Below are positions 1 to 64,000 of a stretch of DNA of 64,000 bases, piece after piece. Position numbers and translations under genes: made by a program. The stretch comes from an uncultured Methanoregulaceae archaeon (GTDB lineage: Archaea > Halobacteriota > Methanomicrobia > Methanomicrobiales > Methanospirillaceae). How positions within the stretch are numbered: position 1 is the first letter of the stretch; every line of letters starts with the position of its first letter. The notes beneath the pieces were generated by a model. That model made no database searches. It saw only the letters and a list, made by a program, of their open reading frames with translations, and was not told where the DNA came from. Location of the stretch: NCBI GenBank assembly GCA_963701095.1, contig OY969564.1, forward strand, positions 576,001 through 640,000, read 5' to 3'.

Positions 1-2
1 AG

Positions 3-833
3 GTGATAACTTCGTTTCGTCCCATCACTTTTCTTGTCCTCCCGGTTGCCGGGAATTATGCACAGGTAACCCAGCTCCTTCCTCCCGGTGCTGAACCTCA
101 TGAATATGATCCAACACCAGCAGATGCAATGACTCTCGCGAAAGGGAAAATTTTGTTTTATGACGGTCCTTTTATGGAACCGTGGGTGGAAAACCTTGCA
201 GATTCAGCCAATCCGGATATTGTCAAGGCACCTTTCATCGATTCAATTCCTCCCGATGTTCTTGCCCAGATGAAAAACGCAGATCCGGCCTTCCCTGATA
301 CAAACCAGGACCCTCATCTCTGGCTGTCACCGCCACTCACTGAGTATTATGTCAGTTACATCACCACGCAGCTATCAAATGCAGACCCGGCCAATGCATC
401 TGGATATCAGCATAACGCAGATGTTTTTGAAGGGCGCCTTAAAAGCCTCGATCACGATTATGCGATTGGTCTTTCCAATTGTTCAACAAGGACGTTTTTG
501 ACATCCCATGCATTCCTGGATTACCAGGCCGCCGCTTACAACCTTACGGCACTTTCAATTACAGGTCTCAGCCCGGATGCTGAACCGTCAGTTCAGCAGA
601 TGGCAAGGATACTCAATGAATCAAAAATGGATAATGTGGAGGGGATCCTTGCAGAGACAGATGAAGTCCAGGCGCTGAGCCAGTCTGTTGCTACGGAGCT
701 AAATCTTCCTTTATATCCTTACTCTACGATGGAAATACTACCGGCCGGGCCGGTAAATGCAAGCGATAACGATTATATTGATATCATGGAAAATAACCTC
801 CAGCAGATGAGGATGGCTCTTGGATGTCGGTAA
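3..833 (+). CDS. znuA: Zn/Mn ABC transporter substrate-binding protein (5' end outside window)
   Basis: EPHEYDPTP, DPHLWLSP and SHAFLDY metal-binding motifs of the ZnuA/TroA family; first gene of an ABC operon. Confidence 0.9.
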   Translation: MITSFRPITFLVLPVAGNYAQVTQLLPPGAEPHEYDPTPADAMTLAKGKILFYDGPFMEPWVENLADSANPDIVKAPFIDSIPPDVLAQMKNADPAFPDTNQDPHLWLSPPLTEYYVSYITTQLSNADPANASGYQHNADVFEGRLKSLDHDYAIGLSNCSTRTFLTSHAFLDYQAAAYNLTALSITGLSPDAEPSVQQMARILNESKMDNVEGILAETDEVQALSQSVATELNLPLYPYSTMEILPAGPVNASDNDYIDIMENNLQQMRMALGCR

Positions 834-1585
834 CCATTCCCCATGATCACCCGGTATGCCTGAAGGCAAATAAGGTCAGTTTTTCGTACGGCAGCGAACG
901 AGTGCTTGAAGACATATCGCTTAGCATCGGGCAGGAAGAATTCGTAGGGATCGCCGGACTGAACGGTTCGGGAAAAACAACTCTTTTAAAAATCCTTGTC
1001 GGTCTTCTCAAACCTGACACGGGAATGGTAGAATTCACCTGCCACAAAGGGGACTGCGAAGGTATGTTTCCCTGCAGGCCCTGTATCGGGTATGTTCCCC
1101 AGCTTGCAGTACTTCGACAGCAACAGTTCCCGGTGACCGTCCGCGAGGTAGTCGCGATGGGTACTTACGGTCAGTCCGGCCTTTTTTCACGACCGACAAA
1201 AAACGACAACAAGATAGTTGAAACAACAATTGATGAAGCAGGGCTCCGACGGGTCTCAGGGGAACTTTTTTGTGATCTTTCGGGAGGACAGCAGCAGCGG
1301 GTGCTCATCGCCCGGGCCCTTGTCGGCAACCCTCATATCCTTGCCCTTGACGAACCAACGAATGGCGTCGATGCCAAAAGCAAGGAGGATTTCTATTCCC
1401 TGCTTGCCCACCTTCATATTACCCACAAGCTTACTGTTCTCCTCATTCTCCACGATCTCACGGAGCTGAGCCGGACCATGGAAAGGATAGTGTTCCTGCA
1501 CCACCGAATCCTTTTTGATGGCCCAACAGCCGCAATCGGGGAAAAAGGGCTCTGGGATCTCATGATCCGGGCTGGGAATCAATGA
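824..1585 (+). CDS. znuC: Zn/Mn ABC transporter ATP-binding protein
   Basis: Walker A GLNGSGKTT, signature LSGGQQQR, Walker B LALDEP; overlaps znuA. Confidence 0.9.
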   Translation: MSVTIPHDHPVCLKANKVSFSYGSERVLEDISLSIGQEEFVGIAGLNGSGKTTLLKILVGLLKPDTGMVEFTCHKGDCEGMFPCRPCIGYVPQLAVLRQQQFPVTVREVVAMGTYGQSGLFSRPTKNDNKIVETTIDEAGLRRVSGELFCDLSGGQQQRVLIARALVGNPHILALDEPTNGVDAKSKEDFYSLLAHLHITHKLTVLLILHDLTELSRTMERIVFLHHRILFDGPTAAIGEKGLWDLMIRAGNQ

Positions 1586-1591
1586 GATGAT

Positions 1592-2496
1592 TTGGATATG
1601 GTACTTGAATTCCTGATGTATAAGTTCGGTATCCGGGCTCTTATTGGAGGGCTGATCGTTGCCGTCACCTGCGCAAGTCTCGGAGTATTTATTGTACTGC
1701 GCCGGCTGTCCCTTATTGCAGATGGCCTTGGCCACGTCGCTTTCGGTGGTATTGCCCTTGGATTCTGGACAGGGATATATCCCCTCTATACGGCTGTTGC
1801 CTCAGTCATTGCCGGATCGCTTGGAATCCATGCACTTGGCCGGCTCCGGGTCGCCTCAGATGCAGCGATAGCTATTATGTTCTCTGCCGGCCTCGCAATC
1901 GGCGTTGTCCTTATTAGTTTAGCACAGTCTGCACCTGCCGATCTCCTCTCATACCTGTTTGGGACTATCCTTGGAATCAATGACAATGATGTCATTCTTG
2001 CAGCCTGTCTTGGGATCATTGTGCTTGTGCTCCTTTCCCTTTTGTGGAAGGAATGGATCGCTATAACCCTTGACCCGGATTTTGCCCGGTCGCCGGGATG
2101 CCCGTATCCATTCTTGAAATACTCTTTACGATCCTTGTCGGACTGACTGTTGTCGTCACTACACGTCTTGTCGGTGTGCTCCTTGTGTCAAGCTTGATGG
2201 TCATACCGGCAATAGCAGCAATCCAGCTCCGGCTCCCTTTCCGCAGGACCGTATTTGCAGCGCTGTGTATGGCAATTATTTCAGTCATTGTTGGGCTCCA
2301 GCTCTCCTTTTCGTATAACCTTGCGTCTGGAGGGGCAATCGTTCTTGTCACCATTGTTTTCTTTATCCTAACAACACTTGTATCCCGGCTTTTACCCCGT
2401 ATCAAACGGGAACTCCCGGTTGAACCCTGGGAACACCAGTGCCTGGTACCTCTGTATGAGCCCGCTGATAAGAAAAACGGTGAAAATAAGATATAA
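1592..2496 (+). CDS. znuB: Zn/Mn ABC transporter permease (ABC-3), split by a 1-nt deletion near 2090
   Basis: ADGLGHVAFGG and LLSYLFGTIL in the first frame, VGVLLVSSLMVIPA in the second; adding one G after CCGG restores FARVAGMPV. Confidence 0.88.
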
Positions 2497-2561
2497 CCGG
2501 CTTTATCGCATTTTTTTTCCTAATTGAAAACTCCTGATTTTAACAGATCATAAAGAAGTCG

Positions 2562-3715
2562 TCAAAAAAAAGACCGTATCCCGGAAAGAAGCAGTGGTGA
2601 AAAGAAGTGGAGGAGCGAGGGGTTTCTCATGAGCACCCCGGCAATTTTTGCAGGCCGGTCCATATCCCCGTAGCGGATAATTGCTTTAATAGTTGCCGGG
2701 TTGTTCATTACCTGTATCATCTCGTCGATAGTCTTCACAGAAAGATGCTGACGCATCAGGAAGAGCCGGTACCCCAACGCAAGTTCCCGACCCATGTCGG
2801 CCTGCCAACGTTTCTCGTATTCAGCAAGGGCAGTGTCAGAAAAATCATCCTGTTCACAACATTCCACTGCCACCGCAGCAGCGTGGCGGGCTGAACGAAC
2901 CCCCGTATACACACCGCCTCCCGATGTGGGTTTAGCAAACCCGGCTGCATCCCCGACAAAGAGAGTCCGTAAACCATACGTCCGGGGCATAATGCCAAGC
3001 GGGATAGTTCCGGTGACACAATGCAGGTCAGAGCGAAGACCGATTCTTTTTATAAAGACGGAAAAAAGGTGACGGGCATTCGTTTTTCCACAGAGTCCCA
3101 CTCTCACCCGGCCGTTCCCGGAGGGAATTACCCAGCCGAAAAATTCCGGTGCAGCATCAGGGTACAGCTCAACAAGACCCGGATCGCTGTTGTACATACC
3201 CTCAGACTGGATACCGGCAAGATAAACCGGCGATCGCTCCATACCATGAAAACGGGCGATAGTACTCCGGGGACCGTCTGCAGCAATCAGGATCTTAAAC
3301 GGGATCTCGCACTTTCCGTCAATTCCCCGAGTAAGGACGTGGTTATTTTTCACACCACAGACAACATTCTTTAGCATAAACTCTGCTCCTGCATCCGCTG
3401 CCGCCATCGCCATTTCACGGTCAAGCATTGCCCTGTCAACAACACAGGCTTTAGGCGTTTTTGCATCAATAACAAGTGCAGATCCAAAAGAGGGTACAAT
3501 GCGGGCCCCGGAAACGATATTCAGTATAGGTTTCCGGGAAACTGCGCATTCCTCGAATGCAGCAAGAGACAAAAGACCGGCACATTGTACGGGGTAACCG
3601 ATACTTCCCTGCTCTTCAATACAAAGAACAGAGAGTCCGCGTCGAGCGCAGACATGTGCAGCTGCGCTGCCGGCAGCCCGGCACCGGCGACAACAACATC
3701 ATAGGCCGGGGGCAT
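2562..3715 (-). CDS. Geranylgeranyl reductase family FAD-dependent oxidoreductase, 1-nt deletion near 3677
   Basis: N-terminal YDVVVAGAG Rossmann motif in ORF 3521-3715; IAADGPRS, FGWVIP and VGDAAGFAKPTSGGG in ORF 2562-3572; the sequence between reads AGSAAAHVCARRG..PVQCAG. Confidence 0.85.
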
Positions 3716-3730
3716 AAAAAGAATCCTTAC

Positions 3731-4330
3731 TTATTTTGACTCTTTTCCGTCGTTATGATCGGCGGAATTTATCTGGATCTGGCAGGTTCTGATGATAAAT
3801 GTTCGGGGCGTTACAGGAAGGATTTCTCCCTCCTTTATCGATAACCCCATGAGGATCGCAAAAAGCCCAAGCACAAGCGAGATCGTCCCTACTAAAGTCA
3901 TAATAAAGAAAGATCGCATAACAGGTACATAGGTAATGAAAATAAGAAACAGGATAATGCTACTTGCAATAACCACAATGACCATAAGATACTTTGATTG
4001 TGGCCTCGTTAATGCATACGATATTCCGGTATAGCCAGCATAAAGAGCAAGGAAACCAACAACAAGGATAAAAATCAAAGACATGGTTTCGGGAAACAAA
4101 AGCTCAACAAGACCGACGACCAGAAGGGCTGCAGAACAGAGGAACCAGAAAATGGATTCATCCGCATGAGCAGTGATAGCTACTAATATGCAAAGGATAA
4201 ATGCACCTATAAGAAGAATCCAGAATACGCCGGTAAAGAAAGCAAGAACTTGCGCCGGCACAACAAGTGCGAGACCCCCGAAGATCACGCCTGTCAACCC
4301 TTTTAAAAGGTGAGACAGTTTAGCATCCAT
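3731..4330 (-). CDS. Multi-pass membrane protein, HdeD/DUF308-like
   Basis: About 6 hydrophobic segments with a GxxxxxFGxxALxxP pattern. Confidence 0.6.
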   Translation of the reverse strand: MDAKLSHLLKGLTGVIFGGLALVVPAQVLAFFTGVFWILLIGAFILCILVAITAHADESIFWFLCSAALLVVGLVELLFPETMSLIFILVVGFLALYAGYTGISYALTRPQSKYLMVIVVIASSIILFLIFITYVPVMRSFFIMTLVGTISLVLGLFAILMGLSIKEGEILPVTPRTFIIRTCQIQINSADHNDGKESK

Positions 4331-4680
4331 AGGAATACGTCGATGTGATCGCGTTAATAGTTTCTTATACTAATGCAAGGGCCGGTCCGGATCTTGTGCT
4401 CTGATAAGAATTTATAATTGTTAGGGATTCCTTAAAATAAGCTTTGACTGAAGCATTTAAAAAAAACGAAGCAGCGACAAGCGCCCAACTGGCAGCCACT
4501 CTTGTTGCGTTTGTGATTGCTCCAAACTTTGCGTAAATTTATTCACCGTGTCCTCTCTTTCTGGATGTTTTGATCAGGATTTGAGGTCAACGGATTGGAC
4601 GCGTTCCTAATCGCATACCATTTACATTTCCGTATTCTGACAAAATGCTTGCCAGTACTCCCGGAAAAAGCAGGCGCATT

Positions 4681-4905
4681 TTAAAGTCGCCCGAAGCCGA
4701 AAAAATCTATTCCCAACAGTTTTTCCATAACATAAAGTATAGCAAAGAAGAACACCGCGTAGAGAATAAAATTGACCACAAAATTTACCCAACCGGTCAC
4801 ACCGGAATTATTCATAATCATATTAGAGAGCGCATTTGCGATGACAATTGCACAAAGAATTCCAAGGAAAAAAATAATCCATTTTTTGACTTCGACAAAA
4901 TCCAT
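4681..4905 (-). CDS. Small 2-TM membrane protein
   Basis: 74 aa, ATG start, two hydrophobic helices. Confidence 0.6.
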   Translation of the reverse strand: MDFVEVKKWIIFFLGILCAIVIANALSNMIMNNSGVTGWVNFVVNFILYAVFFFAILYVMEKLLGIDFFGFGRL

Positions 4906-5085
4906 ACAGATTATTGGCGCCTACACCTATTAAAACTCTCAAAAGAGTGACAGTATATATTTTTTGTTGGTTCATGCACACTGCTCCTCACTAGTTATGC
5001 AATCGGTTCTCTTGCGTACGGAAGGAAAGTATTTGACTATCCGCTTCCAATCTCACAGACGGTATATTAAGAAAGGAATTTTCCT

Positions 5086-5433
5086 ATGCCAAAATCCAAC
5101 AGCCGCCAACTGTTACGTGAAATTCTCGCGGAGATGGTCCGGATCTCGCAATTAACTTCGGGACGCCAGTACGAGAATTTTTACCGTGATGAAAAAGATT
5201 ATGCAAGCCTTGCTGGCAGCCTCAGAATAATTAGTGAACGTGTGCGTCATGTCCCGACCATTATTCGCGTAAAATACGCACTTGTACCATGGAATGAACT
5301 TTCGGAATTAGAAGAGAAGATTTCCGGAACGGACCCGGTTAACCGGCCCAGGATTCTCTGGAAAATCGCCACCGAGACGCTGCCGCGTATCAGGCCAGTA
5401 CTCGAAAACCTGGAAAAGGAAATGGAAGTATAA
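5086..5433 (+). CDS. DUF86/HepT-like HEPN domain protein, catalytic motif degenerate
   Basis: LRIISERVRHVP..KYALVPW..ILWKIATETLPRI matches the DUF86 scaffold; no RxxxxH motif. Confidence 0.65.
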   Translation: MPKSNSRQLLREILAEMVRISQLTSGRQYENFYRDEKDYASLAGSLRIISERVRHVPTIIRVKYALVPWNELSELEEKISGTDPVNRPRILWKIATETLPRIRPVLENLEKEMEV

Positions 5434-5527
5434 AACTGCCGGGTATTTTTCAACAGCGACCCGGATTCACCGGGTATCTCTTCCATTTATCCCTCGTCGT
5501 AAGTAAGACGTTACCTGCCCCCGGCCA

Positions 5528-6097
5528 ATGCTTATTGCATATAATGGACTCTTTATTGATATGGACGATGAAGATAACGGCCATCCGGTCGAACCAGAAG
5601 ATCAGTCTTTGCCGGATCCAGCCCTCGATCTACCGGCTCCTCCTATGAGCCCGTGGTTTTGGGCAGTAATCGCCCTTATCGGATTTCTTATCATTCTTAT
5701 CATATACGGTCAGGTCCAGGGAATCACTCATCCGGTTACCGTCAACCTGACCGGGACCAGCTGGACGCTTGTGTCCTATGCCTCAACTCGAGGGATTATG
5801 CTCCCGGTTACGACAATAATAAATCTCTCATTTAGCGCCGAGAACAGGACCGCTTTTGGCGTATTTAATTCCTGTACCCGGTACGCATACACCTATTCCC
5901 TGTATAATTCCACGCTCATTTTTTCCAATGGGACAACAACGCGTAGTTCCTGTGCAAATTTCAGTGATGAACATTCAGAATCCGCATATCTGCAGGATCT
6001 CGGAAATACGACCATCGAGCGATTCCGGTCCGGGCATCTTACATTTTATAGTGCAGGAAATAAACCGCTGCTCACCTTTGGCCAGTCTGATAGCTGA
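5528..6097 (+). CDS. Membrane-anchored META (HslJ-like) domain protein
   Basis: One TM helix, then LTGTSWTLVSY...SCTRY...TTRSSC...ESAYLQDL (Cys-pair META pattern). Confidence 0.7.
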   Translation: MLIAYNGLFIDMDDEDNGHPVEPEDQSLPDPALDLPAPPMSPWFWAVIALIGFLIILIIYGQVQGITHPVTVNLTGTSWTLVSYASTRGIMLPVTTIINLSFSAENRTAFGVFNSCTRYAYTYSLYNSTLIFSNGTTTRSSCANFSDEHSESAYLQDLGNTTIERFRSGHLTFYSAGNKPLLTFGQSDS

Positions 6098-6226
6098 ATT
6101 TTTTCCTGCTCCTGCTCCTGCTCCTTTTCAAACAATCCACTGTCAAAACATAGGAGAATGGTATTGATATACGAACATTAAAAAAAGGCAGGTGCAAGAA
6201 GTTATAATCGGGAGTGAAATACGAAC

Positions 6227-7534
6227 ATGGAAGCAAAGAGCGAACGAAAAGACGGCGTACTTATCTTTTTTATCAACGGACGGCTGGATGCATTCGGTGC
6301 TCAGCAGCTGGATGAGTGGATAAAAGGAACCCTCCAAGATGACGATAAAGAACTTGTAATCGATTTATCCGGATCTACGTATCTTTCAAGCGGCGGGCTG
6401 CGAACTTTTAGTATGCTTAAAAAAGAGATGAAACGCCGGAACGGGCGCTTTGCACTTGCAAATGTGGGAGAATATCCAAAAAAAGTGCTTGATATGGCCG
6501 GGTTCTCCACGATTCTTGAGATCTTTCCAACAACTGAGACCGCAGTAGAAGATATGAGAAAAAAGAGAAAAAACCCGACCCTTTTTAACGAAATCTTTTA
6601 CAAGAAGATTGAAGAAGAAGGGGTCTCTCTTATTATTGAACCTGGCTGGATGATCAGCCCGCCAACGCTCCGGATTACGGGAGATCTTACAAAAGTCTTG
6701 CATGCCCGGCTTACCGAAGCAGACATAAGGGAAAAGCAGTTTTCCGAGATTACGTACTCACTTGGTCTCGGTGCACTTGGAGCCAATAAAAAAGAGGCCA
6801 TGCCTCTGCTCGGTGAAATGATTACCCTGTACGGCTCTATGGTCTGGCTACCTACAGACGGTAATAACACCCCGGACTTTCTTACACCAATGGATACCAA
6901 AGGAGATGTCCCGGTGTACACAGGGTATAATGTAACGCTTGACGGCCCGTTCAACGAGTACCTTACCCTTGACACTGTGGATCCCAATGGCGTCAGTTTG
7001 GGTGACATTTATCGAACTATCTTTTCCAGTGCCAGGAACAGGGTTAAAATCTATAAAGGAGTCGTCGCGGTTTCCATCTGGGGTGTGATTGCCGGTGTTG
7101 CAAGTTCGGGAATTAAAAAAGCGCCTGTTGCCCAATCGTCACTTCCCGCAAAAACAACGATTATGGACCCGGCGTACTCGGCACAGTGGATGGCTTCTGA
7201 TACTAGTATGTCCTATAAAGGAGACACACTGGTTAGTTTTGGTTTTGGGATTGACTGCGAATATACCACAGCAGGCTTCAAACAGGAGCATCTCGATTCC
7301 CTGTTCTACACAAATCCTGCAAACAAATCCTCCTCAAAGATGATGTACCTTCACAACCACGGTGTAATCTTCCGTGGTGTCCCCTACGACGCATCGCTTG
7401 ATTTAAACACCCAGGTAAAAAAGATCATCAACGAAGCCACCTTTGTGGATATGCGCCATCTCCTGGACAGCACCCGGCTTCGCCGTGCAAAGATCGGCGT
7501 TGCTTATGTCCAGGATATCGTCCGGGAACCCTGA
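6227..7534 (+). CDS. STAS (anti-anti-sigma type) domain fused to an ~320-aa acetolactate-decarboxylase-like domain
   Basis: N-terminal GRLDA...IDLSGSTYLSSGGLR STAS motif; C-terminal LGLGALG..GEMITLYG..TDG, HNH and RHLLD. Confidence 0.8.
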   Translation: MEAKSERKDGVLIFFINGRLDAFGAQQLDEWIKGTLQDDDKELVIDLSGSTYLSSGGLRTFSMLKKEMKRRNGRFALANVGEYPKKVLDMAGFSTILEIFPTTETAVEDMRKKRKNPTLFNEIFYKKIEEEGVSLIIEPGWMISPPTLRITGDLTKVLHARLTEADIREKQFSEITYSLGLGALGANKKEAMPLLGEMITLYGSMVWLPTDGNNTPDFLTPMDTKGDVPVYTGYNVTLDGPFNEYLTLDTVDPNGVSLGDIYRTIFSSARNRVKIYKGVVAVSIWGVIAGVASSGIKKAPVAQSSLPAKTTIMDPAYSAQWMASDTSMSYKGDTLVSFGFGIDCEYTTAGFKQEHLDSLFYTNPANKSSSKMMYLHNHGVIFRGVPYDASLDLNTQVKKIINEATFVDMRHLLDSTRLRRAKIGVAYVQDIVREP

Positions 7535-7543
7535 AAATAGTGA

Positions 7544-7978
7544 TCAAGAAACCGCATCTTTTTGCTTTTTTTTCGTGAAGATCAGGATATTCTTTTCGTC
7601 TTCATACCGGTACGTGACGGTATCAGTAACCTGACGGACCAGATAGATACCAAGGCCCCCGGTTTTGCGTTCTGCAATTGAAGAGGTAATGTCTGGATCG
7701 GGTACGGTTAAAGGGTTAAATGGCGGGGCTTCGTCAACAATCTCTACGGTCAGGAGATCCGTATCTGCTATGCTATGAATGCTGATCAAACCTGGACTAC
7801 CACAAAAACCATGTCGGATGATATTAGTAATGATCTCTTCAACGGCGAGCTGGATATCAAGAACTGCCTGATCGCAAAAACCGGCTAGTTGCATGAACTG
7901 TTCAATCTCATGTGCAACAGCAGGCATCGCATCGAACCGGGCAGGAATTACCATGTCTGCAGTAGCTGCCAGGATCAC
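7544..7978 (-). CDS. RsbW/SpoIIAB-like anti-sigma Ser/Thr kinase (HATPase_c_2)
   Basis: N-box LAVEEIITNIIRHG, IVDEAPPFNP and G-box GGLGIYLV; start is GTG 7978 after GGAGG or ATG 7954. Confidence 0.88.
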   Translation of the reverse strand: MILAATADMVIPARFDAMPAVAHEIEQFMQLAGFCDQAVLDIQLAVEEIITNIIRHGFCGSPGLISIHSIADTDLLTVEIVDEAPPFNPLTVPDPDITSSIAERKTGGLGIYLVRQVTDTVTYRYEDEKNILIFTKKKQKDAVS

Positions 7979-8175
7979 ACCTCCTCCAGATATGCTCGGT
8001 ACCTCATTCCTCTGGCTGCTGGCATAAGCTATCCCTGATATGATATACAAACATCTACCATAAAAAGACGGCTTAACGACAGAATGGATTCTACGAAAAA
8101 GGGAAAGATTATCTCTGTACAGAAAGGATAGCTTTAGAAGACGCCCAAACAGCGCCTGTCTGGGAGGAATGACTC

Positions 8176-8532
8176 GTGGATATAACAACTACTACCCATG
8201 ATACTGCAGCCATTCTTACCGTGAAAGGTCGTGTGGATGCTTTAACTGCCGGTGACCTCGAAAGTGCTATTAATACTATCATTGACAAGGGCGACCGGTG
8301 TATTATTCTTGATTTTTCCGGACTTACCTATATTTCAAGCGGCGGCCTTCGCGTCCTTTTGGCTACAGCAAAAAAACTTCAGAACAATGGTGACCGTTTT
8401 ATGCTCTGCGGCCTCTCTATCGATGTGCAAAAGGTCATGAATCTTGCCGGTTTTACAGCAATCTTCTCTATCTATTCCTCAGCATCCGAAGCTCTAGACG
8501 CAGTAAAAAAACCAGTAAAACCCCATTCCTGA
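8176..8532 (+). CDS. STAS domain anti-anti-sigma factor (RsbV/SpoIIAA-like)
   Basis: KGRVDA, LDFSGLTYISSGGLRVLL; GGGAGG upstream of the GTG start. Confidence 0.9.
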   Translation: MDITTTTHDTAAILTVKGRVDALTAGDLESAINTIIDKGDRCIILDFSGLTYISSGGLRVLLATAKKLQNNGDRFMLCGLSIDVQKVMNLAGFTAIFSIYSSASEALDAVKKPVKPHS

Positions 8533-8564
8533 GCCCTGTTTTCACAAACCGCCAGTAAATGTTT

Positions 8565-9326
8565 TTACTTTTCTTTTTCTGATTTTCCTATTGTGGCAAG
8601 ATAGATCAGGAAATGGTTAACACCGTCAATCCCAAGGATGGATGCCATGATGTCGTCATCGAACGCTGCAACAGCACACACGCCACATCCGATAGCCTCA
8701 GCTGCCAGGTACAGGTTCTGGCAGACATGACCTGCATCGAGGTGAAGGTCCCGGAATCCACGTTCCCCATACCGCCATGTCATCCGGTAGGGAATTGCCG
8801 TCCAGAGAAATGCAACACCGCACCGCATGATAAAATCCTGGTCAAAACATGCATGGGTAATATCGATATGCAGGGATGGATCATCGGAAATACGCTGGAG
8901 GCTATGGGAAAGTGCAAGGAACCGGTATAATCCCGGTACCAATCCGTGGACGTCATTTACAAGAAGATAGGTCTCAAACGCATGGCGCGACCCTGCCGAA
9001 GGAACTGTCCTGAATGTAACCTGGGTTCCATGCACTTTTTTGACACCTTGAGTGCACCAGAGAAGAAAGGAAAGTTCAACAAGGGAAAGCGGCATCCTTT
9101 CGTAGGATCTCACACTACGCCGCCGTTCAATGGCCATGCGCAGATCTATGGGAGGAATTACAAGATCTGTGGGTTTTGGGAGATCGATTACCGGCTTCCC
9201 GGGGTTTTTTGGTAGTTCGAGAGGGGGTTGGGGAAGACCTTTTTCTTGGTCAGAACGATCAAGGAAACGATATTTAGTCCTCTCCATGAATTCTTGGCCA
9301 GCACTTGGAAAAGAATGTTCTGTCAT
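8565..9326 (-). CDS. SagB/ThcOx family nitroreductase-like dehydrogenase
   Basis: RRRSVRSY, RTVPSAGSRH, WRYGERG, LDAGHVCQNLYL. Confidence 0.9.
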   Translation of the reverse strand: MTEHSFPSAGQEFMERTKYRFLDRSDQEKGLPQPPLELPKNPGKPVIDLPKPTDLVIPPIDLRMAIERRRSVRSYERMPLSLVELSFLLWCTQGVKKVHGTQVTFRTVPSAGSRHAFETYLLVNDVHGLVPGLYRFLALSHSLQRISDDPSLHIDITHACFDQDFIMRCGVAFLWTAIPYRMTWRYGERGFRDLHLDAGHVCQNLYLAAEAIGCGVCAVAAFDDDIMASILGIDGVNHFLIYLATIGKSEKEK

Positions 9327-9467
9327 ACGGTAACGATCTACGGCCGATTCCTGATAGTCCTTGTGCCTGCTGGTATGACTCAAGTTAAGTACCAAAAGTT
9401 TACCTGCATTCAGGGTAATGGATATCAGGCCAAAAAGAAAAACATTGTTTTTAAAAAAGGATAACAG

Positions 9468-10284
9468 ATGTCAGGAAATTGCATACACAGGCCAATATGC
9501 GAACCACCGCTCATTGAATTTGAAAATGTCACTATAGTCCGGGGTGAGTGCCGTGTACTCGATGCTGTCACCCTCTCCCTGCGAGAAAGAGAAAACATTG
9601 CCATTCTTGGACCTAACGGTGCAGGAAAATCCTCACTGGTAAAAGCCATTACCCGGGAGTATTATCCGTTGATAACAGATAGGTCTGTGAAATTCCAGTT
9701 CCGGGGAAATGATACCTGGGATATCTTCGAGCTGCGGTCGTTTATTGGTATTGTATCAAACGATCTCCAGTTCACCTTCACCCGAACTATAACCGGCCAC
9801 GAAGTGGTACTTTCCGGGTTTTTCTCAAGTATCGGTCTCTTTAATCGGGACATCTCCCCTGCCATGGAAGAAAAAGCAAAAGAGATTGAACAGTTGCTTG
9901 GGATTAGTCAGCTTCAGCTGTCGTCCTATGACCTCTTTATCGTCCGGAGAAGCCCGGAGGTTCCTGATAGGAAGAGCGCTTGTTCCTGGCCCGGCAACCC
10001 TGCTCCTTGACGAACCCACAAGCAACCTCGACCTTTCTGCCCTGCACATGTTTCGCAATATGTTAAGAAAAATAGCACAGGCAGGGACAGGTATTGTCCT
10101 GGTGACACACAACCTCCACGATATCATTCCGGAGATTACCCGGATCATTATGATGAAAGACGGGAGAATTGTTGGCGACGGTGAAAAAACGCTCATGCTC
10201 ACGAATGAGAAGGTAGAAAGCCTTTTCTCGGTACCTGTTTCTATCCAGGAAGAACACGGTTGGTATTATGCAACGGGATACTAA
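9468..10284 (+). CDS. ABC ATP-binding protein (ModF-like), 1-nt insertion near 9914
   Basis: GPNGAGKS in frame 1; LSSGEARR, LLLDEPT and VTHNLHD in frame 2. Confidence 0.82.
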
Positions 10285-10444
10285 ATCGTTCGTTTTTATA
10301 AATTTTTCATTTATTTTATTTATTAAGATCGTGTGCTCAAGAGAAGCATTCTTATCATAAATCTGAATTGTTAATTATGCGATGACCGGTATATCCGGGA
10401 AAGAGACCTTGCAATCTCCTCCCGCTCCGGCCGTGAGGTAGACC

Positions 10445-11008
10445 ATGGAAAAGATCCAGCTGCACAACCAAGCCCCAGCGGTGCCGATTCCAATTATTAT
10501 TGCCGGCGCACTTGTAAAGGGAAAGGAAAATTACCTGACAATTGGCGCATATGGAATAATGTCCATCCAGCCGCCAGTGGTCTATATTTCATCGATGAAA
10601 AGCCATTTCACCAATGCCGGGATAAAAAAGACCGGTTACTTTAGTATCAACGTACCTTGCGCGAGTATGGTAAAAGAGACCGATTACTGCGGGCTTGTAT
10701 CAGGGCGCGATACCGACAAATCCGTCGTCTTCACCTCATTTTATGGAAAAGAAAAACATGCCCCCATGATCCGGGAGTGCCCTATCAACGCGTTGTGTAA
10801 ACTTGCAAAAACTGTAAAACTTCCCAACAATGATGTCTTCATTGGCGATGTTGTAGAATATTACGTGGATAAAACATGCCTTGCAGAGGATCACCCCGAT
10901 CCCAAAAAAACTACCCCACTGCTCTTGTACGGCCGTTCGTACAGAAACCTGGGCCGGGTTGCCGGAACGGCCTTTGCTGCTGGAAAGGCACTCATGAAAA
11001 AAGAATAA
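10445..11008 (+). CDS. Flavin reductase/flavoredoxin family protein
   Basis: FSINVP, DYCGLVSGRDTDK, APMIRECP; GAGGT RBS. Confidence 0.88.
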   Translation: MEKIQLHNQAPAVPIPIIIAGALVKGKENYLTIGAYGIMSIQPPVVYISSMKSHFTNAGIKKTGYFSINVPCASMVKETDYCGLVSGRDTDKSVVFTSFYGKEKHAPMIRECPINALCKLAKTVKLPNNDVFIGDVVEYYVDKTCLAEDHPDPKKTTPLLLYGRSYRNLGRVAGTAFAAGKALMKKE

Positions 11009-11106
11009 TTTTTTTTGTTCAGACTATGCCGGAGTTTGAATCCTAAAACACACTCCAAAAAACCCGCGTTTTTCTTGATGTTTTAAGAAAAAAGAGATTT
11101 TGTCGT

Positions 11107-11700
11107 TTATGCTGCCGCAGCTGCCGGGATTCCTTTTTTGACTTGTAACGCTGCGAAGATAGCTACAATCCCAATAAAGAGGGCAAAGATGCCAGCGACA
11201 AAAGGAAGGAGCGCAGCGGATAATAACGGAAACACAAGAAGCAGGATACCAAATATTATACTGATAATCCCGATAATACCATTTCCGGCATCCTTTCGTG
11301 TAAATGCATGGAATAAGTGAACGAATCCCGTAAAACATGCCCAGAAACCAATGAAGATGACTAAGAACGCGAGGAGGAAGACGGTTGAATATAATGGATA
11401 AGAGAGGATAATGATACCTGCAATAAGGTTGAGCACTGCGAGAAATATCTTCCAGCCCATATCTGTCCGATCTATGGCGAGACTGATCAGCGCGAAGATA
11501 CCGCTGACAAGCCAGTAGGCTCCCAGAAATGTGACAAAGACGAGCGTGGTAATACCCGGCGAAGCAAGGAACATAACGCCAATGAGGAATGCAAGAATTC
11601 CCCACAAGAGAATGACCCACCAGGGGAAAAGCCCGTGAGAGTTAAACCAGCACATTTGTTCATCTTCAGAAGGTTGCGGAAATGTAGTTGCTTCAGTCAT
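11107..11700 (-). CDS. HdeD/DUF308 family membrane protein
   Basis: WWVILLWGILAFLIG..GAYWLVSGI repeated hairpin pattern. Confidence 0.8.
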   Translation of the reverse strand: MTEATTFPQPSEDEQMCWFNSHGLFPWWVILLWGILAFLIGVMFLASPGITTLVFVTFLGAYWLVSGIFALISLAIDRTDMGWKIFLAVLNLIAGIIILSYPLYSTVFLLAFLVIFIGFWACFTGFVHLFHAFTRKDAGNGIIGIISIIFGILLLVFPLLSAALLPFVAGIFALFIGIVAIFAALQVKKGIPAAAAA

Positions 11701-11784
11701 GTTAATAAACCTCAATTTTATACGTGATTTCTGCTACCGGCATATTTGAACATTGCTTTTTAACCGGTGCCATATTAAAAAATA

Positions 11785-12738
11785 TTACTCTGATTCGGGC
11801 ATATTGAGTATCGTCCGTATCTTCTGTTGGGTTTCCTTTGGTGTTCCTGTCGTATTTAGCAGATAGCAATCTGTCCGTTCGACAAGATCCCGGATATATT
11901 GATTCCGGAGCGTGGTTTTACGTGCTTCTTTTACTAGAAGATGCGGATTAAAGTATTCGTTCGCCTCGAAGAATGCACAGGCATCCTCTTTCTCCAGCTC
12001 GCACAGGGTTCGCGAATCAGCCGTGTCCCGGTGCAGGACGACAAGTGTGGTTAGAGTCGTAAGAGGTAACAGCCGGCCTTTTCCTACCACCCACCTGATA
12101 TCAGCTACAGCCCTTCCATCTGCATCATACTCATTTGCAGCAACAAGACCGTCGAATTCCTTCCAGATTGCAGAAAGATCCTGCCGGATGTAGAAATTCC
12201 GTTCCGAGCCGTATGCAAGAATCTCCGGACCGAAGATCCGGGTAAAGAACCAATCGTCGGAAATAATCCGGGCGCACGGATCGCGAAGAAGACCATACGT
12301 CTGGGTGGTCTTTCCCGCACCGGAAACCCCGACCATGCCAAGGCCTTTTCCTCCGATATCTACACAGGCTCCATGGATTGAGCTGATACCATGTTCGTCC
12401 TCAAGAATATCGCCGCAGAGGCCAAGTGCAATTGACTTGATCCAACCGTAGTAGGTAAAGTTGAACAGAAACGCGGTCTTGGTGTATGGGTCGAATTGTA
12501 CGGTGTTTTCCTCGTATGATGGATCAGAAAACACGTACAACCTGCCGTGAGACCGGATATTCTGGGACATCGGGGAAAAGTTCTCCTGCCATGTCTCAAG
12601 CAGTGTTCTGTTGTCAGAAATCAGTTTGATACAACAACCGAATATCTCCGATTTGATCTCGTACTTTATCCGGGGTGCACAACGTACGGCGAGCTGCTCT
12701 TTTTCTTCAGGGGAAATCAGGAGTATGGTATAGGGCAT
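11785..12738 (-). CDS. HPr-kinase/PEPCK-like P-loop protein
   Basis: IHGACV..GVSGAGKTT..IISDD motifs. Confidence 0.7.
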   Translation of the reverse strand: MPYTILLISPEEKEQLAVRCAPRIKYEIKSEIFGCCIKLISDNRTLLETWQENFSPMSQNIRSHGRLYVFSDPSYEENTVQFDPYTKTAFLFNFTYYGWIKSIALGLCGDILEDEHGISSIHGACVDIGGKGLGMVGVSGAGKTTQTYGLLRDPCARIISDDWFFTRIFGPEILAYGSERNFYIRQDLSAIWKEFDGLVAANEYDADGRAVADIRWVVGKGRLLPLTTLTTLVVLHRDTADSRTLCELEKEDACAFFEANEYFNPHLLVKEARKTTLRNQYIRDLVERTDCYLLNTTGTPKETQQKIRTILNMPESE

Positions 12739-12884
12739 CGAACGACCTCACATATGATGATCTTCATTCTTGATAAGCCGCCTACCGGTATAGGATGCTT
12801 TCGGTCGGGAGAAAGTCAGCCCGAACAATAAAAAAATAATTTCGAACCAAATCACAAAAAGAAGTATTCCAGGAATAATAGAGG

Positions 12885-13586
12885 TTACGATTGTATATGG
12901 CTGCCGTCGCAGAACGGTTTGTTTCCGGATTTCCCGCACCGGCAGAGCGTAACACGGTTCCTGACAATGTACGGTTTGCCCTCTTCAGAAGTGACTGGTA
13001 TGCTGCCTCTTACCCAGATAGGGCCGTGCTCCCCCCGAGGTGGGTATTCGATAAGTGCAATTGACTTTTCCAGTTCCGGCTCGATAATTTTTCCGGTTTT
13101 CTTGTCCCGGATCACAAGTCTTCCTGAGGGACAGTGGCATGATTCTTCAATTGCCGTTGATTTTGCCTTCGGGACATCCGAGGCTTTGGTGAGGTTCCAG
13201 ATCCCACCGGCCCGCATGCAGAACCGAGCATGGACACAGAGGTTCTCGAAATCATCCAGTTCAAGTTCGGGCCCCGATATGACCCGGGGGTGAAGGAGAT
13301 ACGATTCGTTTCCAGCAGTTTCTTCACCGTTAAAATGGATCTTCACGTGCGTTCCGTCACAAAACGGCTTATTCTGTGAATGGCCGCACCGACAAAGGGC
13401 ATACATTTCTTGTTCAGGAAATTGTTTTACCTTTCGCCAGGTATGGCAGTTTCCTTCCTTGTCGTTACAGATCTCTTCCTGTTGCAAAGGAACGTTCCCC
13501 GTGACAATATAGGGGCCATTCTTCGTTACGGTAATCTTCATAGAATCGGTTTTTGGTTCCTGATTGTTTTTGGGTATTTCTGTCAT
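12885..13586 (-). CDS. CDGSH iron-sulfur protein (two CDGSH domains plus a central divergent 4Fe-4S domain)
   Basis: LCRCGHSQNKPFCDGTH, LCVHARFC, CPSGRL, LCRCGKSGNKPFCDGSH. Confidence 0.92.
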   Translation of the reverse strand: MTEIPKNNQEPKTDSMKITVTKNGPYIVTGNVPLQQEEICNDKEGNCHTWRKVKQFPEQEMYALCRCGHSQNKPFCDGTHVKIHFNGEETAGNESYLLHPRVISGPELELDDFENLCVHARFCMRAGGIWNLTKASDVPKAKSTAIEESCHCPSGRLVIRDKKTGKIIEPELEKSIALIEYPPRGEHGPIWVRGSIPVTSEEGKPYIVRNRVTLCRCGKSGNKPFCDGSHIQS

Positions 13587-13742
13587 GGAGATTATTCCTG
13601 TCCCTCTGTAAATATGTACCTTCTTTGTTACAATCTTGAATTGCCCTGCCGGAGAATAATGGTTTTCTAGGTTAAACCCGGGAAAATGAAAGGAGGATAT
13701 GATGGGTAAAAAACGACATCATAGGGAAAAAGAGGGGGTATT

Positions 13743-14300
13743 TTATTGATTGAACTGTATGTCAAAGTAGATGCTTTTTCCTGATGCTCTAAGGGGGATC
13801 CCGTAAGCAACGCTGCAACCCTTAAGATATCCGGCTTTGAGGGCCACAAATCCCGCCGTGAACATTATCCGGTTGTCGACATTATGGATCGATGCCGTCT
13901 TCACTGCTGATCCAACGGCAATACCAAGGTCAGATATCTTGAGAACACAGTTAGGTCCGGCATACGCAAAGTCCTTGTTCTTCCGGGTCTTCTGCGCTTT
14001 TACCATGTCTGCGCATGTTGAATGCCCGCAGCCGCCGCAGTTGATGCCAAGTGTTTTTTGACCCTCGACACCGATAAGAACCGTAGCATCGCTTGCTTTC
14101 ACCTGTTCACCGTTGATCCGGAGAAAATCCATACCGGTCTCTTTTGCGGTTGCTATCATTTTGTTCCCGAGTGCCGTCTGTTCTTTACCGGAGAGCACTT
14201 CAATTTTTATCGAGTCAAGGCCGCAGGCTTTCGGTGCTGTTCTTGCAGCAAGCGCCATGAGACCAGCAACATTCATTACTGCATCAGATTCAGTTGTCAT
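13743..14300 (-). CDS. DUF2148 ferredoxin-like domain protein
   Basis: AARTAPK, NCGGCGHSTC, DLGIAVGSA, VDNRIM, GKSIYFD. Confidence 0.85.
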   Translation of the reverse strand: MTTESDAVMNVAGLMALAARTAPKACGLDSIKIEVLSGKEQTALGNKMIATAKETGMDFLRINGEQVKASDATVLIGVEGQKTLGINCGGCGHSTCADMVKAQKTRKNKDFAYAGPNCVLKISDLGIAVGSAVKTASIHNVDNRIMFTAGFVALKAGYLKGCSVAYGIPLRASGKSIYFDIQFNQ

Positions 14301-14349
14301 ACCGGGAAATTAACTTCGTCAGGTAATAAACCATAAGGTATTCAGGCTG

Positions 14350-14673
14350 TCATCCTGTCGAGAGAGCCGATCTTGTATCACTACTGAAGCTGTTGCACTG
14401 GATAGCGCGGTCGGTTCGGACAAAGGAAAGTACGTACCTCTGTCGCTCGTAGTTACGCAGGAGATCGTAAATTATACCAGGGAATGGGTGATAATGTGGC
14501 GTTACAACTGCAGCCGGGTGGAACTCATTGTGAAATGACGTTTCCGTTAAACGTTGGCGGGTGATCTCAACAAGGATTTTTTTGAGAGCAATAAGCTCAT
14601 TAAGCGTAGCGGGATATTCCTTATCATCGATAACCATTTCGATCTGCTCAACAACTTCATTCATCCGGGTCAT
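14350..14673 (-). CDS. Hypothetical protein
   Basis: 107-aa ORF with ATG, purine-rich upstream sequence; no recognisable motif. Confidence 0.45.
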   Translation of the reverse strand: MTRMNEVVEQIEMVIDDKEYPATLNELIALKKILVEITRQRLTETSFHNEFHPAAVVTPHYHPFPGIIYDLLRNYERQRYVLSFVRTDRAIQCNSFSSDTRSALSTG

Positions 14674-14984
14674 GATATTCCACTTTCTCCTTTCAACTCT
14701 GGATTTTACAAAATAGATGTCAGCTGGGGATTATATATAATAGAAAAATTGGTAGGGTTCTTTTGATTAAAGGGATGGTAGGGTGTTTGAACCACCGGGT
14801 TATATGGAAATTTCCGAACATCCCGACAATCCCAAAAACGATGTGAAACAGATGGATTTGCCAGAAATCTAAAAAACACTACCGTATATCCTGATGTGAC
14901 GGAACCTATAAACGGGATCAGAAGAAATTTATGCAAACTCTTATCTCCGGTTGCTGGGAATCCTACAATATCATTTCCGGCACG

Positions 14985-15638
14985 ATGAGATACCGCACCG
15001 GGAGCGCGACAAAAACGTCTGCACCATCACCAAAGACACAACCTGAACTCTCCGGAGAAGATGCCACCCTTCTTACACTTTACGCCCTCGCCGGAGAGGA
15101 ATGCGGAGAACTCATTACGCTTCATCCCCATCTCTTCCGATTCATCCGTCAACACCTTTTAGCGCTTGGACATACCGCTCTTACCCACCCGGCCTCACAT
15201 GATGTTGAAGTCCGGGAACTCTCCATCCATGAAATGAACCGTGCCGAAGAGGAACTCTGGATCCACGATAACCGACAGAAAGCAGATACCGAGACTGACC
15301 GGTTGTTTGCGGCGTTCTCCGGGACGCAGCTTGTCGGTGTAGCACGTTGTTCCCGGCACCCGGACTGGTATGAAGTTGACAGCGTCTATGTGCTCGAAGA
15401 ATACCGGCATCAGGGATTTGCCAGGCTGGTCATGAAACGGCTTATCGAAGAATGCGGCCGTCATGAAACACTCCATCTGCATGCAAAGCCGGAACTAGTT
15501 GATTTCTACCGGGAGATGGGGTTTGTTCCGGTCCAGTCCCCAGAGATACCAGAAACGATCCGGCCAGAGTCTGATGCATATGGCTCCGTGGAAAACAGCA
15601 CCTGTTCAATGAAACGCGACCCTTCTCCCGGCTCATAA
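14985..15638 (+). CDS. GNAT family N-acetyltransferase
   Basis: VYVLEEYRHQGFA acetyl-CoA motif, FYREMGF; start uncertain. Confidence 0.8.
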   Translation: MRYRTGSATKTSAPSPKTQPELSGEDATLLTLYALAGEECGELITLHPHLFRFIRQHLLALGHTALTHPASHDVEVRELSIHEMNRAEEELWIHDNRQKADTETDRLFAAFSGTQLVGVARCSRHPDWYEVDSVYVLEEYRHQGFARLVMKRLIEECGRHETLHLHAKPELVDFYREMGFVPVQSPEIPETIRPESDAYGSVENSTCSMKRDPSPGS

Positions 15639-15747
15639 GCGCGAAATAAAGACTGGTATATGGTGGATGAATGATATCACACATCAGGTCACGGTATTTG
15701 GCAGATAAACAGTATCTGAACAAATCCATGTTTAAGGAAATGGTTGA

Positions 15748-17696
15748 ATGATCGGCCTTTTCTTCAATATCGTAATCCTCATCTTCCTTGCCGGCATCGC
15801 CATCGCTCTCTTGGGCGCGGGGCGCGACGACTCCGTCATTCGCACACTCTCGCTTGCCTGCACTGCCGGAGCTTCGGCACTGCTTGCCCTTTTTGCGCTT
15901 TTCATACTTGTCACCGGTACTTCTGTTACCGTTATCGCATGGCAGCCATTTCCCGGCTTTCAAATTGCATTCTTTATTGACCGGCTTGCTGCGTTTTTCC
16001 TCTTTCTTATCAGCATAGTTACCGTGTGTGTCGCAACATACAGCACGGAGTATATCGATCATATGGACGGAGGAACCCGGCGCAATCTTTTGTGCGGCTG
16101 CATCGGTACCTTCGTGCTCGCAATGGTCCTTGTCGTGGCCTCACAAAACACGATCTCCTTTCTCTTGTTCTGGGAGCTCATGGCAGCGATCTCCTTTATT
16201 CTCGTGATGTATGATTATACGCACGCCGAAACCAGAAAAGCAGGGATCTTTTATTTTGTGATGACACAGCTCTCTACCCTCTTTGTGATATTTGGGGTAA
16301 TCGCTCTTTTTGTCGCAACAGGTTCGTTTGCAATCGCCCGGATAACGGTACCGGCCGCGTCGACGCCACTGGTAACTGCCGGGTTTCTTTCGCTCTTTAT
16401 CGGTTTTTCCATAAAGGCTGGCATCATCCCTTTCCATAAATGGCTCCCATATGCCCACCCGGCAACCCCAACACCGGTCTCAGCACTCATGTCAGGTATT
16501 ATGCTCAAGGTAGCAGTCTATGGTCTTCTCCGGTTCGTCATTACCGTTTTTTCTCCGGATGCCTGGTGGGGTGAGTTGATACTTGCCGCTGGTATAACAT
16601 CAGCAGTCCTCGGAGTCATCTATGCGATCAAGGAAGATGACATAAAAGGCCTTCTGGCATACTCGAGCATAGAAAATATCGGCATTATATTTGTTGGTAT
16701 AGGCCTCTATGTCATCTTTTCCTGTTCAGGACTTGCCCTGCTTGCGACTATCAGCCTGCTTGCCGCACTTTTCCACTCCCTTAACCATGCGTTGTTTAAA
16801 AGCCTCCTTTTCCTTACGGCCGGGTCCGTGGTGCACGCTACACATACGCGAGATATCGAAAAAATGGGCGGACTTGCCGGAAAAATGCCCCTAACCTCAG
16901 CCCTCTTTTTTACCGGTGCTGCTGCCATTGCCGCTCTTCCGCCGCTTAATGGTTTTGCGAGCGAGCTTTTGATCTATACGGCATTCTTTGAATCTGTCGC
17001 TGTCGTCAATCCCCTCCTCAAAGTAATCCTGTTTATATGTCTTGCTCTCTTTGCTTTGACAAGCGCTCTTTCCGCAGCCTGCTTTGTGAAAGCCTTTGGC
17101 TCCATTTTCCTTGCCAGGCCGCGGTCTGTCGCATGTGATAATGCGACTGAAGTGGGTCTCGCGATGCTCGCAGGCCCTGCTGTCCTCGCTGCATTATGTG
17201 TGGGCCTTGGTGTCTTCTCGTACCAGATTTTTACTGCGTTCGGTTATGTCCTACCAATACCTGACCTGCTGGTAATAAGCCTCCTTCTCCTATTCATGGG
17301 ACTACTTACCTACGGCATCCTGTATTTTACCTCTTTCCGGGAAAGCAGGATCAGTGAAACCTGGGGATGTGGTGCACGATCCCTTTCCTCGTCGACAGAA
17401 TATACCGGCCACGGTTTCTCGGAACCAATCGTTACCATCTTTTCATCCATATACCGGACAAAAAAGACCAGCACCAAAACCTATTATGATGACCATGACC
17501 TCATCTTTGATTCGGGAACCGCTGAATCCGGTTGGTAAAATTCTTCGAGGAATACCTGTACCTGCCCATTTCCCGGGGAGCTACCCAAGCTGCAAGCTTT
17601 ATCGTCCGCATGCAGAACGGGTGCCTTGACACGTATATCCTCTATGTTTTCTTGGCTGTTGTGGTCGTCATCGTTTTGTTAGGGGTGCTTTTATGA
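15748..17696 (+). CDS. hyfB: Ehr/Hyf antiporter-like membrane subunit (HyfB/NuoL-like), 1-nt deletion near 17527
   Basis: FWELMA, KAGIIPFHKWLP, LLAYSSIEN, HALFKSLLF, TWGCG; after the shift the frame continues LVKFFEEYLYLP...MQNG to TGA 17696, overlapping the next ATG. Confidence 0.88.
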
Positions 17697-18634
17697 CCGC
17701 GGATTTTCTTATCTATGGTATCATCAATACGATTTTTGTCGTTCTTGTTGCCCCGCTGTTTGTGAGCCTTGTAAAGAAGATCAAGGCGTGGACACAGGGT
17801 CGGCGGGGTCCTTCAATCTTCCAGACGTATTATACGTTCCTGAAACTGTTCCAAAAGGAAGTCATCTTTTCCCCCAACGCGTCCTGGATCACCCGGGTCA
17901 CACCGTGGGTCTGCATTGCCGCTATCCTGACCGCTTCGCTCTTTGTCCCTCTGGTCTATGTGACTTCGCCGGCGGCAGGTATAGGAAATATCATCCTTTT
18001 CCTGTATCTCCTGGTGCTCGCCCGGTTCCTTATGGCCCTCTTGGGTCTTGATGCCGGGAGTGCTTTTGGCGGTATGGGCAGTTCACGTGAAATGAGTGTT
18101 GCAGCGGTCATAGAACCCACCACCATCATTGTCTTTGCTGCACTTGCCTTTGTCTTTAAATCGCTCAATATTATTGACATGGCAGCGACGGCCGCCACGA
18201 CCGGTACACCGGTTACCCCGACGCTGATTTTGCTTGGCATTTCCCTTTTCATCATCCTGATTGTCGAGACTGCACGTATCCCGGTTGATAACCCGGAGAC
18301 CCATCTCGAACTGACCATGATCCACGAAGGTATGATCCTCGAACAGTCCGGAAGGAATCTGGCAATTCTGGAGATCTCGTCTGCAATCAAGCAGACTGTC
18401 CTGATGGCACTCCTCATCAACCTCATTGTCCCCTGGGGGATAGCCACTTCGCTCCTGCCTTTTGTTCTTGCAACTGCAATCGTTCTTTTTATCATAAAAG
18501 GTGCCATTCTTGCCCTTTTCATGGGGCTCTTTGAATCGTCCATGGCAAAGATGCGATTCTTCAGATTGCCGAACCTTTTCATGATGGCGTTCTTTTTCTC
18601 GACGCTTATTATTATCATTGAGGTGTTTGCATGA
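17693..18634 (+). CDS. hyfC: Ehr/Hyf NuoH-like membrane subunit
   Basis: QGRRGPS, FGGMGSSRE, ETARIPVDNPETHLELTMIHE. Confidence 0.92.
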   Translation: MTADFLIYGIINTIFVVLVAPLFVSLVKKIKAWTQGRRGPSIFQTYYTFLKLFQKEVIFSPNASWITRVTPWVCIAAILTASLFVPLVYVTSPAAGIGNIILFLYLLVLARFLMALLGLDAGSAFGGMGSSREMSVAAVIEPTTIIVFAALAFVFKSLNIIDMAATAATTGTPVTPTLILLGISLFIILIVETARIPVDNPETHLELTMIHEGMILEQSGRNLAILEISSAIKQTVLMALLINLIVPWGIATSLLPFVLATAIVLFIIKGAILALFMGLFESSMAKMRFFRLPNLFMMAFFFSTLIIIIEVFA

Positions 18635-19323
18635 CGGATCCTGCATATTTAAACGGTATCGTCAAGGTTCTGTTCGTCTGCGTGATTATTACGTCTGCGT
18701 ATATCATAACAACAAGAAACCTCATCAGTCTGGTCCGGGTATATGCACTCCAGTCACTTGCACTTGTCGCAATAGCCCTTTCACTTGCCTGGTACGAAGC
18801 TGATTCCGTCCTCCTTGCTATTGCTATCATTACGTTGGTTTTCAAGGTGTTCCTGATCCCTTACTTCATCGCGACCATTCAGGAAAAAATCCGGATCAAA
18901 CGGGATATTGACTTCCATTTCCTGAGCCCTACCAGTTCGTTGTTAATTTCGCTTGCTCTGATGATTGTCGTCTATATCATGCTCTCACGGATCTTCCCGG
19001 ACATGATGGTAAAAGGCAGTCTATTTTTCTTCGGGGCTGTTATCGGGATCTCGCTTGTCCTGATGGGGATGATGGTCACCTTTTCCCGTAAACGGGCAAT
19101 AACCAAAGTACTGGGCTACTTATCGATGGAGAATGGTGTTCTGCTTTTTGGTATTTTTGCCACCGAGCTTCCGTTCATAATTGAGTTCCTGATCATCATC
19201 GATCTTGTCATCCTCATTATCCTGACCACCATCCTTACCGTAGGGATCGATTCCACGCTTGAGGAGTACCATAACCGGCTTCACCGGTTCTATCTCTGGG
19301 AAGAACAGGAGGAAGCAACATGA
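18631..19323 (+). CDS. hyfE: Ehr/Hyf HyfE-like membrane subunit
   Basis: YALQS, KVFLIP, GYLSMENG; operon position. Confidence 0.85.
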   Translation: MTDPAYLNGIVKVLFVCVIITSAYIITTRNLISLVRVYALQSLALVAIALSLAWYEADSVLLAIAIITLVFKVFLIPYFIATIQEKIRIKRDIDFHFLSPTSSLLISLALMIVVYIMLSRIFPDMMVKGSLFFFGAVIGISLVLMGMMVTFSRKRAITKVLGYLSMENGVLLFGIFATELPFIIEFLIIIDLVILIILTTILTVGIDSTLEEYHNRLHRFYLWEEQEEAT

Positions 19324-20801
19324 TCCTGATCGCTTTTGCCATCTGTGCCCTTGCTGCAATTGTGCTTGTTGCACTCAGCCACACCAACCTGCAGATGAAT
19401 GCAGCTGCGGTCGGGCAGTCAATTGTTTATCTTGCGATCACCGTTTACATTCTCCTCTTTGTCCAGATCCCGGTGAATAATTTCATCGTGGGAAGCGGAT
19501 ATTTCTTCATCGACCATCTCGGCCTTCTGGAAGTGATGGTTGCGACCTGTATTTTCCTTCTCGCAGCCATATATGCCCGGGGATATGTCAGTAATCTGCT
19601 GGCAAACCGTGAGCTGGAACCAGGCAGCCTGAAACTTTTCTATGCCTCCTGGTGCCTGCTTGAACTGGTAATTGTCCTTGCCTTTTTCTCTGACAATCTT
19701 GCGCTGTTCTGGATATTTGCAGAAATGACGACAATCCTTTCCGCGTTGCTGGTTGCCATTCTTTCAGCAAAGGAAAACATCGATGCAGCGCTCAAATATA
19801 TTTTCGTTGCATCGACGGCAATGATTTTTGCTTTTGTCGGTCTTATCTTCCTTTATGAGATATCACTCTCAACGCTTGGCACTGGTACGCTAAACTGGAC
19901 TGTTTTAATGCAGCGCGCTTCAACGTTTCCTGCCGGCATGGTGACTGCTGCATTTATGTTTGTTTTTATCGGGTTTGCCGCAAAATCCGGTATCTTCCCG
20001 TTCCATACGTGGCTTCCGGAAGCCCATGCAAAGGCCCCTTCAGCCGTGAGTGCCGTTCTCTCGGGCGTGCTCCTGAACATAGGAATCTATGGTATCATCC
20101 GGGTCTTTGCGATCGCTCATCAGGCCCATGACCTGGCTGTTCTTACCCCGGTACTCCTGATATTTGCCATTTTCACAATAGCTATTGCGGCAATCTCGAT
20201 GCTTGTCGAAAAGAACCTAAAAAAACTGATCGCGTTTTCAAGCATCGAGAATATGGGCATCATTCTCGCCGGTATAGCCGTGGCCTCACCGCTCGCAATC
20301 TTCTGGGTGCTTTTCCAGATTATCGGGCATGCCCTGACAAAAGCTTCACTCTTTTTCTCGGCCGGCATCCTGCACCGGCAGTACCGGAGCCATATTTCGC
20401 CGGATGCTCCTGATGATATTCATGACGTTTTTAAGTTTCAGCCGCTTGCTGCCTGGGGTATCATCCTTGGAGGCCTTTCAATCATCGGTATACCTCCTTT
20501 CATGGTATTCTTCTCAAAATTCTTTATCCTGCTTTCGCTAGGATCTCTCTCTCTAGGAACACTTGCGGTTGTCCTTGTCCTCCTTTTTATAGCTGCTGCA
20601 GCTTTCGGGTATTTCGTGATAAAGGCATTCTGTCGTACTACACCGTCCGGTGAAATTGACGACCTTGCAGCCTACCGGACCCCCCTTTCCATGGAAGTAC
20701 CCATCGTGATACTCCTTACCCTTGTCCTTATTCTCGGACTTATGTTTCCAGCTGGGGGCACCGCATTCCTTAACCAGATAGTGATGGAGCTGAAGTTCTG
20801 A
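19320..20801 (+). CDS. hyfF: Ehr/Hyf antiporter-like membrane subunit (HyfF/NuoM-like)
   Basis: WIFAEMTT, AALKY, KSGIFPFHTWLPEAH, AFSSIENMG. Confidence 0.9.
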   Translation: MILIAFAICALAAIVLVALSHTNLQMNAAAVGQSIVYLAITVYILLFVQIPVNNFIVGSGYFFIDHLGLLEVMVATCIFLLAAIYARGYVSNLLANRELEPGSLKLFYASWCLLELVIVLAFFSDNLALFWIFAEMTTILSALLVAILSAKENIDAALKYIFVASTAMIFAFVGLIFLYEISLSTLGTGTLNWTVLMQRASTFPAGMVTAAFMFVFIGFAAKSGIFPFHTWLPEAHAKAPSAVSAVLSGVLLNIGIYGIIRVFAIAHQAHDLAVLTPVLLIFAIFTIAIAAISMLVEKNLKKLIAFSSIENMGIILAGIAVASPLAIFWVLFQIIGHALTKASLFFSAGILHRQYRSHISPDAPDDIHDVFKFQPLAAWGIILGGLSIIGIPPFMVFFSKFFILLSLGSLSLGTLAVVLVLLFIAAAAFGYFVIKAFCRTTPSGEIDDLAAYRTPLSMEVPIVILLTLVLILGLMFPAGGTAFLNQIVMELKF

Positions 20802-22383
20802 TGAGCGTACAAAAACTACAGCACGAAAATATCGCCATAACAGTAGTCCAGGAAATCTTCGGTTCTGATGCTGTACCTGCCCGGATCTCGATTGGATGCA
20901 GCGGAGAATGCTCTATAAGCCCGACCACACCGGAATTTGACCGGGCCATTCTCATCCTTGCCAGACATAAATTTGTCCTTATAGGCCTGTTCTGTTCCGA
21001 ATGCCCTGACGGTTCAGGCCATATGCTCCGATATGTTTTTGAACACCGCGACAACCTCCTCGTTCTTGTCAGGCATATCGCCGGAAAACAGGCTATGTCT
21101 GTCGCGACGATCTTTCCCTCGGCTACTTGGCCGGAGCGGGAATGCCGTGATCTGTTTGGCATCAGGTTTGGGGGTGCGTTTGACACCCGGCGCCTTGTAC
21201 TTCATGAAGAATATCCGGAAGGATTCCATCCGCTGGAAAAATCCTGTCCCAACATACCGGTTACTCCAATAAACGCGACAGATACCTATCAATTCCGGAT
21301 GGTCAGTGGCGAGGGTGTCTACCAGGTCCCGGTCGGACCGGTCCATGCCGGTATTATCGAGCCCGGGCATTTTCGGTTCAGCGTGATTGGAGAGACTGTG
21401 TTCAATCTCGAGATCCGCCTGTTCTATACCCATCGCGGTATTGAGAAACTGGCGGAAGGAAAGAATCCGGCAGACTGCATGAAAATTGCCGAAGCCGTCA
21501 GCGGCGACGAATCGGCGGCAAACGCGACCGGGTTCTGTATGGCGGTTGAACGGCTTTCCGATATCATGGTGCCTGACCGTGCCTGGCACCTTCGGACTGT
21601 TTTCTGCGAGTCCGAACGGATCTGTTCCCATCTCGGCGATTTAGCTGGCATGTTGACCGATGTCGCGTTCCCTCTTGGAGCAAGTCAGTTTGCGGTATTG
21701 CGCGAGGAGATGTACCGCGAGAACGAGAAGATTTCCGGCTCCGGTTTCTCCGGGGCATGATCTGCCCCGGTGGCGTGATGCAGGATATTCCTGATGGAAC
21801 TCTGGCCGGTTTCAAGGATTATCTTGTGCGGTTCAAAAAGCAGTTCAGGATCGGGTTATCCATAGTACTTTCGACGACATCGGTGATAGACAGGTTCGCG
21901 CAAACCGGTATTATCAGAAAGCCACTGCTTGCGCCACTCAATATCACCGGGCCGGTCGCACGTGCATCGGGAGGGGAACGGGATGTGCGGGTGGACCATT
22001 CGTACGGCATCTATGACAGGTTTGTTCCTACGCTCCATCTTCTGAACGATGGCGATGTTCTTGCCCGGTTTACGGTAAAGGCTGCAGAGATCCTGGATGC
22101 ACTTGACCTGATTGAACGGGTTATCGCCGCAATTCCTGACGGGCAGATTTGCAGTACTGAACAAATCCGCGACGGTAGTGCACTGGCACTCGTGGAATCA
22201 CCCCGGGGGCAGAATCTTTGCTGGGTTGAGATACAAGAAAAAAAGATCTATCGGTACAAAGTAAGGACTGCATCGTACTGCAACTGGCTTGCACTTGAAC
22301 ACGCTGTACCCGGCAACATTATCGCAGATTTCCCGGTGATCAATAAAAGCCTGAACCTGTCATATGCCGGGACAGATCTCTGA
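20801..22383 (+). CDS. Ehr large subunit (NuoC+NuoD/HyfG-like) without NiFe ligands, 1-nt deletion near 21741
   Basis: ERECRDLFGI, GPVHAGIIEPGHFRF, THRGIEK; AEAVSGD and SLNLSYAGTDL replace the two CxxC NiFe motifs. Confidence 0.9.
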
Positions 22384-22394
22384 GGTGAGATAGG

Positions 22395-22913
22395 ATGGTT
22401 AACGCATTTTCCTGCCTGCTAAAAAAGGAAGTTACCGGTACTCTTCCGTTAAAAGATGATGAAATTGAAAAACTTGGTTATGAAATCCGGCAGGAGATCA
22501 ACGCCCGGTTCGGCAGGAGTCTTGCTATCCGGGAGCTGGATGCAGGTAGTGACAATGCGGCAGAGATCGAAATAAACAACCTCAACAATGCGTTCTATGA
22601 TGTGGAACGTTTCGGTATCACGTTTGTAGCCTCCCCCCGCCATGCAGATGTCCTGATGGTAACCGGTGCTATTACCCACAATATGGCTACTGCTGCCCGG
22701 AAAACCTACGATGCAATGCCGTCTCCCAAGTTTGTCATTGCCGTGGGCGACGATGCCTGCAATGGCGGCATCTACCAAGGAACATACGCAGTCCTTGGTG
22801 GAGCAGACAAGATCCTGCCGGTGGATTTGAAAATACCCGGTAATCCACCGACACCTCTCAAGATTCTTACCGGTCTACTTGCCCTGATGCGATATGCCGG
22901 GAAAAAATCGTGA
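22395..22913 (+). CDS. Ehr small subunit (NuoB/HyfI-like), canonical Cys ligands replaced
   Basis: ERFGITFVASPRHADVLMVTG, PKFVIAVG, PVDLKIPGNPP; GAGGTGA RBS. Confidence 0.9.
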   Translation: MVNAFSCLLKKEVTGTLPLKDDEIEKLGYEIRQEINARFGRSLAIRELDAGSDNAAEIEINNLNNAFYDVERFGITFVASPRHADVLMVTGAITHNMATAARKTYDAMPSPKFVIAVGDDACNGGIYQGTYAVLGGADKILPVDLKIPGNPPTPLKILTGLLALMRYAGKKS

Positions 22914-22989
22914 GAACAAACGACAATTAATCGCAAATTTTTGTTAATATTTCTTTTCCGCTTTTTGGCTTTATTTCCCTCGTCTTTTT

Positions 22990-25593
22990 TTATTTGTTTG
23001 AAGTAAATCGGTACTTTCCCTTCTGAACGTTAATCTCGAACCGGGCACCTTTCCCGGGCAAACCGTTTTCAGTGATGGTACTACCGGTAATTGACAGGAT
23101 CTCACGTGACAGGAACAAACCGAACCCGGTGTTCTTCCCAAAACCCCGGGTAAACAGTCGTTTTTTATCTCCCTGATATATCCCCACGCCATCATCTTCG
23201 CAGATCAGGGCAAGCCCGGACGCCGCTTCCTGCGACCACACACGGATACAGGTCATAGCATCGCCACCGTACCTGAGCGCATTGTCGATGAGGTTATAGA
23301 ATACCTTCTCAAGAAGCGGATCTGCCAGGATCTCAAGATCGATTCGGTCGACTTGAACCTTCACACTCCTCATCGGAAGCTGTGTTGCAGCATGCATAAC
23401 AACCTCATTCACGTTCTGCCATGCAGCGGACTGTATCCCCATATCCTGATAATCCCGGGTGAACGCGATCTGGCGTTCAATCGTATCGATAACCTTCTCC
23501 TCTTTTTTGAGGAATTCAAGGATAGCCGGTTCCTGAATGTGCCTTCGGGAGAGTACCAGGTAACCTCGAAGGGAGAGCAGCTGGTTAAGAATATCGTGCC
23601 GGGTGATGCCGGAGAGGAGGTTGAGTTTCCTGTTTGCTTCCCGTATCGCATCTTCCATTATCCGGCGCCCGGTGATATCTTGAACGGTCCCGTGTAGCTG
23701 AACAACATTTCCCCCTTCATCGCATTTCACTCCTCCAAAGACATGGATCCACATACTCGTGCGATCGGCTCGGAAAATTTCCAGTTCAAGGTTGAATGGA
23801 TTTCCTTTGGTTAGCGCCGTTTCGATGGCTTTTTTGAGTTTATTCCAGCTCTCCGGAGTAAAATACCGTTCGAGTTCTGCATGAGTAGGAGCATGCCTTG
23901 GCGTGTCCTTTCTGATCATTCTGTAAAGTTCATCGGACAGAATAACGGTATCAGCATCCCGTGACCACTCCCATATCCCGATTTGAGCGAGACGGTATGC
24001 TTTATTTCGTTCTTCCTGAGCTGCCGCAAGCTGTTTATTTTTCTCCCGTAACTCAAGCTCTGTCTGCCGGTGTCCAGTGATATCGATGGCAACCCCAAGC
24101 ACCGCTGGTTTTTCGCAGCCCGGAAGAGAAAACGGGACTTTTGTTGTCTGGAGATGCCGTTGATTCCCGTACGCGTCAATATAGAGCTCCTCGGGAATGA
24201 ACTTGATCTGTCCTGTTGCAATGACCTCCCGATCATCCTCCAGCATCTGGCGGAGTTCTTCCTCATCCTTGTGAAAAAGCGCATGAGACTTCCCTTCGAG
24301 TTCGTTGACCGTAGTATTATATCCCTCTGCCACAGCCCGGTTTGCAAGGATATACTTTCCATCATAATCCTTGGCAAAGATCATGTGTGGAACGAGATCG
24401 ATAATCTGCCGCAGCTGGGCTTCCCTGCTTTTGAGTGCCTCCACATATTGTTTACGTTCGGTGATATCTCTGGCTTCTATGATGAGCAACCGTATGGAAT
24501 TGTCAGCTCCGAATACTGGTTTGAGGGAAAAGTCAACCTGCATCGTGGTATGGTCCAAACCCTGCAGCTCAGCTTCATAACGGACAAAGTTCCCGGAAGC
24601 TGCGTTGCGGATCCCTTCCTGTAACTCCCTGATTCCTGCCTCATCTCCCTTCCACCAAGGAGTTTCCCAGAAGGGGAGATTTATAACGTCTTCCATCCGA
24701 GCACCGATAAAACTCAGTGCCGTTCTGTTGGCATCAGTCAGGATTCCCTCCGGTGTCATCATACCAGTAAACTGGAAGGTACTGTCAAAGATTGCCCGCA
24801 TCTTGCTCTCGCGATCCCTGAGTGCTTCTTCTGCCTTCCTGCGTGCCGTCACATCACGGAAGACTACATGCACAGCGGGTTTATTCCTCCAAGCAAACGG
24901 TCGTGCTACCACATCCACATCGATAACGCTCCCATTCTTCCGGATAAATTTTTCCTGAATAACCGGCAGGTTCTCTTCAGTTGCAGATACTGATCGCTTA
25001 CGCACCAGTTCACGGTAAGCAGGGTGCACAAAAGACAGGAGTGGTTTCCCTATGATCTCATCGGATTTTTCTGCACCCATGAGTTTGAAGGCCGTGGCGT
25101 TTGCATAGACAATTAACCCATCCTGGTGAATCACAATACCGTCAAAGGAGGTTTCCACGAGGATCCGGTATTTCTCTTCACTCTCGCGCAATGCATACTC
25201 ATGAGCACGTTCTTCCTGTCTCCGCGAGACCGCCTGGCGGATCTTGTGCGCCAGCTCGGCAAACTGTGCCGTTGGATCTCCGCCTTTCTGGAGATAGAAG
25301 TCCGCGCCTGAATTAATGGCATCTATTACAACCTCTTCGCGTCCTCTTCCGGTAAACAGGATAAACGGGAGGGTATTTCCCGACCCTTTTAACATTTTTA
25401 GAAATGCGATTCCATCTATATCCGGCATCTTGTAATCGGAAATGATGGCATCGTATGTTTTAGTATTCAAAAGAGTAAGTGCATCCCGGGCAGAAGTAGT
25501 GATATCAATGCTGAACTGTCCGCTCTGCTCGAGAAAGAGTTTGCCTATTTCAAGCAGGCCGGGTTCGTCATCGACGTAGAGAACATTGTACAT
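22990..25593 (-). CDS. Hybrid REC-PAS(x4)-histidine kinase
   Basis: VLYVDDE/ISDYKMP receiver, repeated PAS-PAC ends (DVT/DIT), RHDILNQL H-box, NLIDNA, DDGVG, GFGLF. Confidence 0.92.
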   Translation of the reverse strand: MYNVLYVDDEPGLLEIGKLFLEQSGQFSIDITTSARDALTLLNTKTYDAIISDYKMPDIDGIAFLKMLKGSGNTLPFILFTGRGREEVVIDAINSGADFYLQKGGDPTAQFAELAHKIRQAVSRRQEERAHEYALRESEEKYRILVETSFDGIVIHQDGLIVYANATAFKLMGAEKSDEIIGKPLLSFVHPAYRELVRKRSVSATEENLPVIQEKFIRKNGSVIDVDVVARPFAWRNKPAVHVVFRDVTARRKAEEALRDRESKMRAIFDSTFQFTGMMTPEGILTDANRTALSFIGARMEDVINLPFWETPWWKGDEAGIRELQEGIRNAASGNFVRYEAELQGLDHTTMQVDFSLKPVFGADNSIRLLIIEARDITERKQYVEALKSREAQLRQIIDLVPHMIFAKDYDGKYILANRAVAEGYNTTVNELEGKSHALFHKDEEELRQMLEDDREVIATGQIKFIPEELYIDAYGNQRHLQTTKVPFSLPGCEKPAVLGVAIDITGHRQTELELREKNKQLAAAQEERNKAYRLAQIGIWEWSRDADTVILSDELYRMIRKDTPRHAPTHAELERYFTPESWNKLKKAIETALTKGNPFNLELEIFRADRTSMWIHVFGGVKCDEGGNVVQLHGTVQDITGRRIMEDAIREANRKLNLLSGITRHDILNQLLSLRGYLVLSRRHIQEPAILEFLKKEEKVIDTIERQIAFTRDYQDMGIQSAAWQNVNEVVMHAATQLPMRSVKVQVDRIDLEILADPLLEKVFYNLIDNALRYGGDAMTCIRVWSQEAASGLALICEDDGVGIYQGDKKRLFTRGFGKNTGFGLFLSREILSITGSTITENGLPGKGARFEINVQKGKYRFTSNK

Positions 25594-25814
25594 GCGTTAT
25601 ACCGCGTCTTATCATGTTACTGGTAGGTTTGAGAGATATAAAAAACACAGGATATATATCTCACCGTTTCAGGTATTACGCGCATCCCCTTTCGTTAATC
25701 CTCTTCTCCCGCTCACTTTCACCCCCCACAGACCGGATCTTTATCCCCCCAGTGCAGCAGGGATCCGGTGTTATGCAGATCAAGATCCGAAATAAGACAC
25801 TGGGGGTGTCGTAA

Positions 25815-26069
25815 ATGGGCAGGACATTTTCCAGTATCCGGCTGGGTGTTAACAACATGGCGGACCGGTGGGCCCGGTCAGCCCGGGCACTCAAAAAGGA
25901 GGGCCGGAAGTATGGCGAGCGTCTCGTGGAACTTGTAAAAACGCATTCGAGTGAAGCATTTGTGGCTTGCGATGACCCTCTCGAAGCCGTAGTCTTCTCT
26001 GCACTTGTCGAAATCTTCAAACGCCAGGACCGGCTTGAAGCAGGGGTTGAGAAATATGTGGATTCTTGA
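25815..26069 (+). CDS. Small helical PolB2-associated protein (arCOG07300-like)
   Basis: MGRTFSSIR...DPLEAVVFSALVE pattern; overlaps the polB start. Confidence 0.7.
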   Translation: MGRTFSSIRLGVNNMADRWARSARALKKEGRKYGERLVELVKTHSSEAFVACDDPLEAVVFSALVEIFKRQDRLEAGVEKYVDS

Positions 26070-28011
26070 TACCGCATACCGGGATGGAGGTATCGATCTC
26101 TGGACAAAGGAGAGGGGCACCGTAACAAAAGTTCACCGCGCGTACATCCCGGAGTTTTATGCCCGGTTCCACGACCCGCACACCTACCCGGATATGATCG
26201 CGGCACTGGAAAAACGGTATGGCGCCAGGGAATGCACCATCCGCACCATTTTTGGGGAAGACAAAGGCTGGGCGATCTCTGCCGGCCGGGAAGTAGCCGA
26301 AACTATCGAACACCAGGTGCAGTACGCGGTTGATCTCTATAATGTGGACGTGCGCAGGGATCAGCGTTTCATGGCAGAACAGGGAATTGTTCCCTGCACC
26401 GGGGAACGCGATGACCGGTTTTCCCCGGAAATTTCCCATGATCTGGCTATCCTTGAGATCAGGATCCGTGGCAACCCTTCCATAACCACGTCTTGCACCG
26501 ATGTAGAAGTTATCCACGGACGAACAGAGCGGCTTACCGGCAAGACAAAGGCAGTACTTGTGGATCTTTTCGGTCTTGTTGGATCATATAACCCTGATGT
26601 GATTCTTATGCCGGACGCTGATACGTGGATGTCGAAGATCCGGACCCTCGCGCAGCAGTATAACCTTATAATGCCCTTCTCTCGGAACGGAAAGTACCGG
26701 CAGATGGATTCCCGTTCGTACTGGAGTTACGGGAGAATGGAGCATAAGGCGGCCGCACTTGTCCCGGACGGCCGTATCCTCATTGATACGGAACAATCGT
26801 TTGTCTACCATGAGGGTGGACTCGACGGCGTTCTTATGGCAGCCCGGCTTTCGGGGATCTCCCCCAACCTCGCGTCCCGGTTCACGCCAGGAACACTCAT
26901 CAGCAGTTACGAGACTTACGAGGCGATAAAAAAAGGCATCGGAGTACCATTCCGCAAGAGCGACCCGGAGCTGGTGCGGAAGCTTCCCGCACTTCTGGCT
27001 GCCGACCGGGGCGGAATGATGTTCCAGCCAAATCCAGGAGTCTTTGAAAATGTCGATGAAATCGATTTTACCTCCATGTACCCCTCCATCATCGTACAAT
27101 CAAATCTCTCACCGGAAACAATCGGTCACACGGAACGCGCAGGATTTCTTCCCGCCGTGCTTAAACCGTTACTTGATCTCCGTATCGCGACAAAACGGCT
27201 CAAAAAAACCGATCCCCGGTTTGCCGGCACCGATGCGATTCTCAAGTGGATGCTTGTGACCTGCTTTGGGTATACCGGTTACAAGAATGCAAAGTTCGGA
27301 AGAATTGAAGTGCACGAAGGTATCACCAGAACGTCACGGGAAATACTGTTGCAGACAAAAAAGATCGCTGAAACCATGGGCTTTCGCGTGCTGCACGGTA
27401 TCGTCGACTGTCTCTGGGTACAGGGAACGCCAGTCAATGCACTGATGGAACAAATCGAGAAAACGATCAGTCTCTTCATTGAGGCCGACCATTTCGACTG
27501 GATCGTTTTCCTGCCCCTTGCAGACGGGTTTGGTGCGTACAACCGGTATTATGGCAGGCAGCCTGACCAAAGTATTAAAGTCCGGGGGATAGCAGCACGC
27601 AGACACGATACACCAGCGTATGTTCGGGAGATGCAGCGTCGTATGTTGTATATTATGAAACGGGCAGCAACCATCACAGAGCTCATACAGGTAAAAGATG
27701 AGATTTCCGGTATTTTCTGGCAGGCTGTCGCGGACCTTCCTAACGCGGACCCGGAACAGATGACAATCAGTCGCCGGATTAGCCGGCTGACGTACACTCA
27801 CCGATGCCTTGAAGGTGCAGCGGTTCAGGCATACCGGGATCGGGGAGTTACGGTATCTCCCGGTATGAAGATTCAGTATACCGTGACCGATGCCTCCCGG
27901 TACCAGGTAGCCCCTGCATGGTGTGCAGACACCTTCGATCCAGAGTTCTACCGCGGGCTTCTCGATCGGGCATACGCCGAAATCACGTTTGCGTTTGCCG
28001 GATCGTACTGA
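26056..28011 (+). CDS. Family B DNA polymerase, PolB2 group
   Basis: Motif A EIDFTSMYPSII, motif B LKWMLVTCFGYTGY, altered motif C HGIVDC; no Exo I-III motifs recognised. Confidence 0.9.
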   Translation: MWILDTAYRDGGIDLWTKERGTVTKVHRAYIPEFYARFHDPHTYPDMIAALEKRYGARECTIRTIFGEDKGWAISAGREVAETIEHQVQYAVDLYNVDVRRDQRFMAEQGIVPCTGERDDRFSPEISHDLAILEIRIRGNPSITTSCTDVEVIHGRTERLTGKTKAVLVDLFGLVGSYNPDVILMPDADTWMSKIRTLAQQYNLIMPFSRNGKYRQMDSRSYWSYGRMEHKAAALVPDGRILIDTEQSFVYHEGGLDGVLMAARLSGISPNLASRFTPGTLISSYETYEAIKKGIGVPFRKSDPELVRKLPALLAADRGGMMFQPNPGVFENVDEIDFTSMYPSIIVQSNLSPETIGHTERAGFLPAVLKPLLDLRIATKRLKKTDPRFAGTDAILKWMLVTCFGYTGYKNAKFGRIEVHEGITRTSREILLQTKKIAETMGFRVLHGIVDCLWVQGTPVNALMEQIEKTISLFIEADHFDWIVFLPLADGFGAYNRYYGRQPDQSIKVRGIAARRHDTPAYVREMQRRMLYIMKRAATITELIQVKDEISGIFWQAVADLPNADPEQMTISRRISRLTYTHRCLEGAAVQAYRDRGVTVSPGMKIQYTVTDASRYQVAPAWCADTFDPEFYRGLLDRAYAEITFAFAGSY

Positions 28012-28237
28012 ATGGGATGTAAAACGGGATCTTTTTACGCCACCCCGCTTATTTCTTTTTCGGCACAACCTAGCTGGGATGTCACTTGTAATAAACCAAA
28101 AGTGTTTATACCGCTTTTTGAAAATTACCCCACTATTGAAATATCGATTGAGTGAGGGGTATGCGAGAAAATGATCCTGTAAAAACCGACCGTTTTTTTA
28201 CTGGCGATAGGGAGAAGAACAAGGTGGGGATATAAGC

Positions 28238-29158
28238 ATGATATACGGTATTCGGTCTGGAGAAAAAGGGATCCGGGTTGTTATCACTGGGAAAGGGGGC
28301 GTCGGCAAGACTACTCTTGCAGCCCTCATTTCCCACCTGTTTGCAAGGGAAGGCAAACGAGTCCTTGCAATTGATGGAGACCCCCAGCAGAATCTTGCGG
28401 TGGCGCTCGGAATACCAAAATCAAAAGCAGAAAGTATTGTAACGGTATCAGAACAGTACGGATGTCACTGCGAGAGGACCGTAAAAGGTGATAATGGGTC
28501 ACCGGGCGGTTTTTTCATGCTTAATCCTGACGATGTCGACCGGATTTCGATACCTGCGGGAAATAATATCCGTCTATTGGTCATGGGAGGAGCAAAAGAG
28601 GCCGGCGGATGCCTCTGTCCGGAGTATTCCCTGCTTGCAGCAATACTCAGGCACATGAATATTCTTGAGGATGAAGTTATCATTCTCGATACACCGGCCG
28701 GCCTTGAACATTTTGGACGATCAGTCGCTGAAGGGTTTACCTGTGCGGTGGTTATCACAGATCGATCGTACAATGCAATTTCTGTAGCCCGGAAATCCGC
28801 GGCACTGGCCCACCATCTCGGTATAGAAAATGTTGTACTTGCCATCAACAGAGCTGATGGTGAGACCAGAAACATTAATGTCTGCGGCAGAGAAGGGGGG
28901 GTTGCGGAGTTTTCACAGACCATTGTCATTCCTTTCGAACCAGAGGCCAGCCGTATAGAACCAGAGGTTATACCATTGGTCAACAGCAATTCAGCATTTA
29001 TAAAAAGCATCGAAATACTTGTAGCAGCAATTTCTGGCCGGTGCGAGAGCTGGTCCCGCCGGTTCGTTAAAAAACGCGAAGGGAATACAATTTTTCCGCT
29101 CCCTTTAAAAGATTTACTGAGGAATAGGATTCGCGTCCCGCGTGTTTATCGTTGGTGA
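28238..29158 (+). CDS. cooC: CooC-like MinD-family ATPase (Ni insertion)
   Basis: GKGGVGKTT, IDGDPQQNL, GGCLCPE (CxC), DTPAGLEHFGR. Confidence 0.82.
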   Translation: MIYGIRSGEKGIRVVITGKGGVGKTTLAALISHLFAREGKRVLAIDGDPQQNLAVALGIPKSKAESIVTVSEQYGCHCERTVKGDNGSPGGFFMLNPDDVDRISIPAGNNIRLLVMGGAKEAGGCLCPEYSLLAAILRHMNILEDEVIILDTPAGLEHFGRSVAEGFTCAVVITDRSYNAISVARKSAALAHHLGIENVVLAINRADGETRNINVCGREGGVAEFSQTIVIPFEPEASRIEPEVIPLVNSNSAFIKSIEILVAAISGRCESWSRRFVKKREGNTIFPLPLKDLLRNRIRVPRVYRW

Positions 29159-29196
29159 AAACAAACGTTTTTCCATATCCTTATGGACAGTGGCTA

Positions 29197-30069
29197 ATGA
29201 ACAGTACCGATCCCATTGAGATCCCGGCCCATCATGCGGTGTTTTCCGTAACGGCACTTTCCCCCCGGTTTCCTATACCCCCTGAAATCCCAGCACAGGC
29301 TCTGTTGATTCTTGTTTCTAACCAGCGCATAGCGATTTACGACGGTGATACTCCACAGATCTATTCGCAGGCCGGGCTTCATACGAATATCCGTACTTCG
29401 TGTCTTATTGAATATCTCGGCCACAAAGGTGCAGTCCCCTATTACGCTGCAGGGTTGGCTGACAATACTCTGCTCCCGGAGGGTTGGACTTTGAGTGGCG
29501 TGCGCGAGCTTTACGGAAGAATACCAGAAGAAGATCTTGCAAATGCATCTTTTGCGGTCCGTATGATCGGATCGGCAGAAACAAGCCGTTTCTGCGGCCG
29601 GTGCGGGCACGAAACTGAGCGTGTCATTATGGAACGGTCAAAAAAATGCCCAGCCTGCGGATTGGTGAGCTATCCACGAATATCCCCGGCAATTATCGTC
29701 CTTATCATGCGGGGTGATACGATCCTGCTTGCCCGGTCTCCCCGGTTTCCAGAAGGGATGCGGAGCGTAATCGCTGGGTTTGCAGAACCGGGAGAAACAC
29801 TGGAAGACGCTGTCCGACGCGAAGTACAGGAAGAGGTGGGTATTTCCGTAAAAAATATCCATTATTTTGCCAGTGAACCTTGGCCGTTCCCGGATTCGCT
29901 CATGATCGGATTTGTGGCCGATTATGCCTCTGGTGAGATAGTTATTGACAACAATGAAATCATCGCTGCAGGTTGGTTTGGGCTGGACAATCTGCCAACG
30001 CTTCCCCAACAAATGAGCATATCGAGAGCACTTATCGATTATTGGATAAACCTGAAAACAGATAGGTAA
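29197..30069 (+). CDS. nudC: NAD(H) diphosphatase, Nudix family
   Basis: FCGRCG/CPACG Zn ribbon, AGFAEPGETLEDAVRREVQEEVG Nudix box, SEPWPFPDSLM. Confidence 0.92.
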   Translation: MNSTDPIEIPAHHAVFSVTALSPRFPIPPEIPAQALLILVSNQRIAIYDGDTPQIYSQAGLHTNIRTSCLIEYLGHKGAVPYYAAGLADNTLLPEGWTLSGVRELYGRIPEEDLANASFAVRMIGSAETSRFCGRCGHETERVIMERSKKCPACGLVSYPRISPAIIVLIMRGDTILLARSPRFPEGMRSVIAGFAEPGETLEDAVRREVQEEVGISVKNIHYFASEPWPFPDSLMIGFVADYASGEIVIDNNEIIAAGWFGLDNLPTLPQQMSISRALIDYWINLKTDR

Positions 30070-30170
30070 TGCCTTACCACAGGAAAACTGCCACGTTTTG
30101 GAGCATGAACAGAACCGCAGGCGATATAAACATAGATATAATATAAAGCCTTTTAACTTGTTAGAGAGCA

Positions 30171-33100
30171 ATGGTGATGAATTCTGAACCATCAGGTACA
30201 GATGCGGACATCCCTGAGGGCGAGAGCGCCATTGATGTCTTCATACTCTGCAAAGATGACCGGGATTCCGAGGAACTCTGCGGGCAGCTCGCGCCTCAAG
30301 GATACCGGGTCACCCTTTTTTCTGACAGTGCGGATCTGGTAGCAACCCTTCGTACAGGAAAACCCAACCTCCTTATCTGCGACGCCACCGGCCCGGGAAA
30401 GAAGGATATGACATTTGTCGGGAGATTAAAGCTGATTATGATCTCTGGAGGATCCCGATACTCCTTGTCACCGGCGTCGCAAGTCTCGGTGATCTTCTGG
30501 TTGTTCTTGACAGCAATGCAGACAACTTTCTCGCACGGCCGTACGATCCACAGTATCTTCTTTCGTTGATCGAGACGATGCTTTCATCCCCGGTTGAAAA
30601 ACCGGATCCCGAAAAGATCCGTACCCAGTTCAAGATCCGGCACGAAGATCGCGATTATGTGATTATGGCGGATCGCAGGAAACTCCTGGAATTCCTGCTT
30701 TCCTCGTTCGAGATTGCAGTCGACCGCGCCGGGGAGCTGGCACATGTCCAGAACGCCTTGGACGGGCTTAAATCCACACTTGAACGCCGGGTCTCAGACA
30801 GAACAAACGAACTTGTCACCGAAACAGCCCGGCTTCAGATGCTGTTGAATGGGAAGAACCGCGAACTGGAAACCGCCTCAAAGGCGATCAACGAGCAGAA
30901 AAAAGGAGAAGCTGCCCTGCGCAGCACGATGGAAGAGCGCGAAAGGGTCATTTCAGCAAACCGTGACGATATCACCCGGCTTTCGCAGGAAATTGAATCA
31001 ACCCGTGCACGCCTTGCCGAGGCAGAAGACATAGTCCGGACTCTGGGAAATGAAAAGGATGAACTTGAACATGCGCTTCGCGGTGATGCCGAGTCCCTGA
31101 ACCGTGACCTCGGACAGACAAAAAAAGATCTGGAAGAAGCAAAAAAAGAACTCGCCGCCATTTTGGGACAGCGTACAGCGCTTGAGGCGCAGGTCGCTGA
31201 ATTCACCCTCACCCATGAAGACGCACAAAAAGTGCTGAACACTCGTGCCATGGAAATCGGGCAGCTTAAAAGTGATCTTGCCAGTGAGAAAAACCGGGCG
31301 GAAGCCGCTGAAATGGAAGTTAAATCCATACTTCAGGAAAAAGCGAGATCAGAACAGGACCTCCGGCACACGGTTGAGGATATCACAGAAAAGGCACAAC
31401 AACAGTCGCGGGAGTGCCTGAGACTTGCTGATGAGCTCGCCGCAGAAAACGAGCAAAAATCTGCAGCTGAGCAAAAATACAACGAACTTATCCAGGACCA
31501 AGCCAAAAAAGAGGCCGTGTTCGCCGCGGAAAAAAGTGCGATCGCGGTGCACTACAACACGCTCCAGCAGAAATACGACGCCTTGACAGAATCGTACTGC
31601 GCTGAACGCCAGAAGAGTTCCTCATTGGAAGCAGACATTACCCGTATAACAGCTGCGCAGGATCAGGTTAATCAAGAATTGCAGTCTGTCAGGGAAGAAC
31701 TTCGTCTGGCACTCGCTGCAAATGAGGATGAGCGAAGACTGCGTATCACTGCTGAAACCAATGCTGCGGCGATGGGAAAATCAAAGGAGGAGGAAATACA
31801 GACCCTTAAAAACGATGTTGCCTCGCTCCGCGCCGTGATTGAAAGCACCCAATCCGATCTCCTGCAAGTAAGGCAAGAACGTGATGCTGCACAGGAAACC
31901 CATGAGAATCTCAAAGACGATCTCGCCGCTGCTCTTCTTGCAGGTGCCGAAGCCGAAAAACTTTCCCGCTCTACGGCAAATGAGATGGAACAGGTAAAGG
32001 AAGAGCTGGATACCAAGCAACGCCTTCTCTATGAAGCTGAGGAAAAATTTTCGGCAATGACACGGGCAAAGGAACTGGCCGAACACGATCTTAATTCTGC
32101 CAGGGATCTGGCGGCAGTGCAGGAGCAGGATCACCTCGCTAAAATCCAAGAGATTACTGATGCCCTTGATGTTGAGAAGGATGCGAGGTTAAAGGTTGAA
32201 GATAATCTTGCACGTATTATCGAAGAAAAAGAAGCGGCAGACCAAAAACTCTTCGCAATTGCCCAAGAGAGGATTGCCGAGAGGGAGTCCAGGGAGCAGG
32301 CAGCATTCCGAGAACGCGAGCTCCTCGCTAAGATTCAGGGGCTAACCGAGACCCTTGATGCCGAAAGAGATGCACGATCAAAGGCAGAAGACGACCTGGC
32401 TCGCATTACAGCAAAGAAAGAGGCAGCAGACCAGAAACTCCTCGCAATTGCCCACGAAAGAGTTGTAGAAAGAGTGTCAGGGGAGCAGGCCGCAACGCGA
32501 GAGCGCGAACTTCTGACAAAAATCCAGGACCTGACCGATACACTGGGTACGGAGAGGGATGCGCGATCGAAAGCAGAAGACAATCTCGCTGCCATGACCC
32601 GGGAAAAAGAAGCTGCAGAACTTCAATTGCATGCCGTAACCGAAGACGTAGCAAAAGAAGAGGCCCCGGGTAATGAGCGTATTACAACGCTCGAAGCCGA
32701 TCTCAAAATTGCCCTTGAACGACAGCGATCCCTGGAAGAGCAGCTCCGCGCTGCTGAACGGGAGCAGGCCGATAAAGAGGCCACTGTGCAGGCTCTTACT
32801 GTAGAGATTGAAAAGGCTACCGCGGCACTCTTTGCAGAAAAAGAGGAAAGACATGCGGCAGAAGATGCATATGCCGAAGCAAAAAACGTTCTTGTCGCAT
32901 TGAGGAAAAAGCCGCAGATCCCATCCTCGGCAATAGAAGAGGTTCAGATAGCAGACCACGCACTCATATCCAAAAAACCGGATCTTCCGGTCATGATTTC
33001 AGGTGGTTCGCATGCCCTTGCCAGAAAAGAGATTGATCGACCTGTCCCGGTACAGGCAGATCCAACGACGCCGGATACCAGTGACGAAATGGAAAACCCC

Positions 33101-33580
33101 CATCTCAGGATCAAAAGCGTTGAAGACCTTTTCGAAGAACCTCGTGAGATAAGGCTCGATGAACTTCCTGACGCGATCCCGACAAAAAAGGCACTGGCGG
33201 ACGAGGATGATATATCCGGAGCGCCCGAGACCGATTCCTCCGATATTGAAACAGTAGTGCGCGGTGAGGGAGGTGATCTCTCTGACGATCCTGAAGATGA
33301 TGGCGACGATGTTTGTGTTGGAGAGATTGAACAGACCGAAGATGGTGCTGAAGGCACTCATGTTAATGACGCCGGTCCCCCGACATTCAGCCGGCAACAA
33401 TGGTTTGATCTGGTAAGATGGGCGCACAATGCGGGTTCACTGAGCCATGAAGATCGTATCAGAATTGTCAAACTCGGTCGTTTGATCCAGAAAGGTAGGT
33501 TGCTTACTCATCGACAGGAATCGCAGTTAGCAGAGCTCGTGACGCTCGCCCATGCAAAAGGGTACCGGCCACCGGAATAG
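30171..33580 (+). CDS. Receiver domain plus very long coiled-coil protein (~1136 aa), 1-nt deletion near 30398
   Basis: LLICDAT, then (shifted) GYDICREIKAD..IPILLVTG..ADNFLARPY leading into the 1004-aa E/K/A-rich ORF. Confidence 0.82.
32141..32638 (+). repeat. Intragenic tandem repeat, 189 bp / 63 aa, about 2.6 copies
   Basis: KIQ.[IL]T..L..E.DAR.K.ED.LA...KEAA units start at 32141, 32330 and 32519. Confidence 0.9.
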
Positions 33581-33689
33581 ATGGCCTGTCTCAAATTATT
33601 TTAGTCAGATCGTAAATGTCCCGGATTTTACCAATTCTGCTCTTTTTACCAAATGATGGTATTGAAAGGCCATCCCATAAAGAGAGTTT

Positions 33690-34436
33690 TTAATTATCAT
33701 CACACTGTAAGATCGGATGTATTACCAGTTTGCTTGCAGGAGCAGTATCCTGACATATTCTAACGTCAGAAGCATATATCATGAAACCTAGACTGGTTGC
33801 AAGGCCAGCCATACTGATCGTGAAAACCAGATCTGGGCGAATCAATCGTAAATTTTCAACCATAATTAGGATTACAAGTACGCTACAACCTTGGATTTGG
33901 TACAGAGTACTGCGAGAATCCGCTCGATCGCATGGACGGATCGAACCAGCAACCTTCATCGCACTGAATGGGAAGAGAGGGGAAATTCCTTTTCTTGTAC
34001 AAAGATCTTCTGCCATGTGAAGTCCAAGACCAAGAAAGATTCCGCCGAGGAATATCCCCATATACCCGGCATATGCGCTATTTATGAGCATGGCAGGAAC
34101 AAAGAAGAGAACACCTGTAAATATGGCGATAAAAAGAACGCCTGGAATGGAATGTGTAAGGCGCTTGTCAAAAGGATCCCGGACCGGATATCCTAATTGT
34201 GCATATATCCTATCCAGAACCAATACACAGAGCATCCGAGGTACCTGGACAATACCCCATGCAATAGTAAGAAAGGAGAGGTGACGCGGCCGGGACATAT
34301 GAATATCAGGAAGGATTGCACCCAGACACGTACCGGTACTGATAATAGCGACAATAAGAGGGTTTGAGAAAATAAGAGAACTGAATACAATAAGAGAGCA
34401 AACCAGGGCAAGTATTACATGGTGCCGGGTGATCAT
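33690..34436 (-). CDS. Membrane-bound metal-dependent hydrolase (YdjM/DUF457-like)
   Basis: GAILPDI, RLTHSI, LHMAEDLCT..G..PLFPF. Confidence 0.8.
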   Translation of the reverse strand: MITRHHVILALVCSLIVFSSLIFSNPLIVAIISTGTCLGAILPDIHMSRPRHLSFLTIAWGIVQVPRMLCVLVLDRIYAQLGYPVRDPFDKRLTHSIPGVLFIAIFTGVLFFVPAMLINSAYAGYMGIFLGGIFLGLGLHMAEDLCTRKGISPLFPFSAMKVAGSIRPCDRADSRSTLYQIQGCSVLVILIMVENLRLIRPDLVFTISMAGLATSLGFMIYASDVRICQDTAPASKLVIHPILQCDDN

Positions 34437-34859
34437 GATGAGATTTTCCTTATTTTTCCGTATTTTAGTGATCTTTTGGGCAGAGGATCAAATCTAAAAT
34501 TGATATTTAGCCCGGGATTACCTCGGGTAATTCAGTTTTTGAGGACGATCGATAATAATATAGGAAAATAATCTGAGGCCGGGCACATATATGTGTTGGG
34601 ATTTAGTTGTTTTAGAAGGAATATATAATAAAAATAATTAACGAAATGCTTAACCATATCATAATCCTTCCTTAACGAACTCTTAGTGGAAACCCCAGAT
34701 AAATACATATAGTGTTAGTTCAGCGTTGTGAGGTGATTATTAGAGGGAAGAGACACAATTTGCCTCGTTTATCCGGCCGGGTTACCACCGGTTTTTAAAA
34801 AACAGGAGGACACTTATCTCTTCCGGATAATTGATCATCAAAACAAAATTTGGATTATA

Positions 34860-34885
34860 AAAGGTAACATTTTCTGATTACCTTT
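34860..34885. promoter_or_regulatory. Palindromic putative operator upstream of modA
   Basis: AAAGGTAA-N10-TTACCTTT perfect inverted repeat just before a TATA-like AATATAAA (34891). Confidence 0.45.
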
Positions 34886-34962
34886 CCGACAATATAAACA
34901 AAATTTTAACTACTTTCCTGAGAAAAGATATTTGAAGAGTTAATTTTTCAGGATTGTGATTC

Positions 34963-35916
34963 ATGAAAGCAATGCTTACCCCCACGAGATTAGCGCTCAT
35001 CGGAATGATCTGCTGCCTCTTGTTCGTATCGGCACTCTTTGCCGGTTGCACGCAAAGCACAACGACTACCCCGACAACTGCCACGCCGACCGAGATACCG
35101 GCAACCCCGGTACCCACAACAGTAGAAGTAGCACCTACCGCTGCCCCGACCACTGTCGCACCTACAGCGACTCCGGCCCCTTCATTCACTCCATCCGCAA
35201 ATAACCTCGTTGTGTATACAGCTGCCTCCCTGACAGGAGCCTCCAAAACCATAGGATCTTCCTTCACGAAAGCCTACCCAAGTACAACGGTGTCATTCGA
35301 TCTTGACGGAACTCAGGCACTCAAGACTCAAGTCGAGAACGGAGCCTATGCTGATGTTTTCATCTCTGCAAGTAACAGTTATACGAACACCCTGAAAAGT
35401 GAGGGCTATTTTGTCGACGGCACCGTACAGCCCCTGGCGACAAACTACATTATTGTCATTCTTCCTCCCGCTAACACAGCAAACATCCAGTCCCTTGCCG
35501 ATCTTGCAAAGCCCGGTGTGAAGATTGCGATAGAGCAAAAGGCGGTTCCCGCTGGCACGGCAACATTAGCAGTCATCGGAAACCTTGCCAACGATACCTT
35601 GAGTCAGAGCTGGGCTAATGCAACGATGAGTAACGTCGTAACCCAAGAGACTTCCGAGCCTGCCGTTGCCGCTAAAGTAGCTCTTGGCGAAGTCGATGCA
35701 GGATTCGTATACCAGTCCACGGCGACGGCAGCACCGAGCGGCACATATACGACGCTCACCATCCCCCAGAAGGACAACTATCTCCAGACATACACTATAG
35801 GCATTCTCAAGGGAAGTCAAAACAAGGCAGCGGCAGCAGAATTCGAGCAGTATATGCTCTCATCTGCTGGCCAGCAGATACTGGCGCAGTACGGTTTTTC
35901 CGCCCCGCCAAAGTAA
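34963..35916 (+). CDS. modA: Molybdate/tungstate ABC substrate-binding lipoprotein
   Basis: FAGC lipobox, T/P/A-rich linker, TAASL, ADVFISAS, VPAG, GEVDAGFVY. Confidence 0.92.
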   Translation: MKAMLTPTRLALIGMICCLLFVSALFAGCTQSTTTTPTTATPTEIPATPVPTTVEVAPTAAPTTVAPTATPAPSFTPSANNLVVYTAASLTGASKTIGSSFTKAYPSTTVSFDLDGTQALKTQVENGAYADVFISASNSYTNTLKSEGYFVDGTVQPLATNYIIVILPPANTANIQSLADLAKPGVKIAIEQKAVPAGTATLAVIGNLANDTLSQSWANATMSNVVTQETSEPAVAAKVALGEVDAGFVYQSTATAAPSGTYTTLTIPQKDNYLQTYTIGILKGSQNKAAAAEFEQYMLSSAGQQILAQYGFSAPPK

Positions 35917-35938
35917 AAAATATCTCATCCTTTTTCCT

Positions 35939-36805
35939 ATGAGCCGGGCCGCCGGCATCCCTGCCGGTAGCGAAAACCCCATGATCATCGATCGTTTCCG
36001 GTTAAGAAACTACCGCCAGAGGCTTACATACCTTATTGCAGGGATATTGATCGCAGCAGTTACGTTGTATCTGGCACTCCCTATTTTTGCACTTTTTCTT
36101 AGGATGACACCGGATTTGTTTTTTGCCACCCTCCATGACCCGGACGTTGTAAGTGCACTCTGGCTGAGCCTGTTTACTACATTCATTACCCTTGCTGTAG
36201 TCGTTCTTGTCGGAACGCCTTTTGCCTATTTCCACTCACGGTATTCGTATCCGGGAAAGGTGATAGTTGATACCCTGATCGATCTTCCCCTTGTCCTTCC
36301 CCCGGCGGTCGCCGGTGTTGCCCTCCTCGTACTCTGGGGGAGGGCCGGGATCCTCGGCAGGTACCTCAACATGTACGGGATCACAATTGCATTCACAACA
36401 CTTGCGGTAATCATGGCACAGATCTTTGTCGCATCACCGTTCTATCTACGTCAGGCCAAATCGCTTTTTGAGCAGCTGGACCCCGCTTATGAGCAGACCG
36501 CCCGTACCCTTGGTGCCTCATCACTCCGGATCCTTACCAGTATCACCGTTCCTATGACGGCAGGTGGCCTGATTTCAGGTGCAGTCATGACTTTCGGGCG
36601 TGCCCTTGGTGAATTTGGCGCGACGATCATGTTTGCGGGTAACCTACCCGGGGTGACACAGACTATGCCCCTTGCAGTCTATGTTGGCATGGAAGGCGCC
36701 AATATCAATGTCGGGCTGACAATCTCTATCCTGCTAGTAATCATCTCATTTGGCATCATGATTGCCGTGCGCCTGATCCAGAAAAGGGAGATGCCCCATG
36801 CTTGA
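35939..36805 (+). CDS. modB: Molybdate ABC permease
   Basis: DLPLVLPPAVAG, ARTLGAS, RALGEFGAT. Confidence 0.92.
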   Translation: MSRAAGIPAGSENPMIIDRFRLRNYRQRLTYLIAGILIAAVTLYLALPIFALFLRMTPDLFFATLHDPDVVSALWLSLFTTFITLAVVVLVGTPFAYFHSRYSYPGKVIVDTLIDLPLVLPPAVAGVALLVLWGRAGILGRYLNMYGITIAFTTLAVIMAQIFVASPFYLRQAKSLFEQLDPAYEQTARTLGASSLRILTSITVPMTAGGLISGAVMTFGRALGEFGATIMFAGNLPGVTQTMPLAVYVGMEGANINVGLTISILLVIISFGIMIAVRLIQKREMPHA

Positions 36806-37496
36806 AGCCGTCATAGTAAAACAACTGCGAGACTACACGCTTGACCTGAAGCTGATAGTAAAGGCCGGCGAGATCACGGCCCTGATGGGTGTAAACGGTT
36901 CCGGGAAATCCACGACACTCAACATTATCGCCGGCCTTGTGAAACCAGACACAGCTTCTATTAGCCTCAATAACGAAGTCCTGTTCAGAACCAAGGATAA
37001 CATTGATATCCCCACTGAAGACCGCCAGATAGGATATGTTCTCCAGAACTCAGCCGTATTTCCTCATATGACTGTCCACGATAACGTCGCGTTCGGTCTT
37101 CGTGCCCGGCACCTCCCGCGTATGGACATCTCGGAACGCGTTGAGTACTGGACAGAGCATATGCATATCGAAGATTTAGTTGGGGTAAAAGCAGGGAATC
37201 TTTCTGGTGGCCAGAAACAACGGGTCGCACTTGCCAGGGCTTTTGCGGTTGAGCCCGATCTTTTAATGCTGGACGAACCGTTTACCGGGCTCGATGCAGA
37301 CAGTATGAAAGTCGTAAAAGTGCTTGTCCGGGAATTTGTTAAAAAGATGCAGATACCCTGCATTACGGTTACGCACCGTGCTGTCGACAGCGCGGATATT
37401 GGGGACTTTGCCTGTGTTCTCTGTCAGGGTAAAAAAGAATGGGAAGGCTCACCTGCAAAAATACCGGAGCTCTATTCGGTCTGTCATTGCACATGA
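36798..37496 (+). CDS. modC: Molybdate ABC ATP-binding protein
   Basis: GVNGSGKST, LSGGQKQRVALARA, LDEPF. Confidence 0.9.
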   Translation: MLEAVIVKQLRDYTLDLKLIVKAGEITALMGVNGSGKSTTLNIIAGLVKPDTASISLNNEVLFRTKDNIDIPTEDRQIGYVLQNSAVFPHMTVHDNVAFGLRARHLPRMDISERVEYWTEHMHIEDLVGVKAGNLSGGQKQRVALARAFAVEPDLLMLDEPFTGLDADSMKVVKVLVREFVKKMQIPCITVTHRAVDSADIGDFACVLCQGKKEWEGSPAKIPELYSVCHCT

Positions 37497-37748
37497 ACCT
37501 TAAGAAAGACAACACTATTTTGATCATGTGTCTGAAATAATCCAGGTACATTCTTCGGTCAGAAACTCCGAAATATTATTTGTCTGCTGATCCGGTTTGC
37601 CTAACAAATTACTGAATATCCTTTTGCACAAGCGTCGGTAGTGAGCCAAGAACAAGGGCATATTTATACCAAGCAGCAAAACAGCTGACAAGCGATCCTG
37701 CCGGCATAAAAATCCGGTTTGATGAGAGATAGGTGAGGTAATCGTTCC

Positions 37749-40180
37749 ATGACTACCGATTCAATCGGGGCAATGATCAAAAAACAGATAAAACCTGCGG
37801 TTCTGATTTTTTTACTGCTTACCCTCGTAGTAGGCGTTCTTTATCCGCTTTTAGTCACCGGTATCGCGCAGGTGGCCTTTCCGGTCCAGGCAAACGGAGA
37901 TATTCTTGTACACAACGGCAAAGTTGTCGGATCGTCACAGATAGGGCAACCGTTCTCGTCCCCGCAATATTTCTGGGGACGCCCTTCGGCAACTTCCCCG
38001 GTACCCGACAACGCAGATTCTTCTACCGGATCTAATCTTGGCCCCAATAACCCGGTACTTGAACAGCAGGTGCAGGCCCGGTGGAAGCCCTTCATGCGAT
38101 AGATCCCAATAATACCAACGAGATCCCTGTGGATCTCGTCACGACATCGGGAAGTGGCCTCGATCCCGACATCTCAGTTGCAGCTGCGTATTACCAGATC
38201 CCCCGTGTCTCCCGTGAACGCAACCTCTTACAAGCCGATGTCACGGCACTTGTTAATTCACAGATCGAACCCCGGCAGTTCGGCATATTTGGTCAATCCC
38301 GGGTAAACGTTCTTTCATTGAACCTAGCTCTTGACGATCTCAGCGCACATGCGATCTCTGCAAAAGAGCTTTCCGGATCCTCACCCATACCGGAGAATCG
38401 TGGCCCGGATCTGCTCTTTGGTATGGAAATACAGGATTGGATCCAGATACTCCTTTTCATTTTCATAGTCGCAGTTATCACGGTTCCTCTCGGATCGTGG
38501 ATGGCAAAAATATTCACCGGTAAGCCTAATTTCCTCTCTCCGGTCACCGACTGGTTCGAACAAAAAGTTCTAACGATCTGTGGCGTCAGCATAGGCGAGG
38601 AGATGGACTGGAAGGAGTTTGCAGTAGCCGTAATGGTATTTGCCGTTCCCTGCATTGGCGTTGTTTTTGTAATACAGCTTGTTCAGCAGTTCCTGCCCCT
38701 CAACCCGGCAGGACTGGGGTCCGTGCCGTGGGATCTTTCTTTGAATACCGCGATCAGTTTTGCGACAAACACCAACTGGCAGGCATATGTGCCGGAAGTA
38801 ACAGTCAGTTATTTTACCCAGATGGTGGGTCTGGTAGTCCAGAATTTCATCTCAGCTGCAGTCGGAATTGCTGTTCTTATCGCGCTCATCTATGCATTTA
38901 TGCGACGATCGGCAACTACCATTGGTAATTTTTGGGTGCTGTTGGTTCGTGCGGTCATTTTTTTGATCCCGCTCGCTCTCGTTATATCTCTCGTGCTTGT
39001 TTCTCAGGGAACCCCCCAGACGTTCGGCGGTCCGGTTACAGTTCCTCTGCTTAACCCGATCAACGATTCTTCCGGAAATCTGGTAACCACTCAGACTATC
39101 CCGCTTGGGCCGGTAGCATCACAAATCGCCATCAAGATGCTCGGTACAAATGGCGGTGGATACTACAATGCCAACTCTGCGCATCCTCTCGAAAATCCGA
39201 CACCTTTCTCCAATTTTGTAGAAATGCTTGCTATGATCATTATTCCTGCCGCGCTCTGTATAGCGTTTGGGGCAATGATCGGCTCGAGACGCAAAGGAGT
39301 CGCTCTTCTCATCGCCATGTCAATTATTTTCCTTCCACTGGCCGGTCTTGCCATATGGTCAGAACAAAGCGGAAACCCGGTACTTACCCCGCTCGGTGTC
39401 GATCAAGCTCCCTCTCATCTCCAGTCGGGAGGGAATATGGAAGGAAAAGAGGTACGATTCGGCATTGTTTCTTCAGCCCTTTTTGCTGTCATAACCACGA
39501 GTACCTCCTGTGGTGCAGTCAACTCGATGCATGATTCGTTTATGCCCATTGCTGGCGGAATTGTCCTTTTTGATATGCATCTGGGAGAGGTTGTTTTTGG
39601 AGGTGTCGGATCCGGTTTATACGGGATGCTCATCTTTGTCATTATAGCGATGTTTATTGCCGGCCTGATGGTAGGCCGGACACCGGAACTCTATGGCAAG
39701 AAGATCGAGCAGTGGGAGATGAAGATGGCTACGATAATTATCCTCGTCCCCATCATCATGATTCTTGCCTTCACGTCCCTCGCTGTCCTGACAAGTGCCG
39801 GCCAGGCTGGCGTTTTTAACCCGGGACCGCATGGATTTACCGAGATCCTGTACGCATATACCTCAGCATCCCAGAACAACGGCAGTGCTTTTGCCGGTCT
39901 GAATGCAGATTCCCTGTTCTACAACATTACAACAGCAATTGCGATGTTTATCGGGCGCTATTTAGTCATTATCCTGACACTCGCACTCGCTGGATCACTT
40001 GTCACAAAAAAGATTGTTCCACCCAGTGAAGGCACGCTGTCGGATCATCGGCCGCTGTTTATTTTGTGGCTGGTGTTTGTCATTATCATCGTTGGAGCGC
40101 TTAGTTTCCTGCCAGCTCTTTCGCTTGGTCCTATTGCAGAGTATATGAGTATGGTTGCGGGGGGGCTGATCCATGTCTGA
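37749..40180 (+). CDS. kdpA: Fused KdpC-KdpA K+-transporting ATPase subunit (1-nt deletion near 38080 inside the KdpC part)
   Basis: KdpC motifs YFWGRPSA, SNLGP, VTTSGSGLDPDIS and VNVLSLNLALD run in frame into KdpA motifs TNTNWQAY, LGTNGGG, MEGKEVRFG and NNGSAF. Confidence 0.88.
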
Positions 40181-42272
40181 TACAAAAAAGCCGCGTAATG
40201 GGACTGCGATCCCTGGTCTTTACCAGCGTGCAGTTGTGGATGCATTCTTCAAACTGGATCCGCGGACACTTATCAACAACCCGGTAATGTTTACCGTGGA
40301 AGTCGGTAGTGCCATAACGACTCTGCTCTATTTCCAAGCACTTCTCGGTCCGGGAGAGGCTCCGCCGGTTTTATTGGCGCTATCTCCGCATGGCTCTGGT
40401 TCACGGTGCTTTTTGCTAACTTTGCGGAAGCACTTGCTGAAGGCCGGGGTAAGGCGCAAGCTGAATCTCTCCGTAAGATGCGGCAGGACACCACCGCAAA
40501 AAGGCTCAAACCAAAGTACAAAATAATCAAAGGGAGCGAACCCCAGGAAACAGATTTCGAAATAGTTTCATCTTCGATCCTGCAAAAATCCGAACTTTTC
40601 TATGTCAGGGCCGGGGATTTAATTCCGGTTGACGGTGAGATTTTAGAAGGTATCGCATCAATCAACGAGAGCGCGATTACTGGCGAAAGCGCCCCGGTTA
40701 TCCGGGAAGCCGGCGGTGATCGCAGTGCAGTCACGGGAGGGACAGCTCTTCTCTCCGATTGGTTGATTGTCAAAGTCAGTGCAAATCCTGGCGAAGGGTT
40801 CCTTGATCATATGATAAGCCTTATCGAAGGAGCAAAGCGCCAGAAAACACCCAACGAGATCGCGCTCAATATCCTTCTGCTCGGCCTTACTACCGTCTTC
40901 ATTGTTGTTGCAGCGTCCCTTTATGCATTTTCCGGATATAGCGTACAGGCAGTCGGCGCCGGAACAACAATATCCATAACCGTGCTTGTTGCGCTCTTTG
41001 TCTGTCTTGCACCGACTACTATTGGAGGGCTCCTTTCTGCCATCGGAATTGCAGGAATGGACAGGTTGATCCAGAGGAACGTAATAACGACATCAGGCAG
41101 GGCTATCGAGGCTGCCGGTGACGTGGATGTCCTCCTGCTTGATAAGACTGGTACAATTACGCTCGGGAACCGGCAAGCCGTTGAATTTATCCCGGTGGAC
41201 GAGACAAAGATAGAGGATCTTGCCGGGGTCGCTCAGACTGGCGTCTCTTGCCGATGAAACTCCAGAAGGCCGAAGTATTGTTGTACTTGCAAAGGAGAAG
41301 TACGGCCTCCGCGGCAGGACTGTCGGAGCATCCGGTGACGATGCCGGTATGCAGTTTGTCCCGTTCTCAAGCCAGACACGAATGAGTGGGGTCGACCATG
41401 GTGATCTCCACATACGAAAAGGCGCTGCTGATGCCCTATATAAGTACATTCATGCGAGCGGAAATGTCGTTTCAGATCAGCTCAGGGAAGCTGTAGATAC
41501 TATCTCACGGGCTGGGGGAACGCCACTTGTTGTGGCACAAAATGGAAAAGCGCTCGGTGTTATTCATTTAAAAGATATCGTAAAGGGCGGGATCAAGGAA
41601 CGTTTCGTCCAGCTCAGGAAAATGGGCATCAAGACGGTGATGATTACCGGTGACAACCGGCTTACCGCTGCGACGATTGCGGCTGAAGCTGGTGTCGATG
41701 ATTTCCTTGCCGAGGCCACACCTGAAAGTAAATTAAAATTGATCCGTGAATATCAGGCCGGTGGTCGGATGGTGGCAATGACCGGAGACGGCACAAACGA
41801 TGCCCCGGCACTTGCCCAGGCAGACGTTGCCGTCGCTATGAATACCGGTACACAGCCTGCACGTGAAGCCGCCAACATGATCGATCTCGATTCCAACCCT
41901 ACCAAACTTATCGAGATCGTTGAAATCGGAAAACAGTTGCTTATGACCAGAGGGGCCTTAACGACGTTCTCAATTGCTAACGATATTGCCAAATATTTCG
42001 CCATTATCCCGGTTGCTTTTGCCACGACGTACCCATCGCTTTCCGCACTCAACATTCTGGGGCTTCACAACGGGATTCTTTCGGCAGTCATTTTCAACGC
42101 GATTATTATCGTCCTGCTTATACCGCTTGCATTGAGAGGAGTGAAATATCGTGCAATGTCTGCTGAAGAGGCGTTACGCAACAATATTCTGATTTTTGGG
42201 ATTGGTGGTATCATAGCACCCTTTATCGGGATAAAGATTATCGATATACTGCTTGTTTTCTTTGGAGTGTGA
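40173..42272 (+). CDS. kdpB: K+-transporting P-type ATPase subunit B, two indels (near 40363 and 41237)
   Basis: [44 protein letters not shown]. Confidence 0.92.
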
Positions 42273-42279
42273 CAAATCT

Positions 42280-44256
42280 GTGACAAATCCGCTCGACTGT
42301 CGCCACGATCAACGTCCCGATCCAGACACCCTGCTTGCTTGCGTCCAGAAAGAAGAACTACAAAACACTCGGGGTAAACTTAAGATTTTTTTAGGATATA
42401 TTGCCGGGGTCGGAAAGACATATGAGATGCTCAAATCTGCGCATCTCAAAAAGGATGAAGGCATTGACGCCAGGATAGGATACATCGAGCCTCACGGAAG
42501 AAAAGAGACTGAGGAGCTTATGGAAGGGCTCCCGATCATCCCTGTCCGCACTACCGAGTACCATGGCGTAAAACTTACCGAAATGGATCTTGATGCCATT
42601 CTTTCAGCACATCCTCAACTTGTTCTGGTTGATGAACTCGCTCATACCAATGTTCCTGGATCCCGACACCTGAAACGTTACCAAGACGTTGAAGAACTCC
42701 TTGCAGCAGGTATCGACGTCTATACCACGCTTAATGTGCAGCATATAGAAAGTCTCAATGATGTGGTTGCACGGATTACCGGTGTTATCATAAAAGAGAA
42801 AATCCCTGACAGGGTCATCGACGAGGCCTCAGAGATCGAAGTCATTGATCTGGCGCCGCCTGAATTGCTCCAGCGCCTTCGTGAGGGAAAGGTATATGTG
42901 CCCGATATGGCGGCCCGGGCAATCGAGCAGTTTTTTAATGAAGGTAATCTTTATGCCCTTCGTGAACTTGCACTTCGCCGGGCCGCTGAACGCGTCGATA
43001 ACCAGATGCTTGCTTATATGCAGACACGTTCAATTCCCGGTCCCTGGCCGGTTGGCGAATTCCTGCTAGTCTGCATTGGTCCCGGCCCACTCGCTGAAAG
43101 GCTTATCCGCACTGCCCGCAGGCAGGCTGACCGTATAAATGCACGCTGGTGCGCCATCTATATCGAAACGCCAACCCATCACCGGCTCTCGCGGGAAGCT
43201 AAAGAACAGGTCGATCGGTCACTTCAGCTCGCTGAGAAAATGGGAGCAATCACGACGACCCTGTTCGGACTCAATGTCGCAAATACAATCCTTGAGTACG
43301 CACGGCAGCACAACGTAACACGAATTATTATAGGAAAGACTCTGCGTCCCCGTTGGCAGGAGTTTGTTTTTGGATCGGTTGTCGACCAGCTTATTCACAA
43401 CAGCGGACCTATCGATGTCTACGTTATCAGCAGTGGCAAGGACCTTCCGGAAAAACCGGCGGCGACCGAACCCCTATTTCCGGCAACACCCCCGCGGGAT
43501 TATATAGACAGCCTGACGCTCGTCGTGGCGGTTACTATCTTTGGCTGGCTATTCCATGCCTTTATTTCCCCATTCAACCAGCTTATGTTTTACCTGCTTG
43601 CCGAAGTCGTCATCGCATTCAAGCGTAGCCTCAAGGCTGCAATCTTTACTGCGATCGTCGGTGTGCTCGCGTTCGATTTCTTCTTTGTGCCGCCCTATCT
43701 GACATTCCGGCTTTCCGACACTCAGTATCTTCCTACATTCCTTGCCATGATCATTGTTGGGACTGTCATTAGTATGCTTGTCACCCGTGCCAAACGTCAC
43801 GGTGACGCAGCCCAGGTTCGTGAAAAAGAAACCAGCACACTTTATGCACTCTCACAGGACCTTGCAGTAGCTATGGATGCAGCCGCGATCATGAGAGCCG
43901 TTAGTCAACACATACGGGAGATCTTCCAATGGGAGAGCGTCTTTTTCATCCCGGAAAACGGTCTTCTTGTTGTTCAGGCAAAGACCCCTGGGCTGGTTAT
44001 GGACGTAGATGATATTGCTGTAGCAACCTGGGCTTTCCAGCATGGAACCATCGCGGGTTACGATACCGATACCCTGCACGGGTCAAAACTCAGGTATATC
44101 CCGCTCCGGAGTACCCGGGGCGTTCTTGGGATTTTGGCAGTCCAGCCAATTGATCCCACAGGTGTTATCACCTATGAACAGTCCCGAATACTGACTGCAT
44201 TTGCAAACCAGGCAGCACTCGCACTTGAACGGGTAAATTTGGCAAAGGTCGTATAG
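42280..44256 (+). CDS. kdpD: KdpD sensor lacking the histidine kinase domains (KdpD-N, Usp, 4 TM, GAF)
   Basis: GKLKIFLG.AGVGKTYEML, LVDELAHTN, LRELALR, FDFFFVPP; ends at ALALERVNLAKVV with no H-box. Confidence 0.88.
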   Translation: MTNPLDCRHDQRPDPDTLLACVQKEELQNTRGKLKIFLGYIAGVGKTYEMLKSAHLKKDEGIDARIGYIEPHGRKETEELMEGLPIIPVRTTEYHGVKLTEMDLDAILSAHPQLVLVDELAHTNVPGSRHLKRYQDVEELLAAGIDVYTTLNVQHIESLNDVVARITGVIIKEKIPDRVIDEASEIEVIDLAPPELLQRLREGKVYVPDMAARAIEQFFNEGNLYALRELALRRAAERVDNQMLAYMQTRSIPGPWPVGEFLLVCIGPGPLAERLIRTARRQADRINARWCAIYIETPTHHRLSREAKEQVDRSLQLAEKMGAITTTLFGLNVANTILEYARQHNVTRIIIGKTLRPRWQEFVFGSVVDQLIHNSGPIDVYVISSGKDLPEKPAATEPLFPATPPRDYIDSLTLVVAVTIFGWLFHAFISPFNQLMFYLLAEVVIAFKRSLKAAIFTAIVGVLAFDFFFVPPYLTFRLSDTQYLPTFLAMIIVGTVISMLVTRAKRHGDAAQVREKETSTLYALSQDLAVAMDAAAIMRAVSQHIREIFQWESVFFIPENGLLVVQAKTPGLVMDVDDIAVATWAFQHGTIAGYDTDTLHGSKLRYIPLRSTRGVLGILAVQPIDPTGVITYEQSRILTAFANQAALALERVNLAKVV

Positions 44257-44333
44257 GATTACACTCCAACGCATATTAGTTTGGGAAAAATCTTTTTTTT
44301 GCAGGAATGATTGAGTCAAACCGCCAGAATAGT

Positions 44334-44564
44334 TTATATCAATCCGGTCCGACGGAGCCACAATCCAATGAGAATATATCCAAAAATAGCACCGATAATG
44401 ACGGTAACAGATTCGAGTAGTACAAGATAATTTCCGTTTATCGCAGATTCCAGGATAAAATAGAGAAACTGGAGAACTGCATACCCAACCAATACAATAC
44501 CTGCGTAGAGTACAACAAGGGCAATTGTACCGGAAATAATTAGATCATCCATGAATGAGCTCAT
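44334..44564 (-). CDS. Small 2-TM membrane protein
   Basis: 76 aa, hydrophobic; overlaps the stop of the glycosyltransferase. Confidence 0.55.
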   Translation of the reverse strand: MSSFMDDLIISGTIALVVLYAGIVLVGYAVLQFLYFILESAINGNYLVLLESVTVIIGAIFGYILIGLWLRRTGLI

Positions 44565-45649
44565 TCAAGATACTCCGCCAACAGCTCATTATAGAGCCTT
44601 TTTGTGTTCTCCGCAGTACGGGCCATTGCCGGAAACCCGGGAAAATCCCGTGTCTTTGCCACATCATCTGCAAGATCCAAGTGTTTCTGATTTACCGAAT
44701 AGTACCAATTTTTCTGCCGGTAATACCACGAGAGGTACTCCTGTTCAGTCTGCCCGGGTGTTGGTATCAGGAGCGCTTGGTTTTTTCCCAATTCGGCAAG
44801 CTCCATGAGGGTCGTATATCCCGAACGGCATATAATACACTGGGCACGGTTCATCAACTCGGTCTTTATTTCGGTAGAAACATAGGGAATACAGGTCCAA
44901 TTCCCGCTCCGGACTATGGCTTTTGGTCCCTGCGGACTCCCCAGCAACGCAACCCCAGAACCTTCAAGCTCCCCGATCTTTGCAAGGATAATCTTTTCGA
45001 GAATAGTCCTTTGAGGTTCAGGACCGGAAATAATAACAAGATAATCGAGGTCCTTCGCACATGCAATTTGATGGGTACCAGAGAGAATTCCCGAGAAAAA
45101 GACACGATCCCTGGCCACATCAGTTTGAGGAAGCGAAAGTTTTCCGGCAAGGGAAAGCTCGCCCGGAAGATTGTCAGGGACAATGATGCGGTTGTACCGC
45201 TCATGAAGAAACATATTTGCCGGAATAGCGAGCAGTTCAGCAGGCCAGTATAATAGTGGCAGGTGGTAATGGAGCTGATGGGAGATAAAGATGGACGGGA
45301 CCCGGGGAGAGAAAACGCCAAGCCTGTTATCACTTATGACAAGATCGTACTGATCTTTAGACAGGATAGTTTCCAGTGTTGCATGCTCGCGTGCAACTGC
45401 TTTGAGCATGAAGGGCAGGGAGGCACAGAAGCGCGGGACAAAAAACCGGCCAAAACTAAAAGCGACGGAATAATCAGGATAATCGATATATTGGGCATCC
45501 GGAAATTCCTGCCTGAGCACCGAGAGGGCATTACCACAGGCTGCAATCGTAACTTCATGACCATGATCATGCAGGGTCTTGATAACCGGGATATCACGCG
45601 TGGCGTGGCCAAGACCCCAGTTCAGTGGTGAGACAAGAACACGCGCCAT
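44561..45649 (-). CDS. GT-B glycosyltransferase (GT28/MJ1255-like)
   Basis: WGLGHATR, ICRSGYTTLME, IPTPGQTEQEYL. Confidence 0.88.
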   Translation of the reverse strand: MARVLVSPLNWGLGHATRDIPVIKTLHDHGHEVTIAACGNALSVLRQEFPDAQYIDYPDYSVAFSFGRFFVPRFCASLPFMLKAVAREHATLETILSKDQYDLVISDNRLGVFSPRVPSIFISHQLHYHLPLLYWPAELLAIPANMFLHERYNRIIVPDNLPGELSLAGKLSLPQTDVARDRVFFSGILSGTHQIACAKDLDYLVIISGPEPQRTILEKIILAKIGELEGSGVALLGSPQGPKAIVRSGNWTCIPYVSTEIKTELMNRAQCIICRSGYTTLMELAELGKNQALLIPTPGQTEQEYLSWYYRQKNWYYSVNQKHLDLADDVAKTRDFPGFPAMARTAENTKRLYNELLAEYLE

Positions 45650-45747
45650 CAGGTACTTCCCTGAATTAACATTGCACTAAAAAGTATATTGAGATGATGT
45701 ACAGCGGATTAAACAGGCTGTTTGGTTTTTTAGACTTCTTCGCCGGA

Positions 45748-46431
45748 TCAAATTGCGAGCATCCCTTCATTTTCACGCAACCAGTGCCGGTGACGCAGAT
45801 AATCCGGCATCACCTTTTCGACTTTTGCCCAGAAACGATCAGAGTGATCAGGCTGGCGCAGATGGACGAGTTCGTGAATAACCACATAATCAATAACTTC
45901 CGGAGGGGCAAGGATAAGACGCCAGCAGAACGATAGCGTTCCGGACGTACTACACGAAGCCCAACGCCGTCGTGTATCAGAGATCCGTATTTTTTTTGGA
46001 ACATAATCGAGAATTGCGGCGATCCCAGCGACACGGGCAGGTAATATCTCGGCCGCTTTTTCTGCGTACCACTCCTTAAGAAGCCTCCGACACTCTGGCA
46101 GTCGTTCTTCACCGATATAAAGCCGATCGCCAAGTGAGATCCCGGTATTGCTTCCCGAGAGCACTTCAAGAACATACAATTTCCCGAGGAACAGGAATTC
46201 TTCGCCCCGGACAAAGTGTCTTTCACCGAGTGACGGCCGGTTTTTTGTTTCAATTATCTTCTTTTCGATCCAACCACGTTTTTCTTCTACAACCTTCATG
46301 ATCCAAGCGTCTGACGCCCGTATCGGTGCACGGACGATAAGCGCCGCATCGGGAGTAATCTCAAGTGAAATGGTCCGGCGGCGGGAGCGGATTATCCGGT
46401 TTGGTCGAAGGTCGCCCATCGCGTAATTCAT
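45748..46431 (-). CDS. YgjP/DUF45 (SprT-like) zinc metallohydrolase
   Basis: RSRRRTISL, RWASCS, YVVIHELVHL..DHS.RFW. Confidence 0.88.
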   Translation of the reverse strand: MNYAMGDLRPNRIIRSRRRTISLEITPDAALIVRAPIRASDAWIMKVVEEKRGWIEKKIIETKNRPSLGERHFVRGEEFLFLGKLYVLEVLSGSNTGISLGDRLYIGEERLPECRRLLKEWYAEKAAEILPARVAGIAAILDYVPKKIRISDTRRRWASCSTSGTLSFCWRLILAPPEVIDYVVIHELVHLRQPDHSDRFWAKVEKVMPDYLRHRHWLRENEGMLAI

Positions 46432-46541
46432 TTTTAAATGGGAGTTCCTAGCAGATGAGCCTTTAGCGAATTATGCACCATCCCAAAATTTAATAGAATT
46501 ATTAGCAAATGCACATGTCTACCCTACAAAGGAGGGAAAAT

Positions 46542-47150
46542 ATGACGAATGTACCAAAAGGATGCCTCGATATGCTGACCGACAAGAACAGTATGCTTGT
46601 ACTTGTCGATTATCAGTCTACAATGTTCAAAGGTGTTGCATCAGGAGACAAAACCGTTATCCGGAATGCGGCGTTCTGTGCAGCAAAAGCGGCGAGTATC
46701 CTTTCGATCCCGGTCGTGCTTTCTGCCATTAATCCCTCCAGTAACGGGGATTTCATGCCAGAAATTACCAGATTATTTCCGGGACAAGAAGTATATTCTC
46801 GTAAAGTCCTTGGGTTTGATGCTTTTGAAGACGAGATGACGCGGAACGCAGCCAAGAAGGCGAACAGGAAGAAAATGGTAATCTCGGGTCTCTGGACAAG
46901 TATGTGTTTTGCCTATACTACTCTCCACGCGTTAAAGGAAGGATACGAGGTATATGGATTGATGGACGCGGCCGGTGACTCCACGCATGATGCCCATGAG
47001 TTCGGGATCAAAAGAATGATTCAGGCAGGAGTGATACCGATCACTGTTGAATCTCTTGTCTCGGAGTGGATGCACGATTGGGGGAACCCAAAGGTTGGCG
47101 ATCTGGTAAAGGAAGTATATTCACGATACGGGTATATGATCGGGTTTTAA
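46542..47150 (+). CDS. Isochorismatase/YcaC-like cysteine hydrolase
   Basis: LVDYQ, GLWTSMC, DAAGDS; AGGAGG RBS. Confidence 0.88.
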   Translation: MTNVPKGCLDMLTDKNSMLVLVDYQSTMFKGVASGDKTVIRNAAFCAAKAASILSIPVVLSAINPSSNGDFMPEITRLFPGQEVYSRKVLGFDAFEDEMTRNAAKKANRKKMVISGLWTSMCFAYTTLHALKEGYEVYGLMDAAGDSTHDAHEFGIKRMIQAGVIPITVESLVSEWMHDWGNPKVGDLVKEVYSRYGYMIGF

Positions 47151-47331
47151 TCCCGGATTTTTCCGCGTCAATAGTAAAACGTCTGATCGAGGTGCATTCA
47201 CCCTGGAACCTTTCACGTTTGAATCTGAAGAAAACGATGGGAGATCATCGGATGAGTGTTATCAAAATAACGCTGTAAGATATTATAAGAACACTCTGTT
47301 CACAGAAGGTAGAAATTGCCGGTCAAATGGA

Positions 47332-48921
47332 ATGACAGGACACATCACATTGCCCAATCTTATCACCAAAATTCAAGACTATTACCGTTTAACCCCAGTC
47401 CAAATTGAAAATGTAACCCGGTTAAAGAAAATATCCGATCATTTTAACAAAAGAATGGGTTTGCCATCTGATCCTAGTGAAAAGATTACATCAGATACAG
47501 TCATATTGGAATCAGGCCACCAGCCCAATTTTCTCCCGCATTGTGGAACATGGAAGAAAGCTTTCCTTCTCGATAGGATATATCGAAAACTTCAGGAAAA
47601 AGGGATTCCGGCAATTGCATTTTTCGGCCTTGCCGACCAAAACCAGTCTACCGCCCGATTACTCAGCAGAAATAGCATTCCTGATTTTAACAAAAAAGGA
47701 TCACTGGTAATCGGATTTCGAATAAAAGAACCTGATAAATATACGGGATTTGCTTCCCAGAAAAAGCCCGACCGCGATCAATGGGAAAAGGAAATGTCTC
47801 AGATTAAGACGCATTATCAGGATATGTTAACAAGGGCTGACCCGGTCGATAGAAGGATCCAACCACAATTAGAGACACTGATGGAGATCATTGAAGACTG
47901 TTATGAAAAGGCAGAAACTTTTGCAGATCTCAATTCTAGGATTTTTACAAGGATTTCCCATGATATTTTAGAATTGAAACTCAGTTTTTTCAGTTATTAC
48001 GATCTTCAACGAGAGAACCTTTTTCTTGAGGAATCCCGAAGACTTCTTGATAATTTTCAGGATTATTCTCGGATATACAACAATACTGTAGTACAAGAAA
48101 AACTTGATATCCCTGTGATCGAACCGACGGAGCTTCCATTATGGTATCATTGCACGTGCGGCAGAAAGCTTTCACCACTCCTAAAAGAATCTATGACCGC
48201 AGAGGCCGTCTGCCCAACTTGTAATTGTCATCACCGCTTGTCTTTTGAGAAGGGTTTCCACGATCTTAAAAATTATTATGCCAATATGGATTTTCGTGCG
48301 GTATCCAGAGAGATCATCATTTCCGAAGCAATTGGAAACAGTCTCTATATTTCAGGTTCCGGAGGTTCTCTCATCTACGGTAGGATATCAAGGCAAATTG
48401 CGGACGCTCTGGCATTTCACCGTCCTTTAACAGCTTACTGGCGTTCCGATGATAATTATCTCGGTTTAGCTCACGTAATCGTCTTGAAAGAGATGATGAA
48501 ATTGTTTTCTCTGAAAATAGATGACGTAGAAAATTCCAATCTTGCCGAAAAAACAAAAAATGTTATCAAGTCTGTTGAGCTAGACCTCGAAACGGCTGCG
48601 GCAGATGTACCTGATAAAAAGACAAGAGAAATTTTCAATCTGAAAAGGCGCCTAAACAGCCTGACAATGGTTCTGAATTCAGCAAACCAGATTTTTTCCT
48701 CGCCTCCTTCGGCATTCGATGTAATCGTCAGTACCAAACCAGAAACTATAACCGGACTGTGGGATTCAGCGCTTAATACTGCAGATATTTTATACGAAGG
48801 AGATCAGTTTTCTTTAGACGTCAATATAGACTATCCGCCATTTCTCTTGCCCGAAATTGCCCAGCAGACAGTACCTGTCATCTATCATTCCCTGAAAAAA
48901 TTAGGAGTTGCGGAGAACTGA
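47332..48921 (+). CDS. Uncharacterised BshC-like protein with a Zn ribbon
   Basis: SGHQPNFLP, CTCG..CPTC, LYISGSGGSLIY; 529-aa intact ORF, AT-rich. Confidence 0.6.
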   Translation: MTGHITLPNLITKIQDYYRLTPVQIENVTRLKKISDHFNKRMGLPSDPSEKITSDTVILESGHQPNFLPHCGTWKKAFLLDRIYRKLQEKGIPAIAFFGLADQNQSTARLLSRNSIPDFNKKGSLVIGFRIKEPDKYTGFASQKKPDRDQWEKEMSQIKTHYQDMLTRADPVDRRIQPQLETLMEIIEDCYEKAETFADLNSRIFTRISHDILELKLSFFSYYDLQRENLFLEESRRLLDNFQDYSRIYNNTVVQEKLDIPVIEPTELPLWYHCTCGRKLSPLLKESMTAEAVCPTCNCHHRLSFEKGFHDLKNYYANMDFRAVSREIIISEAIGNSLYISGSGGSLIYGRISRQIADALAFHRPLTAYWRSDDNYLGLAHVIVLKEMMKLFSLKIDDVENSNLAEKTKNVIKSVELDLETAAADVPDKKTREIFNLKRRLNSLTMVLNSANQIFSSPPSAFDVIVSTKPETITGLWDSALNTADILYEGDQFSLDVNIDYPPFLLPEIAQQTVPVIYHSLKKLGVAEN

Positions 48922-49084
48922 CCAAAAAAATTTTACATCCAGATTTTTCCCTCAACCAATCCTAAACCATCTCATGGATGTGGATCCCTTTTGGAACCCT
49001 TCATAAATAACACGGATATGCTCTCCTTTCCTTGAGAAACGCTGTCGGTTTTCATTTGGGATCCTAAGATTCGGTCACAAAAAC

Positions 49085-50267
49085 TCATTCTGTTTCGATA
49101 TAACAGAAGGGATCTTCGGCTAAAAAATCACCAGTCTTAGCATACGCACGGACCCGGCAGCCACCTCCACAGAGATCGAAATACCCGCATGTTTTACATT
49201 TCCCCTCGGTACGATTAGGTTTTCTCCGAAAACATTCAAGCACCGGGTGTCCATCATCAGCCCAGAGCATACTGAATGGTTTTAAGCGAATATTACCGAT
49301 AAGAAAATCCGGGAACGGGCAAACTGGCAGGGATACACATTGCCGCACGGATCGATATTGGCTACACGGTTGCCTGCACTGCATCCACCTTTTAATGATG
49401 CAATCAGATCGCGGGCGTATTCAAGGTCTGCTGATCCATCCCTTTCCATAGACTGGATCAGGTGGATACAATCCTGTGGTGCATCAACGGTGAGAAATTC
49501 CATAGTGCCGGGATCTATTTCATTAGCTTTTCGATACAGGATGCTAAGCGCTTCAGTCACTTCACCCTTGTCCAACTGCAGCCGGGCGTAGGAATCGCTT
49601 CCTCGTCCTGTTGGTACCAGCCAGTATAGGCAGAATCGGGAAGCACCGAGAGAAAGAGAGAGATCAACGAGATCTTCAAGTTCCCTGCAGTTTTCTTTTG
49701 TAAGGGTGATCCGGACCCGCACCGGAGCCCGGCCTCCTTACAGGCAGCAAATGCACTGATTGTTTGTTCAAACGCATCACAAGAATTACGGAACCGGTTG
49801 TGAGTCGCTGCCTTCGCACCGTCAAGCGAAATTCCGGCATATTCAATCCCGCATTTTTTTACCCTGTGGGCAATGTCGGAGGTTATGAGTGTTCCGTTGG
49901 TGCTGAGCGCCATTTTGAGACCACGGTTGCCGGCATAACGTGCCAATTCCCAGATATCCTCGCGGATAAGTGGTTCCCCACCGGTGAATAAGATAAGAGG
50001 GACACCCATTTCCGCAAGATCATCAATGACCCCCAACGCTTCAGCGGTTGTAAGCTCCTCCTCCGTTGTGCGTCCAGGTCCTGATTTGCTGTAACAATGG
50101 GTACATCTCAGGTTACAGCGATCCGTAAGGTTCCAGAAGACTACCGGCCGGTAATTCGTGGAAAATGCAAGATAATTACTAGGTACTTCGGCTTGCGGTT
50201 TGTGGCAGTGCTGTAATACACTGCTGACTGTTCCCCTTCCGTGCAGACACTGAGTAATCCGGTTCAT
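49085..50267 (-). CDS. ahbC: Radical SAM/SPASM Fe-coproporphyrin III synthase, two 1-nt deletions (near 49716 and 49311)
   Basis: VVFWNLTDRCNLRCTHCY, TVDAPQD, GCSAG..PCQF, CKTC..CGGGCRVRA..EDPFCY. Confidence 0.82.
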
Positions 50268-50752
50268 TTTAGGTTTTTCCCGTTCTCACGCAGACGAACA
50301 TTCGGCACACGCTTAAACTCCCGGGTGCTGAAAAGGACTACATAATTCCGGCAGCCGGTTTGTTCTGCAATAGTCTTGACATCATCTAGGACCTGATCCC
50401 TGTTATGCCCATGGTGCACAGTATAATGCGTGTACTCCCACCTGCCCGGTACAGGCATGCGTTCATAGCAATGGGTTGCTGAAGGAAATGCTGCAAGCAG
50501 TTTCCCAAGATTGTCTCTTCCAGATCCTACGGGTTTCCACGCCACAAGAGCGTTCGCGGTGATCCCTACCCTTCGCTGATCGATGCGGGCCCGGAATTTT
50601 CGGATGATACCAGATTTCTTCAGGAGCCGGATCCGTTCCACAACTTCGTCGCCACTGATGTCCAATCGCTTTCCGATCTCTTCAAAAGGTGCCGGGACGA
50701 ATGGGAGACCCTGTTCCATTTCCCGAAGTAATTGAACATCAGTCAGATCCAT
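50264..50752 (-). CDS. ahbB: Siroheme decarboxylase subunit beta (AsnC-like)
   Basis: GLPFVPAPF, NALVAW, THCYER..W.YTHYTVHH, LFSTREFK. Confidence 0.88.
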   Translation of the reverse strand: MDLTDVQLLREMEQGLPFVPAPFEEIGKRLDISGDEVVERIRLLKKSGIIRKFRARIDQRRVGITANALVAWKPVGSGRDNLGKLLAAFPSATHCYERMPVPGRWEYTHYTVHHGHNRDQVLDDVKTIAEQTGCRNYVVLFSTREFKRVPNVRLRENGKNLK

Positions 50753-51251
50753 GAGAAACCTCCCCGGATTGGACGGGCAAAAAGGAAAACCGCACATCAA
50801 TTTTTATCTTTTTTACTGTCGGTAAATTAAGAGCATCCGATACCTGAATCCCGGTCCTCTCAAGCATATCATTCAGCACACGTTCAATCTCCTTCTTATC
50901 CTGCGCAGCAATTGTGAACCAGAGAGAATAGTAATGATCCCGTTTGAAGTTATGCGATACTTCCGAATAGCTACTGATGATAGCAGCAATCTTGTCTACT
51001 CTCTCCTCCGGTACATGGAGGGCAACCAGTGTCGCAGCACGCAGGCCGATATGGTGGGATTCAAGTACAGGGGATATGCCCCGGATAATTCCTGAATCTT
51101 TCAACCGATTCATCCGAATGAACATATCAGTTTCCGTAATGCCCAACCGGTCAGCGATTGCCTCCCATGGCCGGGGGACCAACGGGAGATCATCCTGGAG
51201 GGCATTGAGTATGGCCAGATCGGTCATGTCGGGAGTAAAATTGCTTGTCAT
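50739..51251 (-). CDS. ahbA: Siroheme decarboxylase subunit alpha (AsnC-like)
   Basis: LQDDLPLVPRPW, TLVAL, VSHNFKRDHYYSLWFT, KIDVRF. Confidence 0.88.
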   Translation of the reverse strand: MTSNFTPDMTDLAILNALQDDLPLVPRPWEAIADRLGITETDMFIRMNRLKDSGIIRGISPVLESHHIGLRAATLVALHVPEERVDKIAAIISSYSEVSHNFKRDHYYSLWFTIAAQDKKEIERVLNDMLERTGIQVSDALNLPTVKKIKIDVRFSFLPVQSGEVSHGSD

Positions 51252-52348
51252 AATGTCATCTCCCCGGGCTTGTACAGGCACCAAGGATCTTCGCCGCAGC
51301 ACTCCCCGTTATAAGTCCCCGGTGTTGCAAGACCATCGCACCAGAGCGGGGATGCTGCGTCTTCTCCTAAGTATGCCCGGGCCCGGCAGCCACCGCAGGT
51401 CGTTTTGAAACTGCACTTTCCACATTTTCCCATAAGCCGCGATGGATCCCGGAGAGCGACAAAGAGCGGTGAATTGTTCCAGATCTCAGAAAACGGCGTA
51501 GTCCGGATATTGCCAACACTTACCGATAAATACGGGCAGGGGGTTACATCGCCGTTGGCAAAGATCCGGCAATAGGTAATACCGGCAAGGCAGCCTCGTC
51601 CCCACGCGGGATTGATGATGCCAAGACTATCCGCTATTCTCCGGAACTGCGGGGCGCAGGTCGGGCGGATGTTCAGATTGCTGTCCCGGTACCGGATGAG
51701 GACCTGCCGGATTAGCTCTTCATATTCTATCGGGCCGCGCGGGGCGATCTTCGATGCCCTGCCGGTTGGAATGGGGAAGAAGAGCTGATAATCGTGAACG
51801 CCAAGCGAAGTCCCGAGCCCGATCACATCTTCGACATCGCTTATGGAAGATCGCATTACCGACATATTGATTTGTATCGCGATTCCTGCATCGCGGCAAT
51901 GTCCAATCGCCTGCAAGGCTCTCTCCCACACTCCATTAAGACCCCGAAAAGAATCGTGAGTTGCTGGATCTTTTGAGTCCAGGCTTATGGCTACTGCCTT
52001 TATCCCGGCGTCCCGGAGATTCTTCGCTGCATCCTGATCGATGAGATACCCGCTGGTCCCAATCGCCATCCGGAGCCCCTGCTCCGTGCCATACCGGGCA
52101 ATCTCATAGAGGTCGTCTCGCATCAGGGGCTCGCCTCCGCTGAGCACGACTACCGGAGTTCCAATCGCCCGGATCTGATCAATGACTGCGAATGCTTCCT
52201 CAGTGGAGAGTACTCCATCTGCCTCCTTTTCGCCCGCATCCACATAACAGTGAGAACACTTCAGCGGGCACCGCAGCGTGATATTCCATGAAATGATACG
52301 CGGTGCACTTGATGTACCCTTCAATGTTTCAGTCTGTTTGCCAAACAC
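51248..52348 (-). CDS. ahbD: Radical SAM/SPASM heme b synthase
   Basis: ISWNITLRCPLKCSHC, PTCAPQFRR, GCLAG, PCPY, GKCGKC..CGGCRARA. Confidence 0.85.
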   Translation of the reverse strand: MFGKQTETLKGTSSAPRIISWNITLRCPLKCSHCYVDAGEKEADGVLSTEEAFAVIDQIRAIGTPVVVLSGGEPLMRDDLYEIARYGTEQGLRMAIGTSGYLIDQDAAKNLRDAGIKAVAISLDSKDPATHDSFRGLNGVWERALQAIGHCRDAGIAIQINMSVMRSSISDVEDVIGLGTSLGVHDYQLFFPIPTGRASKIAPRGPIEYEELIRQVLIRYRDSNLNIRPTCAPQFRRIADSLGIINPAWGRGCLAGITYCRIFANGDVTPCPYLSVSVGNIRTTPFSEIWNNSPLFVALRDPSRLMGKCGKCSFKTTCGGCRARAYLGEDAASPLWCDGLATPGTYNGECCGEDPWCLYKPGEMTL

Positions 52349-52403
52349 TGCCCGAGATCCTTATCCACTTTGTTAAGATTCTTAACTATTGAAGACATTT
52401 ATG

Positions 52404-54594
<2,191 letters not shown>

Positions 54595-55092
54595 TCATAC
54601 ATAGGTAGAAGGAAAATCCCTTTAATTAATATTGGTATGATGATCGTGCTCATTAGTGTTTTTTACGAGTCCTAATAACTCGGAATTTGAAATCAGAAAA
54701 AATTGTTATGGCTTGGATAATGAAGACATAATGTTGTGACGTCTTATTTCACTACAATATTGTATTTCTTTAAAAATTGAAGCATGAAATGACGTTATCT
54801 ATTATAATCCCTCAATAAAACTATAGGAATTTTTTGATATATAGAACAAATTAAAAAGATATATAGTTGCGTATTTCTAATATCTCATTGGTTAAGTATC
54901 CACAAGTGAGGTGGCAGATTGTATGCGAATACTCAGATGCGAACGCTGTATAAAACCCTGTCTGTTAACAACCCTTAACGATATAGAGATGAAATTCTGC
55001 CCCGTTAATAAAGGATCGGCAGATTGGAAACTGGTCAACAGGAAAGAGCAAGTGGTTACGTAACCCTATCGCGTTACCAGCGGTGGTTTCCC

Positions 55093-56547
55093 ATGGGAGT
55101 CTTTGAGAAGATCCTGAAAAAGACGGCAATTGATCCCGAGTCAATGTATCTTAAGGCGGAAGAATTCTGTCGTCAGGGGTATTATCTCGACGCTATTGAT
55201 ATTCTCGACAAACTGATGACCGCAGATCCTCTCAATGCCCATACTTCACGTCTTAAAGGCTATGCACTATACCAGATCGGGTCGTTTGAAGAGGCGCTGC
55301 AATATTTTGACCAGGCACTTAGCATTGACCCTAATCTCCCTGATGCACTTGTATATAAAGGGCTTATTTACTCAGGTTTTGGAAAACATACCCAGGCACT
55401 CACTCTCTATGAACGTGGACTTGTTATCCATCCCAACCTTATACAGGCTTGGTACGCAAAAGGTCTGACTCTTGCCATATTGCAAAAATATGATGAAGCC
55501 CTTCTTGCATATGAAAAAGTTCTCTATCTGGATCCAAGACACGTCGATGCTTTAATTGGCATCAGTGTCGCACGGAAGAAATGTGGGATGGTCCGGGTGG
55601 ATAAATCGCCAACAGACTCTTCGGCTAAAGAAACTATTCAGAACAAATCCGGCAGCGTTTCTCCTTTACCCGACAAGGCAAATCCGGTGAAAGTTTCAGT
55701 CGTTCCGGTACCCTCATTCCCCAGCCGGCCGGAATGCATTAAACTGGTAGCAGAGGCGCCTGATGCCGAACCTGTTATAAAAATACAAGAGAAACAAGGA
55801 TCAGTTTCGACGCACTCAAAACCCTTGTCGCTATCCAAACCTGTTGTCGCAAAATCCGAAATAAAAAAACCCGGTTCTCCAAAAAGCGTAGTGGAATTTG
55901 ACCGGATCAAAATAACTCCGAAAAATACCGAAAGTACCAGACACTCTCGTGAGACAATGGTTGTCCCTTCAGGTTTCTCTCAGAAATCTGCAGAAACGGA
56001 ACCAATTGATATCCCTGTTCCCGATTCCCCCCGGTGCAGTTCGTACAATGAAATAATTCGGGAAATGGAGAGAAATCCAGACGATGGAATGAATCTGGAC
56101 CAATTGCACATCCTCGGAGATCTCTATATGAAGACCGGGAGGTACAATGATGCGACCGAGCTTTTTGAACGCATCCTTGAAACTGAAAACGAGAACGCCC
56201 GTGCTTGGCAATTTCTGGGGGATGCTAGAAAGAAATCCGGCGTTTATGATGAAGCATTATTCGCGTATGAGAAATCGCTTGAAATCGAACCGGAAAATTC
56301 GCTTGTCTGGATAAATCGCGCAAAGGTCCTGGTTATGATGGAGAGACATGACGAAGCGATCATTTCGTGCAACAGGGCAATATCGTTGGATGACGTCTCG
56401 CTCGAGGCATGGCTCTATAAGGGATTTATTCTCAAAAAGACCCAGCGACGATCTGATGCTATCGCTGCCTATAACCGGGTGCTTGAACTCAACCCGGGTC
56501 ACGATCAGGCAGCTCGTCAGCTTAAAAACATAAAAGGGGGTGCCTGA
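55093..56547 (+). CDS. Tetratricopeptide repeat protein (two TPR clusters joined by a P/S/K-rich linker)
   Basis: Repeated AW..KG..L..L..YDEAL..YEK.L..P units. Confidence 0.88.
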   Translation: MGVFEKILKKTAIDPESMYLKAEEFCRQGYYLDAIDILDKLMTADPLNAHTSRLKGYALYQIGSFEEALQYFDQALSIDPNLPDALVYKGLIYSGFGKHTQALTLYERGLVIHPNLIQAWYAKGLTLAILQKYDEALLAYEKVLYLDPRHVDALIGISVARKKCGMVRVDKSPTDSSAKETIQNKSGSVSPLPDKANPVKVSVVPVPSFPSRPECIKLVAEAPDAEPVIKIQEKQGSVSTHSKPLSLSKPVVAKSEIKKPGSPKSVVEFDRIKITPKNTESTRHSRETMVVPSGFSQKSAETEPIDIPVPDSPRCSSYNEIIREMERNPDDGMNLDQLHILGDLYMKTGRYNDATELFERILETENENARAWQFLGDARKKSGVYDEALFAYEKSLEIEPENSLVWINRAKVLVMMERHDEAIISCNRAISLDDVSLEAWLYKGFILKKTQRRSDAIAAYNRVLELNPGHDQAARQLKNIKGGA

Positions 56548-56726
56548 ACCAAAAAAAGAAGATCCTACATGTATCCGTTTTCCATGTTATCTGCATTAAA
56601 AGATCTTTTAATTCGTTTTTATCCGGCAGAAATCGATATTCAGGCAATTGCGTGATCTTGATTTCGTTTAATGCTTGCTTTTCCGATGTAAAAGTTAATC
56701 CCCGACCAAACGAAAGAGATTTTGAG

Positions 56727-57119
56727 ATGCAGCAGATACCTGAAAATAAAAAAATGCAAAAGTCCGAGCCCGATTTCCGGTACAAACAGTGCCTTATCAT
56801 GAGAAATGACGTGAAAATGAGCTGTGGAAAGAAATGTGCACAGGCAGCACACGCATCCATCGGGGCTTTTGAAAGTGCTGATAAAACAGTCCGCAAAGCC
56901 TGGCAGGCAGAAGGACAGAAGAAAGTTGTTCTTAAAGCGGACAGCGAACGGGTTCTTTTTGAGATCAAGGTTATTGCGGAGCGTGCCGGTATATCCACAT
57001 CACTTATCCAGGATGCAGGGATGACCGAAATCCCCCCCGGCACGATCACTGCGCTTGGTCTTGGACCGGCAAAATCCGAAGACCTTGATAAGATTACCGG
57101 ATCGCTTTCGCTTTTATGA
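56727..57119 (+). CDS. pth2: Peptidyl-tRNA hydrolase Pth2
   Basis: KQCLIMRND.KMSCGK.CAQAAHA, GQKKVVLK, IQDAGMTEIPPGT. Confidence 0.95.
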   Translation: MQQIPENKKMQKSEPDFRYKQCLIMRNDVKMSCGKKCAQAAHASIGAFESADKTVRKAWQAEGQKKVVLKADSERVLFEIKVIAERAGISTSLIQDAGMTEIPPGTITALGLGPAKSEDLDKITGSLSLL

Positions 57120-58385
57120 TGGAAAGTCCGTTTGATCTTGAACGTGAGCTGGGGATGCAGTATTATGCCACAATTACCCCGGGCATTGGTGGAGCCCTCC
57201 GGACTGCTCCGGAAGATTTCATTGTCGAGGAGATCTCCCTTGAGAAAAAGGACACATCCGGACCGTACCTCATCTGCCGGCTTACAAAATCCAACTGGGA
57301 ACTCCAGCATGCAGTAAAGGAAATATCCCGCAGGCTTGGGGTGAGCCACCGACGTATTGGCTGGGCTGGCACCAAGGACAGAAATGCCCGGACCACGCAG
57401 TTGATTTCACTCTATAAGGTCACTGCAGAAGAGATCTCTGCACTACATATAAAGGACATCGCCCTGGAACCGGTCGGGATTGCAAACGAACAGCTTTCCC
57501 TTGGTGATCTCGCGGGAAACCGGTTTGATATTCGGATCCGGGATGCAGATCCCGAGGATCTCGCTTTAAGGGTGGCCGAGGTGACAGACACGGCAGCCAC
57601 AGCCCTGCCAAATTATTTCGGTCTCCAGCGTTTCGGCGTTGTCCGTCCCCTGACGCATAGAGTGGGCGAGCTGAATCCTCCACGGCGAGTATGAACTGGC
57701 AGTCGCCACGTATGTTGGCAAGGCATTTCCCTACGAGAAAGATGATGTCCAGAGGGCCAGAACCGCATTCTGGGAGTCCCGGGACCCGGCAATTGCCCTT
57801 CGTGAACTTCCGGTACAGATGTCATTTGAACGTTCAATGCTTTCTCATCTCCAGTCGCGTCCGGGAGATTATGCCGGAGCCCTCCGGCAGCTGCCACCTA
57901 AGCTTCTTTCCATGTTTGTTTCAGCGTTCCAGTCATACCTTTTTAACTGCGCCCTCTCTTACCGGCTTTCTGAGGGAATTGGCTTGACAGAACCGGTGCC
58001 CGGCGACCATTTGATCTTTGCAAACGGTCGCACCGACACTGTTACACAACAAAATATCCCCGCTGTATCCCTTCACCTGGCCCGGGGAAGATGTAACATT
58101 GCGCTCTTTATGCCGGGAAAGGATGATCCGGCTACTGTCAATTGTAATGATGCCACAAGATCCATGCTCAACGATCTTGGAATAACATCCGAAGATTTCC
58201 GCCGCGCATCGGTATTTGTCCAGACAAAATTTGACGGCGCATGGCGCCCGATTGCCATGAAAACTGACATCCAGGCTTCTGTTGAAGGAACATGCGTACA
58301 CTTGGCATTTTCCCTGCCTCCGGGCCATTATGCAACCACGGTCTGCCGGGAATATATGAAAACCGATCCAATCCGGATGGTATAG
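57116..58385 (+). CDS. truD: tRNA pseudouridine(13) synthase TruD, 1-nt insertion near 57674
   Basis: PEDFIVEE, AGTKDRNA.TTQ, GNRF, PNYFGLQRFG, AFQSYLFN, FSLPPGHYAT. Confidence 0.92.
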
Positions 58386-58468
58386 ATTATTTTTCTTTAC
58401 TAAATATGGAACTCATGATCCCTGCTCATCTAAGCAGTGGATCATCCCAAAAAGAGAACCGGGTACTG

Positions 58469-59272
58469 TTATTTCCGCTGCTCAGTAAGCTGCTGTGCAC
58501 CTGCGATTGCGTCATTAAGGTTACCCAGCTGGTCGACCAGATTGATCTTCAGGGCGTCCGCACCCCGGATAACTCGGCCATCCTGGATATCCGACCGTGC
58601 TATCATACGCTGTGTCGTTACATCTGTAATGAATTCTTCAAAACTCTCATTAACAATCTGTTGGGCATATGTTTGTTCATCAGGAGTTAAAGCACGAGAC
58701 GTTGTGCCCATATCTTTGAAGGCCCCGGATTTAACATCCGTGATATTGTAGCCCTCCTGGTTCAACCACCCGCTTATATCCGTAAACGTCCAGATAACAC
58801 CGACTGCCCCGGTCAATGTATCAGGATCTGCGTAAATCTTGTTTGCATGGGCACTTACATAGTATGCGGCCGATGTGTCAATGTCTCCCATCGAGACTAC
58901 TACCGGTTTCTTGGTTTTTGCATACTCCATATCGCCGATAATTTCTTCTGCTGCTGCAGGTGTCCCTCCCGGGCTATCTACACGGAGAACAATAGCGTTG
59001 ACAGTGGGGTCATCAGCAGCCTCGCGGATCTGATTGCCTACGTATTCGCTTCCAACTCCCTCGTCAGTGGAGAAATCCCCGGTCGAAAGTGTTCCTTCCA
59101 TTCGGATGACTTTCACACCGGCATGGGTGTTGGCTGTGAAAAAATACACAACCGCAAAAACGCCAATCACAAGGAAAAGACCGGCGAGAATGATCAACAA
59201 CCACTTCATGCCGACCCGGTGCGATGGCGGGGCCGGTATAGTCATTGCAGGGTATATATCTGGAATTTCCAT
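58469..59272 (-). CDS. sppA: Signal peptide peptidase SppA (S49)
   Basis: LRVDSPGG, VVSMGD..TSAAYY, KSGAFKDMG. Confidence 0.9.
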   Translation of the reverse strand: MEIPDIYPAMTIPAPPSHRVGMKWLLIILAGLFLVIGVFAVVYFFTANTHAGVKVIRMEGTLSTGDFSTDEGVGSEYVGNQIREAADDPTVNAIVLRVDSPGGTPAAAEEIIGDMEYAKTKKPVVVSMGDIDTSAAYYVSAHANKIYADPDTLTGAVGVIWTFTDISGWLNQEGYNITDVKSGAFKDMGTTSRALTPDEQTYAQQIVNESFEEFITDVTTQRMIARSDIQDGRVIRGADALKINLVDQLGNLNDAIAGAQQLTEQRK

Positions 59273-59284
59273 AAGGGTGTGCTC

Positions 59285-59965
59285 TCAGGTATACAGCACA
59301 TCAAACTCTGAAACGAGGTTGCTGCCGCACATATAATATTTTTTGAGATTTAACCTGATCATCTCGTTTTCGGTATTGATATGCATTCCGCCTACGAGGG
59401 AAGGCGTATCAGATCCTCCGACAATAAACGGTAGGTGGATAAGTCGTATTTCATCAACAAGCTTTTCATGAAGCATATGCCAGTTAAGCGTCGGGCCTCC
59501 TTCTATCATCAGTTTTTTAATCCCGAAATCATCGTGAAGGATTTGCATAAGGACTGAAAGATTGACATGATCCTTTCCAGCAGAGACTACAGTCGCACCT
59601 TTGTTTTTAATTGCAGCAACCCGGTCTTTAGGGGCACGTTCTGAAACTGCGATTAATGTCGGCGCATCAGTACCAAGCACATTTGCATCGAGAGGGATAT
59701 CCGCCAAACTACACGGAATGACCCGGAGCGGACTCTTGCCCGGAACAAACCTGACAGTCAGAAAGGAATTGTCGATCCGTATTGTATTTGCCCCAACCAT
59801 GATCGCGTCGTAAGCAGCTCGTGTTTCATGAAGGAGGATTTCAGTTTCGTGCGCCATATATTTCATCAGGATCTTGCTGGAGGCTCCTTTTTTTAAGGTA
59901 AGCTTGCCATCAGCTGTGATCTCGGACATCATCAATACATGCGGACGGATCGTTGCTGCTGCCAT
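59285..59965 (-). CDS. RibD C-terminal/DHFR-like reductase
   Basis: ITADGK, AIMVGANTIRIDN, LMIEGGPTL. Confidence 0.85.
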   Translation of the reverse strand: MAAATIRPHVLMMSEITADGKLTLKKGASSKILMKYMAHETEILLHETRAAYDAIMVGANTIRIDNSFLTVRFVPGKSPLRVIPCSLADIPLDANVLGTDAPTLIAVSERAPKDRVAAIKNKGATVVSAGKDHVNLSVLMQILHDDFGIKKLMIEGGPTLNWHMLHEKLVDEIRLIHLPFIVGGSDTPSLVGGMHINTENEMIRLNLKKYYMCGSNLVSEFDVLYT

Positions 59966-60107
59966 TGCAATCAACTCTTTTGCTTTATTGGACGTGTGAC
60001 GTAAAAAATATGGTGATTACTGGAAGGCAATATAGAACAGGCTGAAAGATTATATGGCCGGAGTCATCCCGCAACTATTAATAGTTCGTATTTCTACGAT
60101 GTGAGGA

Positions 60108-60770
60108 ATGAATATTACCGCTCTGATAACACGGGTCAAACGCGTCTCGAACCAATTGCGGGGGTCTTTATCCGGGGTGCTGTATTAATACCAACCCGTG
60201 TTGGTTCTTTACCCTTATCGCGGGGATTTCCGCGGTAGTTCTTTTTATGGAATGTTTGTTCCTTGTTGAAAGCCTGTTTTATCCCTTTCTGCAATTTCCG
60301 ATTTCATAGATGGCAGTATAGTCCAGCGTACCAACTCCCCAACAAAATTCGGTGCGGTCTTTGACTGGATCGGTGATAAATATGTTGATGTCCTGGTGAT
60401 CCTCGGGATGGGTCTTTCCGAAATTCCTGTCCTGAGTGGAATCCTTCCGGTCCCGATTTACCGCAGACTCGGCAATCACAGGTCTTGCCATTACCGGCTC
60501 ACTGATGAACACGTTTATCAAACCCGTTGTCTGCGCAGAAGTCGGGACCGGGAAAAAGTTGAAGGTAAAATTGACGACCTCTTCGAAGGTGTGGGTTTCT
60601 TTGGTCGCCCTGATACATTTCCTGTCCCGATTCTCGGCAAGGTCACCAAGTTTGTCTGGATATCCATAATCATTATCGCAATCTGCACAAACCTGTCGGC
60701 AATCCAGCGGATCCTATACCTTTATAGTATTCTTTCCCGACGATTATGCAGAATACTTTTACGCCACTAA
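60108..60770 (+). pseudogene. Degraded CDP-alcohol phosphatidyltransferase (archaeal phospholipid synthase-like)
   Basis: Motif DFIDGSIVQRTNSPTKFGAVFDWIGDKYVD near 60300-60390; GVGFFGRP and NLSAIQRI at the C-terminus; several frame breaks and an eroded motif. Confidence 0.65.
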
Positions 60771-60828
60771 ATTCACGCCATCAATAGTCTTCCTGCCACC
60801 ATCGTGCATAACAGAAAATTCTGAAAAC

Positions 60829-61722
60829 CTATGTTTTCGGGGGTTGGAGTTCGTCGCAGCCGAGGTTATGCACTGTTGCTTGCTCATGATCCGGCTTATG
60901 GTGCCACCTCCTCCGGATCAGGTCAAATTCACGTATGACCTCACCATAATATAACTGGTACAGGTCATCAGCAAAAGAACCGAGCTGAGGAATGAGCGTA
61001 AAGAGGCCGAACGCGATTATGATAAGGGCCACGAGCGCCAGCATCTCTGCGATTACGTTATGTGCCCAGAAGAAGCTCTCATATCCGATCTCACCATTCC
61101 CCGCTATTTCAGTCCAGTACGGGAACCATTGGCCAGTGTAAGCCATGATCACAAAGACGTTCCGAAAAAGGTTAAGGATGTAGATGGTTGGAGCAACAAT
61201 AAGAAATGCAGATATTTTCTGTCTCAATGTTGTTGGAACTGCGGCGGCAACACCGATCATGATCGCGATGCTCTGAATTCCGGTACAGGCCAGAATAATT
61301 TCAACACGGTATCCGTTCTGGGCGATTATATTCCACGCATCAAGATGGACCGGGTAATTGAATATCTGGAGCAGCCATAGAACTTCGTTTACAACGCTCA
61401 AAATAAGCCAGTTGCCAGCGATGGAGAGGTACGCGAATGGTGCATAAATCAGGAACGCAACTGCTGCAGCCCTGGTAAGATGCATAACCGTGTTGTTCTC
61501 ATCAATCAGGTATCGTACAGTAATTAGCAGGAATGGAACAGAAAGCGCAGCCATGATGGGGTAAAGAAAATTGCTTTCCGAGAAATATTCCGGCAAATCG
61601 AAAAAGAGGAAAGCAACGATGAAGATCCAACCGATAATTGCTGCATACTTCCTATGGGGACCGGGGATCAGGGACACCAGAAATCCGATACAGGATATCA
61701 GGACCAGATACTCGATCATCAC
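60829..61722 (-). CDS. artA: Archaeosortase A
   Basis: Multi-TM with IILACTGIQS, LNLFRN and FFWAHN (Cys/Arg/His pattern). Confidence 0.9.
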   Translation of the reverse strand: MMIEYLVLISCIGFLVSLIPGPHRKYAAIIGWIFIVAFLFFDLPEYFSESNFLYPIMAALSVPFLLITVRYLIDENNTVMHLTRAAAVAFLIYAPFAYLSIAGNWLILSVVNEVLWLLQIFNYPVHLDAWNIIAQNGYRVEIILACTGIQSIAIMIGVAAAVPTTLRQKISAFLIVAPTIYILNLFRNVFVIMAYTGQWFPYWTEIAGNGEIGYESFFWAHNVIAEMLALVALIIIAFGLFTLIPQLGSFADDLYQLYYGEVIREFDLIRRRWHHKPDHEQATVHNLGCDELQPPKT

Positions 61723-61888
61723 TTAGCTGTTAAGCGTCTAATCAAAAAAAGGATTCTCCCTTGACATATCGTTTATCGGGGGATAAACCCGTTCGATGCC
61801 TTTTGTGGGAAAGCAATGATATAACACAATCCGTAAGATTAGCTGGATAATCACTTTAATCTTGTAGCATGATCCATACTGTTATCCG

Positions 61889-62203
61889 ATGTTTTGCCCG
61901 GAATGCAAGAGTATGCTGATGTCCTCTGGCGGCCAGCTCAAATGCCGCAAATGTGGGTATGTCAGAAAGATTGAGTCCTCTGAACGCATGACGCGCGAAA
62001 AAAAGCGCACGGAAAACGAGATCACCATCGTTGACGATGAAGACGACAAAGTAAAAACGATGCCCACGATCCAGATCAAGTGCCCAAAATGCGAAAACAA
62101 CCTTGCCATCTGGTGGCTCCGTCAGCTCCGTGCCGCTGATGAAAGTGAGGTGCGGTTCTTCCGGTGTACCGAGTGTGGCCATACCTGGCGGCAATACGAT
62201 TAG
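61889..62203 (+). CDS. tfs: Transcription elongation factor TFS
   Basis: MFCPEC..CRKCG; CPKC..QLRAADE..FFRCTECGHTWR. Confidence 0.95.
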   Translation: MFCPECKSMLMSSGGQLKCRKCGYVRKIESSERMTREKKRTENEITIVDDEDDKVKTMPTIQIKCPKCENNLAIWWLRQLRAADESEVRFFRCTECGHTWRQYD

Positions 62204-62586
62204 GCAAAAATCAAACTTTTAAAATCCGTTTTTTAAAATCTCAAAAAATATTTGTCCGATTCTTTATACTAGGAAAAGACGTGTCGATAAAATTGAAAGC
62301 TGTCGAATCAGAACAAGACTCTTGTATTTATTTCATTTTTATTATACATCCCTTCGAAGACGGAAAAAATTGGGATCCCTTGCATACAACCAGGCATATA
62401 CATTTTTGACAGGAGAATCTTCCACATTCCTACAATATCGCAACGAAACCATATTCCACAAAATATTTTGGCCAAAATCAGCATTTTAATCACCAAAAAG
62501 CAATTTTTGCAAATAACAGAAGAGGATAAAAAGAAGCAATTCATTACGGTGATTGTTGGAGGATGCCAACATAATGGAGAAGAGGT

Positions 62587-62739
62587 ATGACACAAATGAC
62601 TAAAGTATCACGAATATTAGCATTGTTAATAGGAGTTATTGCGATCGTATTATCGTTAGCAAAGTTTTTCCCTCTGTCTAATGATGGACTTATAATATCT
62701 GCTTTTCTGGCGTGTTGGGGACTTGACGCGCTAATTTAA
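62587..62739 (+). CDS. Putative 50-aa 2-TM small protein (not in the ORF track)
   Basis: MTQMTKVSRILALLIGVIAIVLSLAKFFPLSNDGLIISAFLACWGLDALI; GGAGAAGAGGT upstream. Confidence 0.5.
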   Translation: MTQMTKVSRILALLIGVIAIVLSLAKFFPLSNDGLIISAFLACWGLDALI

Positions 62740-62852
62740 GTTAAAATTTTTTATTTCCGTAGAAACCTTTTAACTCATTAAGAACCGCAAAAAGTAGCAT
62801 TAATCTTGGGAGGTTCTACATAACGTTGGCGAAAAAAGAGAGCGTGAAAAAA

Positions 62853-64000
62853 TCAAAGCAGTCCCGGTGCCTTGACACGGTACATCTGCCACAGAACACG
62901 GCCCATAACACGATAGGTGAAATCGAGTTCGTCAAAGCTGGGAATACCGTGCTCCTTGAGCATCTCGCGCCCGATGTTCATCGAATCGCCGCCGAGCAGT
63001 GTTGCGATCAGCCTGTTTTCTGTCCGCTCTGAGAATTTGAGAATCTGTTTTGCCATCTGTTCTGATGAGAGCACAAGGTTGGGGAATCCGATAATAAACG
63101 CCATATCCCAGAGATCGCCGTGTTTTGCGAGCACTTCAAATGTCTTTTCAAAGCGTTTCTCCGTGGCATCGCCTAGAAGGTCAAGAGGATTTCCCTTGTT
63201 CCAGAATTCGGGAAGAAACTCGTTGAGCTCGTCAATGACCGTTATGGGAAGATCGACGATTTCAATACCGTACCGTTCGGCATAGTCAGAAGAAAGAACA
63301 GCAAACCCACCGGCATTGGTAATTACAACCGCACGCTTCCCCTTGGGGTACCGCTTGGGATGGGCAAGCACCTGTGCTGCAAGAAACGCTCCGGTCAGGG
63401 TATGGACCGCGATAACCCCGGACTTACGGAATGCTTCCATATACACCTCGTACGAGCCGGAAAGAGATCCTGTGTGGGAAGAGGCAGCAGCCTGGCCCCG
63501 GCGTGAAGAGCCGGATTTGATCGCGATGACCGGCTTTGACTTAGCCACTTCGGCAACAACGTCCATAAACGCTTTGCCGTCGTTGATCTGTTCAATGTAC
63601 ATAATAATGGCTTTTGTTTTGGCATCTTTTTCCACGTATCTCAGGTAATCAAGAAAGTCAAGATCGCACTGGTTGCCGACCGAGATGACGTTGGAAAATC
63701 CGATATTCTTTGCAAGGCTCCAATCAACGACCGTGTTAATAATAGCTCCGCTCTGGGAGATGAACGCAATATTTCCGGGCTTTGGTGACTGATGTACGTA
63801 TGTAGTGTCAATACCACGTGGTGGAATGATCACACCAAGACAGTTTGGTCCGATAATACGCGTCCCGTGGCCCCGAGCAATTGCGACAACACGATCCTCA
63901 AGTGCCTTGCCATCAGGCCCCATTTCCTTAAATCCGGCGGTAATGATAATGACCATCGGAACGCCTTTTGCCCCGCATTCCTCAACTACGCTTGGAACAT
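62853..64000 (-). CDS. acdA: ADP-forming acetate/acyl-CoA ligase, alpha-type domains (5' end outside window)
   Basis: IIGPNCLG, ISQSGA, SVGNQ.D, SHTGSLSG phospho-His, TNAGG, NPLDLLGDA. Confidence 0.9.
   Translation of the reverse strand, partial: VPSVVEECGAKGVPMVIIITAGFKEMGPDGKALEDRVVAIARGHGTRIIGPNCLGVIIPPRGIDTTYVHQSPKPGNIAFISQSGAIINTVVDWSLAKNIGFSNVISVGNQCDLDFLDYLRYVEKDAKTKAIIMYIEQINDGKAFMDVVAEVAKSKPVIAIKSGSSRRGQAAASSHTGSLSGSYEVYMEAFRKSGVIAVHTLTGAFLAAQVLAHPKRYPKGKRAVVITNAGGFAVLSSDYAERYGIEIVDLPITVIDELNEFLPEFWNKGNPLDLLGDATEKRFEKTFEVLAKHGDLWDMAFIIGFPNLVLSSEQMAKQILKFSERTENRLIATLLGGDSMNIGREMLKEHGIPSFDELDFTYRVMGRVLWQMYRVKAPGLL

Follow-up and report, generated by a model that had tools for sequence, protein, structure and literature searches.

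The window analysed is a stretch of 64,000 nucleotides from the genome of an uncultured Methanoregulaceae archaeon, and the host genome is Methanoregula-like. A gene on the forward strand at 6227..7534 encodes, from an ATG start, a protein of 435 amino acids consisting of a STAS domain, a linker and a domain with the fold of alpha-acetolactate decarboxylase (ALDC). The gene is present as a single copy in its genome, and a length of 434-436 amino acids is common to most of the 120 listed relatives of the protein. The original prediction described this arrangement from short sequence strings, all of which are present in the translation with the claimed numbering: YLSSGGLR (52-59), LGLGALG (179-185), LLGEMITLYGSMVWLPTDG with E197, VAVSIWG, GDTLVSF, LHNHG with H376 and H378, and RHLLD with H411. 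The fusion of a STAS domain to an ALDC-fold domain is a real architecture. Full-text literature searches returned no paper on this combination.

The STAS domain, of the SpoIIAA/RsbV type, occupies residues 5-106 (6239..6544, forward strand). It had been claimed to be of the phosphorylatable type. The STAS assignment is borne out by two family models that both score above their cut-offs, PF01740 (E 1.1e-19; 70.6 bits against a curated cut-off of 22.6) and TIGR00377, anti-sigma factor antagonist (56.4 bits against 53.45). Among the sequences of the PDB, this part of the protein matches TM1442, SpoIIAA, RsfB and RsbV (E 6e-8 to 3e-3). The predicted phospho-acceptor is Ser55 (codon at 6389..6391, forward strand), the conserved serine at the start of helix 2 of STAS, which aligns with the serine of the D-S-A-G-L motif of TM1442 and which we take to be the position of the phosphorylated serine of SpoIIAA. 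Ser55 is invariant in 50 of 50 STAS-fused relatives, of which at least 90% also have the adjacent S54.

The gene that lies tail-to-tail with the fusion gene, with 9 bp between the two stops, encodes an RsbW/SpoIIAB-type serine kinase of 136 amino acids (7544..7954, reverse strand; HATPase_c_2, E 1.2e-25), the start of which was set by comparison with 51 orthologues. The GHKL motifs are kept, with E40, N44, D74, G99, G100 and G102 invariant in 33 sequences. The two genes are convergent and not co-transcribed, and 55 of 80 related loci have the convergent kinase in this position; the 25 loci in which it was not found beside the gene belong mostly to other genera. A kinase with 31% identity also adjoins a distant STAS-X-TCAD9 fusion, X being the ALDC-fold domain (locus L098). 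Divergent from the kinase lies a second STAS gene (8176..8532, forward strand; PF01740, E 1.8e-20), which encodes a single-domain protein of 118 amino acids with the same SSGGLR motif. Downstream, 47 of the 80 related loci contain a separate second STAS gene, a count based solely on the best hit of each locus.

The inventory of partner-switch components in the genome is small. The kinase at 7544..7954 is the only small HATPase_c_2 protein, four STAS matches were detected, three of them soluble proteins, and the only SpoIIE-type PP2C match (E 2.2e-51) is a HAMP-SpoIIE protein that is not linked to the fusion locus. The ORF that precedes this phosphatase has a sub-threshold dCache match. A Sigma70_r2 search of the genome, whose completeness is 86%, was negative; in 10 bacterial genomes the controls gave a signal. 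Phosphorylation of Ser55 by the neighbouring kinase is considered fairly probable. A complex prediction for the kinase and the full-length fusion protein reached 0.50 against 0.00 for the best control, which lends weak support to an association: of 157 solved complexes, 116 attain the mark applied, as do 2 of 215 mismatched pairs, but with scores of 0.60 or less only 18 of the 157 and both of the mismatches do so. Complexes of SpoIIAA with SpoIIAB have been solved, and the pass may therefore reflect nothing more than likeness to them. Contacts agree between the runs to at least 96%, and the partner pLDDT is at least 79; the prediction gives no interface and does not place the kinase on the STAS domain as against the ALDC-fold domain.

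The linker between the two domains (residues 107-146; 6545..6664, forward strand) consists of a helix, a low-confidence hinge at residues 116-121 and two extra strands. In the AlphaFold2 model of the full-length protein, the pLDDT of residues 116-121 is below 50, and the pTM decreases from 0.92 for the C-terminal domain alone to 0.72. The mutual placement of the two domains is thus not fixed by the model, and no allosteric path is visible in it.

The C-terminal domain (residues ~147-435; 6665..7531, forward strand) is delineated by the model, Foldseek and VIA-align; no Pfam or NCBIfam model describes it. The ALDC fold claimed for it is recovered when the AlphaFold2 model of residues 115-435 (pLDDT 94.2, pTM 0.92) is compared with known structures, and it is ALDC rather than an unrelated fold that comes out on top. 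The 12 best Foldseek matches in the PDB are all ALDC, with E values of 1e-9 to 1.5e-6 and TM scores, normalised to the target, of 0.61-0.71. In VIA-align, ALDC structures reach Z scores of 17.6-18.9 (205-211 aligned residues, 2.7-3.1 A), followed by human PTD012/C11orf54 (Z 15.7, 246 residues) and by the single-domain AF0104/PPC proteins (Z 7.6-9.6), whereas every other chain has a Z score of 3.6 or less. On this predicted structure, it is close to certain that the domain has the ALDC-superfamily fold.

Sequence methods return far less. The C-terminal ~290 residues have no Pfam or NCBIfam match at E <=1, the STAS domain alone being returned, and a phmmer search of the PDB sequences as well as a PDB profile search with a 73-sequence alignment produced STAS matches only (all 35 in the latter). 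The ALDC model PF03306 finds nothing on the protein at E <=1, and a six-frame search of the genome at E <=0.01 was empty while control genomes responded; PF08925 (DUF1907) is likewise silent on the protein at E <=1 and has no match in the genome. A feature search of the ESM Atlas gave best scores of at most 0.83, to small phage proteins, which is below the meaningful level, and these candidates were discarded. Local alignment of the domain profile by hhalign to a reference profile of 20 archaeal PF03306 proteins gave a probability of only 10% and an E value of 0.0031. Because the family HMMs are silent and this probability is low, homology to ALDC rests mainly on the predicted structure.

The profile-profile alignment with archaeal PF03306 nevertheless reproduces the motif-by-motif correspondence with ALDC that was originally proposed, and aligns E197, K298, H376, H378 and H411 with the Glu, the Arg and the three zinc His of ALDC. 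E197 (6815..6817, forward strand) is aligned through LGEM on DGEM with the ALDC catalytic Glu, which is Glu65 in B. brevis and Glu70 in E. cloacae according to PMC9090609. K298 (7118..7120, forward strand) corresponds to ALDC Arg145/150 through K-K-[SA]-P on T-R-S-V-P. The H376-N-H378 motif (7352..7360, forward strand) falls on the H-x-H zinc ligands through LHNH on YHLHF. H411 in RHLLD (7457..7459, forward strand) is matched to the third zinc His, in GGHvLD, by a segment hhalign with an E value of 0.015 that spans 27 columns. The distance from H378 to H411 is 33 residues, confirming the longer spacing of the H-x-H pair and the third His that had been noticed, and the extra length corresponds to a loop and a helix at 393-403 in the model.

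Conservation was assessed in the alignment of 73 relatives, which has a mean column identity of 23%. The Glu and His columns are among the best conserved, so that the residues proposed originally are not unconserved ones: E197 is Glu in 64 of the 73 sequences (88%), H376 is His in 56 (77%), H378 in 62 (85%) and H411 in 55 (75%). The K298 column contains Lys in 32 and Arg in 20, and P300 is present in 67. The Glu and all three His occur together in 51 of the 73 relatives, in 19 of 22 stand-alone forms and in all 15 members of one stand-alone set, in which H376, H378 and H411 are each invariant. The position of the Thr in the ALDC motif GLGT, A183 here, is Ala in 51 and Gly in 18 of the 73 relatives, and the tail Glu of ALDC has no conserved counterpart, since E434 is Glu in only 15 and the fusion protein ends two residues past the last strand. 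At least one of the four residues is missing in 22 of the 73, including a subgroup of STAS-fused proteins of 460-475 amino acids, which indicates that the fold can work without the Glu/His site. A functional metal site in the ALDC-fold domain of the present protein is considered probable.

The ALDC-fold domain belongs to a sizeable family. Residues 115-435 produced 890 protein matches at E <=1e-3, and an exhaustive search resulted in 267 clusters at 50% identity, well beyond anything expected by chance. The members are fused to STAS, stand alone (some of them in bacteria) or are fused to kinase-like domains, and, of 10 distant cluster representatives that were looked up, one bears the name 'Halobacteriota archaeon'. 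Positions specific to the family are conserved at P300, P306, I312, P315, W321, F360, Y361 and P364. If the predicted structure is correct, the domain founds a previously unannotated, third two-lobed family of the ALDC/PTD012 superfamily, present in archaea and bacteria and without a domain model in Pfam or NCBIfam. The surrounding genes provide no hint of a substrate: 11 divergent archaeal loci contain unrelated TauE, CorA, DHquinase, transposase and other genes, and the bacterial stand-alone genes, flanked by an rpmH-yidC-mnmE cluster and by Peptidase_S8 genes, have no metabolic gene nearby. An ABC ATPase near the fusion gene is an orphan of the ModF-like type.

The reading preferred here, with rather more confidence than doubt, is that of a two-module signalling protein in which a STAS domain switches a metal-dependent module resembling beta-keto-acid decarboxylases. 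In the mechanism that we infer, which comprises metal binding, catalysis, phosphorylation by the neighbouring kinase and a direction of information flow, the first module (residues 5-106) would be the STAS domain with Ser55 as the substrate site of the RsbW-type kinase encoded tail-to-tail. The second (residues ~147-435) would be a two-lobed beta structure of the AF0104/ALDC/PTD012 superfamily with an ALDC-type active site, in which H376, H378 and H411 would coordinate a divalent metal (by analogy, Zn), together with the Glu E197 and the basic K298. The chemistry would be a metal-assisted decarboxylation or a closely related reaction. Decarboxylation appears likeliest because zinc-dependent decarboxylation of beta-keto acids is the activity of both characterised two-lobed families, ALDC and C11orf54/BKGD. 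The substrate would not be acetolactate but another beta-keto or alpha-hydroxy-beta-keto acid, in a pocket that the insertions specific to the family have probably remodelled. The phosphorylation state of Ser55 would depend on the kinase and the PP2C phosphatase, and this state, or docking of the kinase on the unphosphorylated STAS domain, would switch the enzyme-like domain through the flexible linker. The STAS protein itself would be the output of the partner switch.

The domain may instead be a sensor, a possible reading but an unlikely one, which would bind a metabolite or metal through the three His and the Glu without turnover and tune the engagement of STAS with the kinase, while the real output would lie elsewhere, for example with the single-domain STAS proteins or another target of the kinase. 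Several contexts of the domain suit this role. In 7 of the 36 relatives examined it is placed between STAS and a kinase-like domain (TCAD9 in six, Pkinase in one), and in one SIR2-STAND-HEAT-HDAC protein it forms the C-terminal end, where sensors usually sit. The flexible linker is compatible with freeing or occluding the STAS domain, the fusion gene is not surrounded by a metabolic operon, and the single-lobe AF0104/PPC proteins, to which the model is related at Z 7.6-9.6, are not known to us as decarboxylases. A sensor would be expected less readily to conserve the whole ALDC-type catalytic set, rather than the metal ligands alone, yet the Glu is kept in 88% and Lys or Arg in 71% of the relatives. 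The retention of the site in the stand-alone forms suits an autonomous enzyme, and both characterised two-lobed families are enzymes. A slight preference is given to a catalytic role of the domain over a purely ligand-sensing one.

The resemblance to ALDC could also be taken literally, the protein being a genuine but divergent alpha-acetolactate decarboxylase (EC 4.1.1.5) under STAS control, which is very improbable. The best structural matches are ALDC, the pattern of Glu, basic residue and three His is of the ALDC type and not of the BKGD type, and the genome has no canonical PF03306 gene, whereas 5 of 5 other genomes from its family have one. Against this, the protein escapes detection by PF03306, contains ~85 extra residues with family-specific conserved positions, has neither the Thr nor the tail Glu that mark ALDC and has an H-x-H-to-His spacing of 33 as compared with 11 in ALDC. 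At least 11 sampled genomes carry both the fusion gene and a canonical PF03306 gene (e.g. G064, G013, G088, G096 and G135), and the former is thus not a general replacement of the latter. Least credible of all is a reading in which the ALDC-fold domain is sequestered by the RsbW-type kinase as a stand-in for a sigma factor, with the fused STAS domain as an antagonist in cis and phosphorylation deciding which of the two, STAS or the enzyme domain, the kinase occupies: a HATPase_c_2 kinase directly follows a bacterial stand-alone gene of the family without STAS (locus L107) and the genome offers the kinase no sigma factor to bind, but only one of six stand-alone loci with scanned neighbouring ORFs has such a kinase neighbour, we know of no precedent for an ALDC-fold domain as target of an RsbW-type kinase, and the adjacency is explained more simply by canonical binding of the kinase to STAS.

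Returning to the STAS-switched, decarboxylase-like module, the joining of STAS to a decarboxylase-fold domain, beside a probable controlling kinase, means that the switch domain of a partner switch may here have an enzyme as its target instead of a transcription factor. Partner switching is a textbook form of bacterial sigma-factor control. To our knowledge, archaea have no sigma factors, and the roles of STAS, RsbW and PP2C proteins in them are essentially unstudied. The present locus offers a concrete and testable output, with an enzyme-fold domain on the STAS protein and one such kinase and one such phosphatase in the genome. A more speculative extension, put forward tentatively, is that in sigma-less archaea the RsbW/STAS/PP2C switch has been rewired such that its output is an enzyme carried on STAS, from a new family of metal-dependent enzymes resembling beta-keto-acid decarboxylases, which Ser55 phosphorylation or kinase docking would turn on or off. 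This enzyme may make or destroy a small-molecule signal rather than serve a housekeeping function, as suggested by the reuse of the domain in a SIR2-STAND-HDAC conflict protein and together with kinase domains of the eukaryotic type (TCAD9 and Pkinase). Methanoregula-type methanogens contribute a major share of the methane from peat and wetlands, which would make a regulated metabolic step in these organisms ecologically interesting.

Among known systems, the closest in structure is ALDC (AlsD/BudA; PF03306; PDB 4BT2, 6J92, 5YHO, 6INB, 5XNE and 1XV2), with which the two-lobed beta fold is shared. The alignment covers 205-211 of its ~210-238 residues in an identical order of motifs. In comparison, the fusion domain has its ~85 additional residues in four insertions or extensions and a STAS domain attached; it has Lys298 at the Arg position, Ala or Gly in place of the GLGT Thr58 and no conserved equivalent of the tail Glu253/259. 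The residue roles in ALDC, including those of the zinc-site His and the tail Glu, are as given in PMC9090609. The AF0104/PPC proteins (PCC, DUF296; PDB 2H6L, 2DT4, 3HTN, 3HWU and 2P6Y) share the fold of each lobe and are single-lobe proteins of ~140 amino acids, whereas the fusion domain, like ALDC, has two lobes in tandem.

PTD012/C11orf54 (DUF1907, PF08925, PDB 1XCR) shares the superfamily fold and gives the largest aligned length, 246 residues, at an rmsd of 4.3 A and 8% identity, with PF08925 silent on the fusion protein. Like the fusion domain, it was missed by annotation for years, and this second two-lobed family of the ALDC/PTD012 superfamily obtained a function only in 2025. In PMC12337341 and PMC12435205, C11orf54 is described as a beta-keto-L-gulonate decarboxylase (BKGD) with a His3-Zn site. 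According to the former, the positions of Arg/Lys and Glu in ALDC and the fusion family are taken by His and Arg in BKGD.

For the regulatory half, the SpoIIAA/RsbV-SpoIIAB/RsbW-SpoIIE/RsbU modules share the STAS domain with a conserved serine, the adjacent small GHKL kinase and a PP2C in the genome. The differences are that the host is an archaeon without a sigma-70 match, that the STAS domain bears an enzyme-like domain of 290 residues and that the genes are convergent or divergent and do not form one operon. A precedent for a STAS protein as the regulated output of an RsbW-like kinase is provided by CapK/CapS, in which, according to PMC13373217, such a kinase phosphorylates a STAS-containing repressor without involvement of a sigma factor. 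CapS is a DNA-binding repressor in bacterial immune operons, in contrast with the metalloenzyme-fold module found here in a methanogen.

The gene at 6227..7534 on the forward strand is an intact open reading frame of 435 codons with an ATG start, and every string quoted in the original prediction is present in its translation at the residue number assigned to it. Residues 5-106 form a STAS domain (Pfam STAS, E 1.1e-19), as had been called from sequence alone, and exceed the cut-off of the anti-sigma-factor-antagonist superfamily model. The only solved structures reached by sequence search are antagonists of the SpoIIAA, RsbV, RsfB and TM1442 type. Ser55, invariant in the STAS-fused relatives (50/50), is matched to the serine in the motif D-S-x-G-L, the residue phosphorylated in SpoIIAA. 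The public names of close relatives, Methanoregula STAS or 'anti-anti-sigma factor' proteins, mention STAS only.

The remainder of the protein, residues 115-435, has no Pfam or NCBIfam match at E ≤ 1 and no PDB match by either sequence or profile search. An AlphaFold2 model of these residues (mean pLDDT 94.2, pTM 0.92) was compared with the PDB by Foldseek, in which the 12 best matches are alpha-acetolactate decarboxylases (ALDC; E 1e-9 to 1.5e-6), followed by human PTD012 (C11orf54) at 1e-5 and then single-lobe AF0104/PPC-type proteins. VIA-align superposes 205-211 residues on the ALDC entries at 2.7-3.1 Å, nearly the entire ALDC chain (Z 17.6-18.9), and 246 residues on PTD012 (Z 15.7); the single-lobe proteins reach Z 7.6-9.6, and all remaining chains Z 3.6 or less. 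These comparisons make the ALDC-type fold as certain as a predicted model permits, in agreement with the original prediction. In the full-length model both domains are well folded (pLDDT 92.2) and their relative orientation is left free (pTM 0.72; hinge 116-121, pLDDT < 50).

According to a published account, Enterobacter ALDC has zinc histidines at 199, 201 and 212, a tail glutamate at 259, and Glu70, Arg150 and Thr63 (PMC9090609). The hhalign comparison of the new family's profile with that of 20 archaeal PF03306 (ALDC) genes is weak (E 0.0031, probability 10%, 204 columns), yet its positions are exact: GLGALG...LGEM falls on GLGTF...DGEM, VAVSIWG on YAIRIDG, K-K-A-P on T-R-S-V-P, GDTLVSF on GTIVGF and LHNH on YHLHF. 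When that segment is aligned separately, DMRHLLD is matched to GGHVLD (E 0.015). By these two alignments, which reproduce the motif-by-motif match of the original prediction, E197, K298, H376, H378 and H411 correspond to the ALDC glutamate, arginine and three zinc ligands.

The family alignment comprises 73 full-coverage relatives with a mean column identity of 23%. The glutamate and histidines, whose conservation had been proposed as a test, are kept at 75-88% (E197 88%, H376 77%, H378 85%, H411 75%), and K/R298 at 71%. The glutamate and all three histidines occur together in 51 of the 73 relatives (19/22 stand-alone forms, 32/50 STAS-fused), and none of them varies among 15 stand-alone proteins that were aligned separately. 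A subgroup of 460-475 aa has lost this site, as is common where an enzyme family has inactive branches, and it also shows that the fold can serve without the site. In contrast with ALDC, the new family has Ala or Gly at the Thr position, lacks a conserved tail Glu after the last strand, and carries family-specific conserved insertions at about 300-321 and 344-372. The distance from HxH to the third histidine is 33 residues, lengthened as anticipated relative to ALDC, by a loop and helix at 384-403.

Relatives of the domain number 890 proteins at E ≤ 1e-3 in a word-indexed search and 267 clusters at 50% identity in an exhaustive one, 104 of them at E ≤ 1e-10. Stand-alone genes on metagenome contigs adjoin rpmH-rnpA-yidD-yidC-mnmE, a bacterial gene arrangement, which extends the family to both domains of prokaryotes. 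The bacterial copies (loci L107, L108, L109 and L112) lie between this cluster and large Peptidase_S8 genes. Among 36 relatives scanned with Pfam, 13 are STAS fusions like the present one, 14 consist of the ALDC-fold domain alone without a Pfam match, six are STAS-domain-TCAD9 proteins (TCAD9 being a kinase-like family), and there is one each of domain-TCAD9, STAS-domain-Pkinase, and a 1837-aa SIR2-STAND NTPase-HEAT-histone-deacetylase protein with the domain at its end (P0249, metagenome). The location of the domain between STAS and kinase domains in relatives, and at the sensor end of the STAND protein, favors the main rival explanation, in which it senses a ligand and passes the signal to the switch; conservation of the full catalytic set and the existence of stand-alone forms argue against it. 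Conflict or defence systems typically show the SIR2/STAND/HEAT/histone-deacetylase architecture of P0249.

Of the related loci in reference genomes, the best 80 all come from Halobacteriota archaea (80/80), namely Methanoregula, Methanolinea, Methanocalculus, Methanocorpusculaceae, Methanophagales, Methanolliviera and one Halobacteria MAG. Full-length fusions occur in 16 of 151 sampled genomes of the host's phylum (17 with a contig-end fragment), often together with a canonical PF03306 gene. The host genome, a single contig of 2.63 Mb with an estimated completeness of 86%, harbors one copy of the C-terminal domain. The PF03306 model has zero matches anywhere in it and responded in three control genomes; the PF08925 (DUF1907) model likewise has zero matches, with one control genome responding below the cut-off. 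The canonical gene missing from the host is present in 5/5 further genomes sampled from its family and in 55/151 from its phylum. The archaeal PF03306 proteins at loci L002-L021 have hydrophobic, signal- or lipoprotein-like N-termini, which suggests that methanogens possess exported ALDC homologues.

An RsbW/SpoIIAB-type kinase gene (HATPase_c_2, 136 aa; 7544..7954, reverse strand) ends nine bases past the fusion's stop codon and retains the GHKL signature residues. Divergent from it is a single-domain STAS gene (118 aa; 8176..8532, forward strand). The kinase keeps this position in 55 of the 80 best loci, essentially the entire Methanoregula clade, and 47 of the 80 have another, separate STAS (only the best match per locus counted); in other genera the neighbors differ. 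The association with a kinase recurs independently at L098, where the kinase is convergent with a Halobacteria STAS-domain-TCAD9 gene, and at L107 (5809-7393), where a HATPase_c_2 kinase comes directly after a bacterial stand-alone gene and no STAS gene is present among the scanned neighboring ORFs of at least 80 aa.

Across the host genome, 7544..7954 is the one small RsbW-type kinase; the remaining 11 HATPase_c_2 matches are weak, all within long histidine-kinase-sized frames. There are four STAS matches and one SpoIIE-type PP2C, in a HAMP-PP2C protein (L102, G000:C1:2570500-2577500). The HAMP-PP2C frame begins with a 4-base overlap on the end of a preceding ORF that matches dCache below threshold (40.9 bits, cut-off 45); this pair of ORFs (1901-2902 and 2899-4104) represents either two coupled genes or a single sensor phosphatase that has been split. 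Sigma-70 region 2 has no match in this 86% complete genome. Complex prediction for the kinase and the full-length fusion gives weak support, in a score that names no interface (0.50, best control 0.00), with runs agreeing in at least 96% of contacts and partner pLDDT of at least 79. A score of 0.50 is reached by 116/157 solved complexes and 2/215 mismatched pairs, of which 18 of the 157 and both mismatches score 0.60 or less. Because SpoIIAA-SpoIIAB complexes have been solved, the score may reflect likeness to these only.

Upstream of the gene, the 10-mer ATACGAACAT occurs at 6169-6178 and 6219-6228, 50 bp apart, the second copy overlapping the ATG, and the start is preceded at about 20 bp by an A/T-rich TTATAA box; these may mark an archaeal operator or promoter whose leader is very short. 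No MNT antitoxin is recognisable for a HepT-like RNase toxin ORF (5086-5433, forward; PF01934, 26 bits), and the 101-aa ORF upstream of it (4645-4950, forward) is without a Pfam match. A ZnuA/ABC ATPase/ABC-3 permease metal-uptake cluster (3-2496, forward), its permease broken into two ORFs (1592..2146 and 2098..2496), precedes the putative metalloenzyme gene by about 4 kb. A SagB-type nitroreductase-family dehydrogenase (8565-9395, reverse; TIGR03605, 128 bits) is oriented convergently to the second STAS gene and is found there only in the closest relatives (12/80 best loci). An orphan ModF-like ABC ATPase (9468-10284, forward) looks frameshifted, in overlapping frames 9468..10010 and 9886..10284; 36 of the 80 best loci have an intact-looking homologue downstream. 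The split permease and ATPase, in a one-contig genome that is 86% complete, suggest assembly indels or pseudogenes.

Two reports describe C11orf54 as a beta-keto-L-gulonate decarboxylase of the same fold with a His3-Zn site, its reaction chemically parallel to that of ALDC in that beta-keto acids are decarboxylated on zinc, and with His and Arg where ALDC carries Arg and Glu (PMC12337341, PMC12435205). The new family retains the ALDC pattern, unlike C11orf54. Since both known proteins are zinc decarboxylases and the ALDC pattern is kept here, the simplest prediction is that the domain acts as a metal-dependent beta-keto-acid decarboxylase-like enzyme on a different substrate. That the fusion is a genuine acetolactate decarboxylase, or its domain a 'kinase target', are minor alternatives.

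In the proposed mechanism, the PP2C phosphatase and the kinase would set the phosphorylation state of Ser55, and this state, or docking of the kinase on unphosphorylated STAS, would control the tethered enzyme-like domain. The STAS protein itself would then be the output of the switch in a sigma-less organism. Full-text searches of the literature outside subscription journals, judged at abstract level, brought up no paper about a STAS-ALDC-fold protein or about archaeal partner switching of this type. CapK/CapS sets the precedent that an RsbW-like kinase can have a STAS protein as its regulated output (PMC13373217). What is new is a family within a known superfamily, together with the way in which a known switch is wired.

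What the first reader, a model, noticed from the sequence alone, without database searches (positions are those of the whole stretch)
22395..22913. NuoB/HyfI-like small subunit with all four [4Fe-4S] cysteines replaced
Seen: the canonical GSCNGCE / VGDCA / IPGCPP motifs read GSDNAAE (D53 GAC, A56 GCA), VGDDAC (D120 GAT) and IPGNPP (N150 AAT). Each codon differs from TGY at two or more positions, so these are not single-base errors. The flanking sequence (SPRHADVLMVTG etc.) is well conserved and the ORF is intact. Only C7 and C122 remain. Inference: the cluster site was lost under continued selection on the fold. Asp/Asp/Asn in the pocket could bind a hard cation or a small ligand instead.
Basis: partly seen in the sequence, partly recalled or inferred. 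Interest (0 to 1): 0.82.

Follow-up and report, generated by a model that had tools for sequence, protein, structure and literature searches.

The report
Cluster-less small subunit of Ehr complex
This gene encodes the NuoB-like small subunit of a known but functionally unexplained hydrogenase-related membrane complex (Ehr) in a Methanoregula-type methanogen; the complex has lost its iron-sulfur and nickel-iron sites yet is strongly conserved, so it probably moves ions without moving electrons.

Summary
ORF 22395-22913 (+) is a 172-aa PF01058/NuoB-fold protein. Its four [4Fe-4S] ligand positions read D53, A56, D120 and N150, and short-read contigs from four public runs show the same codons.

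It is not a lone outlier. It is ehrS, the last gene of a six-gene ehrABCDLS-type operon (15748-22913). The large subunit has also lost all four NiFe cysteines (replaced by S, E, S, G), and the operon has no ferredoxin-like (NuoI/HycF) subunit.

The D-x-x-[A/T/P] / D(E) / N signature, together with C122, defines a conserved clade. It covers Methanomicrobiales, Methanosarcina/Methanosarcinales, Dehalococcoidia and Ca. Moduliflexus. dN/dS is 0.07-0.19, and the predicted fold matches MbhJ (TM 0.90).

The antiporter-like and NuoH-like subunits keep their coupling residues. The best reading is a redox-cofactor-free ion translocator whose former metal pockets are now conserved carboxylate/amide sites. 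Cation binding at those sites was not tested.

The Ehr family is in print, and M. hungatei ehrABCDLS is named. This scan has also met cysteine-less Ehr small subunits many times on other DNA. I class it as a new member of a known kind.

The apparent split of the large-subunit gene in the window is a one-base assembly error.

The parts
22395..22913 (+). ehrS: NuoB/HycG-like small subunit, 172 aa, with all four [4Fe-4S] ligand positions replaced (D53, A56, D120, N150)
22551..22562 (+). codons D53-N54-A55-A56 (GAC AAT GCG GCA), replacing the C-x-x-C of the first ligand motif
22749..22760 (+). codons D119-D120-A121-C122 (GAC GAT GCC TGC); D120 replaces the third ligand; C122 is kept in 11 of 12 orthologues
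22842..22844 (+). codon N150 (AAT), replacing the fourth ligand in IPGCPP
20801..22383 (+). ehrL: NuoC-NuoD/HycE-like large subunit. NiFe motifs read AVSGDESAAN and NLSYAGTD, so all four Cys are lost. It appears as two ORFs in the window (20801-21760, 21757-22383) only because of a 1-base assembly deletion
21740..21741 (+). site of the missing C (C-run): contigs of 4 of 4 public runs carry one more C here, which restores a single large-subunit frame
19320..20801 (+). ehrD: HyfF/NuoN/MbhH-like antiporter-type subunit. TM5 Glu, TM7 Lys and TM11/TM12 Lys are kept; the TM8 Lys is Asn
18631..19323 (+). ehrC: HyfE-like small membrane subunit
   Evidence: NF008556, 3.4e-20, below its cut-off
17693..18634 (+). 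ehrB: NuoH/HycD-like subunit; the SSRE motif and the PVDNPETHLEL...HEG loop are kept
15748..17538 (+). ehrA: HyfB/HycC/NuoL-like antiporter-type subunit with its hallmark charged residues kept
14931..15638 (+). GNAT acetyltransferase gene directly upstream on the same strand. It is co-located in 7 Methanomicrobiales loci, the window included, but not outside that order. Whether it belongs to the system is uncertain

Best explanation
The gene is ehrS, the NuoB-like small subunit of an Ehr (energy-converting-hydrogenase-related) complex of a Methanoregula-type methanogen. Shown: the protein keeps the NuoB/MbhJ fold but has no ligands for the proximal [4Fe-4S] cluster. Its partner large subunit has no ligands for NiFe. 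The operon has no NuoI/HycF-type ferredoxin subunit. All six genes are syntenic and under purifying selection across Methanomicrobiales, and the same signature occurs in Methanosarcina, Dehalococcoidia and Ca. Moduliflexus. The two antiporter-like subunits and the NuoH-like subunit keep the charged residues and loop that couple the peripheral module to ion translocation in complex I, MBH and FHL. Inferred: EhrS carries no cluster and serves as the structural bridge between EhrL and the NuoH-like subunit. The former cluster pocket (D53, D119, D/E120, N150) and the former NiFe pocket (S, D, E / S, G in EhrL) have become conserved carboxylate/amide sites, holding water, protons or a cation. The complex works as a redox-independent ion translocator, either an Mrp-like cation/proton exchanger or a gradient-driven machine, rather than as a hydrogenase. 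The confidence of 0.6 is for the whole statement. On its own, the identity part (a cluster-less EhrS of a cofactor-free Ehr complex) would be about 0.9, and the mechanism about 0.5.
For: Ligand replacements. Fold. Operon content and absence of an FeS subunit. Large subunit against HycE (5.3e-72): RVCGICGFAH aligns to AVSGDESVAN and DPCYSCTD to NLSYAGTD. These replacement residues are invariant in 11 of 11 clade large subunits. Orthologues in 15 of 121 Methanomicrobiales genomes, G000 included. Same gene order in the 12 fetched loci, two of them cut by contig ends. Small-subunit signature conserved. dN/dS 0.07 (window-L016), 0.19 (L022-L023), 0.15 (L024-L027). Coupling residues kept in the membrane subunits. 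Own-genome paralogues keep four Cys. In Cys-poor relatives the pocket is refilled with polar or acidic residues, not hydrophobic ones: ligand 1 is D/S/N/T/E in 21 of 22 and ligand 4 is D/N/S in 19 of 22. No MrpE family hit in this genome, and the only other PF00361 gene lies beside the Cys-bearing paralogue (the genome is 86% complete). In print: M. hungatei ehrABCDLS Mhun_1817-1822 (PMC4704411, passages); its large subunit lacks NiFe cysteines and homologues occur in Methanosarcina (PMC2686161, passages); Ehr function unknown (PMC10284858, PMC4378227, passages).
Against: No experiment on any Ehr complex shows ion transport or the absence of metals; the function is inferred from sequence only. 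Ehr subunits of G. sulfurreducens were more abundant on formate, which the authors read as a link to formate/H2 metabolism (PMC7894505, passages). A redox partner encoded elsewhere cannot be excluded. PMC4704411 lists ehr among clusters that 'likely reduce Fd'. The TM8 Lys of ehrD is Asn, so not every canonical channel residue is kept. Pocket geometry was not measured because no model coordinates were available. Whether this clade's small subunit is a close relative of Geobacter EhrS was not tested directly.
Confidence: 0.6

Rival explanations
1. The rebuilt pockets form a new metal or substrate site that performs non-redox chemistry coupled to the ion channels. The most concrete version is energy-coupled CO2/bicarbonate conversion or transport together with a beta-carbonic anhydrase, working like DabAB or the cyanobacterial NDH-1 Cup systems.
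For: Conserved D/D(E)/N in EhrS and S/D/E/S in EhrL. A beta-CA (PF00484) lies within about 1.5 kb of the operon in 4 of 15 orthologue-bearing genomes, in two different arrangements: G041 and G101 upstream and divergent, G051 and G079 downstream and convergent. It is the only copy found in G041, G051 and G079. It also occurs in L029. Earlier notes of this scan report Ehr-CA pairing in CPR bacteria; those are leads, not evidence.
Against: In the window's own genome the only beta-CA found is about 149 kb away. It is far away or on another contig in 6 more genomes, not found in 2, and undetermined in 2. No CA was seen in the flanks of the Methanosarcina, Dehalococcoidia or Moduliflexus loci. The four adjacent cases come from only two genera. 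A CA next to a cation/proton exchanger would equally fit pH homeostasis.
Confidence: 0.2
2. A cluster or other redox centre still assembles through non-cysteine ligands (Asp/Asn plus C122), or electrons arrive from a partner encoded elsewhere, so the complex is still a ferredoxin- or formate-linked redox pump.
For: Asp ligation of a single iron of a [4Fe-4S] cluster is known in other proteins (recalled, not from a call). PMC4704411 and PMC7894505 (passages) treat Ehr as hydrogenase-like or formate-linked. Some other Cys-less small subunits carry an N-terminal ferredoxin-like domain (P0189, P0211, P0255, P0140).
Against: At most one thiolate (C122) is near the site, and it is Val in one orthologue. 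Ligand 2 is Ala, Thr or Pro. The NiFe site the cluster would serve is gone. This clade has no ferredoxin-like domain or subunit. No redox gene is conserved next to the operon across the clade.
Confidence: 0.07
3. The gene is a decaying remnant (pseudogene) of a hydrogenase operon, or the odd residues are sequence errors.
For: The window's large-subunit gene looks split, and the genome scores only 86% complete.
Against: The split is a one-base assembly error: all 4 runs have the extra C, and the two halves are in one frame in 12 of 12 relatives. dN/dS is 0.07-0.19. The signature is identical from archaea to Chloroflexota. The ligand codons are confirmed by independent contigs.
Confidence: 0.01

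Closest known systems
Ehr (Ech-/energy-converting-hydrogenase-related) complexes: M. hungatei ehrABCDLS (Mhun_1817-1822; PMC4704411, PMC2686161) and G. sulfurreducens EhrA-D/L/S (GSU0739-45; PMC7894505)
   Same: Six-gene cluster with a NuoL-like, a NuoH-like, a HyfE-like and a second antiporter-like subunit, plus large and small subunits. The large subunit has no NiFe cysteines. The host order is the same as M. hungatei, and homologues occur in Methanosarcina as PMC2686161 states.
   Different: Nothing that sets it apart as a kind. None of the passages I could read mention the complete loss of the small-subunit FeS ligands or the conserved D/x/D(E)/N plus SGDE signature. The two primary Ehr papers (Coppi; Marreiros et al. 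2013) were not available and may describe them. The named M. hungatei and Geobacter sequences were not compared directly.
HycG of E. coli formate hydrogenlyase (7z0s_G) and MbhJ of P. furiosus MBH (6cfw_J)
   Same: Closest solved relatives: 3.1e-30 and 9.7e-26 by sequence. The model superposes on MbhJ at TMt 0.90, rmsd 1.9 A. Same position in the operon, next to the large subunit.
   Different: Both bind the proximal [4Fe-4S] through four Cys, and here all four are replaced. HycG and MbhJ work with a NiFe large subunit and a 2x[4Fe-4S] subunit (HycF/MbhN); both features are missing here.
NuoB/PSST (cluster N2 subunit) of respiratory complex I
   Same: Same Pfam family and fold; the best PDB sequence hit is 5xtb_C at 3e-30. 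The SPRHAD, VTG and PVD-x-x-IPG-x-PP framework is conserved.
   Different: No N2 ligands. The partner large subunit is HycE-like and fused to NuoC. There is no N-module and no NuoI.
Mrp-type multisubunit cation/proton antiporters (works-like comparison only)
   Same: Antiporter-like PF00361 subunits with the conserved TM5 Glu, TM7 Lys and TM12 Lys/Glu. EhrA hits MrpA chains 7qru_A and 6z16_A at 1e-48 and 2e-45. No redox cofactor.
   Different: Mrp has no NuoH-, NuoD- or NuoB-like subunits. The Mrp-specific MrpE family was not found in this genome. It is not a member of that family.

Membership tests
PF01058 / NuoB-HycG-MbhJ small-subunit fold | Significant match to the family model, and the flavodoxin-like fold | tested here: met
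   Pfam 4.1e-26, 91.7 bits against a cut-off of 27. AF2 pLDDT 90.3. Foldseek 6cfw_J TMt 0.90, rmsd 1.9 A.
Functional FeS small subunit of complex I / group 4 [NiFe] hydrogenase | Four Cys ligands of the proximal/N2 [4Fe-4S] cluster (CxxC ... C ... C-P-P) | tested here: not met
   D53, A56, D120 and N150 lie opposite the four Cys of HycG. The same holds in all 12 Methanomicrobiales sequences and in 8 named clade loci.
Group 4 [NiFe] hydrogenase (whole complex) | Large-subunit motifs RxCGxCxxxH and DPCxxCxxH/R (quoted in PMC4378227) | tested here: not met
   AVSGDESVAN and NLSYAGTD against HycE. S229, E232, S516 and G519 are invariant in 11 of 11.
Group 4 [NiFe] hydrogenase (whole complex) | A 2x[4Fe-4S] ferredoxin-like subunit (HycF/MbhN/NuoI) in the module | tested here: not met
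   None of the seven ORF products of the operon matches such a family. None was found in the flanks of 7 clade loci. The rest of the genome was not searched for one.
Ehr complex | Group-4-hydrogenase/complex-I-like gene cluster (antiporter-like, NuoH-like, HyfE-like, large and small subunits) | tested here: met
   Same order in the 12 fetched relatives and in L029-L035.
Ehr complex | Large subunit lacks the NiFe-binding cysteines | tested here: met
Ehr complex | Orthology to a named ehr cluster (M. hungatei Mhun_1817-1822 or Geobacter GSU0739-45) | tested here: inconclusive
Orthologues occur in several Methanomicrobiales families and in Methanosarcina, as PMC2686161 describes for the M. hungatei operon. 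The named sequences themselves were not compared.
Mrp antiporter | Mrp-specific small subunits (MrpE/F/G) alongside MrpA/D | tested here: not met
   PF01899 was not found in the genome (completeness 86%). The operon instead contains NuoH-, NuoD- and NuoB-like genes.

The most novel reading that the evidence does not exclude
Both former metal pockets of the peripheral module have been rebuilt into one conserved carboxylate-rich site: EhrS D53/D119/D-E120/N150 and EhrL S229/D231/E232/S516. This site would bind a cation or a small substrate such as CO2/bicarbonate, and would act as the charge trigger that electrons provide in complex I. Ehr would then be a complex-I-shaped machine that couples ion flow to non-redox chemistry, in some lineages together with an adjacent beta-carbonic anhydrase. 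Several lineages that lost the cysteines separately also refilled the pocket with Asp/Glu/Asn/Ser, which would then be convergent evolution toward this site.
Probability: 0.15. Interest if true: 0.75.

Novelty: new member of a known kind. Interest (0 to 1): 0.35.

Why it matters
Ehr complexes are widespread in anaerobes, including methanogens, Geobacter, Dehalococcoidia and CPR bacteria. They are still drawn as hydrogenases in metabolic maps; PMC4704411, for example, lists ehr among clusters that 'likely reduce Fd'. This clade has no ligands for NiFe or the proximal FeS cluster and no ferredoxin subunit, yet it is under strong purifying selection. Such annotations should therefore not be counted as H2- or ferredoxin-converting capacity in methanogen energy budgets. 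The clade also offers a natural test of how a complex-I-type ion pump can run without electron transfer. Because Methanosarcina carries a 69%-identical orthologue and is genetically tractable (recalled), the question can be tested. The specific gene is an ordinary member of that family.

Tried and rejected
1. GNAT as a docking subunit: complex prediction with EhrL, EhrS and the GNAT as partner (collected) returned 'no answer' (score 0.00, controls not run). I draw no conclusion from it.

2. Expression: the look-up of sequencing runs listed no RNA holder. I draw no conclusion from it.

3. RNA control elements: an Rfam scan of 12000-24000 at E <= 1 gave only a sub-threshold snoRNA-like hit at 12750-12794 and no fluoride or other riboswitch upstream of the operon.

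4. Single origin of cysteine loss: the tree of 125 representatives (26 of 151 rows dropped as fragments or for a gap at a ligand site; ligand columns excluded) has only 122 columns and is mostly unresolved. Starred branches force at least 3 changes for the Cys0 group, and the best tree needs 10. I claim only 'more than one lineage'.

5. Pocket modelling: model coordinates do not reach the script box, so distances between D53, D120, N150 and C122 were not measured. That they converge follows only from homology to the ligand positions.

6. A conserved partner gene: flanks of 12 loci (the window plus 11 Methanomicrobiales relatives) and of 7 clade loci show none that is shared across the clade.

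7. The broad Cys-less alignment A2 was too diverse for the search for related loci, so the narrower A3 was used.

8. Literature: the primary Ehr papers (Marreiros et al. 2013; the Coppi Geobacter hydrogenase paper) are not held. Searches found no passage that states the FeS-ligand status of Ehr small subunits. That is not proof it is unpublished. No supplements were opened.

9. dN/dS for distant pairs is saturated (dS > 1 or undefined) and was not used.

10. My loose motif patterns mis-hit upstream text in 13 of 121 proteins for motif 1 and missed 16 for motif 2. Only the clean counts are quoted.

Full report
**Observation.** ORF 22395-22913 (+) is intact and encodes 172 aa with GSDNAAE, VGDDAC and IPGNPP. 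C7 and C122 are its only cysteines. The protein matches PF01058 at 4.1e-26 and the NCBIfam NuoB subfamily at 1.8e-37. In the phmmer alignment to E. coli HycG (7z0s_G, 3.1e-30), D53, A56, D120 and N150 lie opposite the four cluster cysteines. Contigs from four public DNA runs laid on 20801-22913 list no difference at these codons. X1, X3 and X4 cover the whole stretch. X5, from a second study, covers all of the codons except N150. X1 may be the source sample. The two other PF01058 genes of the same genome keep all four cysteines.

**Context.** The gene closes a co-directional cluster:
- 15748-17538: HyfB/HycC/NuoL-like
- 17693-18634: NuoH/HycD-like
- 18631-19323: HyfE-like
- 19320-20801: HyfF/NuoN-like
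- 20801-22383: NuoC-NuoD/HycE-like large subunit
- 22395-22913: the small subunit

No product matches a NuoI/HycF-type ferredoxin. Close homologues are named Methanoregula sp. by their sources, so the organism is a Methanoregula-type methanogen.

The large subunit appears as two ORFs in different frames in the window. In 12 of 12 related loci the two halves lie in one frame. Read-through gave one continuous ORF in 10 of these; my extraction failed for L018 and L027. The window lacks one C of a C-run, and contigs of all 4 runs carry the extra C behind 21740. The split is therefore an assembly error and the gene is whole.

**The large subunit has lost its metal site too.** Against HycE (7z0s_E, 5.3e-72), the motif RVCGICGFAH aligns to AVSGDESVAN and DPCYSCTD aligns to NLSYAGTD (using the intact orthologue from L016). 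In 11 large subunits from Methanomicrobiales, Methanosarcina/Methanosarcinales, Dehalococcoidia and Ca. Moduliflexus, several residues are invariant: S229, G230, D231, E232, A235, N236 and S516, Y517, A518, G519, D521.

**Is the pattern a clade?** Yes.
- Among the 120 closest proteins (76-93% identity) plus the query, IPGNPP occurs in 115 of 121, IPGTPP in 3, IPGDPP in 1, and 2 were not matched by my pattern. GSDNA[A/T]E matched in 108 of 121; the other 13 were mis-hits of my loose pattern.
- Orthologues (E <= 1e-65, 58-92% identity) occur in 15 of 121 sampled Methanomicrobiales genomes, G000 included, spread over four of the six families sampled.
- In 12 aligned sequences D53, N54, D119 and N150 are invariant, position 120 is D or E, position 56 is A or T, and C122 is kept in 11.
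- Of 80 named loci from species-representative genomes, 61 are canonical CCCC and 19 are Cys-poor.
- Eight of those 19 carry D-x-D-N plus C122: an uncultured Methanomicrobiales and a Methanoregulaceae MAG, two Methanosarcina, a Methanosarcinales MAG, a Dehalococcoidales MAG, Dehalogenimonas and Ca. Moduliflexus, at 62-79% identity.

More widely, 22 of 125 usable cluster representatives have at most one Cys at the four sites. The poorly resolved tree still needs at least 3 separate changes. In these proteins the pocket is refilled with polar or acidic residues. Ligand 1 is D/S/N/T/E in 21 of 22, ligand 3 is D/E in 13 and G in 7, and ligand 4 is D/N/S in 19.

**Selection and fold.** dN/dS is 0.07 (window-L016, dS 0.58), 0.19 (L022-L023) and 0.15 (L024-L027). 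More distant pairs are saturated. The AF2 model (pLDDT 90.3, pTM 0.82) matches MbhJ 6cfw_J at TMt 0.90 and rmsd 1.9 A. The gene is not decaying.

**Membrane arm.** EhrA aligns to HycC (4.4e-62), MbhH and MrpA, with the TM5 'WE', the TM7 Lys before PFHKWLP, the TM8 Lys and the TM11/12 Lys/Glu kept. The NuoH-like subunit aligns to HycD (2.4e-40) and keeps SSRE and the PVDNPETHLEL..HEG loop. EhrD keeps the TM5 Glu, TM7 Lys and TM11/12 Lys, but has Asn for the TM8 Lys. Apart from these two genes, the genome has one further PF00361 gene, beside the Cys-bearing paralogue. It has no MrpE match, at 86% completeness.

**Mechanism.** Shown: there are no ligands for NiFe or the proximal cluster and no ferredoxin subunit, the coupling machinery is intact, and the genes are under strong purifying selection. 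Inferred: EhrS holds no cluster and serves as the bridge between EhrL and the NuoH-like subunit. The former metal pockets are now conserved carboxylate/amide sites, and the complex moves ions without electron transfer.

Rival readings:
- A new non-redox catalytic site, possibly linked to beta-carbonic anhydrase. A beta-CA lies within about 1.5 kb of the operon in 4 of 15 genomes in two arrangements, and also in L029. It is about 149 kb away in this genome, and none was seen in the flanks of the non-Methanomicrobiales clade loci.
- A residual redox role through non-Cys ligands or a remote partner.
- Decay, which is refuted.

**Known or new?** The family is in print. M. hungatei ehrABCDLS (Mhun_1817-1822) is named in PMC4704411 (passages). 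PMC2686161 (passages) noted that its large subunit lacks NiFe cysteines and that homologues exist in Methanosarcina. Ehr complexes are described as lacking NiFe ligands and of unknown function in PMC10284858, PMC4378227, PMC6349859, PMC7304191 and PMC4758237 (passages). All Ehr subunits of G. sulfurreducens were detected by proteomics (PMC7894505, passages). A Desulfotomaculum Ehr keeps its cysteines (PMC3569383, passages). None of the passages I read mentions the small-subunit FeS ligands. The two primary papers were not available. This scan has already noted cysteine-less Ehr small subunits on other DNA many times: 30 findings for my word query, plus look-alike stretches in 91 windows of 89 genomes by sequence. 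I used those notes as leads only.

**Verdict.** This is a correct observation of an ordinary member of a known, functionally unexplained family, and I class it as a new member of a known kind. The value added here has four parts:
- the conserved D/x/D(E)/N plus SGDE signature is defined across an archaeal-bacterial clade;
- the whole module is shown to be free of cofactor ligands;
- the apparent split of the large-subunit gene is shown to be an assembly error;
- the facultative GNAT and beta-CA neighbourhoods are recorded.

Noticed in passing
window 21740-21760 (ehrL): The large-subunit gene is split into two ORFs by a missing C in a C-run. Contigs of 4 of 4 public runs have the extra C, so the record has a homopolymer assembly error here. 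The genome is one contig but scores only 86% complete, which suggests more such indels elsewhere.
   Followed up: yes
window 14931-15638 (+): A GNAT acetyltransferase gene lies directly upstream of ehrA on the same strand. The arrangement is shared by the window, L016, L017, L019, L022, L023 and L029 (three genera by code, plus one MAG), but is absent from the Methanosarcina, Dehalococcoidia and Moduliflexus loci. It has a conserved N-terminal EDxxLLTL motif and invariant Cys and His residues.
   Followed up: partly
L019:3-602, L029:569-1147, L024:9297-9872, L027:1939-2514; G101:C30:9027-9488: A beta-carbonic anhydrase (PF00484) lies within about 1.5 kb of the ehr operon in 4 of 15 orthologue-bearing Methanomicrobiales genomes, in two different arrangements, and also in L029. 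It is the sole copy found in three of the four genomes (G041, G051, G079). It is not adjacent in the window's genome, where it lies at G000:C1:449194-449655.
   Followed up: partly
proteins P0189, P0211, P0255, P0140 (alignment A2): Some other cysteine-less small subunits carry an N-terminal ferredoxin-like extension with CxxCxxC-type motifs, so different Ehr lineages have lost different parts of the electron wire.
   Followed up: no
window 19320-20801 (ehrD): The TM8 lysine of antiporter-like subunits (K in MbhH 'VIKIGGIY') is Asn here ('LLNIGIYG').
   Followed up: no
window 22990-25593 (-): A response-regulator / triple-PAS / histidine-kinase hybrid gene runs convergent to ehrS. A homologue sits in the same position in L017 only.
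   Followed up: no
window 13743-14300 (-) and 26005-28011 (+): A DUF2148 ferredoxin-domain protein lies upstream of the GNAT gene. A family-B DNA polymerase (NF004416, 6.4e-285) has its longest ORF starting at TTG.
   Followed up: no
L028 (uncultured Methanomicrobiales MAG): The ehr genes of this record are broken into many short ORFs, probably by frameshift errors like the one in the window.
   Followed up: no
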